DNA of 60,000 bases, taken from Lytechinus pictus. Lineage: Eukaryota. Each line of letters begins with the position of its first letter. Within the stretch, counting starts at the first letter, position 1. The stretch lies in NCBI RefSeq assembly GCF_037042905.1, contig NC_087251.1, positions 9,798,001 to 9,858,000 on the forward strand, in the 5' to 3' direction. Below, in pieces: positions 1 to 60,000 of the stretch. A program made the translations under genes and the position numbers. The notes beneath the pieces are model-generated. The model had not been told where the DNA came from and did no database searches. It worked only from the letters and a program-made list of their open reading frames with translations.

Positions 1-929
1 AATTTCAGATATTAGGGAAAACGGCTTTTTAATGCCGTCTCATATGCTTTGAGGTTGGATCAAGGGGACTCATAACTAAAGACAACAAATGCCAGATAAC
101 TGCACTATTTAAGTCGGTCTGCCGTTCGGTGAAACCTCGGAAGTATTTTACACCCATATCCAAGATTATAGCCATTCTAACATCTTACGCGATATTTAAC
201 GAAAGAGCGGAACCTTCGTGGGTAAAACCTGCGCTGCTCTGCCCATAATACCGTAAATATTATTCATAAGGGGTAGGATATGTCATAATGACAATTTGAT
301 TAACTAATCAAATGTCATTAATCTTATTTTGCTTTCGGAAAAAATCATAATTTATGTATATATACTATAATTAAATCACGCTCTTCTTTTTCACGTGACA
401 AGCATGCATATACTGAACAGTATTCAGACATTATAAATTTATATTCATTAGCAGTGAAATACTGCTCTGTTTAATGATCTCAAGTATATGCAGTATAATT
501 CTATAATATTGTTAATTTTGAGGTACCACATATACTTATTATTCTCCAAACACCATCTATTCCTAAATTATCTTTGTTATAAATGATTTTATTATTCCAT
601 TATTTCAAAATAATAACTCTACATACTGGCATTGTCAATAGTTCCTACAAAAAATACTATTAATCCACAAAATCCTCTTGTGACTGTTTACCCTTACTAG
701 GCTTTATAACCTATTCATTTATTACTATTTACTTAAAGTCTCTCTTCAAGTGCATGTACTCCCCTTATCAGTTAAAAAAAATTCTGTTTTGTTCTTTTGT
801 TGAATTATGTATTTATCTTGTATTTCCACATTTGTCATCCATTACATAATTGTATACCTTGTATCTTTCTGCCCACACATAAGGTAAAATGCTGGCATCA
901 AACCAATAAAGTATATTTGCTTGGAAAAA

Positions 930-1760
930 AAATCATGATTATTATCATTATTATTATTGTGATTATTACAACGACTAGTACTACTATTAATGATGTAAGT
1001 ATTACGAAACATCATATCCTCCACTCAGAACCAGTGTTATATATATTATGTGCTTGGCTTTTATTAGTCCTGCATTTCTAACTCAAAACGAAAGAGTTTG
1101 CACATGTAGGCAACGTTGGCATGCCAAAAGTGGTCTAGCGCCATCTCTTGTTTCAAACAATTTAATGTAGCTCTAACGCATGTTATTAACATTAAAATGC
1201 AAAAAGTGGTGTAGCGCCATCTCTTGTTTAAAACATTACAACATGACTAATTTCTATGTATACTAGTATATACCAATGATTATAGTTATACATGTAATTA
1301 GTACATTGCACTCACTGAATACTAATACGCAATATTTTTTGTAGATAAAGTGTAGGAAGAACACCCAGTTCTATTTATTGAGGCTTCAAATCAAATCTGC
1401 ATTAACTGTTTAAGGGGTAATTTACCCTGACGAAAAGTTTATTGTAAAAATATCAGAAAAATAATCAAAACATTAATAAAGGTTTGAGGAAAATCCACAG
1501 ATGATTGTAATAAGTTATTATAATAAGTTTTTTTTGACGTCATATACGAGCAGCTTCCCTATATATCGTGGAGTAAAAAACACAATAAAATTTCAATTTC
1601 TCAAAAAAGACAATTGTTTTATTTTACCTTCAGTATATCAAAATAAAAATCATTTTACGCCCGCTCCTGAAAGAAACAAATTTTTAGTTCTCATGAAATT
1701 AATGCATTTTATACTACATATTATGAGGCACCTACTCGTATATGACGTCATGAACTGTTG
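930..1760 (+). repeat. Local duplicated block, paralogous to 4660-4945 + 9870-9930 + 12400-12925
   Basis: Collinear similarity (e.g. tcctgcatttctaactc..gcacatgtaggcaa..tctagcgccatct and gaggcttca..ctgcatta..ccctgacgaaaagtttattg) without the two large insertions. Confidence 0.85.
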
Positions 1761-2672
1761 TTTGATACTTTAAACAACCATGTTGTTCCAGATTTGAACA
1801 CTTTTATACACTTTTGATTTTAATAGAAGTTACACTTAAAATATAGATTATTCGGAGTGCTTGCGTCCATCTGCAACACAATGGAAAAGATATTGTTTAT
1901 CCAAGATATTATGTTAGGCATTGTCAGAATATATAGTTAAGAGCCGAAAATGAACCTTTTAGTGTTTATTAGAGAAGACTTGGATATGTATTTCGTTTTG
2001 TTAAATCCAAAGAATACTTATTTTCAAAGATTTTGTTAAATGAAATAGATGATTATAATACATTGTGAAAAAACAAGAAAAATATGGATTATGGCAAGGA
2101 TTTGAAATTTTTCTTGTTTTTTCCTTTCTGAAGAATATTTCTCGAAATGCCGTTTGTGTTAGGTTGTATTTTAGCGTTCAAATTCATTCGTTTGTATTTT
2201 ATTTTCAGGTCGAAATTCTCTCTCTCTCTCTTGCTTTTGATTTATGATAACCAGCTCATAGACTGAATTAGCAGACACAATTGCAAGACATTATATTATA
2301 AACATTTCGTCCACGAAAAATTTTGACCATAAAAAAAAAGGTTCTTTATTTTCCAAAAAGGGGGGGGGGGCACATTTATTTCAACGGCATTTTTAGATTG
2401 AAAATTTTAATTGTGCCTCTCAAAAGGGGGGGGCACGAGCCGGCTTTGCCCGCCCCCCCCCCCCTTGGATCCGCCAGTGAAAGAAGGGGTTAGAAAATTC
2501 CTAAATAAAGAAAAAAAAAAGTCGGATTTGTGATTAACTCGTAGATCTAACTGCTCTTGAATAATACTTCCACATCATTTTTCTTTTCGATTTCATTTCA
2601 ATCCAAGAAAGTATGAAAATAAGTTTAACAAGAATGGCACAACCTGGGGGCATTTATTTTAGTAGGGGTGTG

Positions 2673-4454
2673 CAGGGGCGGATCCAGCTAGCCTTCGCCA
2701 ATAGGGGTGGCGGAATTTTTTTCAGCCATATTTCCCCCGATCTGTCGCTCGAAGTTGATTTTGATTTGTATTTTTGAAGGGGTAGTCCTATTAGTCACTT
2801 TTTAGCTTTATTCTTATAAATCAACATAAATTTTATTAACTCATAAGCCTTATCTAAATAGTGCGATCACGAAGCGAGGGCTATATTTTTTTATTTCATG
2901 CATTTTGTCCTAAAATTCTGGGCAATGTTTGTGATCTTGAACAGATGTGCATATGTAACTAAATAATTACAGCGAGAAAACATTTTTAATATACGTTTTG
3001 ATCTGATCGAAAAGTGACCTGTTAGGGACTGCTTGCAATTAGATATGAAGACGTTACATATTTCAACAATCAAATTTTGACATTTCTATCCAAAGAATGG
3101 AAATTCCAAGCACTTTTTGTAATCGTGAACAGGATAGGTAGGTTTTATATAGCTAAACTATTTAGACCTAAAAACGGGAGACTCTATTCAAGTTTTGTAA
3201 ATCATGAAAGGATAAGTAATTGGGGATGTTTCTACATTAATAATGCGAGCGCAAAGCGCGAGCTGAAAATTTTTTGATGTTCTGATTTGAACATGGATAA
3301 TGATTTAAATAGAGAACAAGCTGCTTATCTGAATAAACATGCGCGTGTGTGTTTCAGATATAGACCTATAATCTGCATGCATTTTTTATCATGAAAATAA
3401 ATAAAGCGAGCGCGAAGCGCGAGCTTAAAATATTTGATATTCCGATCTGAAAAAGAGTCGAATTAAGCTTTATGTTTCAAGCGCTTTGTAGGAAAATTAT
3501 GAGGTGGATATGGATCGCACTTTACATTTTTCTAACAAAGAGCTGATATTTTTCATTATTATTGCTTTGAGTTTTGACATAGGACCGGGACATTCTAAGG
3601 ACATTTTATCATTATATGAAAATGATGACTATCTTCTTATTCTTCTTCCAATTAAATGACAATTTAATTATTGAACTAATATCTTTTTAATTAATTTAAT
3701 TAACCTATGAGAGCGCGAAATCTGTTAATGTTATGGCCTGAAAACTGGACTTTTTAAGCAATTTTGTAATTATAAATAGGTGCATGACTTGATTAATATT
3801 TAACAATTAATGCGAGCGCAAATCTCGAGCCGAAATTTTTGATAAACTATCATGAAATGGGGATTTTAAGTTTGTTAAAAATTGGTATTGAGATATACAT
3901 AACTCACCAATCAAAATGCGAGCGTGAAGCGCTAGCTGACACTTTTCAATCAGACCTGAATAGGGATATTTTGAGAACTTTATGGAATACACGAAAAAAT
4001 AGGTACCTGACAAATAAAATTTTCCGAGCGCGCAAGGCGAGCAGAAAATATAATAATATTCAGACCATAAAACTGACATTTTTACAAAGCACTTTTTAAA
4101 ATTAATTTGTAAATGAAACTTCGATTTCCGAGCTGAACTATGTTTTGTATATTGACTTCAAAATTTGATATTCAAGCTCCATATTGAGCAAGATATGTAA
4201 ATTAACCTACAAGCAATGCGAGCGCGAAGCGCGAGCGAAAATTTTATATAGTGACATTAATTTTTTTTTCAAAGTCTTCCCCTAATCTTTTTTTTTTCAC
4301 TCGTCTTCCTCCTCTTATTTTTCCTTTTCTTTTTTTTTTTCTCTTTTCCCATCTTTTTCTGTTTTTTTTCTTTCTCCCTTTTTGTTTCTTTTTTTTTGCT
4401 CCGGCAATAGGGGGCCCGGGCCCCTCCGCCCCCCCCCCCCTGGATCTAGATATG
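2673..4454 (+). mobile_element. ~1.8-kb non-autonomous hAT-like element with internal gcgcgaagcgcgagc repeats (intact copy A)
   Basis: CAGGGGCGGATCCAG left end, degenerate ccctggatc right end, homologous in reverse orientation to the split copy 13574-14737 + 20115-20521. Confidence 0.75.
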
Positions 4455-4945
4455 GATGTGCTTTATCAAAGGTAGCTTTTTGAGCCCCTGCAATTCTCAT
4501 TGATCGCGAATTTCTATAAAATACTGATTTCAAAACAAAGTGCTTATTTTCTATTTCTATTAATTAGATCACTGACTGTACTTCTATATGCAAAGTTTTA
4601 AAATGAAGTAGGGCCTAATATTTCACCTGTTTTCGCGTGATCATGAACCATTCATTGTTATTATCATCACTCTTGTTGTTATCATTATTATTATTACATG
4701 TTATCAATTTATTATTATTATTACTGATGATGTAATTAGTATTAAACACCATATCCTCTATTCAAAGCCAGAATTTTATGAATTATATGCTTGACTTTTG
4801 TAAGTCCTGCATTTCTAACTCCAAACACAAGAATTTGCACATGTAGGCAATGTCAGTATGTCATAATTGGTCTAGCGCCATCTTTTGTTTCAAACATTAT
4901 AATGTAGCTCTAAACGCATGTCATTAACACTAGAACGCAATAACC

Positions 4946-7900
4946 CAAGGCCCTATATAAACAAGGTTGCGACAACAGGGGTCAAAGGTCAAATTTGAAG
5001 GATCTCGAATAGTTCCAACCGGGCCTTTTTGTCGACTGCATGCTACCATTGGAAATGCGTGTAAAATTTTGAATCATTTTTTATAATTATATCGGAAATC
5101 GACGCTAAGAATTTATTTTCACACTGCACATCCATATCAATATATTAGCGGCCACCTAAATTTATCAAATTTGTACAATCTTATAACAAAAATCGTGAAA
5201 TATCGTTGATTTGAAAAATGGCAACCGAGTTCGTCGCAAGCCGCAAATGCTCACTGCTGCTGGTAGCGAGCGGGACGCTGCACTAATTTTCCCCGGAACT
5301 GTCGGGCTGGATGTAAGGTTCTGCTGGCCCCCACGGGTCGTTTGGAGAGCGAGAGGTGAGTATGTACCGGAATGTCATGTGGTGCCATACATACTAGTTT
5401 CATGTCCTAAATTCTTATTGTAGATTTTTTGCCGTAGTAAATTTAGCTGAATTTGATTTTTTTTACCAGAGCACTCAAAAACATGAATGATTTGAGCATA
5501 TATTTGTGCCTGTCTTTAGTCCTAGTTTGAGTTTGACTGAGTGGGCCCTTAATCATTAATTAATTATTTATTTATTTTTGATTTCTGATATTTAAATAGG
5601 CCACAGGGCGGCACATATCATCAACTTGGTGGTTTTCCATGTGGCCCTATTAACAAAAAAGTACAGCAAAAAATGTTACTAGATCTATTAATAATACCAA
5701 ATAGATCTAACGTTAGATCTAGATCTACATGCAGCTGCAGTGAGTTAAAATAAACATGACAAAATGTAGGCAAAAAATGTATGCGAACATGTTATAGGAA
5801 AGATGATTGGTATCCTTAATTGGGAATTATGTTCATTTAATATTAAAATCAACTATGACAATTTGAATCAATCCTGTGAATTTAGATTTTGAAGATGAAA
5901 CATATTGCCTATTAATTGATGGAAAGAGAGATAAGTGCTGTGCAGAATGCAGATATTCAATTCTACTAACCTTATTTTTATTAAGAACAAAATTAATTTC
6001 AAGAATTCAATTTATTTTGGGGGCTTGGGGCCAATGCATAAAGTGAATTTACAACAAGGACTGTACCAAATAGTGAAGTGCTTTATCCAGTTTAGATCAA
6101 AAGAACATTAAAAAAAAGAAAGTAAATAAATATTTATTCATTTCAATCACCACACAGCACAAGATTTACTAAATGAGGATAACGTTAGGTTACTTATATC
6201 ATAAAATTTTACATTGGATAAGTGGTCTTGTCAGTTGTCACCAGAATAAGGCTAGTGCTAGTTTCCCCTTATATTCCTATCGCTACAGAATTTTTCATAG
6301 CGTTCTTAATATTTCTACCCTTTATGCCCTGTAAAAACATACCATGGTGTTCTTTGGATTTTATACCATTTCAATGCCTTACATACATGTACCTCGTTGC
6401 TCTCGAGATCAACATGCTTTATTTTATTTTCATATATGATACAGGCCAGGGTTATCCTTATAGTTGCCACCGTGATGTAAAACTATTCCGAAGGAAAGTG
6501 AAATACCCAAGTAGGCCTAGTACAGTACTAGACCAAAAGCTTTAGTATCTGTATTTGGTTGTTTTGCTGAACTGTGTTGGCTTCTCTCACTTAGTAAAAT
6601 GTCAGAAATTGTTAAATAAATCCCTAGAAATTGTTTTTCCTGTCTAGCCTAGTACCAATTTGGCTATAAACTCTTTGTTGTGTACTGGGTGAGTTCAATT
6701 CTCACGAGGCATATTCGAACATCATTGACCACCAAGTCTATGATAACCCTAAATGCTTTCATGGTGTCAGTACATGGACAAATGAGTTTAGTAATCCAGT
6801 TGGTTTGCATGTAGCTTCCCTTTTTTTTTTAATATTACTTTCATTTCTGCACTGCCAATACTTTGCACATTTTCTAGACCAAAAATCTTCAATCTCTGTA
6901 CCATCTCAGATGTTGTTCTGGAAGTTTCCATGGCAAAAAAGAATAGTGTAGCAAAAAACATCTGAGATAGTGTAGTAGGTTTCATGGTCATCATGTATCT
7001 TTCTTGGGCAAATGTTGGTCCTGAAAAGGACCACCCAATCTTGACGTTGCGACAAGTGTGTTCTTGTCGTCCTACTCATGCCTTGTGTACTGAAAGCCCT
7101 CTCGCTCAGACAGCAAGTATTGTATGTGCTAGTCCTTACGTGGAGCCACACTTAGAACAAGTTTCATTCAGTCTGTGCCTGCAGACTAAACTAATGTGGC
7201 CATGGCACCTCCTCACCTATCCAATGCCATATAAAGTTCATATTGGCATTAAAATGTATTTGCTTAATAAAACAACCTCTTTACAACTATCTAAATTAAC
7301 GCATGATCCAACTATATTATCATTACATGTACACTAAATATGAAATAAAAGAAACAATAGGTAGAGAGTGAGAGATTGACCCTCATTTTATGCTGTTGCC
7401 ACCAATGAAAGTTCTTAATTTAAATTTGGAACTTCATGAGAGTCGAACTCATCCAACATTGCACAAAATGCGGTCAGAAGACAGGCGGAATGATACATGA
7501 TGAAAGATTTAAAGGAGAACATTTCAAGGAAATAAGAAAGGTTGACTGCACAATGTAGCCCTACATGTATGTAATATAATCACATCTTATTACAATCATG
7601 ATGAAAATCAAACAATCATACTTACACAGCTTACTGGCTTATCCAGTAGTTCCTCTCATCCAAAACAGATCAATCGGCAGCAGGGCCTATTTTATTTTCC
7701 ACAATCAAATTGAAAAAAAAAATCTACATTTAGATCTAACTTAGATAAGTTTGGTGCATCAATGATTATCTTGTCAACTAAGCACGTATTATCATTGGCT
7801 TTTGTAATTACTTAGTTATCAAACCATACATATCAACAGAGTAGAGGTCTACATGTGCATGTATGCTAAATTAGGCCTTTAAAGTTTCTTTGAAAAACTA

Positions 7901-9861
7901 CAAAGAATTGATTTTAATTCCAAACCATTTCAAATTACTTGGCCTAGTCGAAGAAATGTTTGGTCTAGATACCCAACCTGTCCGGACATGCAACTAGTGG
8001 TATGATAGGGGCACTTGTCCAATACTACAAGGTTGTGATAACATCCATGTGGTCTTAAACCACTTTTAAAAAATGCAGTGCTAAGCTAACACCACTTTTA
8101 TCACAAGGTTGTGATAACCTTGTCCACAGTTAGTAACCTGTGTGGTGAACAAGATTGTCTTGAATCTTGAAGAAGTACTTTTTGAGTGTCAACAAGATTG
8201 TCAATTTTCTCTTGATCTAGACTGGATGAATACTTGATCAACAGTCAATTTTGACCATACAGTGAATTAATCATCATAAAAAAATGCCTTGGCACAAAAC
8301 TAAATTGAATTCTTGAAATTTATAATTTTTTTTCTAATTAAAAAGAGATTAAAAAGAGAGTCTGTGGAGATGAAGATCTGCATCAGTCACAGAGGGCCTC
8401 ACAAAAATATGCTCAAAATTAAAAGTTTTTGAGCGCTCTTGTGAATTAAAAAAAAAAGTTTTTTAAGTCTAGAATGAAAACAAATAACTGAATGGATCTG
8501 TCTTTTTGAGTGTGCATTGTACATGGATGTTGCATAGACTCAAGACAGAAAGAGTGGTTGGAGAGTGCAAGAGGATGGGGTGCTTCCACTCTTCCCGCAA
8601 TTCGACAAATTTTTACTTTTTCCAGGAAAGGTTCCAGAAATGAAAAAAATTCCAGGAAATTCAGGGAAATCCACAAATTACAAGGGGGGCCCCTTGAGAA
8701 GCATAATTTAAAATTGTAATGTAGAAATGCAGAAGTGTGCCCCCCCCCCCTTGAACGTGAAGTCCCTTTTATTTTTGCATGTCAATTTTTTCCTCAGGAA
8801 AATGTGCCTCCCCTTTTGGAAAATCCTGGATCCGCCCATGATTACAATTAAATGACAATTTACCGTAGCAACTTTAAAATATTCATGTAATATTTTACAA
8901 AGATTTAGATCTAACATTAGATCTTCCTCCGGATCCAGACATATGCTCCGTCGTCGGAGCTCAAAATTTTCTGCGTTCGTCATTTCGTAATTTTGTTCCT
9001 ATTTTTCAAGAGGACATGATGAACAAAAATGTTTTATTTCTTGATTTTGGTCACTTCTTGGACCAAATTTAGGCTCACTGTATTAATTATTATTGCCAGA
9101 TTTTCATTAAAATTCAAAATGGAAAATTCCAGGAATTGTCTATGAATTTCAGAAAATTTGGGATTCATTTTCAGGAAATTTGTTTTGGATCTGTGGAACA
9201 TTGATGAGGGGTTTGGTGTCCGGACACTGAAAAATGAAGCCTTGTATTTGTAGAAGTTTAGGCTTGCTGTTGTTTATCTCACTTGTTTTTTTTTTTATAT
9301 TTTATCTCAAATTCTCACTTCTCAGCAAAATAAAGCAAAAAATATAGCTTGAATAATGCTTATCACCATCATTATTCGTTCTTTATAATATTTTCTTACA
9401 TTCTGAGCTAAAAAAAAATCAAAGACATTGCTTGTATTTTTTGTAAACTTTTCAAAATTAAAGGAGATGTCGTGAGTCCGGACACCCAACCCGTCAGGAA
9501 ACACAACCACAGCGTATATCGGGCTACTGAGCCAGCCGCACTGCCGGCTACAGTTACCAGTCCCATACCGTATCTTTACTGTCATGTTTACGCCTTGGAA
9601 CTATTAAAAATTAGTAAAAAAGCATGTTAAAATTCAAAATTATTGCAAACCAATCATATCAAAATGAAGGACATAAAATTCTCTTTAAAAACTATCATTT
9701 TGTTTTTATTAATAACAATTTCAATTACCTGAAATTTGCTGTCGAAAAATCTCCCCCATTGACTTTGTACACAAACTTCGGTGAGTTTGGAACTATTCAA
9801 AAGCTCCATGAGCAAATGACGGCAACTTCCGGTGTCGCAACCTTGTTTATATAGGGCCTTG
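4946..9861. mobile_element. 4.9-kb non-autonomous P-element-like DNA transposon
   Basis: Perfect 29-bp TIR CAAGGCCCTATATAAACAAGGTTGCGACA, 8-bp TSD CAATAACC (4938-4945 and 9862-9869), CANRG terminus, no transposase ORF seen. Confidence 0.85.
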
Positions 9862-10456
9862 CAATAACCGGTGTAGCGCCATCTCTTGTTTGAAACATTA
9901 TAATATAACTTAACTCTATTATACGCATAATATAGGTTTTCCAGTCCAATTTCGTCAAAATTTCAACCGATTTAATGATGTAATAATTCAATTTGCAACT
10001 AATTTGAATGACCTATGAGATCAGCATTTAAATAGCCAAATACTTGATTCAATTTAATTCTATTGGCACGCGATTTCATGGTTATCTCATTTAAACATGT
10101 ATAAAGAACGATCAAATTCAAATAGCTGAAGAAGTGTTTTCAAATTCGCACCGGTACCCTCCTTGCGAACGTTTAGGAATTCAAAATAATTAATATGCAA
10201 TCACTTATAGGATAACGACAGTGTTTTTCGTTGATGTTGTTGTTTTTTACTTCTTTTGAATAATTATGGAAATTGTTTTTACTTCTAAAAAAGATGTTTA
10301 CAATTTTGCTGAAATGTATCATCCATCTGACAAACCATCATCGACCATGTTTCTTATCCCTTCCCCAAAACGATATGAATTGCAATTTTTATGTAAAATA
10401 AAAAAAGAATAAGATGATGAACAAAAAATACCATTGGCATAGGTCATCCACCCACC

Positions 10457-10641
10457 CACTGGCGAATCCAGGGGGGCATAGCCGGCTCGTGCCCCCCCCC
10501 CCTTGAGAGGCACAATTAAATTGTTTTCGTGGACGAAATACCCTTATTCTTTGGTTAAAAACCCTTTTTTTTTGCTCGTCAAATTCCTCGGGAAAATGTG
10601 TCCCCCCCCCCCCCCTTTGAGAAATCCTGGATCCACCCCTG
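10457..10641. mobile_element. hAT-like MITE (second copy at 11397-11567, partial copy ~2300-2479)
   Basis: CACTGGCG(G/A)ATCCAG...CTGGATCC(G/A)CCCCTG ends, near-TSD cacccact/caccgact in the second copy. Confidence 0.7.
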
Positions 10642-10812
10642 CACCGATTCATCAATCACTAAAAGAATAACCGTTTACAACCATACCATATAAGTGTTAC
10701 ATGAATATACGTCTTTATAAAAAATAATGGAAAAAAAAAGAATCTAACTGAAAAGATCAGAAAAAATAGAAAGATGGGTAAAGTTTGAAAAAAATGCTGC
10801 TATAACGTAATA

Positions 10813-12063
10813 TAGGTTTTCCCGTCCAATTTCGTCAAAATGCCAACCGATTTAATGATGTAATAATTCAATTTGCAACTAATTTGAATGACCTATGAGA
10901 TCAGCATTTAAATAGCCAAATACTTCATTCAATTTAATTCTATTGGCACGTATTTTCATGGTTATCTCATTTAAACATGTATAAAGAACGATCAAATTAA
11001 AAATGCTGAAGAGGTGTTTTCAAATTCGCACCAGTACCTTCCTTGCGAACGTTTAGGAATTCAAAATCATTAATATGCAATCACTTATAGGATATGGACA
11101 GCGTTTTCGTTGATGTTGATGGGTTTTTTTTTCTTCTTTTGAATAATTATGGAAATGGCTTTTACTTCTAAATTGGATGTTTACAATTTTACTGAAATGT
11201 ATCGTCCATCCGACAAACCATCATCGGATCAACAACTCGTTTTTGTTCCACTTTCATAACTATAGACTGTGGTCAATACCATGTTTCTTATCCCTTCCCC
11301 AAAACGATATAAATTGCAATTATGTAAAATTAAAAAAAAACAGAAAAAAATGATGAAGAAAAAATGCCTACAATTAGCATAGGTCATCCACCCACTCACT
11401 GGCGGATCCAGGGGGGGGGGGGCACAGCCGGCTCGTGCCCCCCCCCCCCCCCATGAGAGGCACAATTACTTTTTTCGTGGACGAAATACCCTTATTCTTT
11501 GGTTAAAAACCTATTTTTTTGGCTCGTCAAATTCCTCAGGAAAATGTGCCCCCTGGATCCGCCCCTGCACCGACTTATCAAAGAATAAACGTTTACAACC
11601 ATATCCTATAAGTGTTACATGAATATACGTCTTTATCAAAAATAATGAAATAAAATGATTCTAACTGAAAAGATCAGAAAAAATTAGAAAGATGGGTAAA
11701 GTTTGAAAAAAATATTGTATAACGTAATAAAAAAAAAATGAACACAGAAACATGTTATCTGAATTTGGACGTTTAAAGTGCAAACATGTGTGCCGATAAA
11801 TGAAATTGAAAATGGTATTTTAGTCGAAATTAAACGATCAGTTCGTTGTTGCGAAATTAAATGACACCTTTGGGCCATTAATTTGAACGAATTTCTCTCT
11901 AAATTGAATTTCTACGAAATTCAAAGGAATGATTTAGAACGGAATTGAATGCTGAATAAATGAAAATGAACCATGTGTGCAGAGGGTGGACGAAATATTT
12001 CGAATTTGAACGTCCTTTCATTAATTTAAATGCAACTCTGATGAAATTGGGCTGGAAAACCTG
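10813..12063. mobile_element. Inner copy of the same TA-flanked element
   Basis: Same TIRs with TA on both sides. Removing it restores the junction tataacgtaata-aaaaaaatgaacacag seen intact at 11718-11747. Confidence 0.75.
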
Positions 12064-14744
12064 TAAAAAAAATGAACACAGAAACATGTTATGTGAATTT
12101 GGACGTTTAAAGTGCAAATATGTGTGCCGATAAATGAAATAGAAAATGGTATTTTACGCGAAATTAAACGATCAGTTCGTCGTCGCGAAATTAAATGACA
12201 CCTTTGGGCCATTGATTTTAACAAATTTCTCTCTAAATTGAATTTCTACAAAATTCAAAGGAATGATATAGAACGGTATTGAATGCTGAATAAATGAAAA
12301 CGAACCATGTGTGCAGAGGGTGGACGAAATATTTCGAATTTGAATGTCCATTCATTAATATAAATGCAACTCTGATGAAATTGGACGGGAAAACCTGTAG
12401 TATGCATGTGATTATGCATAAAATTAGTACATTGGCTCACTGAAAACTCGTATTCAATAATTTGTGTGGATAAGATAGAATTGTAGGTAGAACAGCCAGT
12501 TCTCAAATATTACCATTATTTGAGGCTTCAGAGAAGACCTGCATTACCTGTTAAAGGGGTATAGTTCACCCTGACGAAAAGTTTATTGAAAATTAAAAGA
12601 AAAAAATAATAAATAATGATATATGTGAAGGTTGGAGGAAAATTCAAAAAATGATTAAAATAAGTTATGAGAATTTCATTTTGTTTATTTCTTTTTAAAT
12701 CATATGCGAGCAGCTTCCCTATATATTGTGTAGTAACAAAATCAATGAAGTGTAGTTTTTGTCAAACAAGGGGAAAATGTTTTCATTTTTCCTACATTAT
12801 ATCAATAGAAAAATCATTTCACACCCGCTCCTGAATGAAATATTTTTTTAGTTATCATGAATCAATAAAACATTAACATTTATGCATTTTATATAACATA
12901 CCATGGGACACCTTCTCGTATAATTATTTTCTTAATCTTTGATTGATTTTTTTCCTCAAATTTTTACCAATAGTTTTTATTGCTTTTTATGATATTTTGC
13001 TACAAAATTTCCATCAGTGTGAACTTCTCTGGGTATTTTTCATGATAGTCATTGGGGATGCAACGTTGTGTATGTTGTAGTTGTATTAATTTTGATGGTG
13101 ATGTTGTATTTATTTTTGCAACATGTCCGATAGTCGAATAATATAGTGACATTGTTTACTCGTTGCAATAGTGTGGGAATGTTCCCCAAATTATCTAAAT
13201 AATGACCATCACACTGTAATAACGTTAAACTAGTTAAAATGATTCTTATATTTTAAATTGTTGCCTATAATGTAATACAATGTGTCACTTTATTGTCAGG
13301 TATGTGTCTTTAGAATTGCCAGAATAATAGTACAGAGCAGAAATTAACGAGTCGGATTTTGGTTTTAAAAAAAATCAGTGTGTTGTTTGTATTATCTTAT
13401 ACTTTATCTGCTCAAATCATATTGTTTTCATCATGGATTGCCCCTTTAACAACTTTTTTAAGAGTACCGAAGTGATGACGTGACAACCCCCTTTTTTGCA
13501 TTTCAGAATTTTTGATAGAGCATGATGAAATACCTCCACTACCAACATTTGGTGCAAATCGGTCCGTGGGGGCCCGCCCCCCCCCCCCCTATTGGCGGAG
13601 AAAAAAATGCAAGAAAAAAAGTGGAAAAGAAAGAAAAATAAAAAAGAAGGGAAAAGAGAGAAACATAAGATGAGAAAGACGAGGGAATAAAATAAGGGCA
13701 AGACTTGGAAAATAATTTTTAAAATCTTTCATGTCACTATATAAAATTTTCGCTCGCGCTTCGCGCTCGCATTGCATTTAGGTGATTTACATATCTTGCT
13801 CAATATGGAGCTTAAAATATCACATTTTAAAGTCAATATACAAAACATATTTCAGCTGAGAAATAGTTTGATTTTAAAAGTGCTCTGTAAAAATGTATAT
13901 GTTTTATGGTCTGTTTCTGCTTGCGCTGCGCCCTCGCAAAATTTGATTTGTCAGGTATACCTATTATTTCCCTGTATAAAGTTCTCAGAGTATCCCTATT
14001 CAGGTCAGATTGTCAAAGCATATCAGCTAGCGCTGCAGCTCGCATTTTGATTAGTGAGTTATGTATATCTCAATATTAATTCTATAACAAACTACTCAGT
14101 CAAAATCCCCATTTCATGACAGTTTTTTTAAAAAAATCGGCTCGCGATTTGCGCTCGCTTTGATTGTTGAAAATATATTAACTCATGCATCTTATTCATA
14201 ATTACAAAATTGCGTTAAATGTCCAGTTTTCAGGCCATAATATTAGCAGATACCGCGCTCTCATTAGGCTTATTAGATTAATAAATACGAAGTTAATTTA
14301 ATTATCAAATTGTCCTTTTTTCAGAATGGAATATTGACAAGTTTCATCTCGCGCTTAGGAAGAGAAACAGGAAGATAGTCATCATTTTCATATGATGACA
14401 TAATGTTCTTAGAATGTCCCGGTCCTATGTCAAAACTCAAAGTAACAATAATGAAACATATCAGCTCTTTAATTTTAACTGTGATCCATATCCACCTCAC
14501 AATTTTCCTACTAAGTGCTTGAAATACAGAGCTCAAATTGATCCTTTTTTCAGATCGGAATATCAAATATTTTGATTGCTTAATTGATTTTCATTGATTT
14601 TTCCGCTCGCGCTTCGCGCTCGTATCAATTGTTTAGTTATATACTTATCCTTTTCACAATTACAAAAAGTGCTTAGAATTTCCATTCTTCAGGAGGAAAT
14701 GTCAAAATGTCTCGCATTATTTGATTGTTGAAATATGGGTGACC

Positions 14745-15097
14745 CGACAATTGCTCCGCCGACATCTGCTCCGCCGACAATTGCTACGCAAAATAAGACA
14801 GTTGCTCCGCCGACTATTGCTCCGGACAATTGCTCCGCCGACAGTTGCTCCGTCGACACTTGCTCCGCCGATATGTGCTCCGTCGACACTTGCTCCGCCG
14901 ATATTTGCTCCGCCGATATTTGCTCCGCCGACATGTGCTCCGCCGACATCTGCTCCGCCGAAAATTGCTCCGCCGACAATTGCTCCGCCGATAATTGCTC
15001 CGCCGACATCTGCTCCGATTATACGACAATTGCTCCGCGACAATTGCTCCGCCGATATTTGCTCCGCCGACATCTGCTCCGATTATACGACAATTGC
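14745..15097 (+). repeat. 15-bp tandem repeat, left foldback arm
   Basis: About 23 units of (A)CAATTGCTCCGCCG variants. Confidence 0.95.
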
Positions 15098-15156
15098 ATG
15101 AACATCTTATTTCTCCAAGTTGGTCTATGTTAAATGATAAGAAATTCATCCTGATT

Positions 15157-15278
15157 CAGTGGCGTACCTAGGATTTTCCACAGGGGGGGCAAAACCGTCA
15201 GCCCCAAAATTTGACAACCCAAAAAAAAAAAGGTCTTTCATCACAAATAAAGGGTTTCGTTCCAGAAAAAATTTGACA

Positions 15279-15321
<43 letters not shown>

Positions 15322-15493
15322 TCTTCAAGCTCGTCAGGGGGGCATTAGAGGTCTTAAAGCTCGTCAGGGGGGGGGGCAAAAAAGGTTTTTCAAGTCCGTC
15401 AGGGGGGGCAAAGATACGTTTTTGCATGGGTTGTGACTCGTCAGGGGGGGCAGAGTGCCCCCCCTGCCCCCCCCCCCCGTAGGTACGCTAGTG
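15157..15493. mobile_element. hAT-like MITE nested in the foldback element
   Basis: CAGTGGCGTACCTA / TAGGTACGCTAGTG ends, 8-bp TSD TCCTGATT. Confidence 0.85.
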
Positions 15494-16618
15494 TCCTGAT
15501 TCAAATTGTTTTGGCGTTGTTTTGTTCTTGTTATTCGTTAATGTTTTATTTATTTTATTCTCCCCCTATCATCACAGCTTTCTGCTTAAAAAAACAAAAC
15601 AAATGTACTCCCTGCCGCTGCCACTTGACAAATTGTAACGGAGAAGGGGAATGACACACTCCCCATTGAAATTGTGAATCTGGATTTTTGTTCATATATT
15701 ATTATCATTGGTTTCACTCCGGTCTTGAGCGGGGAGAGAATGGGGGGGGGGGGTGCTGGACACAATATCTCTTCTGCTTTCCAGCAACTTATACACCATG
15801 CATTCGCGCGCGCTCTCTCTCTCTCTTTCTCGTTTTGTTCTTTCACGTTGTTTATTGTTATTGGTGACCGCTTGATTTATTGTATATTTATCAGTATTAT
15901 AATTATTAATATTTGTATCAATAATTGTTATTTACGTCTTCGGCCTTATCTACCCTTGCACTTTTTTTCCTTCAATTTGTTTCAAACGAAAGTATGATCA
16001 TCACTGGCGTACAGATGGGGGAGGGGCGTGCTAGGGGTCACGGATCCCCCCCATTTTCCCTACCAATGAAAAAAAAAGAATAAAGGAAAGGAAAATAAAT
16101 GTCATCCTTGTCTCGCCCCCTCCATTTTTTGTTGTTGGCTCATTACGCTACTGGTGAGTTACTATAAAACTAGACTTCGGTTGTATTTTTGTTCTATTCT
16201 GTGCAAAGCGACAATATAAATATATTATAATAAATGAATATATGTATGTATCTCTCTCATTACGTCTAAACAAATAATGTTATTTTTAAAAGACAATAAT
16301 ATATATACCAGCAATAATATAGTTACAAATTCATGAAACCCAATACGCATCTCACTGAATTTATAAAGCGAGCACAAAGCACGAGCTGTTATTGACATGG
16401 AAAGGGGACATTTATACGCCTTTTTTAAATTGTAAACATGAAGCATATCTCGGGGGGGGGGGATATCTCGTAAAAGAAATGAGAGCACGATGCGTTAATT
16501 TATTATTTTGGATATATTTACCAGATATACAATTCTATATATTTCTTTTTCTTTGTGTTATTTCTTTCGACAAACTGTAATTGAAGTATTGAAGAGTATA
16601 TAGGCTGTTATGCCTGCT

Positions 16619-17793
16619 CAGTGGCGTAACTACGGGGGGGCATGGGGGGGCACGTGCCCCCCCAATCGGCTGACCAAAAAAAAAAAAAAAAAAAAAAACG
16701 GGGAAAAGGAGAAAAAAGAGGGAGAAAGGAAGAAGAACGTAGTGGGAAAAAAGAAATTATTATTCGTTATAATGGTATATTATATTATAATCATATTATG
16801 TTATATTATATAGAAAACATTTTTTATCCTAACTTTATGAAACATTAATTGCTCAGGGCCTATGTTGTCATTGTTCCTGGTGCTCGCATTGTCTGTTTAA
16901 AGAGATACATGTATATAAACCTGTTGTACGAAAAACTCCCGTTTCAAGTCAATATACACCAAATATATTATTGTTTTATGCAGTCACGGTGACATATGCT
17001 TCTTTTTCATGACTACTTAAAGTGATTGCCCCATGTTAAGGTCTTAATATAAAATATTTCCTGTCCGTGATTACGTTCGCATCAGTGGATTGGTGATATA
17101 TGTCTGCTCTCCGTGAATTCCTAAAATCAGTCCTTAAAATGTCCCTTTTTCTAATCTGAATATCAAAAATGTTCAGCTTCGCGCTCGCATCATTTGGTTA
17201 GTTAAATACGTATGGTCTTAGTGAATTCCTACAAACAAGCTATAGAATGCCCCTCTTCAGGTCTGTATTTCCTAAATTTTCAGCTCGCGCTTCGCGCTCG
17301 CAATATCTGATTAGTGAGATGCGTATGTTATTCATGATTACAATGAGTACAAGTGCTTCATAAGTGTTTAAATGTAATTCTATCAAAATCAGCAAGCGCT
17401 TGACATTGGCATTAGATGACTACGGTGAGATATGTATACTATTAAGGGATTATTCCTATAATATAGTCATTAAGATCTCCCTGTTTGGGGTCAATGTATA
17501 AAAAAATTTAGGCTCGCGCTTCGCGCTCGCATTGTTTAGCGAGACAGGTACGTATCATGATTACAAAGTCGATTATAATGTCCCTTTTTAGGTCTGAATA
17601 TCAAAAATTTTAAGCTCGCGCTTCGCGCTCGCATTATTTGACCAGTGAGAGACATATCCGTTTAATGGCACTGTCCTTAAAATGTCTCTATTAGGTCAGT
17701 ATACCTGGCAACTGGGCGCGCTTCGCGCGCTCACTAAGTGACTCAAAATTTTTGCTGGTGCCCCCCAATGCCGTGACCCACGGTACGCCACTG
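16619..17793. mobile_element. hAT-like non-autonomous element nested in the foldback element
   Basis: CAGTGGCGTA / TACGCCACTG ends, 8-bp TSD TGCCTGCT. Its 3' end recurs at 34688-34741. Confidence 0.88.
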
Positions 17794-19522
17794 TGCCTGC
17801 TGATCATGATAGAATGTGGATTATTTTGCTGATTCATTAGATCTTAACATGTGTTCTTTAAATTGGGTAATTTGGGTACATGTTAGAAACACAGGCATTG
17901 TGCATTCAGATGCACATTATGGAAATGAGATTCAGTATTCCTTGCAGCTAAGAAAGGTTTTGAAAATGACACTACTCTCAATTACATGTATACTGTGTCC
18001 ATAGTTGCGAGTGTGTGAAAATGAAGGTGTTTGCAGTCATTAAAGTGTAGTTTTGGTTGGAAAACGTTAATAAAACTGTCGAGAACGTACAGTCTTCATG
18101 ATTTCATTTATCTCATGTTCTGATCAGTAAATCAAATAAAAAATTAGAATGACAAGAACTTGTTAAGTTTATCCTTCTATTTCAATCCCATGAATAAACA
18201 GAAATCGCGATATTCAGAAATAATAAGTCATACACCTCCTTTTTTCCTCAAGCTCTCACTCACTCCCCCTCTTTCTCTCTCTCTCTCTCTCTCTCTCTTT
18301 CCCTCCATAACCCTTTTCACAATAATTTTTGTTTGATTTCCGCATAAGCAAAACGACGACGACAATGATAATGATGGTGATGATGAAGATGCTGATAATG
18401 ATGCTAATGATGATAATGGTGGTACAATGATAATGATAATAAGTACATGAACACACGTTTTCTTCTCATATAGTTCATTCTTGGAAAATAGGCGGCCATA
18501 TACACATGAAGGTATATCATTTATAGAAGAAAATCTTGTTTGATTGATTTTTTTTTTTTTTTGAAACTACGTGTAAAATTATATCCCCCATCAACAACAA
18601 ATTGTTACTTACATTATAACATCATAATGAATATAATTCGACTATTGGCGGACCATATTTAGATTTAGATTAAGATTTATTCATTTTCCGTTCACAAAGC
18701 ACAACAAAATCAAAGTAACAATACATAGTCAAATTTAAAGTACAATATCAATCGGTATAATGCATAAGAATTAAAACGTATAAACAATGAGAACTAATGC
18801 GAACTAAAGTAACCTTGACTAATAACTATACAAAACAGAACATATGGATTTCATTTTTGGATTATTAAAAAAAAAATAATTATCCTTTTTCTATCAGTGA
18901 AGAAAACAATCATGATCAACATAAAACAAAAAAGCAACTCACTATTATATACAGTATTATCATAATCTAAAAACCTACGGTGTGTATGACATGATGTGGA
19001 TGTGGAGACCAGACTGAGAGCACTGTGTGTACGAGAGGATATGGAAACCAGAGTGGAGGGGTGTGCCGAGAAGGTGACACGACATGTAGCCTTTCACAAG
19101 TTGGTATTTTCTTGAATATTAATTTTTACTTACTGAATGTCTTGGTCATGTTTGTATGGCACAAAATTTGCCGACAGTAAACATTTTGCGTGACTACAGT
19201 ACAGGTTTTCGACAAAATAAGGTGGGGTATACCGTTGAATTTCACCTGGAGCAAATGTCTCCACTTCGGAGCACATTTCGCCAGTCTGAGCGATTTTGAC
19301 GCTAAGAATGGGGTATGTCTAATTTGTTTCTACTGTTATAACATGGAGCTATATGGTTATAATAATTACATGAAAACGCGTTTTTTTTTCTTCATTTTAA
19401 TCGCCAGGCACGTAATAAAACTTACACAAATGCCCCCCCCCCCCACCATGAATAAGCATTAAGAATATCTATCCCTCCTTTGTGCTTACCCCTTTTTTCT
19501 ATTTCTTTCTATATGCATGTAT

Positions 19523-19673
19523 CAGGGGCCGCGGAGCCGGGGGGCTTTAGCCCCCCAATTTTCCAAAGCCGTGTACAAAAAACGTAAGAATGACCATATG
19601 ATTATGATTTTTAGCATGGACAGCCCCCACTTTTGACTCAGCCCTCACTTTGAAAACCGTTCCGCGGCCCCTG
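19523..19673. mobile_element. Small hAT-like MITE
   Basis: CAGGGGCCGCGGA / TCCGCGGCCCCTG ends, tgtat on both flanks. Confidence 0.7.
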
Positions 19674-19815
19674 TGTATGACATTTAATATATCATGCAAG
19701 CATAGTTTAAGTTTACTTTGTAAATTCATGGAGCTATGCTCCATGGTAAATTGACGCCTTCAGCCTGTGCTAAAATTGTTATGCGTATGAAAGTACGAAT
19801 AAAAAAAAAAATAAT

Positions 19816-20106
19816 AATTGTCGCATTATCGGAGCAATTTACGGCGGAGCAGATGTCGGCGGAGCAATTATCGGCGGAGCAATTGTCGTATAATCGGAGC
19901 AGATGTCGGCGGAGCAGATGTCGGCGGAGCAAATATCGGCGGAGCAAATATCGGCGGAGCAAGTGTCGACGGAGCACATATCGGCGGAGCAAGTGTCGAC
20001 GGAGCAACTGTCGGCGGAGCAACTGTCCGGAGCAATTGTCGGCGGAGCAGTTGTCGTATTTTGCGTAGCAATTGTCGGCGGAGCAAATGTCGGCGGAGCA
20101 ATTGTC
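19816..20106 (-). repeat. 15-bp tandem repeat, right foldback arm
   Basis: About 19 units of CGGCGGAGCAATTGT variants. Confidence 0.95.
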
Positions 20107-21393
20107 ATGGAACCGAAATATGTAACGTCTTCATGGCTAACTGCAAGCAGCCATTAACAGATCCTTTTTTGGATCAGATCAAAACGTATATTAAAATTTT
20201 CTGCTCGCGCTTGCAGTAATTATTTAGTTGGATACACATCTCGTTTAGGATCACAAACATTTCCCATGCAGAATGCCGGGCAGAATGTCTTAATTTTAGG
20301 ACAAAATACATGAAATAAAGAAATAGCTCGCGCTTGCACTACTTAAATAAGACTTATGAGATTATTATATTTATGTTGATTTATAAGAATAGAGATTAGA
20401 AGCTACTATTAGGACTACCCCTTCAAAGAAACCAACTTCGAGCGGCCGATCGGAGAAAATGTGGCTGAAAACAAAATTCCGCTCCCCCCCCCCCCATTGG
20501 CGAAGGCTGGATCCGCCCCTGGGCCTGAGATATGACCTCATGAATAGGCCTAGAATAATTAGCCCCATTGGAGTCAATTATTATTGGCCTGGTCCCTAAC
20601 TTTTAGAACCAGGGGCTAATTATGTATTCATGAGTTCATATCTCAGGCCCCCCTGGACCGATTCGCACCAAATTTTGGTAGTGGGGGTATTATGCTCTAC
20701 CAAAATATGGTATCAACAATTCTGAAATGCAAAATTGAAAAAATGATGACGTCACGCTTCAGTACTCCATTCAAAATCATATGAACTTGTATTATTTCCA
20801 AAGGTCTTTATTGAATAAAATAGCGATTCTGCGGGGTGCTTAAGGGGGGGGGGGGGGGTCATTGGTCACCTCGGCCATTTAGGAAGCAACTCTCCAAAAA
20901 ATTCATGAGATGCAAAAAGAATTAATAAATAAACAAATTTTTTAAAAATCTATCGAAGGGGGGTGCCATACAGGTACACCAGCGGCCGGAAGTTCGTCTT
21001 TCACAAACCTCCATAAAAAGTTGAAATGTGAACTCATGCTTTATCACAGAGGTATTATGGTTTTGTTTCAATCCAATTTATAAAAAGCGCGTTGAAATCC
21101 TTGTTAGAAGGGTTAGATATAATTAAATACAACAATATTTTTACTGGTACTGTTTTTTATTATTAGCAGCATCATTTTCCCCCCAAAAAGGGGGACATAT
21201 CCTTATAATTGACATTGTTCACTAAATTATGAATGAATAATTTAATTTAAGGTGTCATTCGAAAGGAGAGATATTAGAACATCCTTCAACATTTTAAGAA
21301 ATCTGAATTTTATAAAAATTTACATGAAATGTTGATTTTTTTTTCTCCAAAACTGCAACTTTTTTTCCTCGCCGATGAATTTGGCTAGCTAGG

Positions 21394-21434
21394 TCGACGT
21401 CACAGAGGGCGACCTTGGATAATCCTCTTTCTCT
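21394..21434 (+). promoter_or_regulatory. RPS29 core promoter: TCT/5'TOP polypyrimidine initiator (CCTCTTTCTCT) with upstream GACGTCA (CRE-like)
   Basis: Pyrimidine tract at 21424-21434, about 20 nt before the ATG, typical of ribosomal protein genes. Confidence 0.8.
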
Positions 21435-21449
21435 GTGCGATCCGCCATC

Positions 21450-21511
21450 ATGGGTTTCCAGAATATTTGGTACTCGCATCCAAGGAAATATGGACCCGGT
21501 TCTCGCTGTTG
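21450..21511 (+). CDS. RPS29: RPS29 coding exon 1
   Basis: [20 protein letters not shown] + TG, donor gtaatg at 21512. Confidence 0.95.
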
Positions 21512-24500
21512 GTAATGACCTTACTCGATAATAATTAGAGATGTTTGAATTGTGATTATTTTTGGTGGTGCATTTTCTATGGAAATATTACCATTATGGG
21601 AGAAATAGGGGATAAATAGGTTGCATGTTGCCGTGCACAGTGAACGAATGGCTCGCGGGAAAGCGGCGTGTTGAGTTCGAGTGTGCGCATGACATGTGTC
21701 TGAATGAAATTTCGATCGTGTGTGCAATGCATGTGTGGTCGGACACGGTCTGTGCACAGGAGAGTGATAGTAGTCACGGGCATATTATAATGCATGCATG
21801 CCAATCATGCCTTACAAAGTTACATGTCGGCATGTTGGCGAAATAGACTGGGACCTGGGTTAGTAGAGGGGTTCTTACAGAAATCGAAAAGGAAACGGGC
21901 ATTAGGCCTGACTTGAAATGGATATTTCAATATTCGGATACCCGACAATGAAAACCGGACGGCGGACTGCTCGACTGGTGGTATCCGAAATTTTACCCTG
22001 ATATAATTATGAAAAATAGTATCCATGATTTGCACTTATTTGAGTTATATTTAAGATTTTCAGTTATATTTGAGTTTTGAACCTATCCGATGATGGCGAG
22101 TCAGCGTGCGCTAATTAAAATATTTCTGAAAACCACGAAATTACGAGAAGCTGAATATTTTGGGTTGAATCGGATTTGACTAATGTGAGTTAGCGTGAGG
22201 CTACTGCTACAAATGTAGATCGTACATGTATGACTGTGTAAGCTATTGTATTAGGGAGTTCGGTGACTTTTTGAAATATTGAAGAATCCCAACAAATTTG
22301 ATGTCATTGGAAAGCTTGTGAAAAAAGAAAAATAATGGTGCTTCAATTAACTCATTGTCTGATATATTGACGGAGATATTACAATTTACAGGGGAAAATA
22401 TGCAGATTTTGTTCTGTCAAAAAAAATATTTAAGGCTTGTTTGAGTGGGGGAGATGGTTGCTATTTGAAATCTTGAAGGAATCCCAACAAATTTGGTACC
22501 ATTGGAAAGCTTGTGAAATAAGAAAAAGAATGGTGCATAAATCAACTCATGATGTCAAATATTGACAGAGATATTTCTGTTTAAACAGGAGAATGTGCAG
22601 ATTTTTTTTACAGCAGAAAGTAGATTTTCATAACTTACACAAAATGCAATGAATGGGACTGTGTAATACTTTTTTTTTTAAGTGCAATGCGCTGCTATGC
22701 GGGGCAAAGCATGCCCTTGAATTATACATCATTTTATTCATAAAACTTCAAAGTTTCTCATGGTATAGGTTTCTATAGGGTTTTTCCTCCTTTAATGGCT
22801 TCATATTTGTTTTATACATGGGTGCTCAGACAGATACAAATTCTGAAAGTGGCATTTTCACAGAACTCCCTACTATTAGTAAATGACTATTATTTGAGTT
22901 ATACAAGTCGGGCCTAGTTACGATCCCATTTAATGGTTGCGAGAGTATGTGTGTTTACTTTTTAGTTCCGATCGAATGAAATAAGATGCAATGAATTTGA
23001 CCGAGGCGAGTGTAAGTGCGAGTCTACTAGCTCACGCACGTGCTGTCCTGTCTGGACGTGTCTGGAGTGAATCGTCCGATATATATTTGGTCACATTACA
23101 CTCGCTACACCTTCAAATGGGATCGTACTTGGAATATTTTCATTTTCATGTTGGGTTTCTCCCCATTCCCCAAATTATAGCCAAGCTTCTCATTTCTCAA
23201 CTTCTGAAACGTAATCACACTTCTAACAAAGATTCAAGACAAGATTTAATCACAGTAACAGTAACTAATCACTTACATTCATCACCAGTAAGTTTTACTG
23301 CAAAACACGTCGATTCACAACCGACCACATACTCGGCGGGCGCACATCATAAACCTTTCTGGCACGATACCGCCTTTTAAGTATTGTTGTTTACGTGATG
23401 ATGGATATCAAAATTTATAGTGGATATGCCATTTAAACTGAAATAAAGGAAAATGTGTGTTTTGTAATTTATATATTAAATATCAATTCAATCAAAAATA
23501 ATCATCTTCACTGGTAACCAAAGTTGCTGTGAGAAAAAGTAGAATTCATTTTGCATTTGATGAATAAATTACAAGAAACTACATGACACACCCGAGTAAC
23601 CCGATCAACATTTATTTGACGCTTAAAGGACAAGTCCACCCCAACAAAAACTTGATTTGAATAAATAGAGAAAAATCCAACAAGCATAACGCTAAAAAAT
23701 TCATCAAAATCGGATGTAAAATAAGAAAGTTATGACATTTTAAAGTTTCGCTCCATTTCACAAAACAGTTATATGCACATCTCGGTCGGTATGCAAATGA
23801 GGGAACTGATGACATCACTCACTCACTATTTCTTTTGTATTTTATTATATGAAATATGAAATATTTGGATTTTCTCGTCATTGTCATGTGAAATGAAGTT
23901 TCATTCCTCCCTTAACACGTGGAATTCCATTATTTTAACATTTTGTGGTTCAGGCAAGGAGGTCCTAATTGTCAAATTCGTAAAAATTGAAATATTGTAT
24001 AATTCAAACAATAAAAAACAAAAGAAATAGTGAGTGAGTGACATCATCGACTCTCTAATTTGGATGTAACTGGCTCGTTCATATAACTATTTTGTTAAAA
24101 ATAAGCGAAACTTTGAAATGTCAGAACTTTTTTATTTTACATCCGATTTTGATGAAATTTTCAGCATTGTGCTTGTCTGATTTTTCTCTATTGATTCAAA
24201 TCAACATTTTGTTGGGGTGGACTTGACCTTTAAATGGTTTCAAATTATCTTCATTCTTCACTCGCATTGAGAGTCGAGGTAAGAAAATATACGATGAGTT
24301 ACGCATTTGAAATCATCAAAACAAGACGGAAAAGAAAAACGATCTTAAGCGACACCATAGTAAAATCGCCATCGTTGTCAGAACGGAACTTTACTCCATT
24401 CATGGACGGTCATGCTCTAAAACTGATACAAGGTCATGTTTCAAAACTGATATAAAAACGATGGTTTTCGGCGGGAATATATTAACGAAGAAGATTAATT

Positions 24501-27500
24501 GATATTGGTGATTATATTGGCGACTAAAACTTATACATTTGGTTGGTGAGTCTCACTAAATTTTATGAGTTTTTGTGACAGGAAAGTGGTGAATCAGTGT
24601 CCACGGATACCCGAAAAATTAAAACCGTTATCCGTCCACGCGGGCGGAAACCGTTCGGATATCCGTTTGGTGGCAGCACTAACAGGCACAATTGGTTTTT
24701 TTAATCTTGTCAATTTGTAAAGGGTCCTAGCTAGGCTGAAGCTGCGCACCACTAATGCGCATGCAAATTTAATTGCAATGTCAATGGCAAAATGCGCACT
24801 CACGACTTGGTATGTGGAACTGTGACCGCAGAGTGATGAACAATTCCTATTCAACTTTTTTTACAGAGGCTGCAATAAATCATTAAATGCAGAGAAAACC
24901 AGCAACTGTTTGCAATTTTGGAATTAGACCCTATATTCACTTTAAGTTTAATTTTATATTTTCCTATAATAATATGAGCATATTTGAAAAATTGAGGCAT
25001 AGGAAATTTATTTCTTTGCATGATGTATCGGGTGCGTAGCTTTTTAGGACCCCTTCTATATTGGGTGGTGAAATCAAGAAGTGTTCAGAAAACACGGCAG
25101 GATTTTCGTATTAGCAGATTTTGTGATATTTTCTTCTTGGTTCGGGATCTTTAGAATATTTGCCACAAATTTAATGAATGACCATTTGTTCAAATATTGA
25201 AACTGGCATAGTTTTTATCGTTTGTAAACAAAGTGCGTAGCTTTAGATTGCCCCCCCCCCCCCCATCATACATGCAATGGTCCATACTGCACTGGTGAGT
25301 GGGGCCATGATTCTTGAATGGTGGTGAAATAAAATTGCTTGGATTGGAATGGAATGAGGAAGCATGCAAACAAGCGGCTGCTAAAGCACTACATTTGTGG
25401 TTCCCGATTTCACGATAATACTGTACCTAAAAACGGTGACAAAAACAATTGTACTTTGCACATTGTTGCTCTTAATATTGGTTTTTATCACAGTAAAAGA
25501 ACATAATTTTTAAAAAAATGTAGAGATTGGGTGGTCCTTTTCAGGACCAACACTTGCCCAAGAAAGATACAGGGTGTACCGTGAAACCTACTACATGCTA
25601 CACTAAAAAATATATTGTTTCCAACCAGAATTTGTAATCAAATGAAAGCTGGTGTCAAATTGATCAAAACGATTTAAAAAGTGCTTTGTCACAGTCCAAT
25701 AAGCGAAACTACATTTATTAATACTGTTGTACTAGAATTCAATTGTGTTTCCATCGTAATAAATTAACCATTGTACACATTGTAAAACCCAAACAATAGA
25801 ACCATTTTCTGATACATAAGTTTTATCTGTTGAATCATATTCGTCTGCATGTCCAAAGCCATAAATAGAGATATCACTGACTTTTCAAATTAAAAGTTAG
25901 ATAAAAGCTAGTTAGATAATAGCTAGAAGAAAAGCCCTTACTGCACACTTCCCATTTCCATTTGTAACAATTGTTTTTTGTGCACAAAGTGCAGGTACAA
26001 CTGAAATGGAGTCTTAACACCAAAATGTTTGATTTCCAAATGTTTTAGAAAATACATGTTTTCTCTTGGTCTAAATTGAAAGGGGTACTCCAGGCTGAAA
26101 ATGATATGATTTTCACTATAAAGAAAAATCAGACAAAAAAAAACATTGAAAATTTGATCAAAATCAGACAAGGAATAACAAAGTTATGGCATTTGAAATA
26201 TTTGTATTATTCTGGTGAAACAGTTCTAGGTATGTCTTCATGAATATTAAATGAGCAAACTGATTATGTCATATCCCCACTTGTTCTTTGTGTTTTATTA
26301 TATGAAATTAGGTTTATTGAATTTTATCTTTCAAGAACTAACAAAAATTGGAATCACAACTGATTTAGTGCATTAGATATTCATTGCTGCAACTATTTCA
26401 TTACAAGGGAGGCATATTATTCACACATGTATGTTTGAAAAAATGAAACAATTATGATTTCATGTAGTAACATAAGAAAAGGGAAAGTGGTGATGTGACA
26501 TCATCAGCCCAACTAATGAATATTTATGACAGCGTGTGTATTACTGTAATACTGTTTTCACAATATATTGCTAAATTTTAAAATTCAATAATTTTGCTAG
26601 TAGTATTATCAGGTTTTGATGAAATTTTCAGCATTTTGCTCTGATTTATTTAGATATATTTTCAGCCCGGAGTACCCCTTTTAAGAATTAGTGATTAAAT
26701 CAAAGCCTGGTAATGGTATTTGATCTATGGAATAAATGTAAAGAATTTATAGATTGTGGAAATCATTGAGTTCTGAGTTGTTAAGCAGTTTCGAGCTCAA
26801 GCTTCCAGCAAACCAATACAGTGAATTTGAGACAACCATCAACCTTGTAACATCCAAAATGTCTTGATAAAGTGTATTGTAGCTTGTGTTGGTCTAAACA
26901 AAATTATTTAGGGACAAGGTGAAAATGCCCGCTAACACCTACATGTAACACCACCATCTGTAATTGTTATTGTATCAACACATGACAGTGTTTGACACAT
27001 GAATGTAGGTGCTTGGGATGTTTCAGTTGTCTTACATTACCAGCTCCTATGTGCATGCACCAGGTATGCAGATTGGTGTTTAACATACAATTTTTTCCAC
27101 AGTAACTTGCATTGAAATAGAGTTATTTATGATAAATATGTTATTAAAGTTTGTTATTACAGTATGGTTAAAACTTTGATGGAACAATTGGCAACTGATT
27201 CTATATTTTCTATTTGTTTGAGTGAAATAAAAACAAAGGCTAACGTTATAGAGAATAAGCTCATATCTTTTTTACGAACCAAAATCATTCAAGTAGATAT
27301 CGGGTTAAAAGTACTCGTCCATCAGCCATAACCGCTTTGTATTTGATATATTTTTTATTGACAAGATATTTTCTATTCTTTTGATATTTCAGCCGTGTAT
27401 GTGGCAACAGGCATGGACTGATCCGCAAATATTTCCTCTACATTTGCAGACAATGCTTCAGGCAGTATGCCAAGGATATTGGATTTGAAAAGGTATTTTT

Positions 27501-28082
27501 TTTAGCATTAAATAAAAGTCATTTCAGTGAGTTATAACTGTTAGTCTCACTAATAAAACATTCCTACTTTTCCATTAGAATTCTGTGTACATGTATGCTG
27601 ATTCTACTGAGAAAATATTCAACATATTTTTAATTTTTCAATGCTCAGAATTTTAAAAAATTGACTGTTACATGGTTCTTCCACAAACTGCACAACCAAC
27701 AATCATTTTGATAAATGGTTTAATACACGTTTTAGTGATTTCAACTTCATGTATGTTAACTCATATAGTAGTCTAGTCAGAGTACTGTACTTTACATTCT
27801 ATTGCTATTGAAGTGAATATATTGAGATTCCTTGCTTGAAGATGAAGTCAATGGTTCCAATCTTGTTACGATTAATTAACAATGTTGTAAAAGTGAAGTG
27901 ATTATGTTGAGATTTCTTGCTTGAAGATGAAGTCAATGGTTCCAATCTTGTTATGATTAATTAACAATGTTGTAAAAGTGAAGTGATTATGTTGATAGGA
28001 CTGTACACCTGCTGTATCAAGAGGACTCTCTGTAGATTGCTAAATGCATTTATTTTTGCTTATTTTGCGACAGATGGACTAA
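21450..28082 (+). CDS. RPS29: 40S ribosomal protein S29 (uS14), 3 coding exons join(21450..21511,27393..27492,28074..28082), 56 aa
   Basis: Spliced translation [56 protein letters not shown] has the uS14 CxxC...CxxC zinc finger. Introns are GT-AG with compatible phases, and the ATG context is good (gccatcATGG). Confidence 0.97.
22252..22872. mobile_element. hAT-like MITE in RPS29 intron 1
   Basis: TAGGGAGTTC(G/T)GTGA inverted ends, internal ~185-bp duplication. Confidence 0.65.
23627..24229. mobile_element. Palindromic TTAA-flanked MITE (Kolobok-like)
   Basis: ttaa|AGGACAAGTCCACCCCAACAAAA...TTTTGTTGGGGTGGACTTGACCT|ttaa with long TIRs. Confidence 0.85.
26081..26679. mobile_element. Palindromic Kolobok-like MITE
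   Basis: AGGGGTACTCC(A/G)GGCTGAAAAT inverted ends, interior related to 23627-24229. Confidence 0.8.
27393..27492 (+). CDS. RPS29: RPS29 coding exon 2
   Basis: ttcag acceptor, (C)[33 protein letters not shown], donor gtattt. Confidence 0.96.
27810..27995 (+). repeat. 85-bp tandem duplication in RPS29 intron 2
   Basis: About 2.2 copies starting gaagtga at 27810, 27895 and 27980. Confidence 0.85.
28074..28082 (+). CDS. RPS29: RPS29 coding exon 3 (MD*) followed by 3' UTR
   Basis: gacag|ATG GAC TAA completes the expected 56-aa protein. The first ATTAAA lies near 28362. Confidence 0.85.
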   Translation: MD

Positions 28083-28978
28083 TTTTGGAAGCAGTCATCA
28101 ACTCATTGCACCACCTTCAGATGGATGTGATATTGTTGCTCTGTAATCATCAACAGCATGAGTTCCATCCTGTCAGGGGTTGTGGCATTGCTCTATCCTG
28201 TAATACCAAACAATGGATGATGGCTGGATCAAGTTCATAAGGATCATATCAACATGACTAATGGAGATGAAATGTGGTTTATTCACAGGACATTTACAAA
28301 CTGAACCCAGCTTAATGGAACGTCATGTTTGGCATATCAATTTGAAGATGATGCATTGATGATTAAAAATGAAAACAAAACAGAATTGTTTCTTTTTCCA
28401 CTTATACCTTTTTGTACGTTTTGTTTTTCGAAAAGGAACACATTTATCATGGCTTATTCAAGTTCATGGCTAGGAAATGTTTTAATGTAGTAATCCATCC
28501 CTGGAAGAACTACCAGAGTGAAAATTGTTTGATAATCATATATTTTATTTCTTTCATGTTGGCCTATTGTAGAAATAGTTGCATTTAAATGCAATTAAAA
28601 TAAGACATAAATCTAGTCTCCCAAACATACTTAATGTTTGTTGAAAATTGGGTTAAAATTTGATTTTTAAGTTTCTTTTAATCCATATACTTTGTACATT
28701 CTGTTCATACAGTATGTAGGCTTGAGAAATGTGTTCTTTTTCACTTTGTATTTACAGTGTTCAACAGAGCAGAGAAACATTCCAATTTAGAAACCTTGTT
28801 CAGAAGGTTTTAGGTATAGGCAATACCATGAAATGTACATGACACTTTAGTTTCAAAGCCTAACACATTTAAAATTATGGTATTCAAACAGTTCTTGCCA
28901 AATGTTTCGGACAGATGGACACCATTAAGTTGCAAAATTTATTTAGAAAATTTATTATTTGTAGATAAAATACACTTA

Positions 28979-29458
28979 TATGCTTTTCACATTGCATTTC
29001 CTTAACCCCATACTATCCTTAACCCCATACTTTCTTTTTTTGGATTCACACTGTCTTTCTTAACCCCATACTATCTGCTTAGCCGGGGTTAACGCCTTAA
29101 CCCTGGACTATCCCACAGCTCATGAATATTGATGACTTTACCATACAGAGCGTGAATAACATGCAATTTCGACTTCTGTGATTGGCTATTGCTTAGCCCC
29201 ACTTTTCCTTGGCCCAGTTTCGTTTCACACTGCATCTCTTAGCACCGCAATTGTGGTGCTAGCACCACAATAAGCCGGCTAACCCTGCTTTTTTGCAGGG
29301 CCAGATAGTACCGTACTATTTATCGTGCAAGCCCACTTTGCTAAAACGTAGTGTGAAAACGAAGTGGGCTGAGCTTAACCCCGGGAAATTGGTGGGGCTA
29401 AGGCCCCCCCCCCCTTAGCCCCACCAATTTGGAAAAAAAGTACAGTGTGAAAAGCATA
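28979..29458. mobile_element. PIF/Harbinger-like (Tourist) MITE
   Basis: TATGCTTTTCACA TIRs with TTA on both flanks. Confidence 0.8.
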
Positions 29459-29729
29459 TTATAGTAACATGTAATGGTCCAGCATTATTGTGTCTGCGAC
29501 ATAAATGTATTTTTCTTCACATCTCTTCAATAACATGTATTTAAATTCATTGTTTATGTAAATGAATGTCCGATAAACTCAGCAAGACCTGTTTGAATAC
29601 TGTAAACTTGAAGTGTGAAGCTTTTCAACTGAAAGCCATTTTCATAAGCTGGGATTGCCTATTTAAAAATGAAAGTATGTGGCAAGGTTTGACGAATAGG
29701 TGTATTTGTTGATGAATTGGTTACATTGT

Positions 29730-29943
29730 GGGAGGCGCGATAGCTCAGTCGGGAGAGCGGGGGATTCGTATTCCGGTAACCCGTGTTCGATTCCCACTTG
29801 GTGCGTTAGTGCCCTTTGGTAAGGCATTAATCCTCAGTACCAGGTCCTTCGGAGAGGACCTTAAGCCGTCGGTCCTCTGGTTGCTTACAAGCATTCATAC
29901 TTCCTTAGCAATCAGGTAAAAAAATCACCACCAACCAACCAAC
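29730..29943 (+). mobile_element. tRNA-derived SINE
   Basis: A box TAGCTCAGTCGG, B box GTTCGATTCCC, central ccctttggtaaggca, RTE-type ggaccttaagccgtcggtcc segment, (CCAA)n tail. Confidence 0.8.
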
Positions 29944-32687
29944 ATGATGTGACAGATTTAATTGTGAGGGTGATTCTTCAATTGGTTTGTGAAGATTGCA
30001 GGTAAAACTCATCACATAAGTACATGTAAGCTTTTTGTCTTGTGAATGGTTGTGCCCCTTTCCTGTCATTTGATATAAGAAAAAATTATGAGGAAAACAA
30101 ATTTATTTGATAACTTGATAATTTGTTTTTTCCAATAAAGCTTCTACAACCATGCCAAATGAAACAAAATCCCATTAGAAAAAATAATGTTGCAGGATTG
30201 ACAAACTTGTCACTCAACATTTTGAGAAAAGGACTTAACTTTTTTAAATGATTTGCTTTTATGCTTGGTGGTGTGAATATGTATTGTGTGGGTGTGATGT
30301 TTGTATTCTGTTGCAGGGGAAGTTCACCCTGAGGACAATCCAACGTTTTGTTGAATGTTTTATGAAACTATCAAAGAATAAGAGTTTAAATAAGAAATTT
30401 AAGATTAGGATTTTTGACATCTTCTGCAAGCAGCTTCCTCATGTCAAGAAAAATCAATTCTAAAAATGTTTAACTTTTTTTTTTAATGGTTTATGATAAC
30501 AGATTTTTTTCTCATGCATGATCAATATAATCATAATGGATGCACATTTTAAACCAGTTTATTTTTTGTATCTGACAAAGCTGCTCACATGCGACAACAC
30601 CAATTTAAAAACTATTGTCAGCTCTGTATCTTGATTATTCTTTGATGGATATTCATCAAACCACCATATTTATATATTTTTTTTCCTGCTTGTATTAACG
30701 CAAACTATGTAACTTCCATTTTAAGGTTGAAAGTCTTTATTCAAACCTTTTGTGTCATTTTAAGTATTCTTGGACCTTTATGGTACATTGATCTTTCAAT
30801 TGTGTTCTTTCTTGAGACAGATCCAGCTTAAAGGGAAAGCCCGCCCTGATGATAAGAATGTTTTAGTAAATGCAGAAAAATAAGAGAAAATAATGGTGAA
30901 GGTTTGAGAATGAAAACCCTTGAAACCAGTAGCATTCACTTAAAAAAAATCAAAAGAAACTTTTCAGGAAGACTGAATTTATAATAAGAAAGTTATTAGA
31001 GTTTGTGATCATTAATGCTATTGGCATGTGACCAAGATCTGGATGTCGCACATTACAACTTACCATTACTTCAGTGCATATTTTCTTTTATCTAGTCTCT
31101 CAACATTGGGTGTTCTTTTATTAAAGGACATGTAAATGTTTCACAACATGATATCATAGATGAATAATGTTTGTCATACCATTGGAATGAGCAAAAAAAA
31201 AGATATTTTGGGGGTTTTGTCAGTGCCAAAAGGGGAGAGTTGTACAAGTATGACAAAACAGATCTTGATCTCATTGCCAATGGAGGATTTCCATAGCATT
31301 AATGATCTTAACATTCAAATGCTCATAACTTTCTTATTACTTGTCCAAGAGTAAAACTTTGGTTGACCTTGATGTTTCATTCACACAAGCTAACTCCAAT
31401 TTATCATCCTTTAATTTGTGATGACTGCCGGATGTCTGAGAACAAAAATAGGTCAAAGGTCTACACCATTTGCAGAACCTCCTGAATATCCAAGAGATAT
31501 GACCCAGTACTTGGACCTGTGCATTAGTTTGAAGATTTGAATACAAGTGCAGGCCACAAACATGCACTGCCTTTTGTATTCTAGTGTCGAGTTCTTTCAC
31601 AGTTTGGGGAAGTGAGGGATGTTCCAGTTCGATTTTTTTTAAATAAAATACAAATCGACATTCATAATTCCAGAAACATTGCTAAAAGGTTCCCTCGGAT
31701 CGAAACGTGTCTATCGCTATCCAGTCTTCATTCTTCAGGATTTTGATTTGTTAAAAATAGATTTCTCATAATCAAGATGCTCTTTTAATTGTTCCACGCA
31801 GCAAGTCAACTCTGATGCAATCATTTGAAACTTCACTTTATAGCATACTAGAATTTCACAGGGTAAAAAAAGAAAAGAATTTGATAAGGGTAGGGAGGGG
31901 ATGGTGATAGTGGGTCATGGGATGAGGGTGATGAGTGGTAGTAACCATACTATCCCAAAGGGCAAGGTTTCACATTGACTGGCAGAATTCTAATGAATTG
32001 TCTGAATCTGACAGGCCATGTCAAGGGCAACGTCGAGAGGGGCAGGGGGCGACCATCCTATGATTTTTCAAGTAGTGAAGATGAATAAGAGAAAAATGAT
32101 TAAAAGAAAAAAGGAGAAACAGGAATATTAAAAAGGGAAGAAGCCAAGAAGGGAATTATAATGAGTAATTTACAACCTCGTCCCCTATTATTAAATTTCG
32201 AAAACATCACGTTTCAGCCCCCCCCCCCCAAAAAAAAAAACATCTATAGGGCTTATTAATAAACTGGCGCCCCCCCCCCCCCCCGAGCTATATTACAACT
32301 AAAAAAAGTATTCTACCAGTTTGCTGTAACTCGGAGTAGGATTGCGTAAGCCAATTCAGCTATTTAATCAAGAGAGGGCGTGTACACTTAGTTTAGTCAC
32401 AGAGATACGATCTTACGTATAAGCTCCCGAAGGGAGCTAGAGATCGAGAGGGAACTCTTTCCGCGCGTTTTTATTTCCCATAGGTTTTGTACATAGCCAA
32501 CATGGCTGCCGGCGGACAATTTGAAGGTTGATTTTGGAGGGTCAATGTTTTATTCATGAGAATGACGTCAAAATACGCATAATGCACTTGTATGATTGGA
32601 TTAAACGCTAATGTTTTATTCATGTTCTCATGCATTAAACATTTTTTTCCGTCCCACAATTCCCTACGATATCTGTGCGAAGTGTCG

Positions 32688-35370
32688 TTCTTTTGGACTC
32701 TGCGAATTTGAAGTTTCTGAAACGAAATAGCTAGACTAATTATCTGTTTATAGAATTGATGTTCGAAATCATGGTTTCTGAGTGAACTTCATTGGAGCGG
32801 AAAATCTTGGAGGGAACATCAATACTATTCTAATGACATTCCATAGGAATAAAAGTAAGTTACGCTCATTTTCATGTTTTGATCTCACTTGCAAATTGTA
32901 ATGTGTTTGCCGGGGTTCGGGGCTCATCCTGTATTACGCACTATGTAAACCTCAATTTCAATATTTCTTTTGCCTGACTTCCAAATAAGTGTACGTGTGA
33001 TCATTGAGTTTCTCAAAAATACTATATCTAGGACTAGCCTAGGGGTCTATAGACTATAGTTTGTCGTAGATCTAGACATTCATCGGAATGCTTCATGTAG
33101 GTCCAAAGTAAACCTTTATTTCAGTTTTATTGTGATTAGACAATTATCAGGGGTAGATGTGGACTTGTTTCCGACCTCCTGTTTTTTAGTAACGACAAAC
33201 TGTCGATTTTAGGCCTATTCAAATTTAGGTCAATGTAGGGATATGGTCAGAGCGGGATCCGGCCTTTGATATCGCCGGTGCTAGCCGGCTAGCGAGATTG
33301 TCGATGTAGTCATGGGGTATGAAAATAGCGGGGACGGACTAGGCCCAAACTTCAAGCTTGAAAGTTGAAGTTTAGGCCTAGTCCGTCCCCTCTATTTCAT
33401 CTTCATATGAATAAGTATAATTCTCAGCAGTTTCTTTTATTCAGGAACGCTTTACTTCAGAATAATCAGTGTTGAAATACGATTGACTTAGCATTAATGT
33501 CTGTTATGTTAAGTGTTACTTGTCTTAGTCTTAGATTTGAATGAAATGGCGTAGCCTACCCTAGACCTAAATCAAGTCTATTTGAACAGGATACCCTGGG
33601 CCCGGCCTGGGGTGGTAATTTGAAAACGTTCTTAGTGTTTACTTCATTCAAATGTGATGTGATTCTTAAGTTATACAGGCCCAGCATAGACCAGATTCAG
33701 CTATATACAGCTGTAGAAATATGTGGTTGGAATCATTTTACTTTTATAAACAGAGTGAGGTAAGCCTATATGCCTCTATGTGATAGAGAATGAAGTTTCG
33801 GGTCCAGATAACTTTTTTGTTCTAGTTTGGAATATTCATTCATAGACCTGGGATATGGGCAGCTAGAAATTTTTAAAAATATTGTTTAAGAAGAGTAATT
33901 TTATTTATCTCTAAAACTCTCAAATCTAAATTGTCAATTGCAGATCCAATGGGACCAAGTTCTTAGCAGCTCACACCTAGTCAGAAGTACAAAATTGAGA
34001 ACCATGCCGATCAGCAAGTGTTAGTTACAATCTAATGAGGAACAGGATATCTGAATGGAAAAATTGCAAGGTATGCTTACTGTTTTGATAATATACAGGC
34101 TGTATCTAAGCTCATCACCCCCCCCCCCAAAAAAAAAAAAAAAAAAATAAATAAAACCAAATAAATGAATATTTCCCCTTTTTTGGGAGGGGGTGGGCTA
34201 TGGCCAATTGTGCTGAAACATGATGCGATATCATGTAATGTTAAAGTTCCATTGTGAGTTAATATTTGTTTGAATTCAGATTCACCAGTATTTCCATTTC
34301 TAACACTGCATACTAATTATCCATATCTCCTGTCTATACATGCATTTGCATAAAAAACCCAAGATATTAACAGTTATCACAAAATTCTGATAAATATTTG
34401 AATTAATTTGCACTCTTTATTTTCGAAACATACTGTAGATAGTTATATTGATATATGAATTTATCTGGATGTGGGACGAAAGTGACTGCATGTGCTAAAC
34501 TTGTTTTATCACTGAAGATATAAAATAGAGTTTACATCTTTTTTTTTACTAAACTGGACTAGATGAGTAAAAATAATTTACAGCTTATTATGTTCTTTTC
34601 TCTTTTTTACCATGCAGGTTTCCCACTTCCTAAGCTGTTTAAGTACTGGTATCACAACATAAGTGCCAAGAAGAGATATGAAACGGTCTCAAAATTTTTG
34701 CTGGTGCCCCCCTCGATGCCGTGACCCACGGTACGCCACTGCAAGTCTTCATAAATTATGTAGGGTTATTAAGTTGCATTTATTGTTATCTTCATTTAAA
34801 AAAAATGTGAAATGGGTTACCACTGCAATAATATATAAATAGACTATATTTCAAAAATAGATTGAATTCTAACCACAGTGACAGTAGACAAATCAAATTT
34901 TGTTAATGATTCGCTAATGTATTGATTGGGGAAGGCACTCTTTAGGATTCTGGCATTGTGTCCCCCCCCCCTTATGAGGAGTGCTCTCACATCAGTAGAC
35001 TATTTCTTGTCAGCAAATTTGAAAGGAATTTACCAATTTTTTTGAGTGGCAAACTTTTGTGGAAGAAAATAAACGAATATCAAAGGTTTTTATGCTCTTT
35101 TATGGAATATTAACTATAGGCTCATCGAGATCCTTTGAATGAAATTTTAACAAACATTGTGCAATGTAGAAAAATGTACTTAATCCTATTTTTGTACATT
35201 TATATACCCACCCCATACTACCCTTACCCAGTAACAGCCATTTTTAGCTATGCATTGCCTTCACTTTTTAAAATACAATTTAATGCTTGGTAGATGCTAA
35301 TTATTATTTTTATGTTAATGTCAATGTTTTAGAAAATGGATTCCTTAATAAACATGTTAATTTTGAATTG
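32688..35370 (+). ncRNA. Candidate spliced long non-coding transcript: exons ~32688-32854, 33754-33759, 33944-34070, 34618-~35370
   Basis: CpG-rich upstream region, TCT-like ttcttttg start, donors gtaagt/gtaagc/gtatgc, pyrimidine-tract acceptors, AATAAA at 35347, no convincing ORF. Confidence 0.4.
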
Positions 35371-36499
35371 AATTTTTTTATCTTGGTAATTTTCATTTAT
35401 CAATTAATTGTGATGATGTATTGCTTCTGAGCTGTTATGCACAAATGGCACAAGATGTTGCACTGTACTGAAATGTGATGATGCCACTGTTACATGAGAT
35501 CAAACAGCAGTCAATTAAAATATTATTCAAGAAAAATAAGGATAAGAATGGGAAAGAAAGTAAATGACAGGAGAATTATTTGCTTGTATGCATATAGTTA
35601 TGTCAGTTTCTGAGAGAGAGAGAGACAGACAGAAAGAGAGAGAGATTGGGGGGGGGGGGTGAAAGTTCAGTTTGTTTTGAAAGAAGCAATTATAAGACCT
35701 TACTGTTCATAACGGGGGGGGGGGGGCTAATTATTTCTCCAAATTTTTTAAACCTGCATATAAAATTCATTTTTTCTTTCCAAATGAAAATTACACCAGA
35801 TTCATTTTCAGTTGAAAATAAAAAAAAAAATAGCCTACGATCGGTTTGCTCTCTTGCCTATTTAATTTTGAGAACCCCCTCCCCCCTAAAATATGGTATA
35901 TACCTAGGTCATGATTATTGATGTTTGACATAGAAGTCGCCATTTAAAATTAAGTGCTCCGAGGACTGCTATTCATAATAGGACTTATATTGGAGACTAC
36001 AATTATGGAAAAGAATTTGATTTGTTATTATCTTTGTTTATATTATGAAAAGAGGTTCATTTCGTTTTCTGCAATAAAAAGAAAAAAGGGTTCCAGAAAC
36101 TTAAAGAGATGTCATCGTATATGGCAACATTTTCTTTGGGAACCTCCTCTGTAATATTTTTTAGCAAAGATCCTGGCCATTTGCAGCTAAAACAAAGCAA
36201 AGATACAGTAATAATCGTAACAAGCAATAACAAATAGATCATTAAAATAGATGAATAATAAAACTCTGAGGAGGAAAAAAACGAATGCTCTGACATGATG
36301 TAATCACTGACAGACACCATAAACGATATTAATCAGGTCGCGCATTATGCTAATTAGTGACAAAATACTAATTTACATATTTTTACGCTATGCGCGAAGG
36401 ACGTTCCGTGACCACGCCTTCATTTCGCTGGTGTACCAAAACAGTGGCGGTGTCCATAGGCTTGTATACGAAAAATGGGAGCAGTGTGCACTTTTGACC

Positions 36500-36629
36500 C
36501 TCCGAAATTTTCTTCAATTCTGACCGGATGCAGAAGCGGAGTTTCACCCCCAGTGTCTACAAATTCCGGTACACGTGAAGGACGAGGACCGAGCATAATT
36601 CTTGCTTTTTCAAATTAATACCTTTGAAA
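36500..36629 (+). promoter_or_regulatory. Putative EPRS promoter/5' UTR (CpG-rich, with ETS-like TTCCGG next to E-box CACGTG)
   Basis: Local CpG enrichment and ttccggtacacgtg at ~36564-36577, just upstream of exon 1. Confidence 0.5.
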
Positions 36630-36669
36630 ATGCTACCACTAGTTTCAAACACTTCTAATCCACCTATTG
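36630..36669 (+). CDS. EPRS: EPRS exon 1 ([13 protein letters not shown])
   Basis: gaaaATG, donor gtaagt, phase 1 matches exon 2, resembles the EPRS N-terminus (..PPL-ALL). Confidence 0.8.
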
Positions 36670-39600
36670 GTAAGTTTTTGTACTATAAATTGTAATTATG
36701 TATGTTTGTGTTTTCCATGAAAATGTGCTGCGCAGGCTGCTCCCGGTATCTGGCAATGGTATCTCTTCCCGCACACGGCCCGCGCCAATGCGTGGCCGAG
36801 AGGCGAGAGCAAGATCTCGCATCTCGATAATAATACGTTGCATGATTTTGACTGAGGCCCCGAGTTGAGTGACTTTGACTTCAGTCTGAGTCTTGACTTA
36901 ATTGAGAGTTGGACGTGGCAATTTGAACCTCCCGTGCTAATTAATGTTTCACTAAACAGATGTAGGTCTATATGCAAAACTCAGTGCAGGGACCAGGCTG
37001 ACCAGATTTCACAAAATGAAATAGGGCCTACAGCACAATCAACAAAGAAGGCCACAAAGACAGTAGACACGGTGTACTGTTATATACTGTTAGACTTGTG
37101 AAAAAAATATACAGAATTGGGAGGGAGGGCCGAGGGTGAACGTAAGAATGAAGGAGAGAAAGAAACGAGATGAATTGAGACGAAAAAATGAAGGAAAAAA
37201 GAAAAGAAAGTTGTAATAAAACTTAAAGAAGGATTAAATTTAAAAAGAGAAAAAAAGGTTTCCTTCATTCTTTGAATATAGAGGGAAAAAGAAAGGAAGG
37301 GAAGATGAATAAATGTGTGAAAGACAAAGGAGAGAAAGGAAAAAAGAAAGTAAGAAAAAAAGAGGAAAGATAGAATGAAGAAAAGAAAAATGTTTTCTTC
37401 ATTCTTTGAAAGAAACAAACAAAGAAAGAAGAAAACTGGGAGGAAGGAAGGGAAAATTAGAAGGAAAAATAAAAGAAAGGGAGGAGAGAATGAAAAAAAG
37501 AAAATAATGGAAGGAGAGTAAGAACAAAAAGAAAAAGGAGAGGAAGGGAGAAGGAAGCAAAGAAAAGTTTAAGGAAAGAAAGAATGAAGGGATAAAGGAA
37601 ATTTAATAAAGAAGGAAAGTAAGAAAAATGATCAAAGAGAGAGAGAAAAGTTCAGGAAAGAAAGATGGAACAAAAAAGGGCAAGCATTCTGGTGTACACT
37701 GTTTGCAGTGACCATCAGTCAGACTGCAGGTCCGAAGAAAGTGGCTTCTTTCATCCAAGTGATATTCATGACTTGAGATGTTTTGCATATTTAATGAGCT
37801 TGATGCGGACCAAAACACCTCTTTTCATTCGGTCATTGCTGCTCTAATTGTGCATCGAATTTCATGAATTTGGTACCATTGTAAAGAGGAAGAATCATTC
37901 TTTCAGGTCATGTGTTTGGATTTATTCAAAGATTTTGTAATATAGGTTAAAATTTTGATCTAAAATATGCTACAAAATAAATATTTTCACCTGACAAAAG
38001 CTGCTATTTTCACACTTAATTTTTGTTTGAGCCCAAATGATTTTTATATCATGAATGTGATAAAGCTGAATATGTTTGCTTTGAAATGATAGAGGTTTCA
38101 AAATAAGAATTGGTTTAATCGGGTCAAGATCACACTTTTCATTTGCCAAGTACATAAAGCAGTTTGAAGACAAGAATACTGCACTCTGATTGGTCAAAGA
38201 AACCACACAATGGCAAATTCCAACGGTCCTAGTGCCTGGGTTCGTGGGAAGGTCGCACTTCCCATGTGGTAATCTCCTCAAATACCCCGCCCGCGCCTGT
38301 AGTTCTGTGAACCTTATCCAGCCAATCAGAACTCTGGATTTCATGCAAGTACAAAATTTCAGAAATCTCGTCTTGTACCTTGGTGGGAAAAGTGTGATCT
38401 TGACCCGATTAAAAGGTGCCGCATATCAAGGCATTGTGAGAAAGTACAGAAATTCAGCTTTATGGTGATAGAGATATTATTGAGGCTCAAAATAAAAAGT
38501 TTTGCACAATTTACAAAAGAAAACAGGGGAAGAAAGTTTTGAGGCACATTTTCAGGCCAGAAATTTACTTATTTAACAAAATATTGTATACAAAATAAAT
38601 GACCAATATGAAAGAGTAACTTTTACTCTATCTGATAGTGCAATAATATTTCATTTAACTTGAGGTTAAAACAGGTAAATTCTTAGAGAAAGAAAATCTC
38701 ACGAATCACGAGATTTTGCAAGGAGGATGATTCAGCCATGAGATGATTTGGATGAATCTGGCCTTTTTGCTCATTAGCATAGGGACCTGCGGTCTGACTG
38801 CCATGCCTCGATAGCGATCAGGTAGCAGTTATATCTGTGTCATCTCCAGTCTCCTGCACAAATTTTCAAGTGATCGAGATTGGCGTTAATGATCTATCAA
38901 AGCAATCTACAGTCATTGTACGCTGTGGCGTCTGTCGTCCGTCCACAATTTCAAAATGCTACTTCTTCGCCATTTCAAGTCCGATTTCAATTCTGTTTGC
39001 TTTATATGATAGCACTAGGTGGGGGATTCAAAACTTTTACACAGAATTTTGAAATTCATTAAATATGCTAATTTATGCGCATTTTTCAAAATTCACAAAA
39101 AATGCTTCTTTATTTGTGGACCAATTTAGAATTTTTTGCTTCCATCTGGTAGAGCTTTATGAGGCTCACCAAACTTCTACACAGAATTTTGAAATTTCGA
39201 CTAGAACAATTTTTATGCTAATTTATGCATATTTTAAAAAATTCACAAAATGCTTTTTTATTTGTTGACCGATTTTTATTTTATTTTTTGCTTCCATCTG
39301 GTAGAGCTTCATGAGGTTCACCAAACTTTTACACAGAAATTTGAAATTTTGACTAGAACAATTTTTATGCTAATTAAGCGAAATTAATTTATGCATATTT
39401 TTAAAAATTCACATAAAATGCTTCTTTATTTGTTGACCGATATTGATTTTTTTTTTGGAATCTGGTAGAGCTTCATGAGGTTCACCAAACTTCTATACAC
39501 AGAATTATTAAATTTGGAGTAGAAAATTATTTATGCTAATTTATGCGAAAATCATACATCACAGAAAATGCCTCTACTTTATTTGTTGACTGAATTTCAA

Positions 39601-42600
39601 AATGCTTCTTCATCGTCATTTCAAGCATTAGGTGATGATAGCATTAGGTGGAGGATTCAAAACTTCTACACAGAATTTTGAAACTCATTAGATTTTGATT
39701 TTTTTTTTCTTCCATCTGGTAGAACTTCATGAGGTTCACCAAACTTCTACACAGAATTTGGAAATTTTCAGTAGAAAATTATTTATGCTAATTTATGTGA
39801 AATTTATTCATAAATCACAGAAAATGCCTCTTCTTTATTTGTTGACCGATTTTGATTTTTTTTCTTCAATCTGGTAGAGCTGCATGAGGTTCACCAAACT
39901 TGTACACAAAATTTTGTCTAGAAAATTATTTATGCTAATTTATTCAACATTTATTCATAAACCACAAAAAATGTTTTTTCTTCATTTGTTGATCAATTTC
40001 AATTTTGTTTGCTTTATATGATGGCTCGAGGTGGTGATACAAAATTTCAACACAGAATTTTGAAACTCATTAAATATGCTAATTTTATTCATATATTTTC
40101 AAAACTCACAAAAATTACTTATTTATTTGTTGATTGATTTTGATTATTTTTGTTCCATCTGAGAGCTACATGAGGTTCACCAAGGTTCTACACAGAGTTA
40201 AGAAATTTTGACGAGAAAATTATTTATGCTTAACTTATATGAAATTTATTCATAGATCACAAAAAATGCTTCTATGTCATTCATCAATTTCAATTCTATA
40301 TCCTCAATCTATGTCACCAATATAATTCACTACAGTGTCAACTGGACTGAAATTAAAATTGTGTTAAATTTCGTTGCGAGATGCCGGATGAGCTCCACAT
40401 CATTGATGTGCTAGTTAACACTTTATATATTTGCTTATAAGAAAGAAAAATCAAGTGAAAAAAATGTGAGCATTGTAATCATCAGTTCATGAATTATTGG
40501 TGGAAACACAAGTTATCATACCTAACATAGCTGGCTGTTTGTGTTTACAACATGTACACGACCAAAAAACATGCCGTGTACACGTGCATCAAAAATGGAC
40601 TTTCAAAACGGGCCTAATACCAACCTTGAGTAATACCACATGTGTGTCCATGACATGATGGGTCAAAGGTCATCTAGGGGTCAGAAGGTTGAATGATTTA
40701 ATGTCACCTCCATTTTTTAAATTCTTTGTGCAACTTGCTCTTATTTCTTAATTTCTGCATCAATTTTAATCACACTTGGTTCAAATGATCCTTGGGTAAT
40801 ACCACACATGAGTTTGTGAGGATGATAAGGTTAATTGTCATTTAAGGGTCAAAAGGTCAAGGTTTTTTGTTCAAATTGCTTTTATTTCTGCATCAATTGT
40901 GTTTACCTTTGGTACAATAATCCAGGGCTCCACACTAACCCATTTTTTCTACTGGTCCAACCTATTCATGTCGGACCAGTAGATACCCAGTTTTTCAAAT
41001 TTTTACTTGTCCGAACCTAAAATCTACTGGTCCCAAAAAATAAAGAAAACATTAAAAAAAGGCGCAAGTTTATTTTTCTAGCCTTTCGTTCCCCCCCCCC
41101 CAAATAAAATGAAGGAATGAAGGACAAAAAGAAAGCAAGACAGAAACGAAGAAAGAAAGAAAGAAAGAAAGAAAAGAATAAAAGAAAGGAAGGAAGGAAG
41201 AAAAAAAGAAAAGGTAAAGAAAGGATAGATGTGAAGGAAGGAAAAAAAGAAAGAACTAAAGAAGGAAAGGAAGGAAGGAAAAAAGAAGGAACAAAAATAA
41301 AGAAAGAAAGAAAGAAAGAAAGAGAGAAAGAAAAGAAAAAAAGAAATGAAGGAAAGAAATGAAGCAAGCAATACAGAAAGAAAGAACAAATCCAGTAAGT
41401 AGTAAAGGAAAGAAAGAAGAAGCAATAAAAAAGAAAGGGTAAAAGGAGAGATGGAAAGAAGGTCAAAATAAAGAAAGAGAGGAAGGAAGGATTGAAAGAA
41501 GGAAGAAATAAAGGAAAGGTAAAATGATAGATAAGAAGGAAAGAAATAAAGGAAGGGAAGGAAAGAAACAAGCAATATAAAAAAAGAGAGAAAAGAATAG
41601 ATGAAAGGAAGAAAAAAAGAAAGACTGAGAGACAAAGAAAGGAAGGAATGAAATAATAAAGGAGAGAAAGGAAGCAAGCAGTCAAAAAAAAGAAAGGAAA
41701 GGTAAAAGGATAGATTTAACAAAGGGGAAAAGGAAAGAACAAGACATATATAAGAAAGGAAGGAATGAATGTAAGAAAGAGAGAAAAGGTTGGAAGAAGA
41801 AAGAAATAAAAAACAACAAGAAAGGGTAAATAAATGATGGATGGAAGGAAGAAAGAAACAAAGAAAGTAACAAAGAATGAAGGAAAGAAAAGGGTAAAAA
41901 GAAGGAAAGAAAGGAATGAGAGAAGAGATGAATATAGGATGGATGGACTCAAGAATTAAAGAAAAATATCAAAAAGAAAGAAAGGAAGGAAGGGAGAAAG
42001 GAAGGAAGGAAGAAAGAAAGGAAGAAAGAAAGAAATAAAGAGAAAAAAGAAATAGAGAAAAATATTTTTAAAAGGAAAGAAAGAACAAATTAAAGAAAAA
42101 AGGGAAATTAAAAAAGAAAGACGGTAAAAAAAAAATGAAAGAAAAGAGGGAAGAAACAAAAAAAGATTGAAAAGAAAGAAGGAAAGAAAGATAGGAAGAA
42201 AACAGAGGAAGAAAGCTAAAACTATCATCAAATAATTTATCAGTTTCTTTTTGGCTCAATTAAAATAACTACGAAAGAAAGTCAGAAACCAAGTGTATCA
42301 ACACACACATAAATGCATATGTGGGGCTATTATGTATTCAGAAGATATCACCCGAAACCCGATCTGTTTGAACCAAAACAGAAGTGAAAATTTCTCCTTT
42401 TACTGCTTACAAATGACAGAGTTACTCCAATTTTTAGGAAATATGGACATTATAAGAGCCTTTCATGAGTATGAACTGTGAATTTTTACAGTTCTGTGAG
42501 AGATTTCTGCCAGAGTTTAACCAAGCTTCGTTCGCGCAGCGAGTAGAGAATTTACCACGTGGGTTGTGTGGCTGGCTACATGTACACTGTATGCTACTCT

Positions 42601-45600
42601 AGTGTGTGTATTCTATGTGTGAATGACAGAATTTAAGGGGGGAAATAGTTTGCAGTGAATTTGACAATTTCTGGAAAAGTTATTGGCCCAACAGTGGATT
42701 GTATTAGTGGTCATGTCGGACCCTTAAATCTTGCTATTTTTGGAAAAATTACTGGCCCGAAAATGATATTTTTTACTGGTCATGTCGGACCAGTAAATCT
42801 TCCTATTTCTGAAAATCTACTGGCCCGACAGCGATTTTTACCGGTCTGGGACCGTCGGACCGCCGCTAGTGTCGAGCCCTGAATAATCATTGTGTGTTTA
42901 TGAGGATGATAAGGTCAAAGGTCATCTAGGGGTCAAATTTTGTTGGTCGCAAAACCAGGCGAGACTCGTTTCGTGAACCGCCTTGTTTATTTATGAACCC
43001 ATGTATATAATAAACTCATACGTTTCAGTCATTGGCTGCTGTATGTGTATCACTTTTATTATTTTAAATAAATAAACTATGAATATGTCATGATATCATT
43101 CTGACAAGGACTGTATTTTTTTTCTCCTCAGCGGCACTGCTCACAGCTGAGTATGTGACAGGAAAGGTCAAAGTTGAATGGGGGACTTCTAATACCCTCA
43201 AGCTCTCTGAGTAAGTTATTTCCTTAATGTTTCTATTCTATAATTATGTTTTGACTGTCTTGAACCTTCAAGACATCTCTTTCAGCAGCTCCTAAACTAT
43301 CCAAGGATGAAGAGATGTGAGATGCAATGATGAAGTAAATTGTAACTTTACATGTATGTTCACATCAGATCGATACTTTGATCTGAGATGATTTATTTTT
43401 GAAGAAAAAATGTGAATGTCTTCACTCTTCAGACATCACATGCATTATGCATAAAATTCATATAAAATATGACAGCCTTTTCCAAATTAGTACAACTTTC
43501 TCCACTCTATTAATCTTCCTATCAATCCTATTACCAACAATTTTAAGCCCTTTTATAAAGGAATGTTTTTTGTCGCATATAACATTATACTCTCCTTAAT
43601 AAACCTAGTTAAAAAAACTGTACTGTTAACCAATTTGATGATGTATTGCAGTGCTGTGACCTTGACATCATCTACTGCCATCAGTCGTTACTTGGCCAGG
43701 ACTTCTCCAGGTAGTGGTCTTTATGGTAAGACTAGCCTGGAAGCAGCTGAGGTGAGTGTTCCAATGATGAAGATTCAGTTGATCAAAGTCATCAAATTTG
43801 TGGAAATAGGCTATTTGCTTTAATTTTTAGATGAAACTTTTTACATTGTGGAAATAGTGTTTAAAATGCTGTATGTAGCAGATTTGTAAAAAAAAAAAAT
43901 AATAATAATAATTTTAGGTCGCTGTCACACCTAGAATTTTTAGCCACTGTTCATGTACCAACGTTCTGTAGGCTGGCCAAATTTTTACTCCTCAGATCGA
44001 ATTTCAATTTGATACAACACAAAATATGAAGAATTCAAGATCTTTATGAAGAATAAGTTTTGTATACAGGCAATTCTTGTTATCAAGTAAAAATGGGATT
44101 CAGAAATCAGCTTTCAATAGCCTTTGTATGCTGTCATACGCTGGCTAATACATTCAGGTGTGATATCCCCTGTTCAGTCCTTCATTATTCTTAAAAATCT
44201 AAAAACCATACTGGTGTGTGACCTTAAAGGAGAATGAAACTCTTGGAGCAAGTTAGCTTATGTGAAAGCAGAAAAATCAAAGAATAAGATCAACAAAACT
44301 TTGAGTAAAATAGGACTAGCAATAAAAGAGTTATGAGCATTTGAATGTCGAGATCACTAATGCTATGGAGATCCTCCTATTGGCAATGCGACCAAGATCT
44401 GTGATGTCACACACGTACAACTCTCCCATTTGGACACTGAAAATATACCCCAAAACATCTCTTTTTGCTCATTCTAATCATATGACAAACGATTCATCAA
44501 TGATATAATGTTGTGAAACCTCTGTACTTGTCATCTTATAAAGAGAACACATCACCTTGTGATAGACTCTATAAAAGTGAGAATATAAGTGAAATAAGTA
44601 CTAAAGTAATGAGGGAGTTGTACGTGTGTGATATCACAGATCTTGGTCGCATTGCCGATGGGAGGATCTACATGGCACTAGTGATCTCAATATTCAAATG
44701 CTCATAACTTTCTTATTATTCATTCAATCTTCCTCAAACTTTCAACAATATGTTTCTTTGATTTTTCTCTTTGATATGGATTCAGCTGGTTTCAAGGGTT
44801 TCATTCTCCTTTAAGTTCACAGGCTAGATATTTGTACATTCCCATTATCAAACAATTTAAGATACTTCTCATCAGATAATTGTCTCTTGAACTTCTAAAT
44901 GTATATGAAGCTAATATGTAGTTATTTCAGTCCAAGTCATACACACTGTTTTTTGGGGGGGAGCAGTGCTATTTTTGTTGTTGCTTCATTTGTTTATTTT
45001 TCTTTCTACGACATCAGGTTGACCACTGGTTGGACTTTGCTAACATCCGTGTGGGGTCATCCTCGGACTTCAACCAAGCTGTGGTCTACCTGGATAAGAT
45101 CCTTGGCCCTAGAACGTTTCTGGTCGGACATGAGTTGACCATTGCTGATCTTGCTGTTTGGGGTGCCCTTAAAGGTAATTCAAGCGACTTTTCTTTTTAA
45201 ATGATTTCAGTTAAACCATTATTCAATGAGAGTGATCAATTTTTTGTATTTGAAACGTCTCTGTATGCAGTTTTTTTGTGTGCAGTTGTTTCTATGTTTG
45301 GTTGGTGGATTTTTTTTTGTGGGGTGTTGCAAAAAAATTGCGATCAATTATAAGTCAAATTAAGGTTCTAAAATCATTCATAAGGTTTGAAATTAATTCA
45401 ACAATCCCTCATTTGTTTTAGCAAAGATACTTTACCTCCATGGTACATTTACATGGCTCAATGCGTCATCCATAACTGTGGAATTAATTGTTATTCCAAC
45501 ATTGACAACAACCTGGCACCCTCAAGAAGTTCAGAAGTATGAATGATATTTTTAATGAATGATTGACAATCTTCAGTTACAAGCTTGTTCATGTTTGGCT

Positions 45601-48600
45601 TATGTTAATGAAACAACATAATAACATTATAACTTCAGAACATTGAAAGTAAAATCTATCAAATATGGTCCGAACAATTAAATTAAGTAAAAAGAAGTGC
45701 AAATGATGAATGATGTTCCTGATAAATTGGAGTTAATACTGTAATGTCTTTTTTGGTATATTCTATTTTAAAAGGGAGTAATCCCTTCAGTAAGATGACG
45801 TCCCAAGGGAAAGCTCCTACCAATGTGATGCGATGGTTTAGCTTTTTAGCATCTCAGGATCAGTTTCAGAAGGTCATCAATGCCCTACCAGAGTCTGCTA
45901 AACAAGAGCTAAGTGTATGTATCTCTTTAATAATCTATATCAAAGGGTGTGTATCACAAAGGTTTAAAGTGGAGTTAACCATACTGTTAGGTGCCAGTGC
46001 ACGTCATTGTCAATGTTATTTCATTGATGACTACTTTCAAAGTGATTGGTGTAAATTCACACAATTAGGTGTATGTGTATGCAATTAATAGCATAGGACT
46101 TAGCATATGATGGTAACTCCAACTTAACTTAATGTGAAGCAAGCCTCTCCCCTAGGTTTTGATTAAAGAAATTGTAATAATTGATCATAAAACATGCACA
46201 TGTGAGTAGATTGTTGGTGATTAGTTAACAATATTTAAAAAAACCAGGAATTGTGCTTAATTCTTTGATGGTGCAGAAATTTTGGATGTGTCGATAAGCC
46301 TTTTTTTATGAAATTGTATTTTGAAGTTCAACACAGAGAGTCTATTTATTATAGTGAAAGGATCAAACACTTGTTATTTGCTATTTTATAGGATCCATTA
46401 CTGGGTTGGGTAGGAAACCTGATTATCATAAATCTTGTTTACATAGAAATTCTATCATCAGAATGGATTACTGCACCTGTTTTGTATTGACCTTGAACTA
46501 CAGTGAAATGAGGGTGGGTGCCTTTTTACATCACTATCATTACAGAACATATGGAAGCTCTAGAGAATTATAATGGAAGCGTGCACATATCATGATGTAA
46601 AAAAACCTCAAATCTATTAAATAAGGTCACACTGAAATTTTCCAGCCTGTAATGCTGGCAAAATTTAGATTGTATTTCATACAGGAATGTATGAAGAAGA
46701 GATCATAGTTCTGAAGAGAGTTTTAGCATGTTCGCTTTCAAGATCGAGGTTAAAAATGTTCAAAGATAGTTCCCTATCTGAATAGTACATGAGGTCTGAT
46801 ACTGATAACTACATTTTCATCAAAACTTTGTTGATTTTAACAGAGATCACATGATGTGAGTAAAACAGACTAATATGATTTTAACACTTTAAATGTGCTT
46901 CATCATTGAAATGAAATTTATATTCTTTCATGTAAAGCAAGTCCATTGCCATGCAGTTTTACAGTTTTAAAAAGATTTTGCAGTGTTTAAAGTTTCATTG
47001 TTGAATATTGCTGATGAAGATTGTATTGTTTTCAGGAACCCAGTATTTTTCCTTCAGCTAAACCATCACATTTTCTTGTCATTTTTGCTGTCATATTGTG
47101 TCAAATTAGTTTCAGCAAGTCTTTGTGATATACATGTAAATACAAACTCCCATGCTTTTTTTGCATCCTTTTTTTTTCTGATTCCATCCAAAATATTTTT
47201 GATTAATTTTTAGGAAACCTTTGCTTCCTGGTTGTAATGACTCGTCTACCTGAAATTTTAGCACAGTGATATTCCCTCCCTCTTTTTTTCTTGTTCTGTT
47301 ATTTTTTTAAATTCATCATATCTGTTATGTTCATTGTTAAATATCATCTCGTTTTGATTAGAAAGATTGTAATTTTCCTGAATTCAATAAATTCAATTGC
47401 TTTGTTCCTTTTTTACCGAATGATGCTTCCATTTCATATCCTCATTTGTAACAGCAAAGAATGAGTTAATGTTCATTGTTATGTTGTCTGTTCATTGTTG
47501 ATCTTTTATTTTGCTTCAAACTCCTATTCATCTTTAAGCTTCAATGACATGTTGTCCATCATATTTTGAACTTTTCAAGTATTTTATGAAATTAGCTAGC
47601 TGATATACAGTTTAAACATTAATAACAAGTGTTTCTGTAGCGGACTTGGAATACACACTACAGTATATCAATGATCATTTACCCTTAATTTAAAAAAAAC
47701 ATTCAGAAATTTATTTCAATTTGCTAGTTTAGTAGATGTATTTAAAATCATGATTGAAGAAAATAGTCTTTGAATAATTCTTTGAAAATTGTACTAGAAT
47801 GTCTATTCTTCAATATTTTTCCAATACTATAACTGGGTCGTAGGTCATTTTTTTAAAAAGATTTTTTCATTCCTTAACATTCATGTAAATAAATTAAACA
47901 CACTAATCCAAACAGTTTTTAAAACAGTATCCTTAAGAAATCATTTTTTTGATAATACATGTAGTATGAAATGATCTATTGTTGAATATTTATGTTGATT
48001 TCAGAGCAAGAAGAAGGATGTAGGAGGGTATGTAGAACTACCAGGAGCTGAGATGGGCAAGGTTGTAGTCAGGTTTCCACCAGAGGCTAGTGGGTGAGTA
48101 CATCACAGACTTACACCCTTGACTGAAGAACATATTTAATATTGAATTTTTTTAGAGGTTTATGTCAACACCAAATTAGAACAAATAACGCTGCATCTTA
48201 TGTAGTTCATTCAGTGAAGTCTTGTAAGTAACTTCAGCTTCAGTAAATGTTTTGCAATGTTTATGTGACAATGGGTCTTGTACAGAATTTGTGTCCTTGT
48301 CTAATATGATAATACACAGTGTATTTACAGCAAACATCATTAACATTGTTGCACTTCCATGAACATGTATTAAAGAAATAGTACTATCAACTGCAATTTG
48401 GTAAAGTACTTTTCAATCAGGAGTGCTTCGCTAACTAGTCATTTTACTAGAATGCAGCTTATTTTATGTTTACCTTGGTCTATATCATTATTTTATTCAG
48501 AAAGACCTTTTTTCTTTTACCTAGATCTCCTTGAAAATTTCATATTTATTATCCATATTTCTCCTATATAGATATCTGCATATAGGGCATGCTAAGGCAG

Positions 48601-51600
48601 CCCTATTGAATCAGTATTACCAGTTGGCCTTTGAAGGAAAGTTAATCATGAGGTTTGATGATACCAACCCTGCTAAGGAAAATGCTGAGTTTGAAAAGGT
48701 CAGTTTTGTTTCATTTTCTTTTTTATTATTCTGCTGAGCTTGTGACAATCTCATTATAAAGTAGAAGAATACTCATTTTCAGCATGTAATGGAACACATT
48801 TAAAGGTTCTTTCAAATACCTGTAGTTAACTGGGAAGTCCACCTAGATTTGATTAAAGCAGAAAAACATAAGAAACATAGTAGTGAAGGTTCGGAAGTAA
48901 TCCATAAAAAATACAGATATTGATTTTTACAGTTTTAATCAATGAATATTTAGTTATGATCTAGTAATTCATAAGAAGTTATTTTTTCCCTGTCATGTTA
49001 CTGTTGCCATGCTTGTACATCTGTTTCCTTTGATCTAACTGGTCTAAATCTGTTATGAGCATACACTGTACAATTCCAAGGTGATGGTCAAAGTACGATT
49101 GTCAAGGATCATCACTCTATGTATCAAACCATGTATTCCTAATTGTTTCTTCTTATAATCTCATTTCTCAGGTTAACTTTCAGAATTCAGAAGTAATAAC
49201 TGTCAGTTATAACCAGATTATTCTTACATTTATTTTTCCCTTCAGGTTATCCTACAAGATGTAGCCATGCTTGGGATCAAGCCAGACATCTTCACCCATA
49301 CATCTGATTCCTTTGATCTGATCCAATCCTACGCTGAGAAGTTGATCAAAGAAGGCAAAGCCTATTGTGACAATACTGACCCTGAGCTTATGAAGAAGGA
49401 GAGGGAGCAGAGGACATACTCAAAGAACTATGATAATTGTAAGTATCATCTGCATGTTTTCATAATGGGAAGAACTGTGAGGTTTGTGTGTTTGACCTAG
49501 TTCCTTGCAATTGGCATTTATCTCTCCCCCTGACTCAATGATGAATATTGATAATTGTATACAAGTTTATTTACTATGAAAGAAGTATGCTGTGACAGAA
49601 CTAATGATCAAGATTGTATGATACACTTATTTTCATTTTATTAGTTATATAACAATTTTTATAAGTATCAAGACTATACAATATACTGCTATTTTCATTT
49701 TATTATCAGCTATAAATTCGAATTTTCAAGCTTATTTGAAAAATATTCTAAGAGTTTCTATAATGCTTTATATGATTTATGAATATATTTTCCAACCGAT
49801 GAAACATTAAAAAATAACATAATAATTGCTATTTAAAAAAAATAGTATGATCATATAAGGGAATACTTTGTTTCTGTCCAGCTGTGGAAAAGAATTTAGA
49901 GATTTGGAAAGAAATGGTGAAGGGAAGTGATGTAGGGCAGAAATGCTGTCTTCGACTTAAGATTGATATGAAGTCAGACAATGGCTGTCTCAGGGATCCA
50001 ACTATCTACCGCTGCAAGAATGAGGTCCATGTACGCACTGGTACCAAGTACAAGTAAGTGGTCTAATTATCTCAACATTTAAAAAGAAGATGTAATGCAC
50101 ATGAGTTCACACTCATTGATTATCTTACAACTGGTTCAAAATTTATATTTTTTACCATACATCATATGACGGAAGTTAGGGAAAAAGGGAAATATGTTGT
50201 TTGTTCCACTGACATTAGCCCCTGTGGAAACCCTTTATATTAAGCCAATCACATATCCTCACCTCATATGATATACTTTTCTCATCTTTATACTCAAATT
50301 ATTTGTAACCACAACTTGTTCATAACCCCAACATTTATCTTTATATCATATCTTTGGTGAAAATAGCAGGTTTTGTCACTGGAGCAGATTGGTAAAAAAA
50401 AAAGTATTGTACACAGTGTTACATACCTCCCTTATTTGTAAATCATAACTTGCAGATGTCATGAATTTCAAATTGAGATACACACAAATCATAATTCTGA
50501 TAATCATATTATGTGATTTATAATGCACCCCCATAAAATATGATCATTCCTACAGGGTGTATCCAACGTATGACTTTGCTTGTCCAATCGTCGATAGCGT
50601 CGAGGGAGTAACTCATGCATTACGTACAACTGAATACCATGACAGAGATCCACAGTTTGATTTCATCATTGATGTCTTAGGTTTGCGTAAACCTCATGTA
50701 TGGGAGTATAGTAGACTCAACCTACAGCATACCCTACTCTCCAAGCGGAAGCTCACTTGGTTTGTTGACAATGGATTGGTAGATGGATGGTAAGTGAAAT
50801 CATTTGCACTTCAGGTAAATTTTAGTATAAAAGTCAGTGAACCTAAATTGATTTATTTAATCTGAAATAATTCAATGAAATACCAATGCTGTAAGAGTAA
50901 TTTTCTTTAGTTGAGGAATTCCACTTAAATTCCCAATTCTTTTGGATAAGTACATCTTCAAACATGCTACAGCACACTCTTCTCTTCCGAATGTTGAGTT
51001 ATTTGTGCCAAATGATGTGATCCAATGGGTTATCTAAAAATGATTTCCATCTTGCTACTGGATACATTGGTTATCTGTTTAAAAAAACTAACTATTTTGT
51101 CTCTATTTCTGGAAAGACAACATCCTGAGTATATAACTACAGAATTATAAAGCTCCCAGAAAGGTTCCTGATCAACACAACAATACAAACAGTATTGCAT
51201 CGTTTAATTATTTGTTTGTTTTAATGCTTTTTTCACTCAGGGATGACCCTCGATTCCCAACAGTACGTGGTATCTTAAGAAGAGGTATGACTGTAGAAGG
51301 GCTGAAGCTGTTCATCAATGCTCAGGTATTTACAGAGTTGAGATTTCTTTAGAGAGACCAAGAGAGAGAAAGAAAGACAGAGGGTGTGAAGGAGGGTGGG
51401 TGGAGAGTGGAGTTGTTGAAATCTACACAGAAATATTTTAGAGACTGCTTGTACATGTTTCTTTGACAGCTTGCCTATGAGAGGGAAAGAGATGAGTAAA
51501 GGGGAATTTTTTTTTTCAGGTCAAAAAAGAAATAATGAATAGAAAGATTTTAGGATTGGATATGAGCAAAAGGATGGATGAAGGACAGAGAGAGGAGTAT

Positions 51601-54600
51601 GGAAATTGCATTTAAGTTTGTAAGCATCTTGTAATCACTTTGTTCATGGCAACATATTTGTGTGTGAATGTTGGAAAGAGTAACATACAAATTTGTTATC
51701 ATTTTGGGGACAAGTACTTTAAGACTGCACAATCAAAATGTTGATAATACTCTCATAAGATTTGCTAATCAGATTAACGAATTCTTATATCATTGACTGT
51801 AACTTGAGTGATTTTTGTATTTCAATACAAAGGGTTCTTCAAGATCTGTTGTGATGATGGAATGGGATAAGTTATGGAGCTTCAATCGTAAGGTCATTGA
51901 CCCCATCGCCCCAAGGTATACAGGTGTAGTTCAAGATGGAGCCGTACCGGTCATCGTTTCCAATGCTCCGGAGGAATGTAGAGAGGTGGCAAAACATCCA
52001 AAGGTAGGAATTATTTGAAACTGACAGCAAGCGAGAATAAAGTATTGTCCCTCCTCACTTATCCAGTCATTGCTGATCAAGACTCCTCTGTTAATAACTA
52101 GCCTCATCTTCCTGTTGGCTCCCCTATGTTATCTCTCATTCATTTTAATTGTTGTGAGAAATTTTCAATTTATTTTCATCTCATACATACAGAGAGAAAA
52201 TAATGATTATTTACTTGCATCCATAACACAAATGAAATAATTGATTTAATGGATGATATTAATTTGATTACTTTCAGAATGCTGATATTGGCCTGAAGAA
52301 GATGTGGATTAGTAAAAAGGTCTTCATTGATCAGGAGGATGCTGCCACCTTCTCAGAAGGTCAGACTGTGACCTTTATCAATTGGGGTAACCTCAACATC
52401 AAGAAAATTGTCAAGTAAGTATTACATGGATACAAAATTATCCAAAGCATCTCTATTATATTGTAACATCTCCACCAAGTATTTCTAGGTCGTTGGTCCA
52501 TACATCAGTCAAACCGCCTGTCTGTAATTTGTTTATCATCCTTTTCTTCAGGCCGCAAAATATACCAACTTTCAGGTCTCCCATATTTGACCTAATTGCA
52601 ATGTTTCATGTAAATGGTTTATTTAATGAATATAACATGAGGTCTGAGTGTATTTCACAAACATGTCAACTGAAATATTGTCAGATCTGACAACTATCCG
52701 AAGTTTTATTGGCTGATAAGCACAAATTTCTTACTGTTATTATGGTAATTGTTGAATATTGAAAATTTGTCAGTTCTGACAATTTTCATGAAACGTCTCC
52801 TGAAATCAGTAGCAAGCAGTTCAAAGGTTATGATCTGGTGAGGACAAATGTATAAATTTTGACAACTGAGCTTTGTAAAGAGTCCCTTTTGTGAGATATG
52901 TTCTGTGAGACATAATTCTTAACTACTTTCAAAGAAGACCTGGGAATTGTCAGATATTTAGTATGTTCTCAATTACAATGCTGCATTTTGTAAGAAGTAA
53001 ATCAATTACTACATTTTGCAATGTAAATGTGAATACCCTTGGATAAATTTACATCATTGATACTAAGTTGTGATGTTTAATTTTCAGGGCATCAGACGGT
53101 AAAGTTCAGTCAGTTGAGGCAGAGTTTGATGCAGATAACAAGGTATGTCTATACTGAATACAATCGATATGTACATTCCTGTAACAATATCAACAATATT
53201 TTCTATGAAAAGAATCTTAAAGCAATTACATGTCTCTTTATTTTAATGAATATGTTATCCAGTCATTAAATTATATTTTTAGGTTTGTGCTATATGATCA
53301 GGGGTGTAACATAGAGAGATATGCTTCATATTTACAATTGATTAGAAATGTTTGCATGTGGTTTGTCATAAGCTTGGTTATTGCTGAATTATACAATTGA
53401 TCATAACTTTTATGTAACAAGACCCTTGAATAGATTGATGTTTTTTCATAGCTTGCCATTCAATGAATGTTATTAATTTCCAGTAGTTGTGAATTTCATC
53501 CTGTGAATAATTATTTTTTTTCCTTTTAACAATAAAAAAATGATAAGATTAGATGAGCATAGGAAGGCCCCTCTTAAAGAAGAATTCACACCCCACTTCA
53601 ATGGCACCATATGTTAGTAACTTTCTTATTAAAAGGTGAATTTGTTTTTATTTATCTGCACTGTGCGTTTCTACCAAACAGAACTTCAAGAATACAATCA
53701 AGGTCACATGGTTGGGTGAAACCGAGAAGGCTCCATTCATTGAAGCTGTCATGATCCATTACGATTACATCATCACCAAGGGAATTCTGGGTAAAGATGA
53801 AGATTTCAAGGACTATGTCAACAAGAAATCAAGGGTAAGACAAATTTAAGAAGTTAGAATAAAGCTGGTCATTCACAGATGTATTGTGAGTTTTTGATTA
53901 ACGTATCTTTACTCTATTCAATAGTTCCCCAGTTTTCCATGATAGAAACATTTTTAAAATCACATAATTCTTAAAGAACACTAAATTTCACAGGAATCGT
54001 GAATCATAATGATAACATAATACAATGATAATCCTGATATAACCAGTTTGTTGGCTCAGTTGGTATAGCGTCCATCTCACAACCGGGAGGTCGGGAGTTC
54101 AAACCCGGCAGCGTCAGACCAATAGACGTTAAAAGATGGGTGCTACCCTGTAACGGTTAAAGGGATAGAGCCTCGTCGATCTGGCGTTGCACAGCGGCTG
54201 TGCAATATATATATATATAAATGGATTTTCAACATAATAATGATGATGATTATAATTGTTATAAATCCGTCAATTTCCATTTTTACACAATTCTTAAGTC
54301 AAGGACTGATTGCTTCCTGACTCATTATTGTGATTCCATGGATGAGTTACAACATCATATTATTGTGTTTTTTAAAATCATTTAGGAGGATACAAGTATC
54401 CTTGGTGACCCTGAGTTCGCATCTGTAAAGAAAGGTGATATCATCCAGATCCAGAGGAAAGGTTTCTTTATTTGTGATCAGGCTTATGAACCAACAAGGT
54501 AAAGATCTAACCAAGATAAACATTCTTTACCATGATATGAACAAAATATACACATTTTTTTTTTTTTTTTTTTTTCCCCCTCATTTATAACTTAAATATT

Positions 54601-57600
54601 TCTAGCCAAATAGATAAGATGTTTGCTTGAAAGACATTGTTTTCAATTGCAAGTCACTACACATTAACATTTTGTTTCCTTTAAAGTAAAATATATTGGA
54701 ACCCTTCAAAATATATTTTTTTTTAATTCTTTTCATATTAGATCTTTACATGTGAGATTTGGACTTGATGTTTTCTTCTACCATAAACAGCCATCGTAAT
54801 AAGTTTTGATTTTTTCGTTTGTATTGTTCAATTGTACCTTGTGTATGCCAGTAAAAATTGCATCTTGTCAAAGGGTTATTTGTAAAACCTTTGAAAGTTG
54901 TCTTCTGTACATTTGAAGATGTGTTTTATGATTGAACCTTTCAGCAGGCACACAAGTCGTGCTACACCCTGTATCCTGATCAACATCCCTGACGGTCACA
55001 CTAAGAACCAACCTGCATCAGCTACACCAAGTGCTCCAGCTGATAAGGTAAGAATGCAAAGTTTGGGGACATCACTGTCTTTGATGAGAACTGCCCTTTT
55101 TTCACCCTTCATTTTGTTTAAATAGTTGTGAGAGAAGCAAGTATCATATGATGTGATTCATTACTTCTGTTGCTCCTCTGCCTATATCATTTTGCTATCT
55201 TTGGGGAGTGTTCTGTCTAAAGTCACACAAATTTGATGTATTAACTAAAACTTATTAAAAACGATTCTCTCCTTTTTTCTCTCTCTCTTTCTCCTCTCTG
55301 TTGTTAGAGTAAAAAGCAGCCCAAAGAGACCAAGAAGGAAGCAGTGAAGAGTGCCCCAGCTACCCCTGTGCAATCTACTGGAGATGTGGGTGACTTAGTT
55401 GCTAAGATCACTGCTCAAGGTGATGCTGTCAGAACCCTCAAGAATAACAAAGCTCAAAAGGTAAAAAAAAAGCTATAAATCTGCTATATTTAACTCATGT
55501 TCATATCTGTATTAAACCATAAAGTGGCATGGAGTAATCTTACTGCAATTTCGAACGACAAATTTTATTCATTGCCTCATATTTCATTCAGACAAAGAAA
55601 TAATTATTTATAGATCGTACTGAACAATACTTAAAATATTATAATATGTTTTGCTAATATTTATAAATTTTGTTTACATCATTCAAATGCAAAGGAGGTA
55701 TTTGATGCTCAGTTTCTATGCAGTAATTAATGCCAATTAACATAGAACATCTGAAAATGTTATAAACTCAGCTTTAAGACCCATTTGATGTCAATTCACT
55801 GAGAATGATGTAGAGTATATTTGGTTTGTATGAATTAGCCCTGAATGCGCACGATACATGTATATTACATTTCCAATGTTATACTATTGTTTAGGCTGAA
55901 ATAGATGCTGCAGTTAAGATCCTTCTTGCGCTGAAGGCTGATTACAAGAACCAGACTGGACAGGACTACAAGCCAGGAGCAGCAGCACCTAAAGCCAAAG
56001 CTACAGAGACTGGTGGTGTAGATAACTTAGTGTCAAAGATCACTGAACAAGGAGACAAAGTCAGGACTATCAAGGCCAATAAATATCCAAAGGTAGATAC
56101 CTTCTTTGATCTTTCTTCATCTTGTGTCTCACCTATACTGCTCCTGTCGATAGATTCCAGTTTGTCAAAATATGATGAAATTCAAGTATGAGAGTACTGT
56201 TGTTCACAGGCTGCAAAATCTAAAAATATTTTCTTAAAAGAGCATGAAGAATCTATGTCGTATGATAATTTTTTTTTTAAAGTTTGAGCGAATACTTCCA
56301 TGTTGTAAAGTAGGGAAATAAAAAAGCTTCTTTATTAACCTTTGATATTGACTTGGGGATCTTAGTCCAGTCATTTTAGCCCAAATTTTGACCAAACTTG
56401 GAACAAATTGCAACATAATTTTTTTCACCACATTGCATTTCTGTGAGGTCCCTTGTACAACATACTAAAAGTCCCAAACTATCGGAATAGGGGAAAGGCA
56501 TCTAATTTGCAAAAATCCAAGATGGCTGCCAAAATTAATTGATATGCCTTATCCTTAATATTTTTTGCACAGATAATGTAAAATCTTGAATGAATACGCA
56601 ATTCACTATGATTAAGATATTATAAATTGATTGTAAACGTTTTCGGGACTGTCCGGTAAATATTTTTCGAAAAATGTGAGAATTTATGCCAAAATGTCCA
56701 TGTTTTCGGTCAAGAATTTGTATGTGCGTTGATATCTTCCTGTTTTATCATTAGCATCAACATCTAATGCAAAATATCAGCATTCAACAAGAAAGGGGAT
56801 ATATCAACGAGAAAATTGATATGCTTCATGACAATATTAATGTCTTTACTTGCTTAGATTAAGGGCAAATACATTCGAATATATTACTCGATATTGCATT
56901 AAAGTGACACCAAAAAACAACCTCCGTTTTTAGCCACACCTTTGATATCGACTACAAAGCGATCGCTGGCATGCCTTTAAAGAGATTACATTAGATTAAA
57001 TCGGTCTTGCCTCGCCTTTGTTGGTGTGACTCCCGGATGTGACCGACCCAAATAAATACATGTGTGCGTATAGCGATAGAAAGGTGTATATTACTTAAAT
57101 TGATATGTGGGCAAAGGGCTTTTTCTACAAATCAAAACAACTTTTATTGTATTGAAATCACTAGGAGGCAAAAGAGTAGGCTTTTCTCTATCAGTTACAT
57201 ATAAAGAAGTGATGCCACAGCAAATCCTACCCCCTCAGGGGTATGCCGAAGTCACCAACCCATTTTTGTATTTTGCCCATTTCTTGGAAAATTCGCCATT
57301 TTTAGCCCCATTGAGGCAAAAGGCATTTCCCCTTTGCAATAAACCACTTTTATTGTTTTGTAAGCACTTGGGGATGAAAAAATAGATTTTCCTCTATCAG
57401 CTAAACAATATAAAGAAGTGCTGGCACAGCAAAGCTCATCCGCTACGGGGTTTGCCAAACTCACCCCTTCTCCATATTTTGCCAATTTATGGAAAAATCT
57501 ATAAATCCAGAGTCCTCATTGAGGCAAAAAGATGTTTCTGGTATAGTGTAAGCCATTTTTATTGTTTAAAAATCACTTGAAGAAAAAAAAAACTAGATTT

Positions 57601-59860
57601 TCCATTATCAGCTACATAATAGAAGTGCTGGCTCAGCAAAGCCTACCCCCTCAGGGGTTCCCCAAGTCTCCCCACCCTGTTTGCCTATTTTTCCTCTTTT
57701 TTAAAACAAAATCGCAGTTTTTGACCCCCCCCCCCTATTCAGGCAATAGGCATTTCTGCTATATGGTAAAGTCACTTTTATTATTTGAAACCACTTAAAC
57801 AGTTAAAGATGAATAGGTTTCGTCTATCAGCGCATCGACCCCTTCCCTCTTCAGGAGCTCCAAATTGACAGATTTTCCCATAAGTTGGCAAAATACAGAA
57901 AAGGGGTGAGTGACTTCGGTAGTATAATAGGATGTGGCAGGTCTAATAGCTACATTTCATTTTTTTCTTGAACTCTGAGATCGAGCAGGCAGTAAATGTC
58001 ATTATTTGGTGTACAATGTCATGTGACTAGCATATGATAGTTTCCATGCCTAGACCCTGTCATGTTAAACAATTAATACAATTAATCAGAATCGAATTTA
58101 TGTATTTAATGTTAAAAGTAACAGTGTTTTTGTAGTATAAATCTTTGCTTACTGATATTTATGATATAGCTATCATAGTATGAGGAGGAATGTTTATAGT
58201 AGTATCGAGTCCGGAATTGATATGATTTGCAATCGGGTCTGAGTACATAGTGTACACTAGCGTCGTCTGCTACGTAAACTAAATGAACGAATATGACCAA
58301 AACTTACCATTATCTTTATGCAAATTAGAACACTTTCCCCTATTCGGATTTTCTGGGACTTTTAGTATGGTCTTCTATGGACCTAAAAGAAATGTTCTGC
58401 ATTGGAATAAATTCTGTTGCAATTTATTCCAAGTGAAAAGTTAAAATGACTGGACTATCTCACATGAAATTAGTGTTATTGCCTTCAAGCTATTGGAAGG
58501 ACATTTAGAAACTGTTTCATTCATGTTTGAGGAATGAATTTGGGAGTGGAAGGATATCTTTCCATTCATTCCCTGCCTTGTTTATTTGTCTTTTATTACC
58601 CATAAGCTGTAAAGGTTATTGTGTGTGTGGTAATTGGTCATTTCAAGTCTGGTGTTGGTGTTGGTGTTGGAAGCACAATTTGGATTACACTTTCTCACCT
58701 CCAACACCTATTCTGAATTTACACAAATAATCAAGATCACAATATTGACAGCTCTACACCTAGTGAGAAACTTTTCAGGACCATCTTCATTTTATGTTTG
58801 GTGTTAAACTCATGTCGAAATTGACCTAACACCAACACCAAAAGGTCAACACTGAATTTGAAATCACCCAATGATTGATCTTCCATGGTGAACATTATCT
58901 CACTCTTTCTTGTAGGAGGAAATTGATGCTGCGGTCAAGGTTCTTCTAGCTCTCAAGGCAGACTACAAGAAACTGACTGGCAAAGACTACAAACCAGGAG
59001 CAGCTCCTGCTGTCAAGAAGGAGGCCGCTCCAGCTGCACCAGGAGGACCGGAGGTAGAGGCCATTGTTGCAAAGATCACAGCCCAGGGAGATCAAGTCCG
59101 TAAACTCAAGTCGGATAAAGCTGACAAGGTAAGCCAATCCAAGATCAATTATCAAGATGGTGTTTGGTGTCAAACTCATTTCGAAATTGACCTAACACCA
59201 ACACCAAAAGGTCAACACTGAATTTGAAATCACCCAATCATTGATCTTCCATGGTGAACATTATCTCACTCTTTCTTGTAGGAGGAAATTGATGCTGCGG
59301 TCAAGGTTCTTCTAGCTCTCAAGGCAGACTACAAGAAACTGACTGGCAAAGACTACAAACCAGGAGCAGCTCCTGCTGTCAAGAAGGAGGCCGCTCCAGC
59401 TGCACCAGGAGGACCGGAGGTAGAGGCCATTGTTGCAAAGATCACAGCCCAGGGAGATCAAGTCCGTAAACTCAAGTCGGATAAAGCTGACAAGGTAAGC
59501 CAATCCAAGATCAATTATCAAGATGGTGTTTGGTGTCAAACTCATGTCGAAATTGACCTAACACCAACACCAAAAGGTCAACACTGAATTTGAAATCACC
59601 CAATGATTGATCTTCCATGGTGAACATTATCTCACTCTTTCTTGTAGGAGGAAATTGATGCTGCGGTCAAGGTTCTTCTAGCTCTCAAGGCAGACTACAA
59701 GAAACTGACTGGCAAAGACTACAAACCAGGAGCAGCTCCTGCTGTCAAGAAGGAGGCCGCTCCAGCTGCACCAGGAGGACCGGAGGTAGAGGCCATTGTT
59801 GCAAAGATCACAGCCCAGGGAGATCAAGTCCGTAAACTCAAGTCGGATAAAGCTGACAAG
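36630..59860 (+). CDS. EPRS: Bifunctional glutamyl-prolyl-tRNA synthetase, 5' part (GST-like domain, GluRS, WHEP repeats). The ProRS half is expected beyond the window.
   Basis: 22 GT-AG exons join in frame. Motifs include [14 protein letters not shown] (HIGH), [38 protein letters not shown] and WHEP helices QGDxVRxLK...[13 protein letters not shown]. Confidence 0.97.
37120..37680 (+). repeat. Purine-rich (GA/GAA/GGAA) low-complexity tract
   Basis: Mostly A/G on the + strand. Confidence 0.85.
37716..38800. mobile_element. Academ-like non-autonomous DNA transposon
   Basis: CAGTCAGAC(T/C)GCAGGTCC inverted ends, 4-bp TSD CCAT. Confidence 0.7.
38920..40416 (+). mobile_element. Helitron/Helentron-derived (DINE-1/HINE-like) element with internal tandem repeats
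   Basis: gtctgtcgtccgtcc microsatellite-like start, repeated ccatctggtagagcttcatgaggttcaccaaacttctacacagaatttt units, 3' hairpin cacatca-t-tgatgtg followed by ctagtt. Confidence 0.6.
40923..42881. mobile_element. CAGGG-terminated TIR element (hAT/P-like) containing a 1.1-kb purine tract
   Basis: CAGGGCTC(C/G)ACACTA ends, AATAATC direct repeat. It interrupts a ggtcaaaggtca-type repeat. Confidence 0.75.
41105..42220 (+). repeat. Long purine-rich (GAAA/GGAA) low-complexity tract
   Basis: About 1.1 kb almost entirely A/G. Confidence 0.9.
43132..43210 (+). CDS. EPRS: EPRS exon 2
   Basis: [26 protein letters not shown], ctcag/gtaagt. Confidence 0.85.
43652..43751 (+). CDS. EPRS: EPRS exon 3 (GST-like)
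   Basis: [33 protein letters not shown], gcag/gtgagt. Confidence 0.92.
44228..44810. mobile_element. Palindromic TTAA-flanked Kolobok-like MITE (degenerate relative at ~30830-31400)
   Basis: ttaa|AGGAGAATGAAAC...GTTTCATTCTCCT|ttaa with long TIRs. Confidence 0.85.
45018..45174 (+). CDS. EPRS: EPRS exon 4 (GST-like)
   Basis: VDHWLDFA...[21 protein letters not shown]. Confidence 0.93.
45775..45914 (+). CDS. EPRS: EPRS exon 5
   Basis: SNPFSK...[15 protein letters not shown]...KQELS, donor gtatgt. Confidence 0.85.
48005..48093 (+). CDS. EPRS: EPRS exon 6
   Basis: [29 protein letters not shown]. Confidence 0.95.
48572..48698 (+). CDS. EPRS: EPRS exon 7 (HIGH motif)
   Basis: [17 protein letters not shown]...[16 protein letters not shown]. 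Confidence 0.96.
49246..49438 (+). CDS. EPRS: EPRS exon 8
   Basis: [21 protein letters not shown]...GKAYCD. Confidence 0.95.
49882..50053 (+). CDS. EPRS: EPRS exon 9
   Basis: [11 protein letters not shown]...[24 protein letters not shown]. Confidence 0.95.
50556..50789 (+). CDS. EPRS: EPRS exon 10 (KMSKS-equivalent LLSKR)
   Basis: [27 protein letters not shown]...[11 protein letters not shown]. Confidence 0.96.
51241..51325 (+). CDS. EPRS: EPRS exon 11
   Basis: [28 protein letters not shown]. Confidence 0.95.
51833..52003 (+). CDS. EPRS: EPRS exon 12
   Basis: [29 protein letters not shown]...KHPK. Confidence 0.95.
52278..52414 (+). CDS. EPRS: EPRS exon 13
   Basis: NADIGLKK...VTFINWGN. 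Confidence 0.94.
53088..53142 (+). CDS. EPRS: EPRS exon 14
   Basis: [18 protein letters not shown], phases fit the flanking exons. Confidence 0.88.
53682..53834 (+). CDS. EPRS: EPRS exon 15
   Basis: [11 protein letters not shown]...[18 protein letters not shown]. Confidence 0.94.
54043..54203 (+). mobile_element. tRNA-derived SINE (Meta-domain-like body)
   Basis: A box TGGCTCAGTTGG, B box GTTCAAACCC, gtcagaccaatagacgttaaaagatggg body. Confidence 0.75.
54386..54498 (+). CDS. EPRS: EPRS exon 16
   Basis: [26 protein letters not shown]. Confidence 0.95.
54945..55047 (+). CDS. EPRS: EPRS exon 17 (CAGCAG tandem acceptor)
   Basis: [13 protein letters not shown], end of the GluRS domain. Confidence 0.92.
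55308..55460 (+). CDS. EPRS: EPRS exon 18: linker + first helix of WHEP1
   Basis: ...[22 protein letters not shown], phase 0-0. Confidence 0.92.
55895..56092 (+). CDS. EPRS: EPRS exon 19: second helix of WHEP1 + first helix of WHEP2
   Basis: [28 protein letters not shown]...[22 protein letters not shown]. Confidence 0.93.
56355..58461. mobile_element. ~2.1-kb non-autonomous TIR element with internal ~207-bp tandem repeats (57140-57850), in EPRS intron 19
   Basis: tagtccagtcatttta / taaaatgactggacta ends plus a subterminal inverted match 56464-56512 vs 58320-58368. Superfamily uncertain. Confidence 0.7.
58633..58872. mobile_element. Small MITE with (GGTGTT)n subterminal repeats, whose right half is carried in every WHEP array intron
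   Basis: attggtcatttcaagtctggtgttg vs reverse complement attgggtgatttcaaattcagtgttg. Confidence 0.6.
58916..59128 (+). CDS. EPRS: EPRS exon 20: WHEP repeat exon, copy 1
   Basis: [28 protein letters not shown]...[22 protein letters not shown], 213 nt, phase 0-0. Confidence 0.93.
59282..59494 (+). CDS. EPRS: EPRS exon 21: WHEP repeat exon, copy 2
   Basis: Appears identical to exon 20, offset 366 bp. Confidence 0.88.
59648..59860 (+). CDS. EPRS: EPRS exon 22: WHEP repeat exon, copy 3
   Basis: Appears identical to exon 20, offset 732 bp. Confidence 0.88.
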
Positions 59861-60000
59861 GTAAGCCAATCCAAGATCAATTATCAAGATGGTGTTTGGT
59901 GTCAAACTCATGTCGAAATTGACCTAACACCAACACCAAAAGGTCAACACTGAATTTGAAATCACCCAATGATTGATCTTCCATGGTGAACATTATCTCA

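Follow-up and report, generated by a model that had tools for sequence, protein, structure and literature searches.

Distantly related animals are known to differ in how many WHEP domains the linker of the bifunctional glutamate/proline-tRNA ligase (EPRS) contains, but the underlying process has been visible only through its end products, the protein sequences. The question raised by the Lytechinus pictus locus considered here is how an exon encoding WHEP sequence came to be repeated, together with its intron, inside this essential housekeeping gene, and whether the number of repeats varies. The window, i.e., the whole stretch of DNA that was analyzed, comprised 60,000 nucleotides of contig NC_087251.1 (positions 9,798,001 to 9,858,000, forward strand), and all positions below are given in its numbering.

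Identity of the Gene and Domain Composition of Its Product

The best match of the gene in the window was the L. pictus bifunctional glutamate/proline-tRNA ligase, with 100% identity, which confirmed the original prediction that the gene encodes EPRS. The exons of the corresponding RefSeq model (P0001) mapped from position 43131 through 67201 (numbering carried past the window end), and its Pfam domains were found in the order PF00749, PF03950, PF20974, PF00458, PF00587, PF03129, and PF09180; a class I GluRS core and a class II ProRS core thus share one reading frame, with the WHEP linker between them. Comparison of P0001 with the Pfam WHEP-TRS profile (PF00458) yielded 360.9 bits in five stretches, corresponding to five WHEP domains. 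The RefSeq protein therefore has five complete domains, and not the four or more complete domains plus half of a fifth that had been counted from the window. The model included all three copies of the exon designated X, whereas the truncated fourth copy was absent from it. The human EPRS1 linker contains three WHEP domains, which bind GAIT elements, and PF00458 is located there between the same two catalytic cores as in L. pictus.

Two WHEP exons precede the array on the + strand. Exon Ea (55308–55460) encodes a Lys-rich linker and the first half of WHEP 1 (Pfam WHEP positions 1–22) and corresponds to residues 716–766 of P0001 (tblastn, 100% identity). Exon Eb (55895–56092; 66 aa) encodes the second half of WHEP 1, a linker, and the first half of WHEP 2 (residues 767–832, tblastn, 100% identity). 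Eb is a diverged paralogue of exon X, with 43 of the 66 aligned residues identical, in line with the earlier description of the two upstream exons as well diverged.

Structure of the Tandem Array

Tandem Repeats Finder returned 10 rows for the whole window, and none of the other long-period repeats was as perfect as the array at 58795–60000 (period 366, 3.3 copies, 99% matches, 0 indels, score 2391), and the proposed 366-bp unit, consisting of a 213-nt exon and 153 nt of intron, was recovered there. According to direct comparison, units begin at positions 58795, 59161, 59527, and 59893, the last being cut by the window end. Units 1 (58795–59160), 2 (59161–59526), and 3 (59527–59892), all on the + strand, are complete; unit 1 is 99% identical to unit 2, and units 2 and 3 were identified by the repeat finder, direct comparison, and the genome search alike. 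The units differ at only 3 of 366 positions (unit offsets 10, 19, and 78), all of them intronic, while exons X1 (58916–59128), X2 (59282–59494), and X3 (59648–59860), also on the + strand, are the same at every base, as found by direct comparison; both the identity of the exons at synonymous sites and the scarcity of intron differences had been anticipated in the original prediction. Each unit thus comprises one entire in-frame exon together with part of an intron, and the near-identity of the copies extends to the intron, as is expected of a copy-number-polymorphic coding tandem array.

Exon X consists of 213 nt, or 71 codons, has phase 0-0, and is bounded by the acceptor tcttgtag/GAGGAA and the donor AAG/gtaagcca. 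X1 is present in P0001, where it encodes the second half of WHEP 2, a linker, and the first half of WHEP 3, whereas the donor of X3 joins exon Y, located beyond the window at 60279–60560. A single exon X scored 72.7 bits against the Pfam WHEP-TRS profile (cut-off 32.5) and was matched twice, as half-domain stretches, with residues 1–31 corresponding to profile positions 23–53 and the second matched stretch alongside. On the basis of this profile match, the products of exon X are predicted to adopt the helix-turn-helix WHEP fold, which spans about 50 residues. The exon begins and ends in phase 0, and its product starts with helix 2 of one WHEP domain, passes through a Pro/Ala/Lys linker, and finishes with helix 1 of the following domain; each extra unit therefore adds exactly one complete WHEP domain with its linker (71 aa). 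Extra units lengthen the stretch between the GluRS and ProRS halves and neither shift the frame nor alter the catalytic cores. Judging by the assembly and the predicted RefSeq models, all three X exons are presumably spliced into the mRNA.

The 3′ End of the Array

Extending the sequence past the window, as had been proposed for counting the units, revealed three full units and a broken fourth. The array had been expected to continue beyond the window; it does so for only about 110–120 nt more and ends in a truncated copy. A search of the genome with the unit (878 first-look candidates, 44 matches listed) detected, among the 44 matches listed, four places that match the unit, the fourth over bases 1–229 only. 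The start of this truncated unit 4 lies at 59893–60000 (+ strand; genome search and comparison with unit 3), and copy 4 is the same as copy 3 up to position 60108 and diverges thereafter. Its acceptor is found at 60014, and the frame that follows reads ..PASNKESSLV*, with the stop codon at 60134–60136. No consensus donor was found between this acceptor and exon Y, and the only phase-0 GT site before or at the stop was ctt/GTATAA. A role for truncated copy 4 as a used exon was considered and appears improbable on these sequence features, as it has no consensus donor and is omitted from the RefSeq models. Identical exons accompanied by a pseudo-exon with an intact acceptor call for caution in both annotation and read mapping at this locus.

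The Element at the 5′ Edge of the Array

The 5′ edge of the array lies within a dispersed MITE-like element (58628–58873, no strand assigned), which is roughly 245 bp long and has inverted ends; each array unit begins with the final 78 bp of this element. All six dispersed loci compared (L005–L010) aligned to this element at 78–91%, and in two of the six (L005 and L009) the segment 58828–58873 also matched the other end of the element in reverse. Consistent with its dispersed nature, 40 of the 44 listed genome matches covered only unit bases 1 to ~83. A close relative has contigs in which the terminal 44 nt of the element (58830–58873), if not more of it, likewise lie upstream of X; thus, the insertion predates the amplification. 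It was also considered whether the element drove the duplication via recombination between two of its copies; this was rejected, since what the junction contains is neither a full nor a chimeric element but just its final 78 bp.

Copy Number among Alleles and Related Species

The comparison with orthologues showed that the number of X exons differs. The L. pictus model on the window contig has three X of 71 aa and five WHEP domains, as against two X of 79 aa and four domains in the older RefSeq protein models of this species and a single X exon and three domains in the protein models of L. variegatus. S. purpuratus has three X copies of its own, with 73/76 and 76/76 residues identical between units, and its models with five, four, and three WHEP domains suggest that X exons may be skipped. 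Besides the number and length of X, the two L. pictus RefSeq series have nine other residue differences, which indicates that they represent different alleles. Judging from these annotated protein models, individuals and sister species seem to vary in the number of copies, which fits the earlier proposal that linker length is a live copy-number variable; the older L. pictus model could, however, come from a collapsed assembly, making two copies a lower bound. The indel state was uniform within each haplotype: the three full copies of the present haplotype have the 71-aa form and both copies of the other allele the 79-aa form, whereas truncated copy 4 of the present haplotype still has the 79-type letters (..PASNKES). 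Among the 19 matches of a protein search (39–125 aa), there were no L. pictus transcript fragments with X–X junctions and none above 80% identity, and the 120 matches listed by a search restricted to the linker contained no echinoderm proteins beyond those already recovered.

Reads and contigs were aligned to a reference containing a single period (55250–59160), on which extra copies are expected to appear as excess depth and as joints going back within the unit. In two DNA runs of the close relative, the mean word depth of the X contig, which is not a copy number, was 27.3 against 27.5 and 18.8 in the single-copy flanks, and 81.9 against 72.2, and no go-back joints were seen among the 15 of 74 joints viewed, which points to a probable single copy of X in this relative. 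In the region from Ea to Eb, the contigs of this relative differed from the window by ~6% (28 letters and 11 gaps over 437 nt; 40 letters and 23 gaps over 782 nt). On that scale, the array copies, differing at 3/366 positions, are far younger than the split from this relative. Two raw RNA runs (organism B) gave exon depths of only ~0.6–7 and no exon joints; of the 884 and 1075 reads aligned, the majority fell on the MITE-like element. At position 56033, all six RNA reads carried G, as did the contigs of the close relative.

Phylogenetic analysis was performed with 24 of the 30 units, six terminal pieces of 31 aa being excluded. The Eb units were orthologous across urchins (support 87/83), the X copies of S. 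purpuratus grouped together (support 98/94), and the Lytechinus X copies were identical rows. The X copies thus cluster by lineage, the pattern by which lineage-specific amplification was recognized by Ray and Fox (2014).

Discussion

Taken together, the anatomy of the locus makes it likely that the array is a young tandem amplification within the WHEP linker of L. pictus EPRS, which would have begun with a tandem duplication and continued by unequal exchange or slippage, the mechanism and the order of events being deduced from the present arrangement. The initial step would be a head-to-tail duplication of a 366-bp segment comprising the last 78 bp of the older MITE-like insertion, the 213-nt exon, and 32 nt of the next intron. 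With two copies present, unequal exchange or replication slippage between near-identical units could alter the copy number, and the present haplotype would be the one in which three full units exist and the fourth has lost its 3′ part by deletion. The two length forms may have arisen along a path that does not involve gene conversion, in which a single 79-residue unit would have become two such units, slippage at the GCTCCTGC repeat would have removed 24 nt from the first copy, and two more duplications would have been followed by truncation of the last copy.

The principal alternative, which we regard as improbable, is that the array is old and common to urchins, its identity being maintained by gene conversion (concerted evolution), with secondary contraction to one copy in L. 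variegatus. It draws on the three near-identical X units of S. purpuratus and on a 16.5-kb ENA contig containing an Eb-like ORF and four diverged X-like ORFs, which together indicate that arrays of exon X exist in another urchin family. In the ORFs of this contig, the first intron residues past X are similar to those of L. pictus (compared with VCQTKVKHFYQED): three of the four X-like ORFs (P0213, P0216, and P0234) continue into similar intron-encoded residues, e.g., VCQTKVK, and P0233 into only the first four, VCQT; hence, the exon and its downstream intron are homologous across families. An old array is nevertheless at odds with the single copy in the L. variegatus protein models and a contig depth at flank level, with an array edge lying inside the MITE-like element, and with units that differ by no more than 0.8% even in the intron. 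Moreover, a simple recent duplication explains an indel state that is uniform within a haplotype and different between haplotypes, and the unit tree leaves undecided whether the X units of Lytechinus and S. purpuratus are sisters.

Still less probable is an error of assembly, by expansion or haplotype merging, the true haplotype then having a smaller or otherwise different complement of units. Errors of this type have occurred at the EPRS locus: in an old S. purpuratus-like record (P0232, 2033 aa), the whole segment extending from X into the first ProRS exons is repeated in a manner that looks like haplotype duplication. In the L. pictus array, however, the period is exact, three SNPs are specific to individual units, and the fourth copy has a structure of its own. 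Moreover, neither the window nor the 20 kb that follow it contain any N, the second L. pictus RefSeq series independently has at least two copies, and no alternative copy of the unit was found elsewhere in the genome among the 44 matches listed.

The evidence tilts slightly toward a segregating allelic series in Lytechinus at an essential housekeeping enzyme, with three, four, or five WHEP domains and X of 71, 79, 86, or 87 residues occurring within L. pictus and in its near relatives; haplotypes would be uniform because gain and loss of units outpace mutation.

That WHEP domains of sea urchin EPRS have been amplified in a lineage-specific manner is already published. According to Ray and Fox (2014, PLoS One 9:e98493, PMC4072531), the EPRS proteins of S. 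purpuratus, Saccoglossus, and amphioxus have undergone lineage-specific amplification to four to six WHEP domains, the tight grouping of WHEP domains in several insects and annelids indicates recent duplications, and the three WHEP domains of tetrapods are of ancient origin, with orthologues from one species to the next. The extra units described here likewise cluster by lineage, whereas three of the five L. pictus domains, unlike the tetrapod ones present in human EPRS1, are identical young paralogues. That study used protein domains and one genome per species, and the words "unequal", "recombination", and "concerted" were absent from the portion of its text that was searched (PMC4072531). 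What is new here is the anatomy at the DNA level (a unit of exon and intron, an edge in a MITE-like element, and a truncated last copy), the difference within a genus (three, four, and five domains), and two alleles in one species; a literature search found nothing in print on WHEP copy number within a species, the only paper mentioning WHEP among those it listed being one on plant NLRs.

Kringle IV-2 of human LPA is a copy-number-variable coding array of exon-plus-intron units. The L. pictus array resembles it in that an in-frame, intron-containing unit is repeated head to tail in near-identical copies, with one module per unit. The two differ in scale, the L. pictus unit being 366 bp in three to four copies and that of LPA kilobases in tens of copies, and variation between L. 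pictus individuals is deduced from two annotated alleles only.

At the L. pictus locus, the process can be seen under way: the duplicated DNA unit and the breakpoints are visible, one copy is decaying, and two alleles of one species, as well as sister species, apparently differ. L. pictus has a short generation time, and homozygous mutant lines have been made in it. If population data confirm the variation, natural alleles with three, four, and five WHEP domains would be available in a laboratory-tractable urchin for testing the effect of linker length. Should the allelic series prove true, L. pictus would be a natural system for asking whether the number of WHEP domains matters to synthetase function or RNA binding.

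Structure of the WHEP exon array

A single tandem array was detected at 58795–60000 (period 366 bp, 3.3 copies, 99% matches, 0 indels; Tandem Repeats Finder), which was the most perfect long-period repeat among the 10 entries reported for the entire window. Its three full units contain the WHEP exons X1 (58916–59128), X2 (59282–59494) and X3 (59648–59860), each of 213 nt (71 codons, phase 0-0), which are identical at every base and have a common acceptor (tcttgtag/GAGGAA) and donor (AAG/gtaagcca). When the array was cut at its period, differences between units were confined to offsets 10, 19 and 78, all of them intronic. The Pfam WHEP-TRS profile matched a single X exon as two stretches (the best being residues 1–31 against profile positions 23–53); therefore, the exon completes one WHEP domain with its second half, runs through a linker and opens the following domain with its first half. 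Upstream, the WHEP exons Ea (55308–55460) and Eb (55895–56092) are diverged paralogues (43 of 66 aligned residues identical). The array thus has the anatomy given in the original prediction, namely, 366-bp exon-plus-intron units with identical exons, few intronic differences and diverged upstream WHEP exons.

The best match of the X exon (100% identity) was the L. pictus bifunctional glutamate/proline-tRNA ligase-like isoform X2 (1623 aa), the exons of which map from position 43131 to approximately 7.2 kb beyond the window end (tblastn). The RefSeq model splices Eb–X1–X2–X3–Y, where Y is the next real exon past the array, and leaves out a broken fourth unit (copy 4); its product has the GluRS core, the ProRS core and five WHEP stretches (Pfam). 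A tandem NAGNAG acceptor (ttcagCAG/GCAC, 54942–54947) at the exon starting near 54948 fits the one-residue difference (EPT-S-RHTS vs. EPT-RHTS) between the L. pictus isoforms X1 (1624 aa) and X2 (1623 aa). The Eb–X1 intron is dense with high-copy repeats (at 56300–58520), with word depths of thousands to tens of thousands in DNA-run contigs of a close relative (coded organism A), and the six-frame ORFs of 57104–57798 look like a ~200-bp unit repeated in several diverged copies.

Array end and the MITE-like element

The window corresponds to C7:9798001–9858000 of an 811.7-Mb assembly. A search of the whole assembly with one unit listed 44 matches, 40 of the 878 first-look candidates having been scored; in addition, the 20 kb beyond the window end were read. 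Among the listed matches, four lay at the EPRS array, namely, three full units and a fourth spanning only bases 1–229, and the other 40 were confined to roughly the initial 80 bases of a unit. Copy 4 is the same as copy 3 up to 60108, followed by CAGTAACAAGGAGAGT and then by unrelated sequence including a 15-nt direct duplication. Its acceptor is intact (60014), and translation from there ends in ..KPGAAPASNKESSLV and a stop; no GT in consensus context was found between copy 4 and exon Y (60279–60560). Extending the sequence to count the units, as proposed in the original prediction, therefore gave three full units and a truncated fourth, and the continuation of the array beyond the window, which had also been expected, was not borne out. 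The 15-nt duplication (AGTAGTCTTGTATAA x 2.1; 60122–60153) coincides exactly with the break of copy 4, possibly as a scar of repair.

Every unit begins with 78 bp that form the 3′ end of a dispersed element of ~245 bp (about 58628–58873; inverted ends of ~46 nt), on part of which the 40 listed matches away from EPRS fall. All six dispersed loci examined aligned to 58628–58873 (78–91%), and in two of them (L005 and L009) 58828–58873 also matched the opposite end of the element in reverse, for which reason it was marked as MITE-like. At its 5′ edge (58795), the array begins within the element, and the junctions between units contain only its 78-bp tail; thus, the element is a passenger of the duplication, and its role as a pair of recombining copies was rejected. 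Reads of two RNA runs heap up on the element (depth 90–170, bin 58787–58917).

Copy number and linker length in relatives

According to annotated protein sequences, the L. pictus model on this contig has three X units of 71 aa (five WHEP domains), older L. pictus RefSeq accessions have two of 79 aa (four domains), and L. variegatus has one of 87 aa (three domains). Outside the array, 9 more residues distinguish the two L. pictus series, which therefore represent different alleles. In S. purpuratus, isoforms carry three, two or one X units of 76 aa (five, four or three domains); the models (P0125, P0127 and P0126; 1641, 1565 and 1489 aa) differ by exactly one or two units, either because identical exons are truly skipped or because read placement was ambiguous during annotation. 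Runs of near-identical units were likewise found in Amphiura and Saccoglossus EPRS, and a 16.5 kb ENA contig contained one Eb-like ORF together with four X-like ORFs of greater divergence, all four of which extend into the intron. The wide length spread of EPRS models in Gadus morhua (P0131, P0144 and P0163; 2082, 1923 and 1843 aa) and Mytilus (P0134 vs. P0132; 1843 vs. 1699 aa) within a species or genus hints at similar WHEP arrays there.

The Lytechinus X units come in three forms, which agree at all aligned residues (71/71) and are separated only by linker indels (..AAPA[SNKESAPA]VKKE.., with a second APAVKKEN in L. variegatus). The 8-nt motif GCTCCTGC is left as a single copy in the 71-aa form (59003) and flanks the extra 24 nt on both sides in the longer forms, a pattern that replication slippage would leave. 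Truncated copy 4 retains the long-form letters.

The one-period stretch 55250–59160 was used as a reference for four runs, namely, two DNA contig sets of the relative and two raw RNA runs (coded organism B), the latter giving exon depth of at most 7 and no exon joints. The relative's contigs differed by ~6% from the window around Ea and Eb. Their alignment starts at 58830, which means that in the relative X was already preceded by the tail of the MITE-like element. At 59010, an insertion measured 45 nt in one run and 48 nt in the other, and the 48-nt form corresponds to the L. variegatus-type 87-aa unit; since the runs are one Lys codon apart, linker length is variable in that taxon too. Mean word depth of the X contig matched that of the flanking contigs (27.3 vs. 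27.5 and 18.8 in one run, 81.9 vs. 72.2 in the other). This agrees with a single X copy in the relative, with the caveats that contig depth is not a copy number and that the joints covered were 15 of 74.

Proposed history of the array

The simplest history is stepwise duplication of a single long-form exon in the L. pictus lineage. One X exon, as in L. variegatus, would have been duplicated to give the 2 × 79 allele; on the haplotype of this assembly, a 24-nt slippage deletion in the first copy would have been followed by two further duplications of the shortened copy, presumably by unequal exchange or slippage, and finally by a deletion truncating the last, long-form copy. Divergence between units is 0.3–0.8%, as against ~6% to the relative, which dates these events to long after the species diverged. 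In the unit tree (24 of 30 units, six 31-aa terminal pieces omitted), Eb units were orthologous across urchins (87/83) and S. purpuratus X copies grouped together (98/94), with no resolved grouping between the X units of Lytechinus and those of S. purpuratus. An old array that gene conversion has kept homogeneous and that contracted in L. variegatus appears unlikely. Mis-assembly of the copy number is still more improbable, assembly errors having nevertheless occurred at this locus, judging by an old S. purpuratus-like MetaClust record (P0232, 2033 aa) in which everything from X to the first ProRS exons is present twice with allelic differences between the two blocks, as if two haplotypes had been placed in tandem by the assembly.

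The amplification is of a known kind, since Ray and Fox (2014; PMC4072531) describe lineage-specific WHEP amplification to 4–6 domains in S. purpuratus, Saccoglossus and amphioxus EPRS, and recent duplications, marked by tight grouping of WHEP domains, in several protostomes. A literature search on WHEP copy number and tandem duplication found no report of within-species variation. With the corrections made here, the EPRS models with three, four and five WHEP domains support the interpretation of a recent exon–intron array with variable copy number. As the X exon is symmetric and splits WHEP mid-domain, any number of units keeps the frame and rebuilds whole domains. New are the DNA-level anatomy of a WHEP array, the within-genus series of three, four and five domains, the two L. 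pictus EPRS alleles and the decaying fourth copy.
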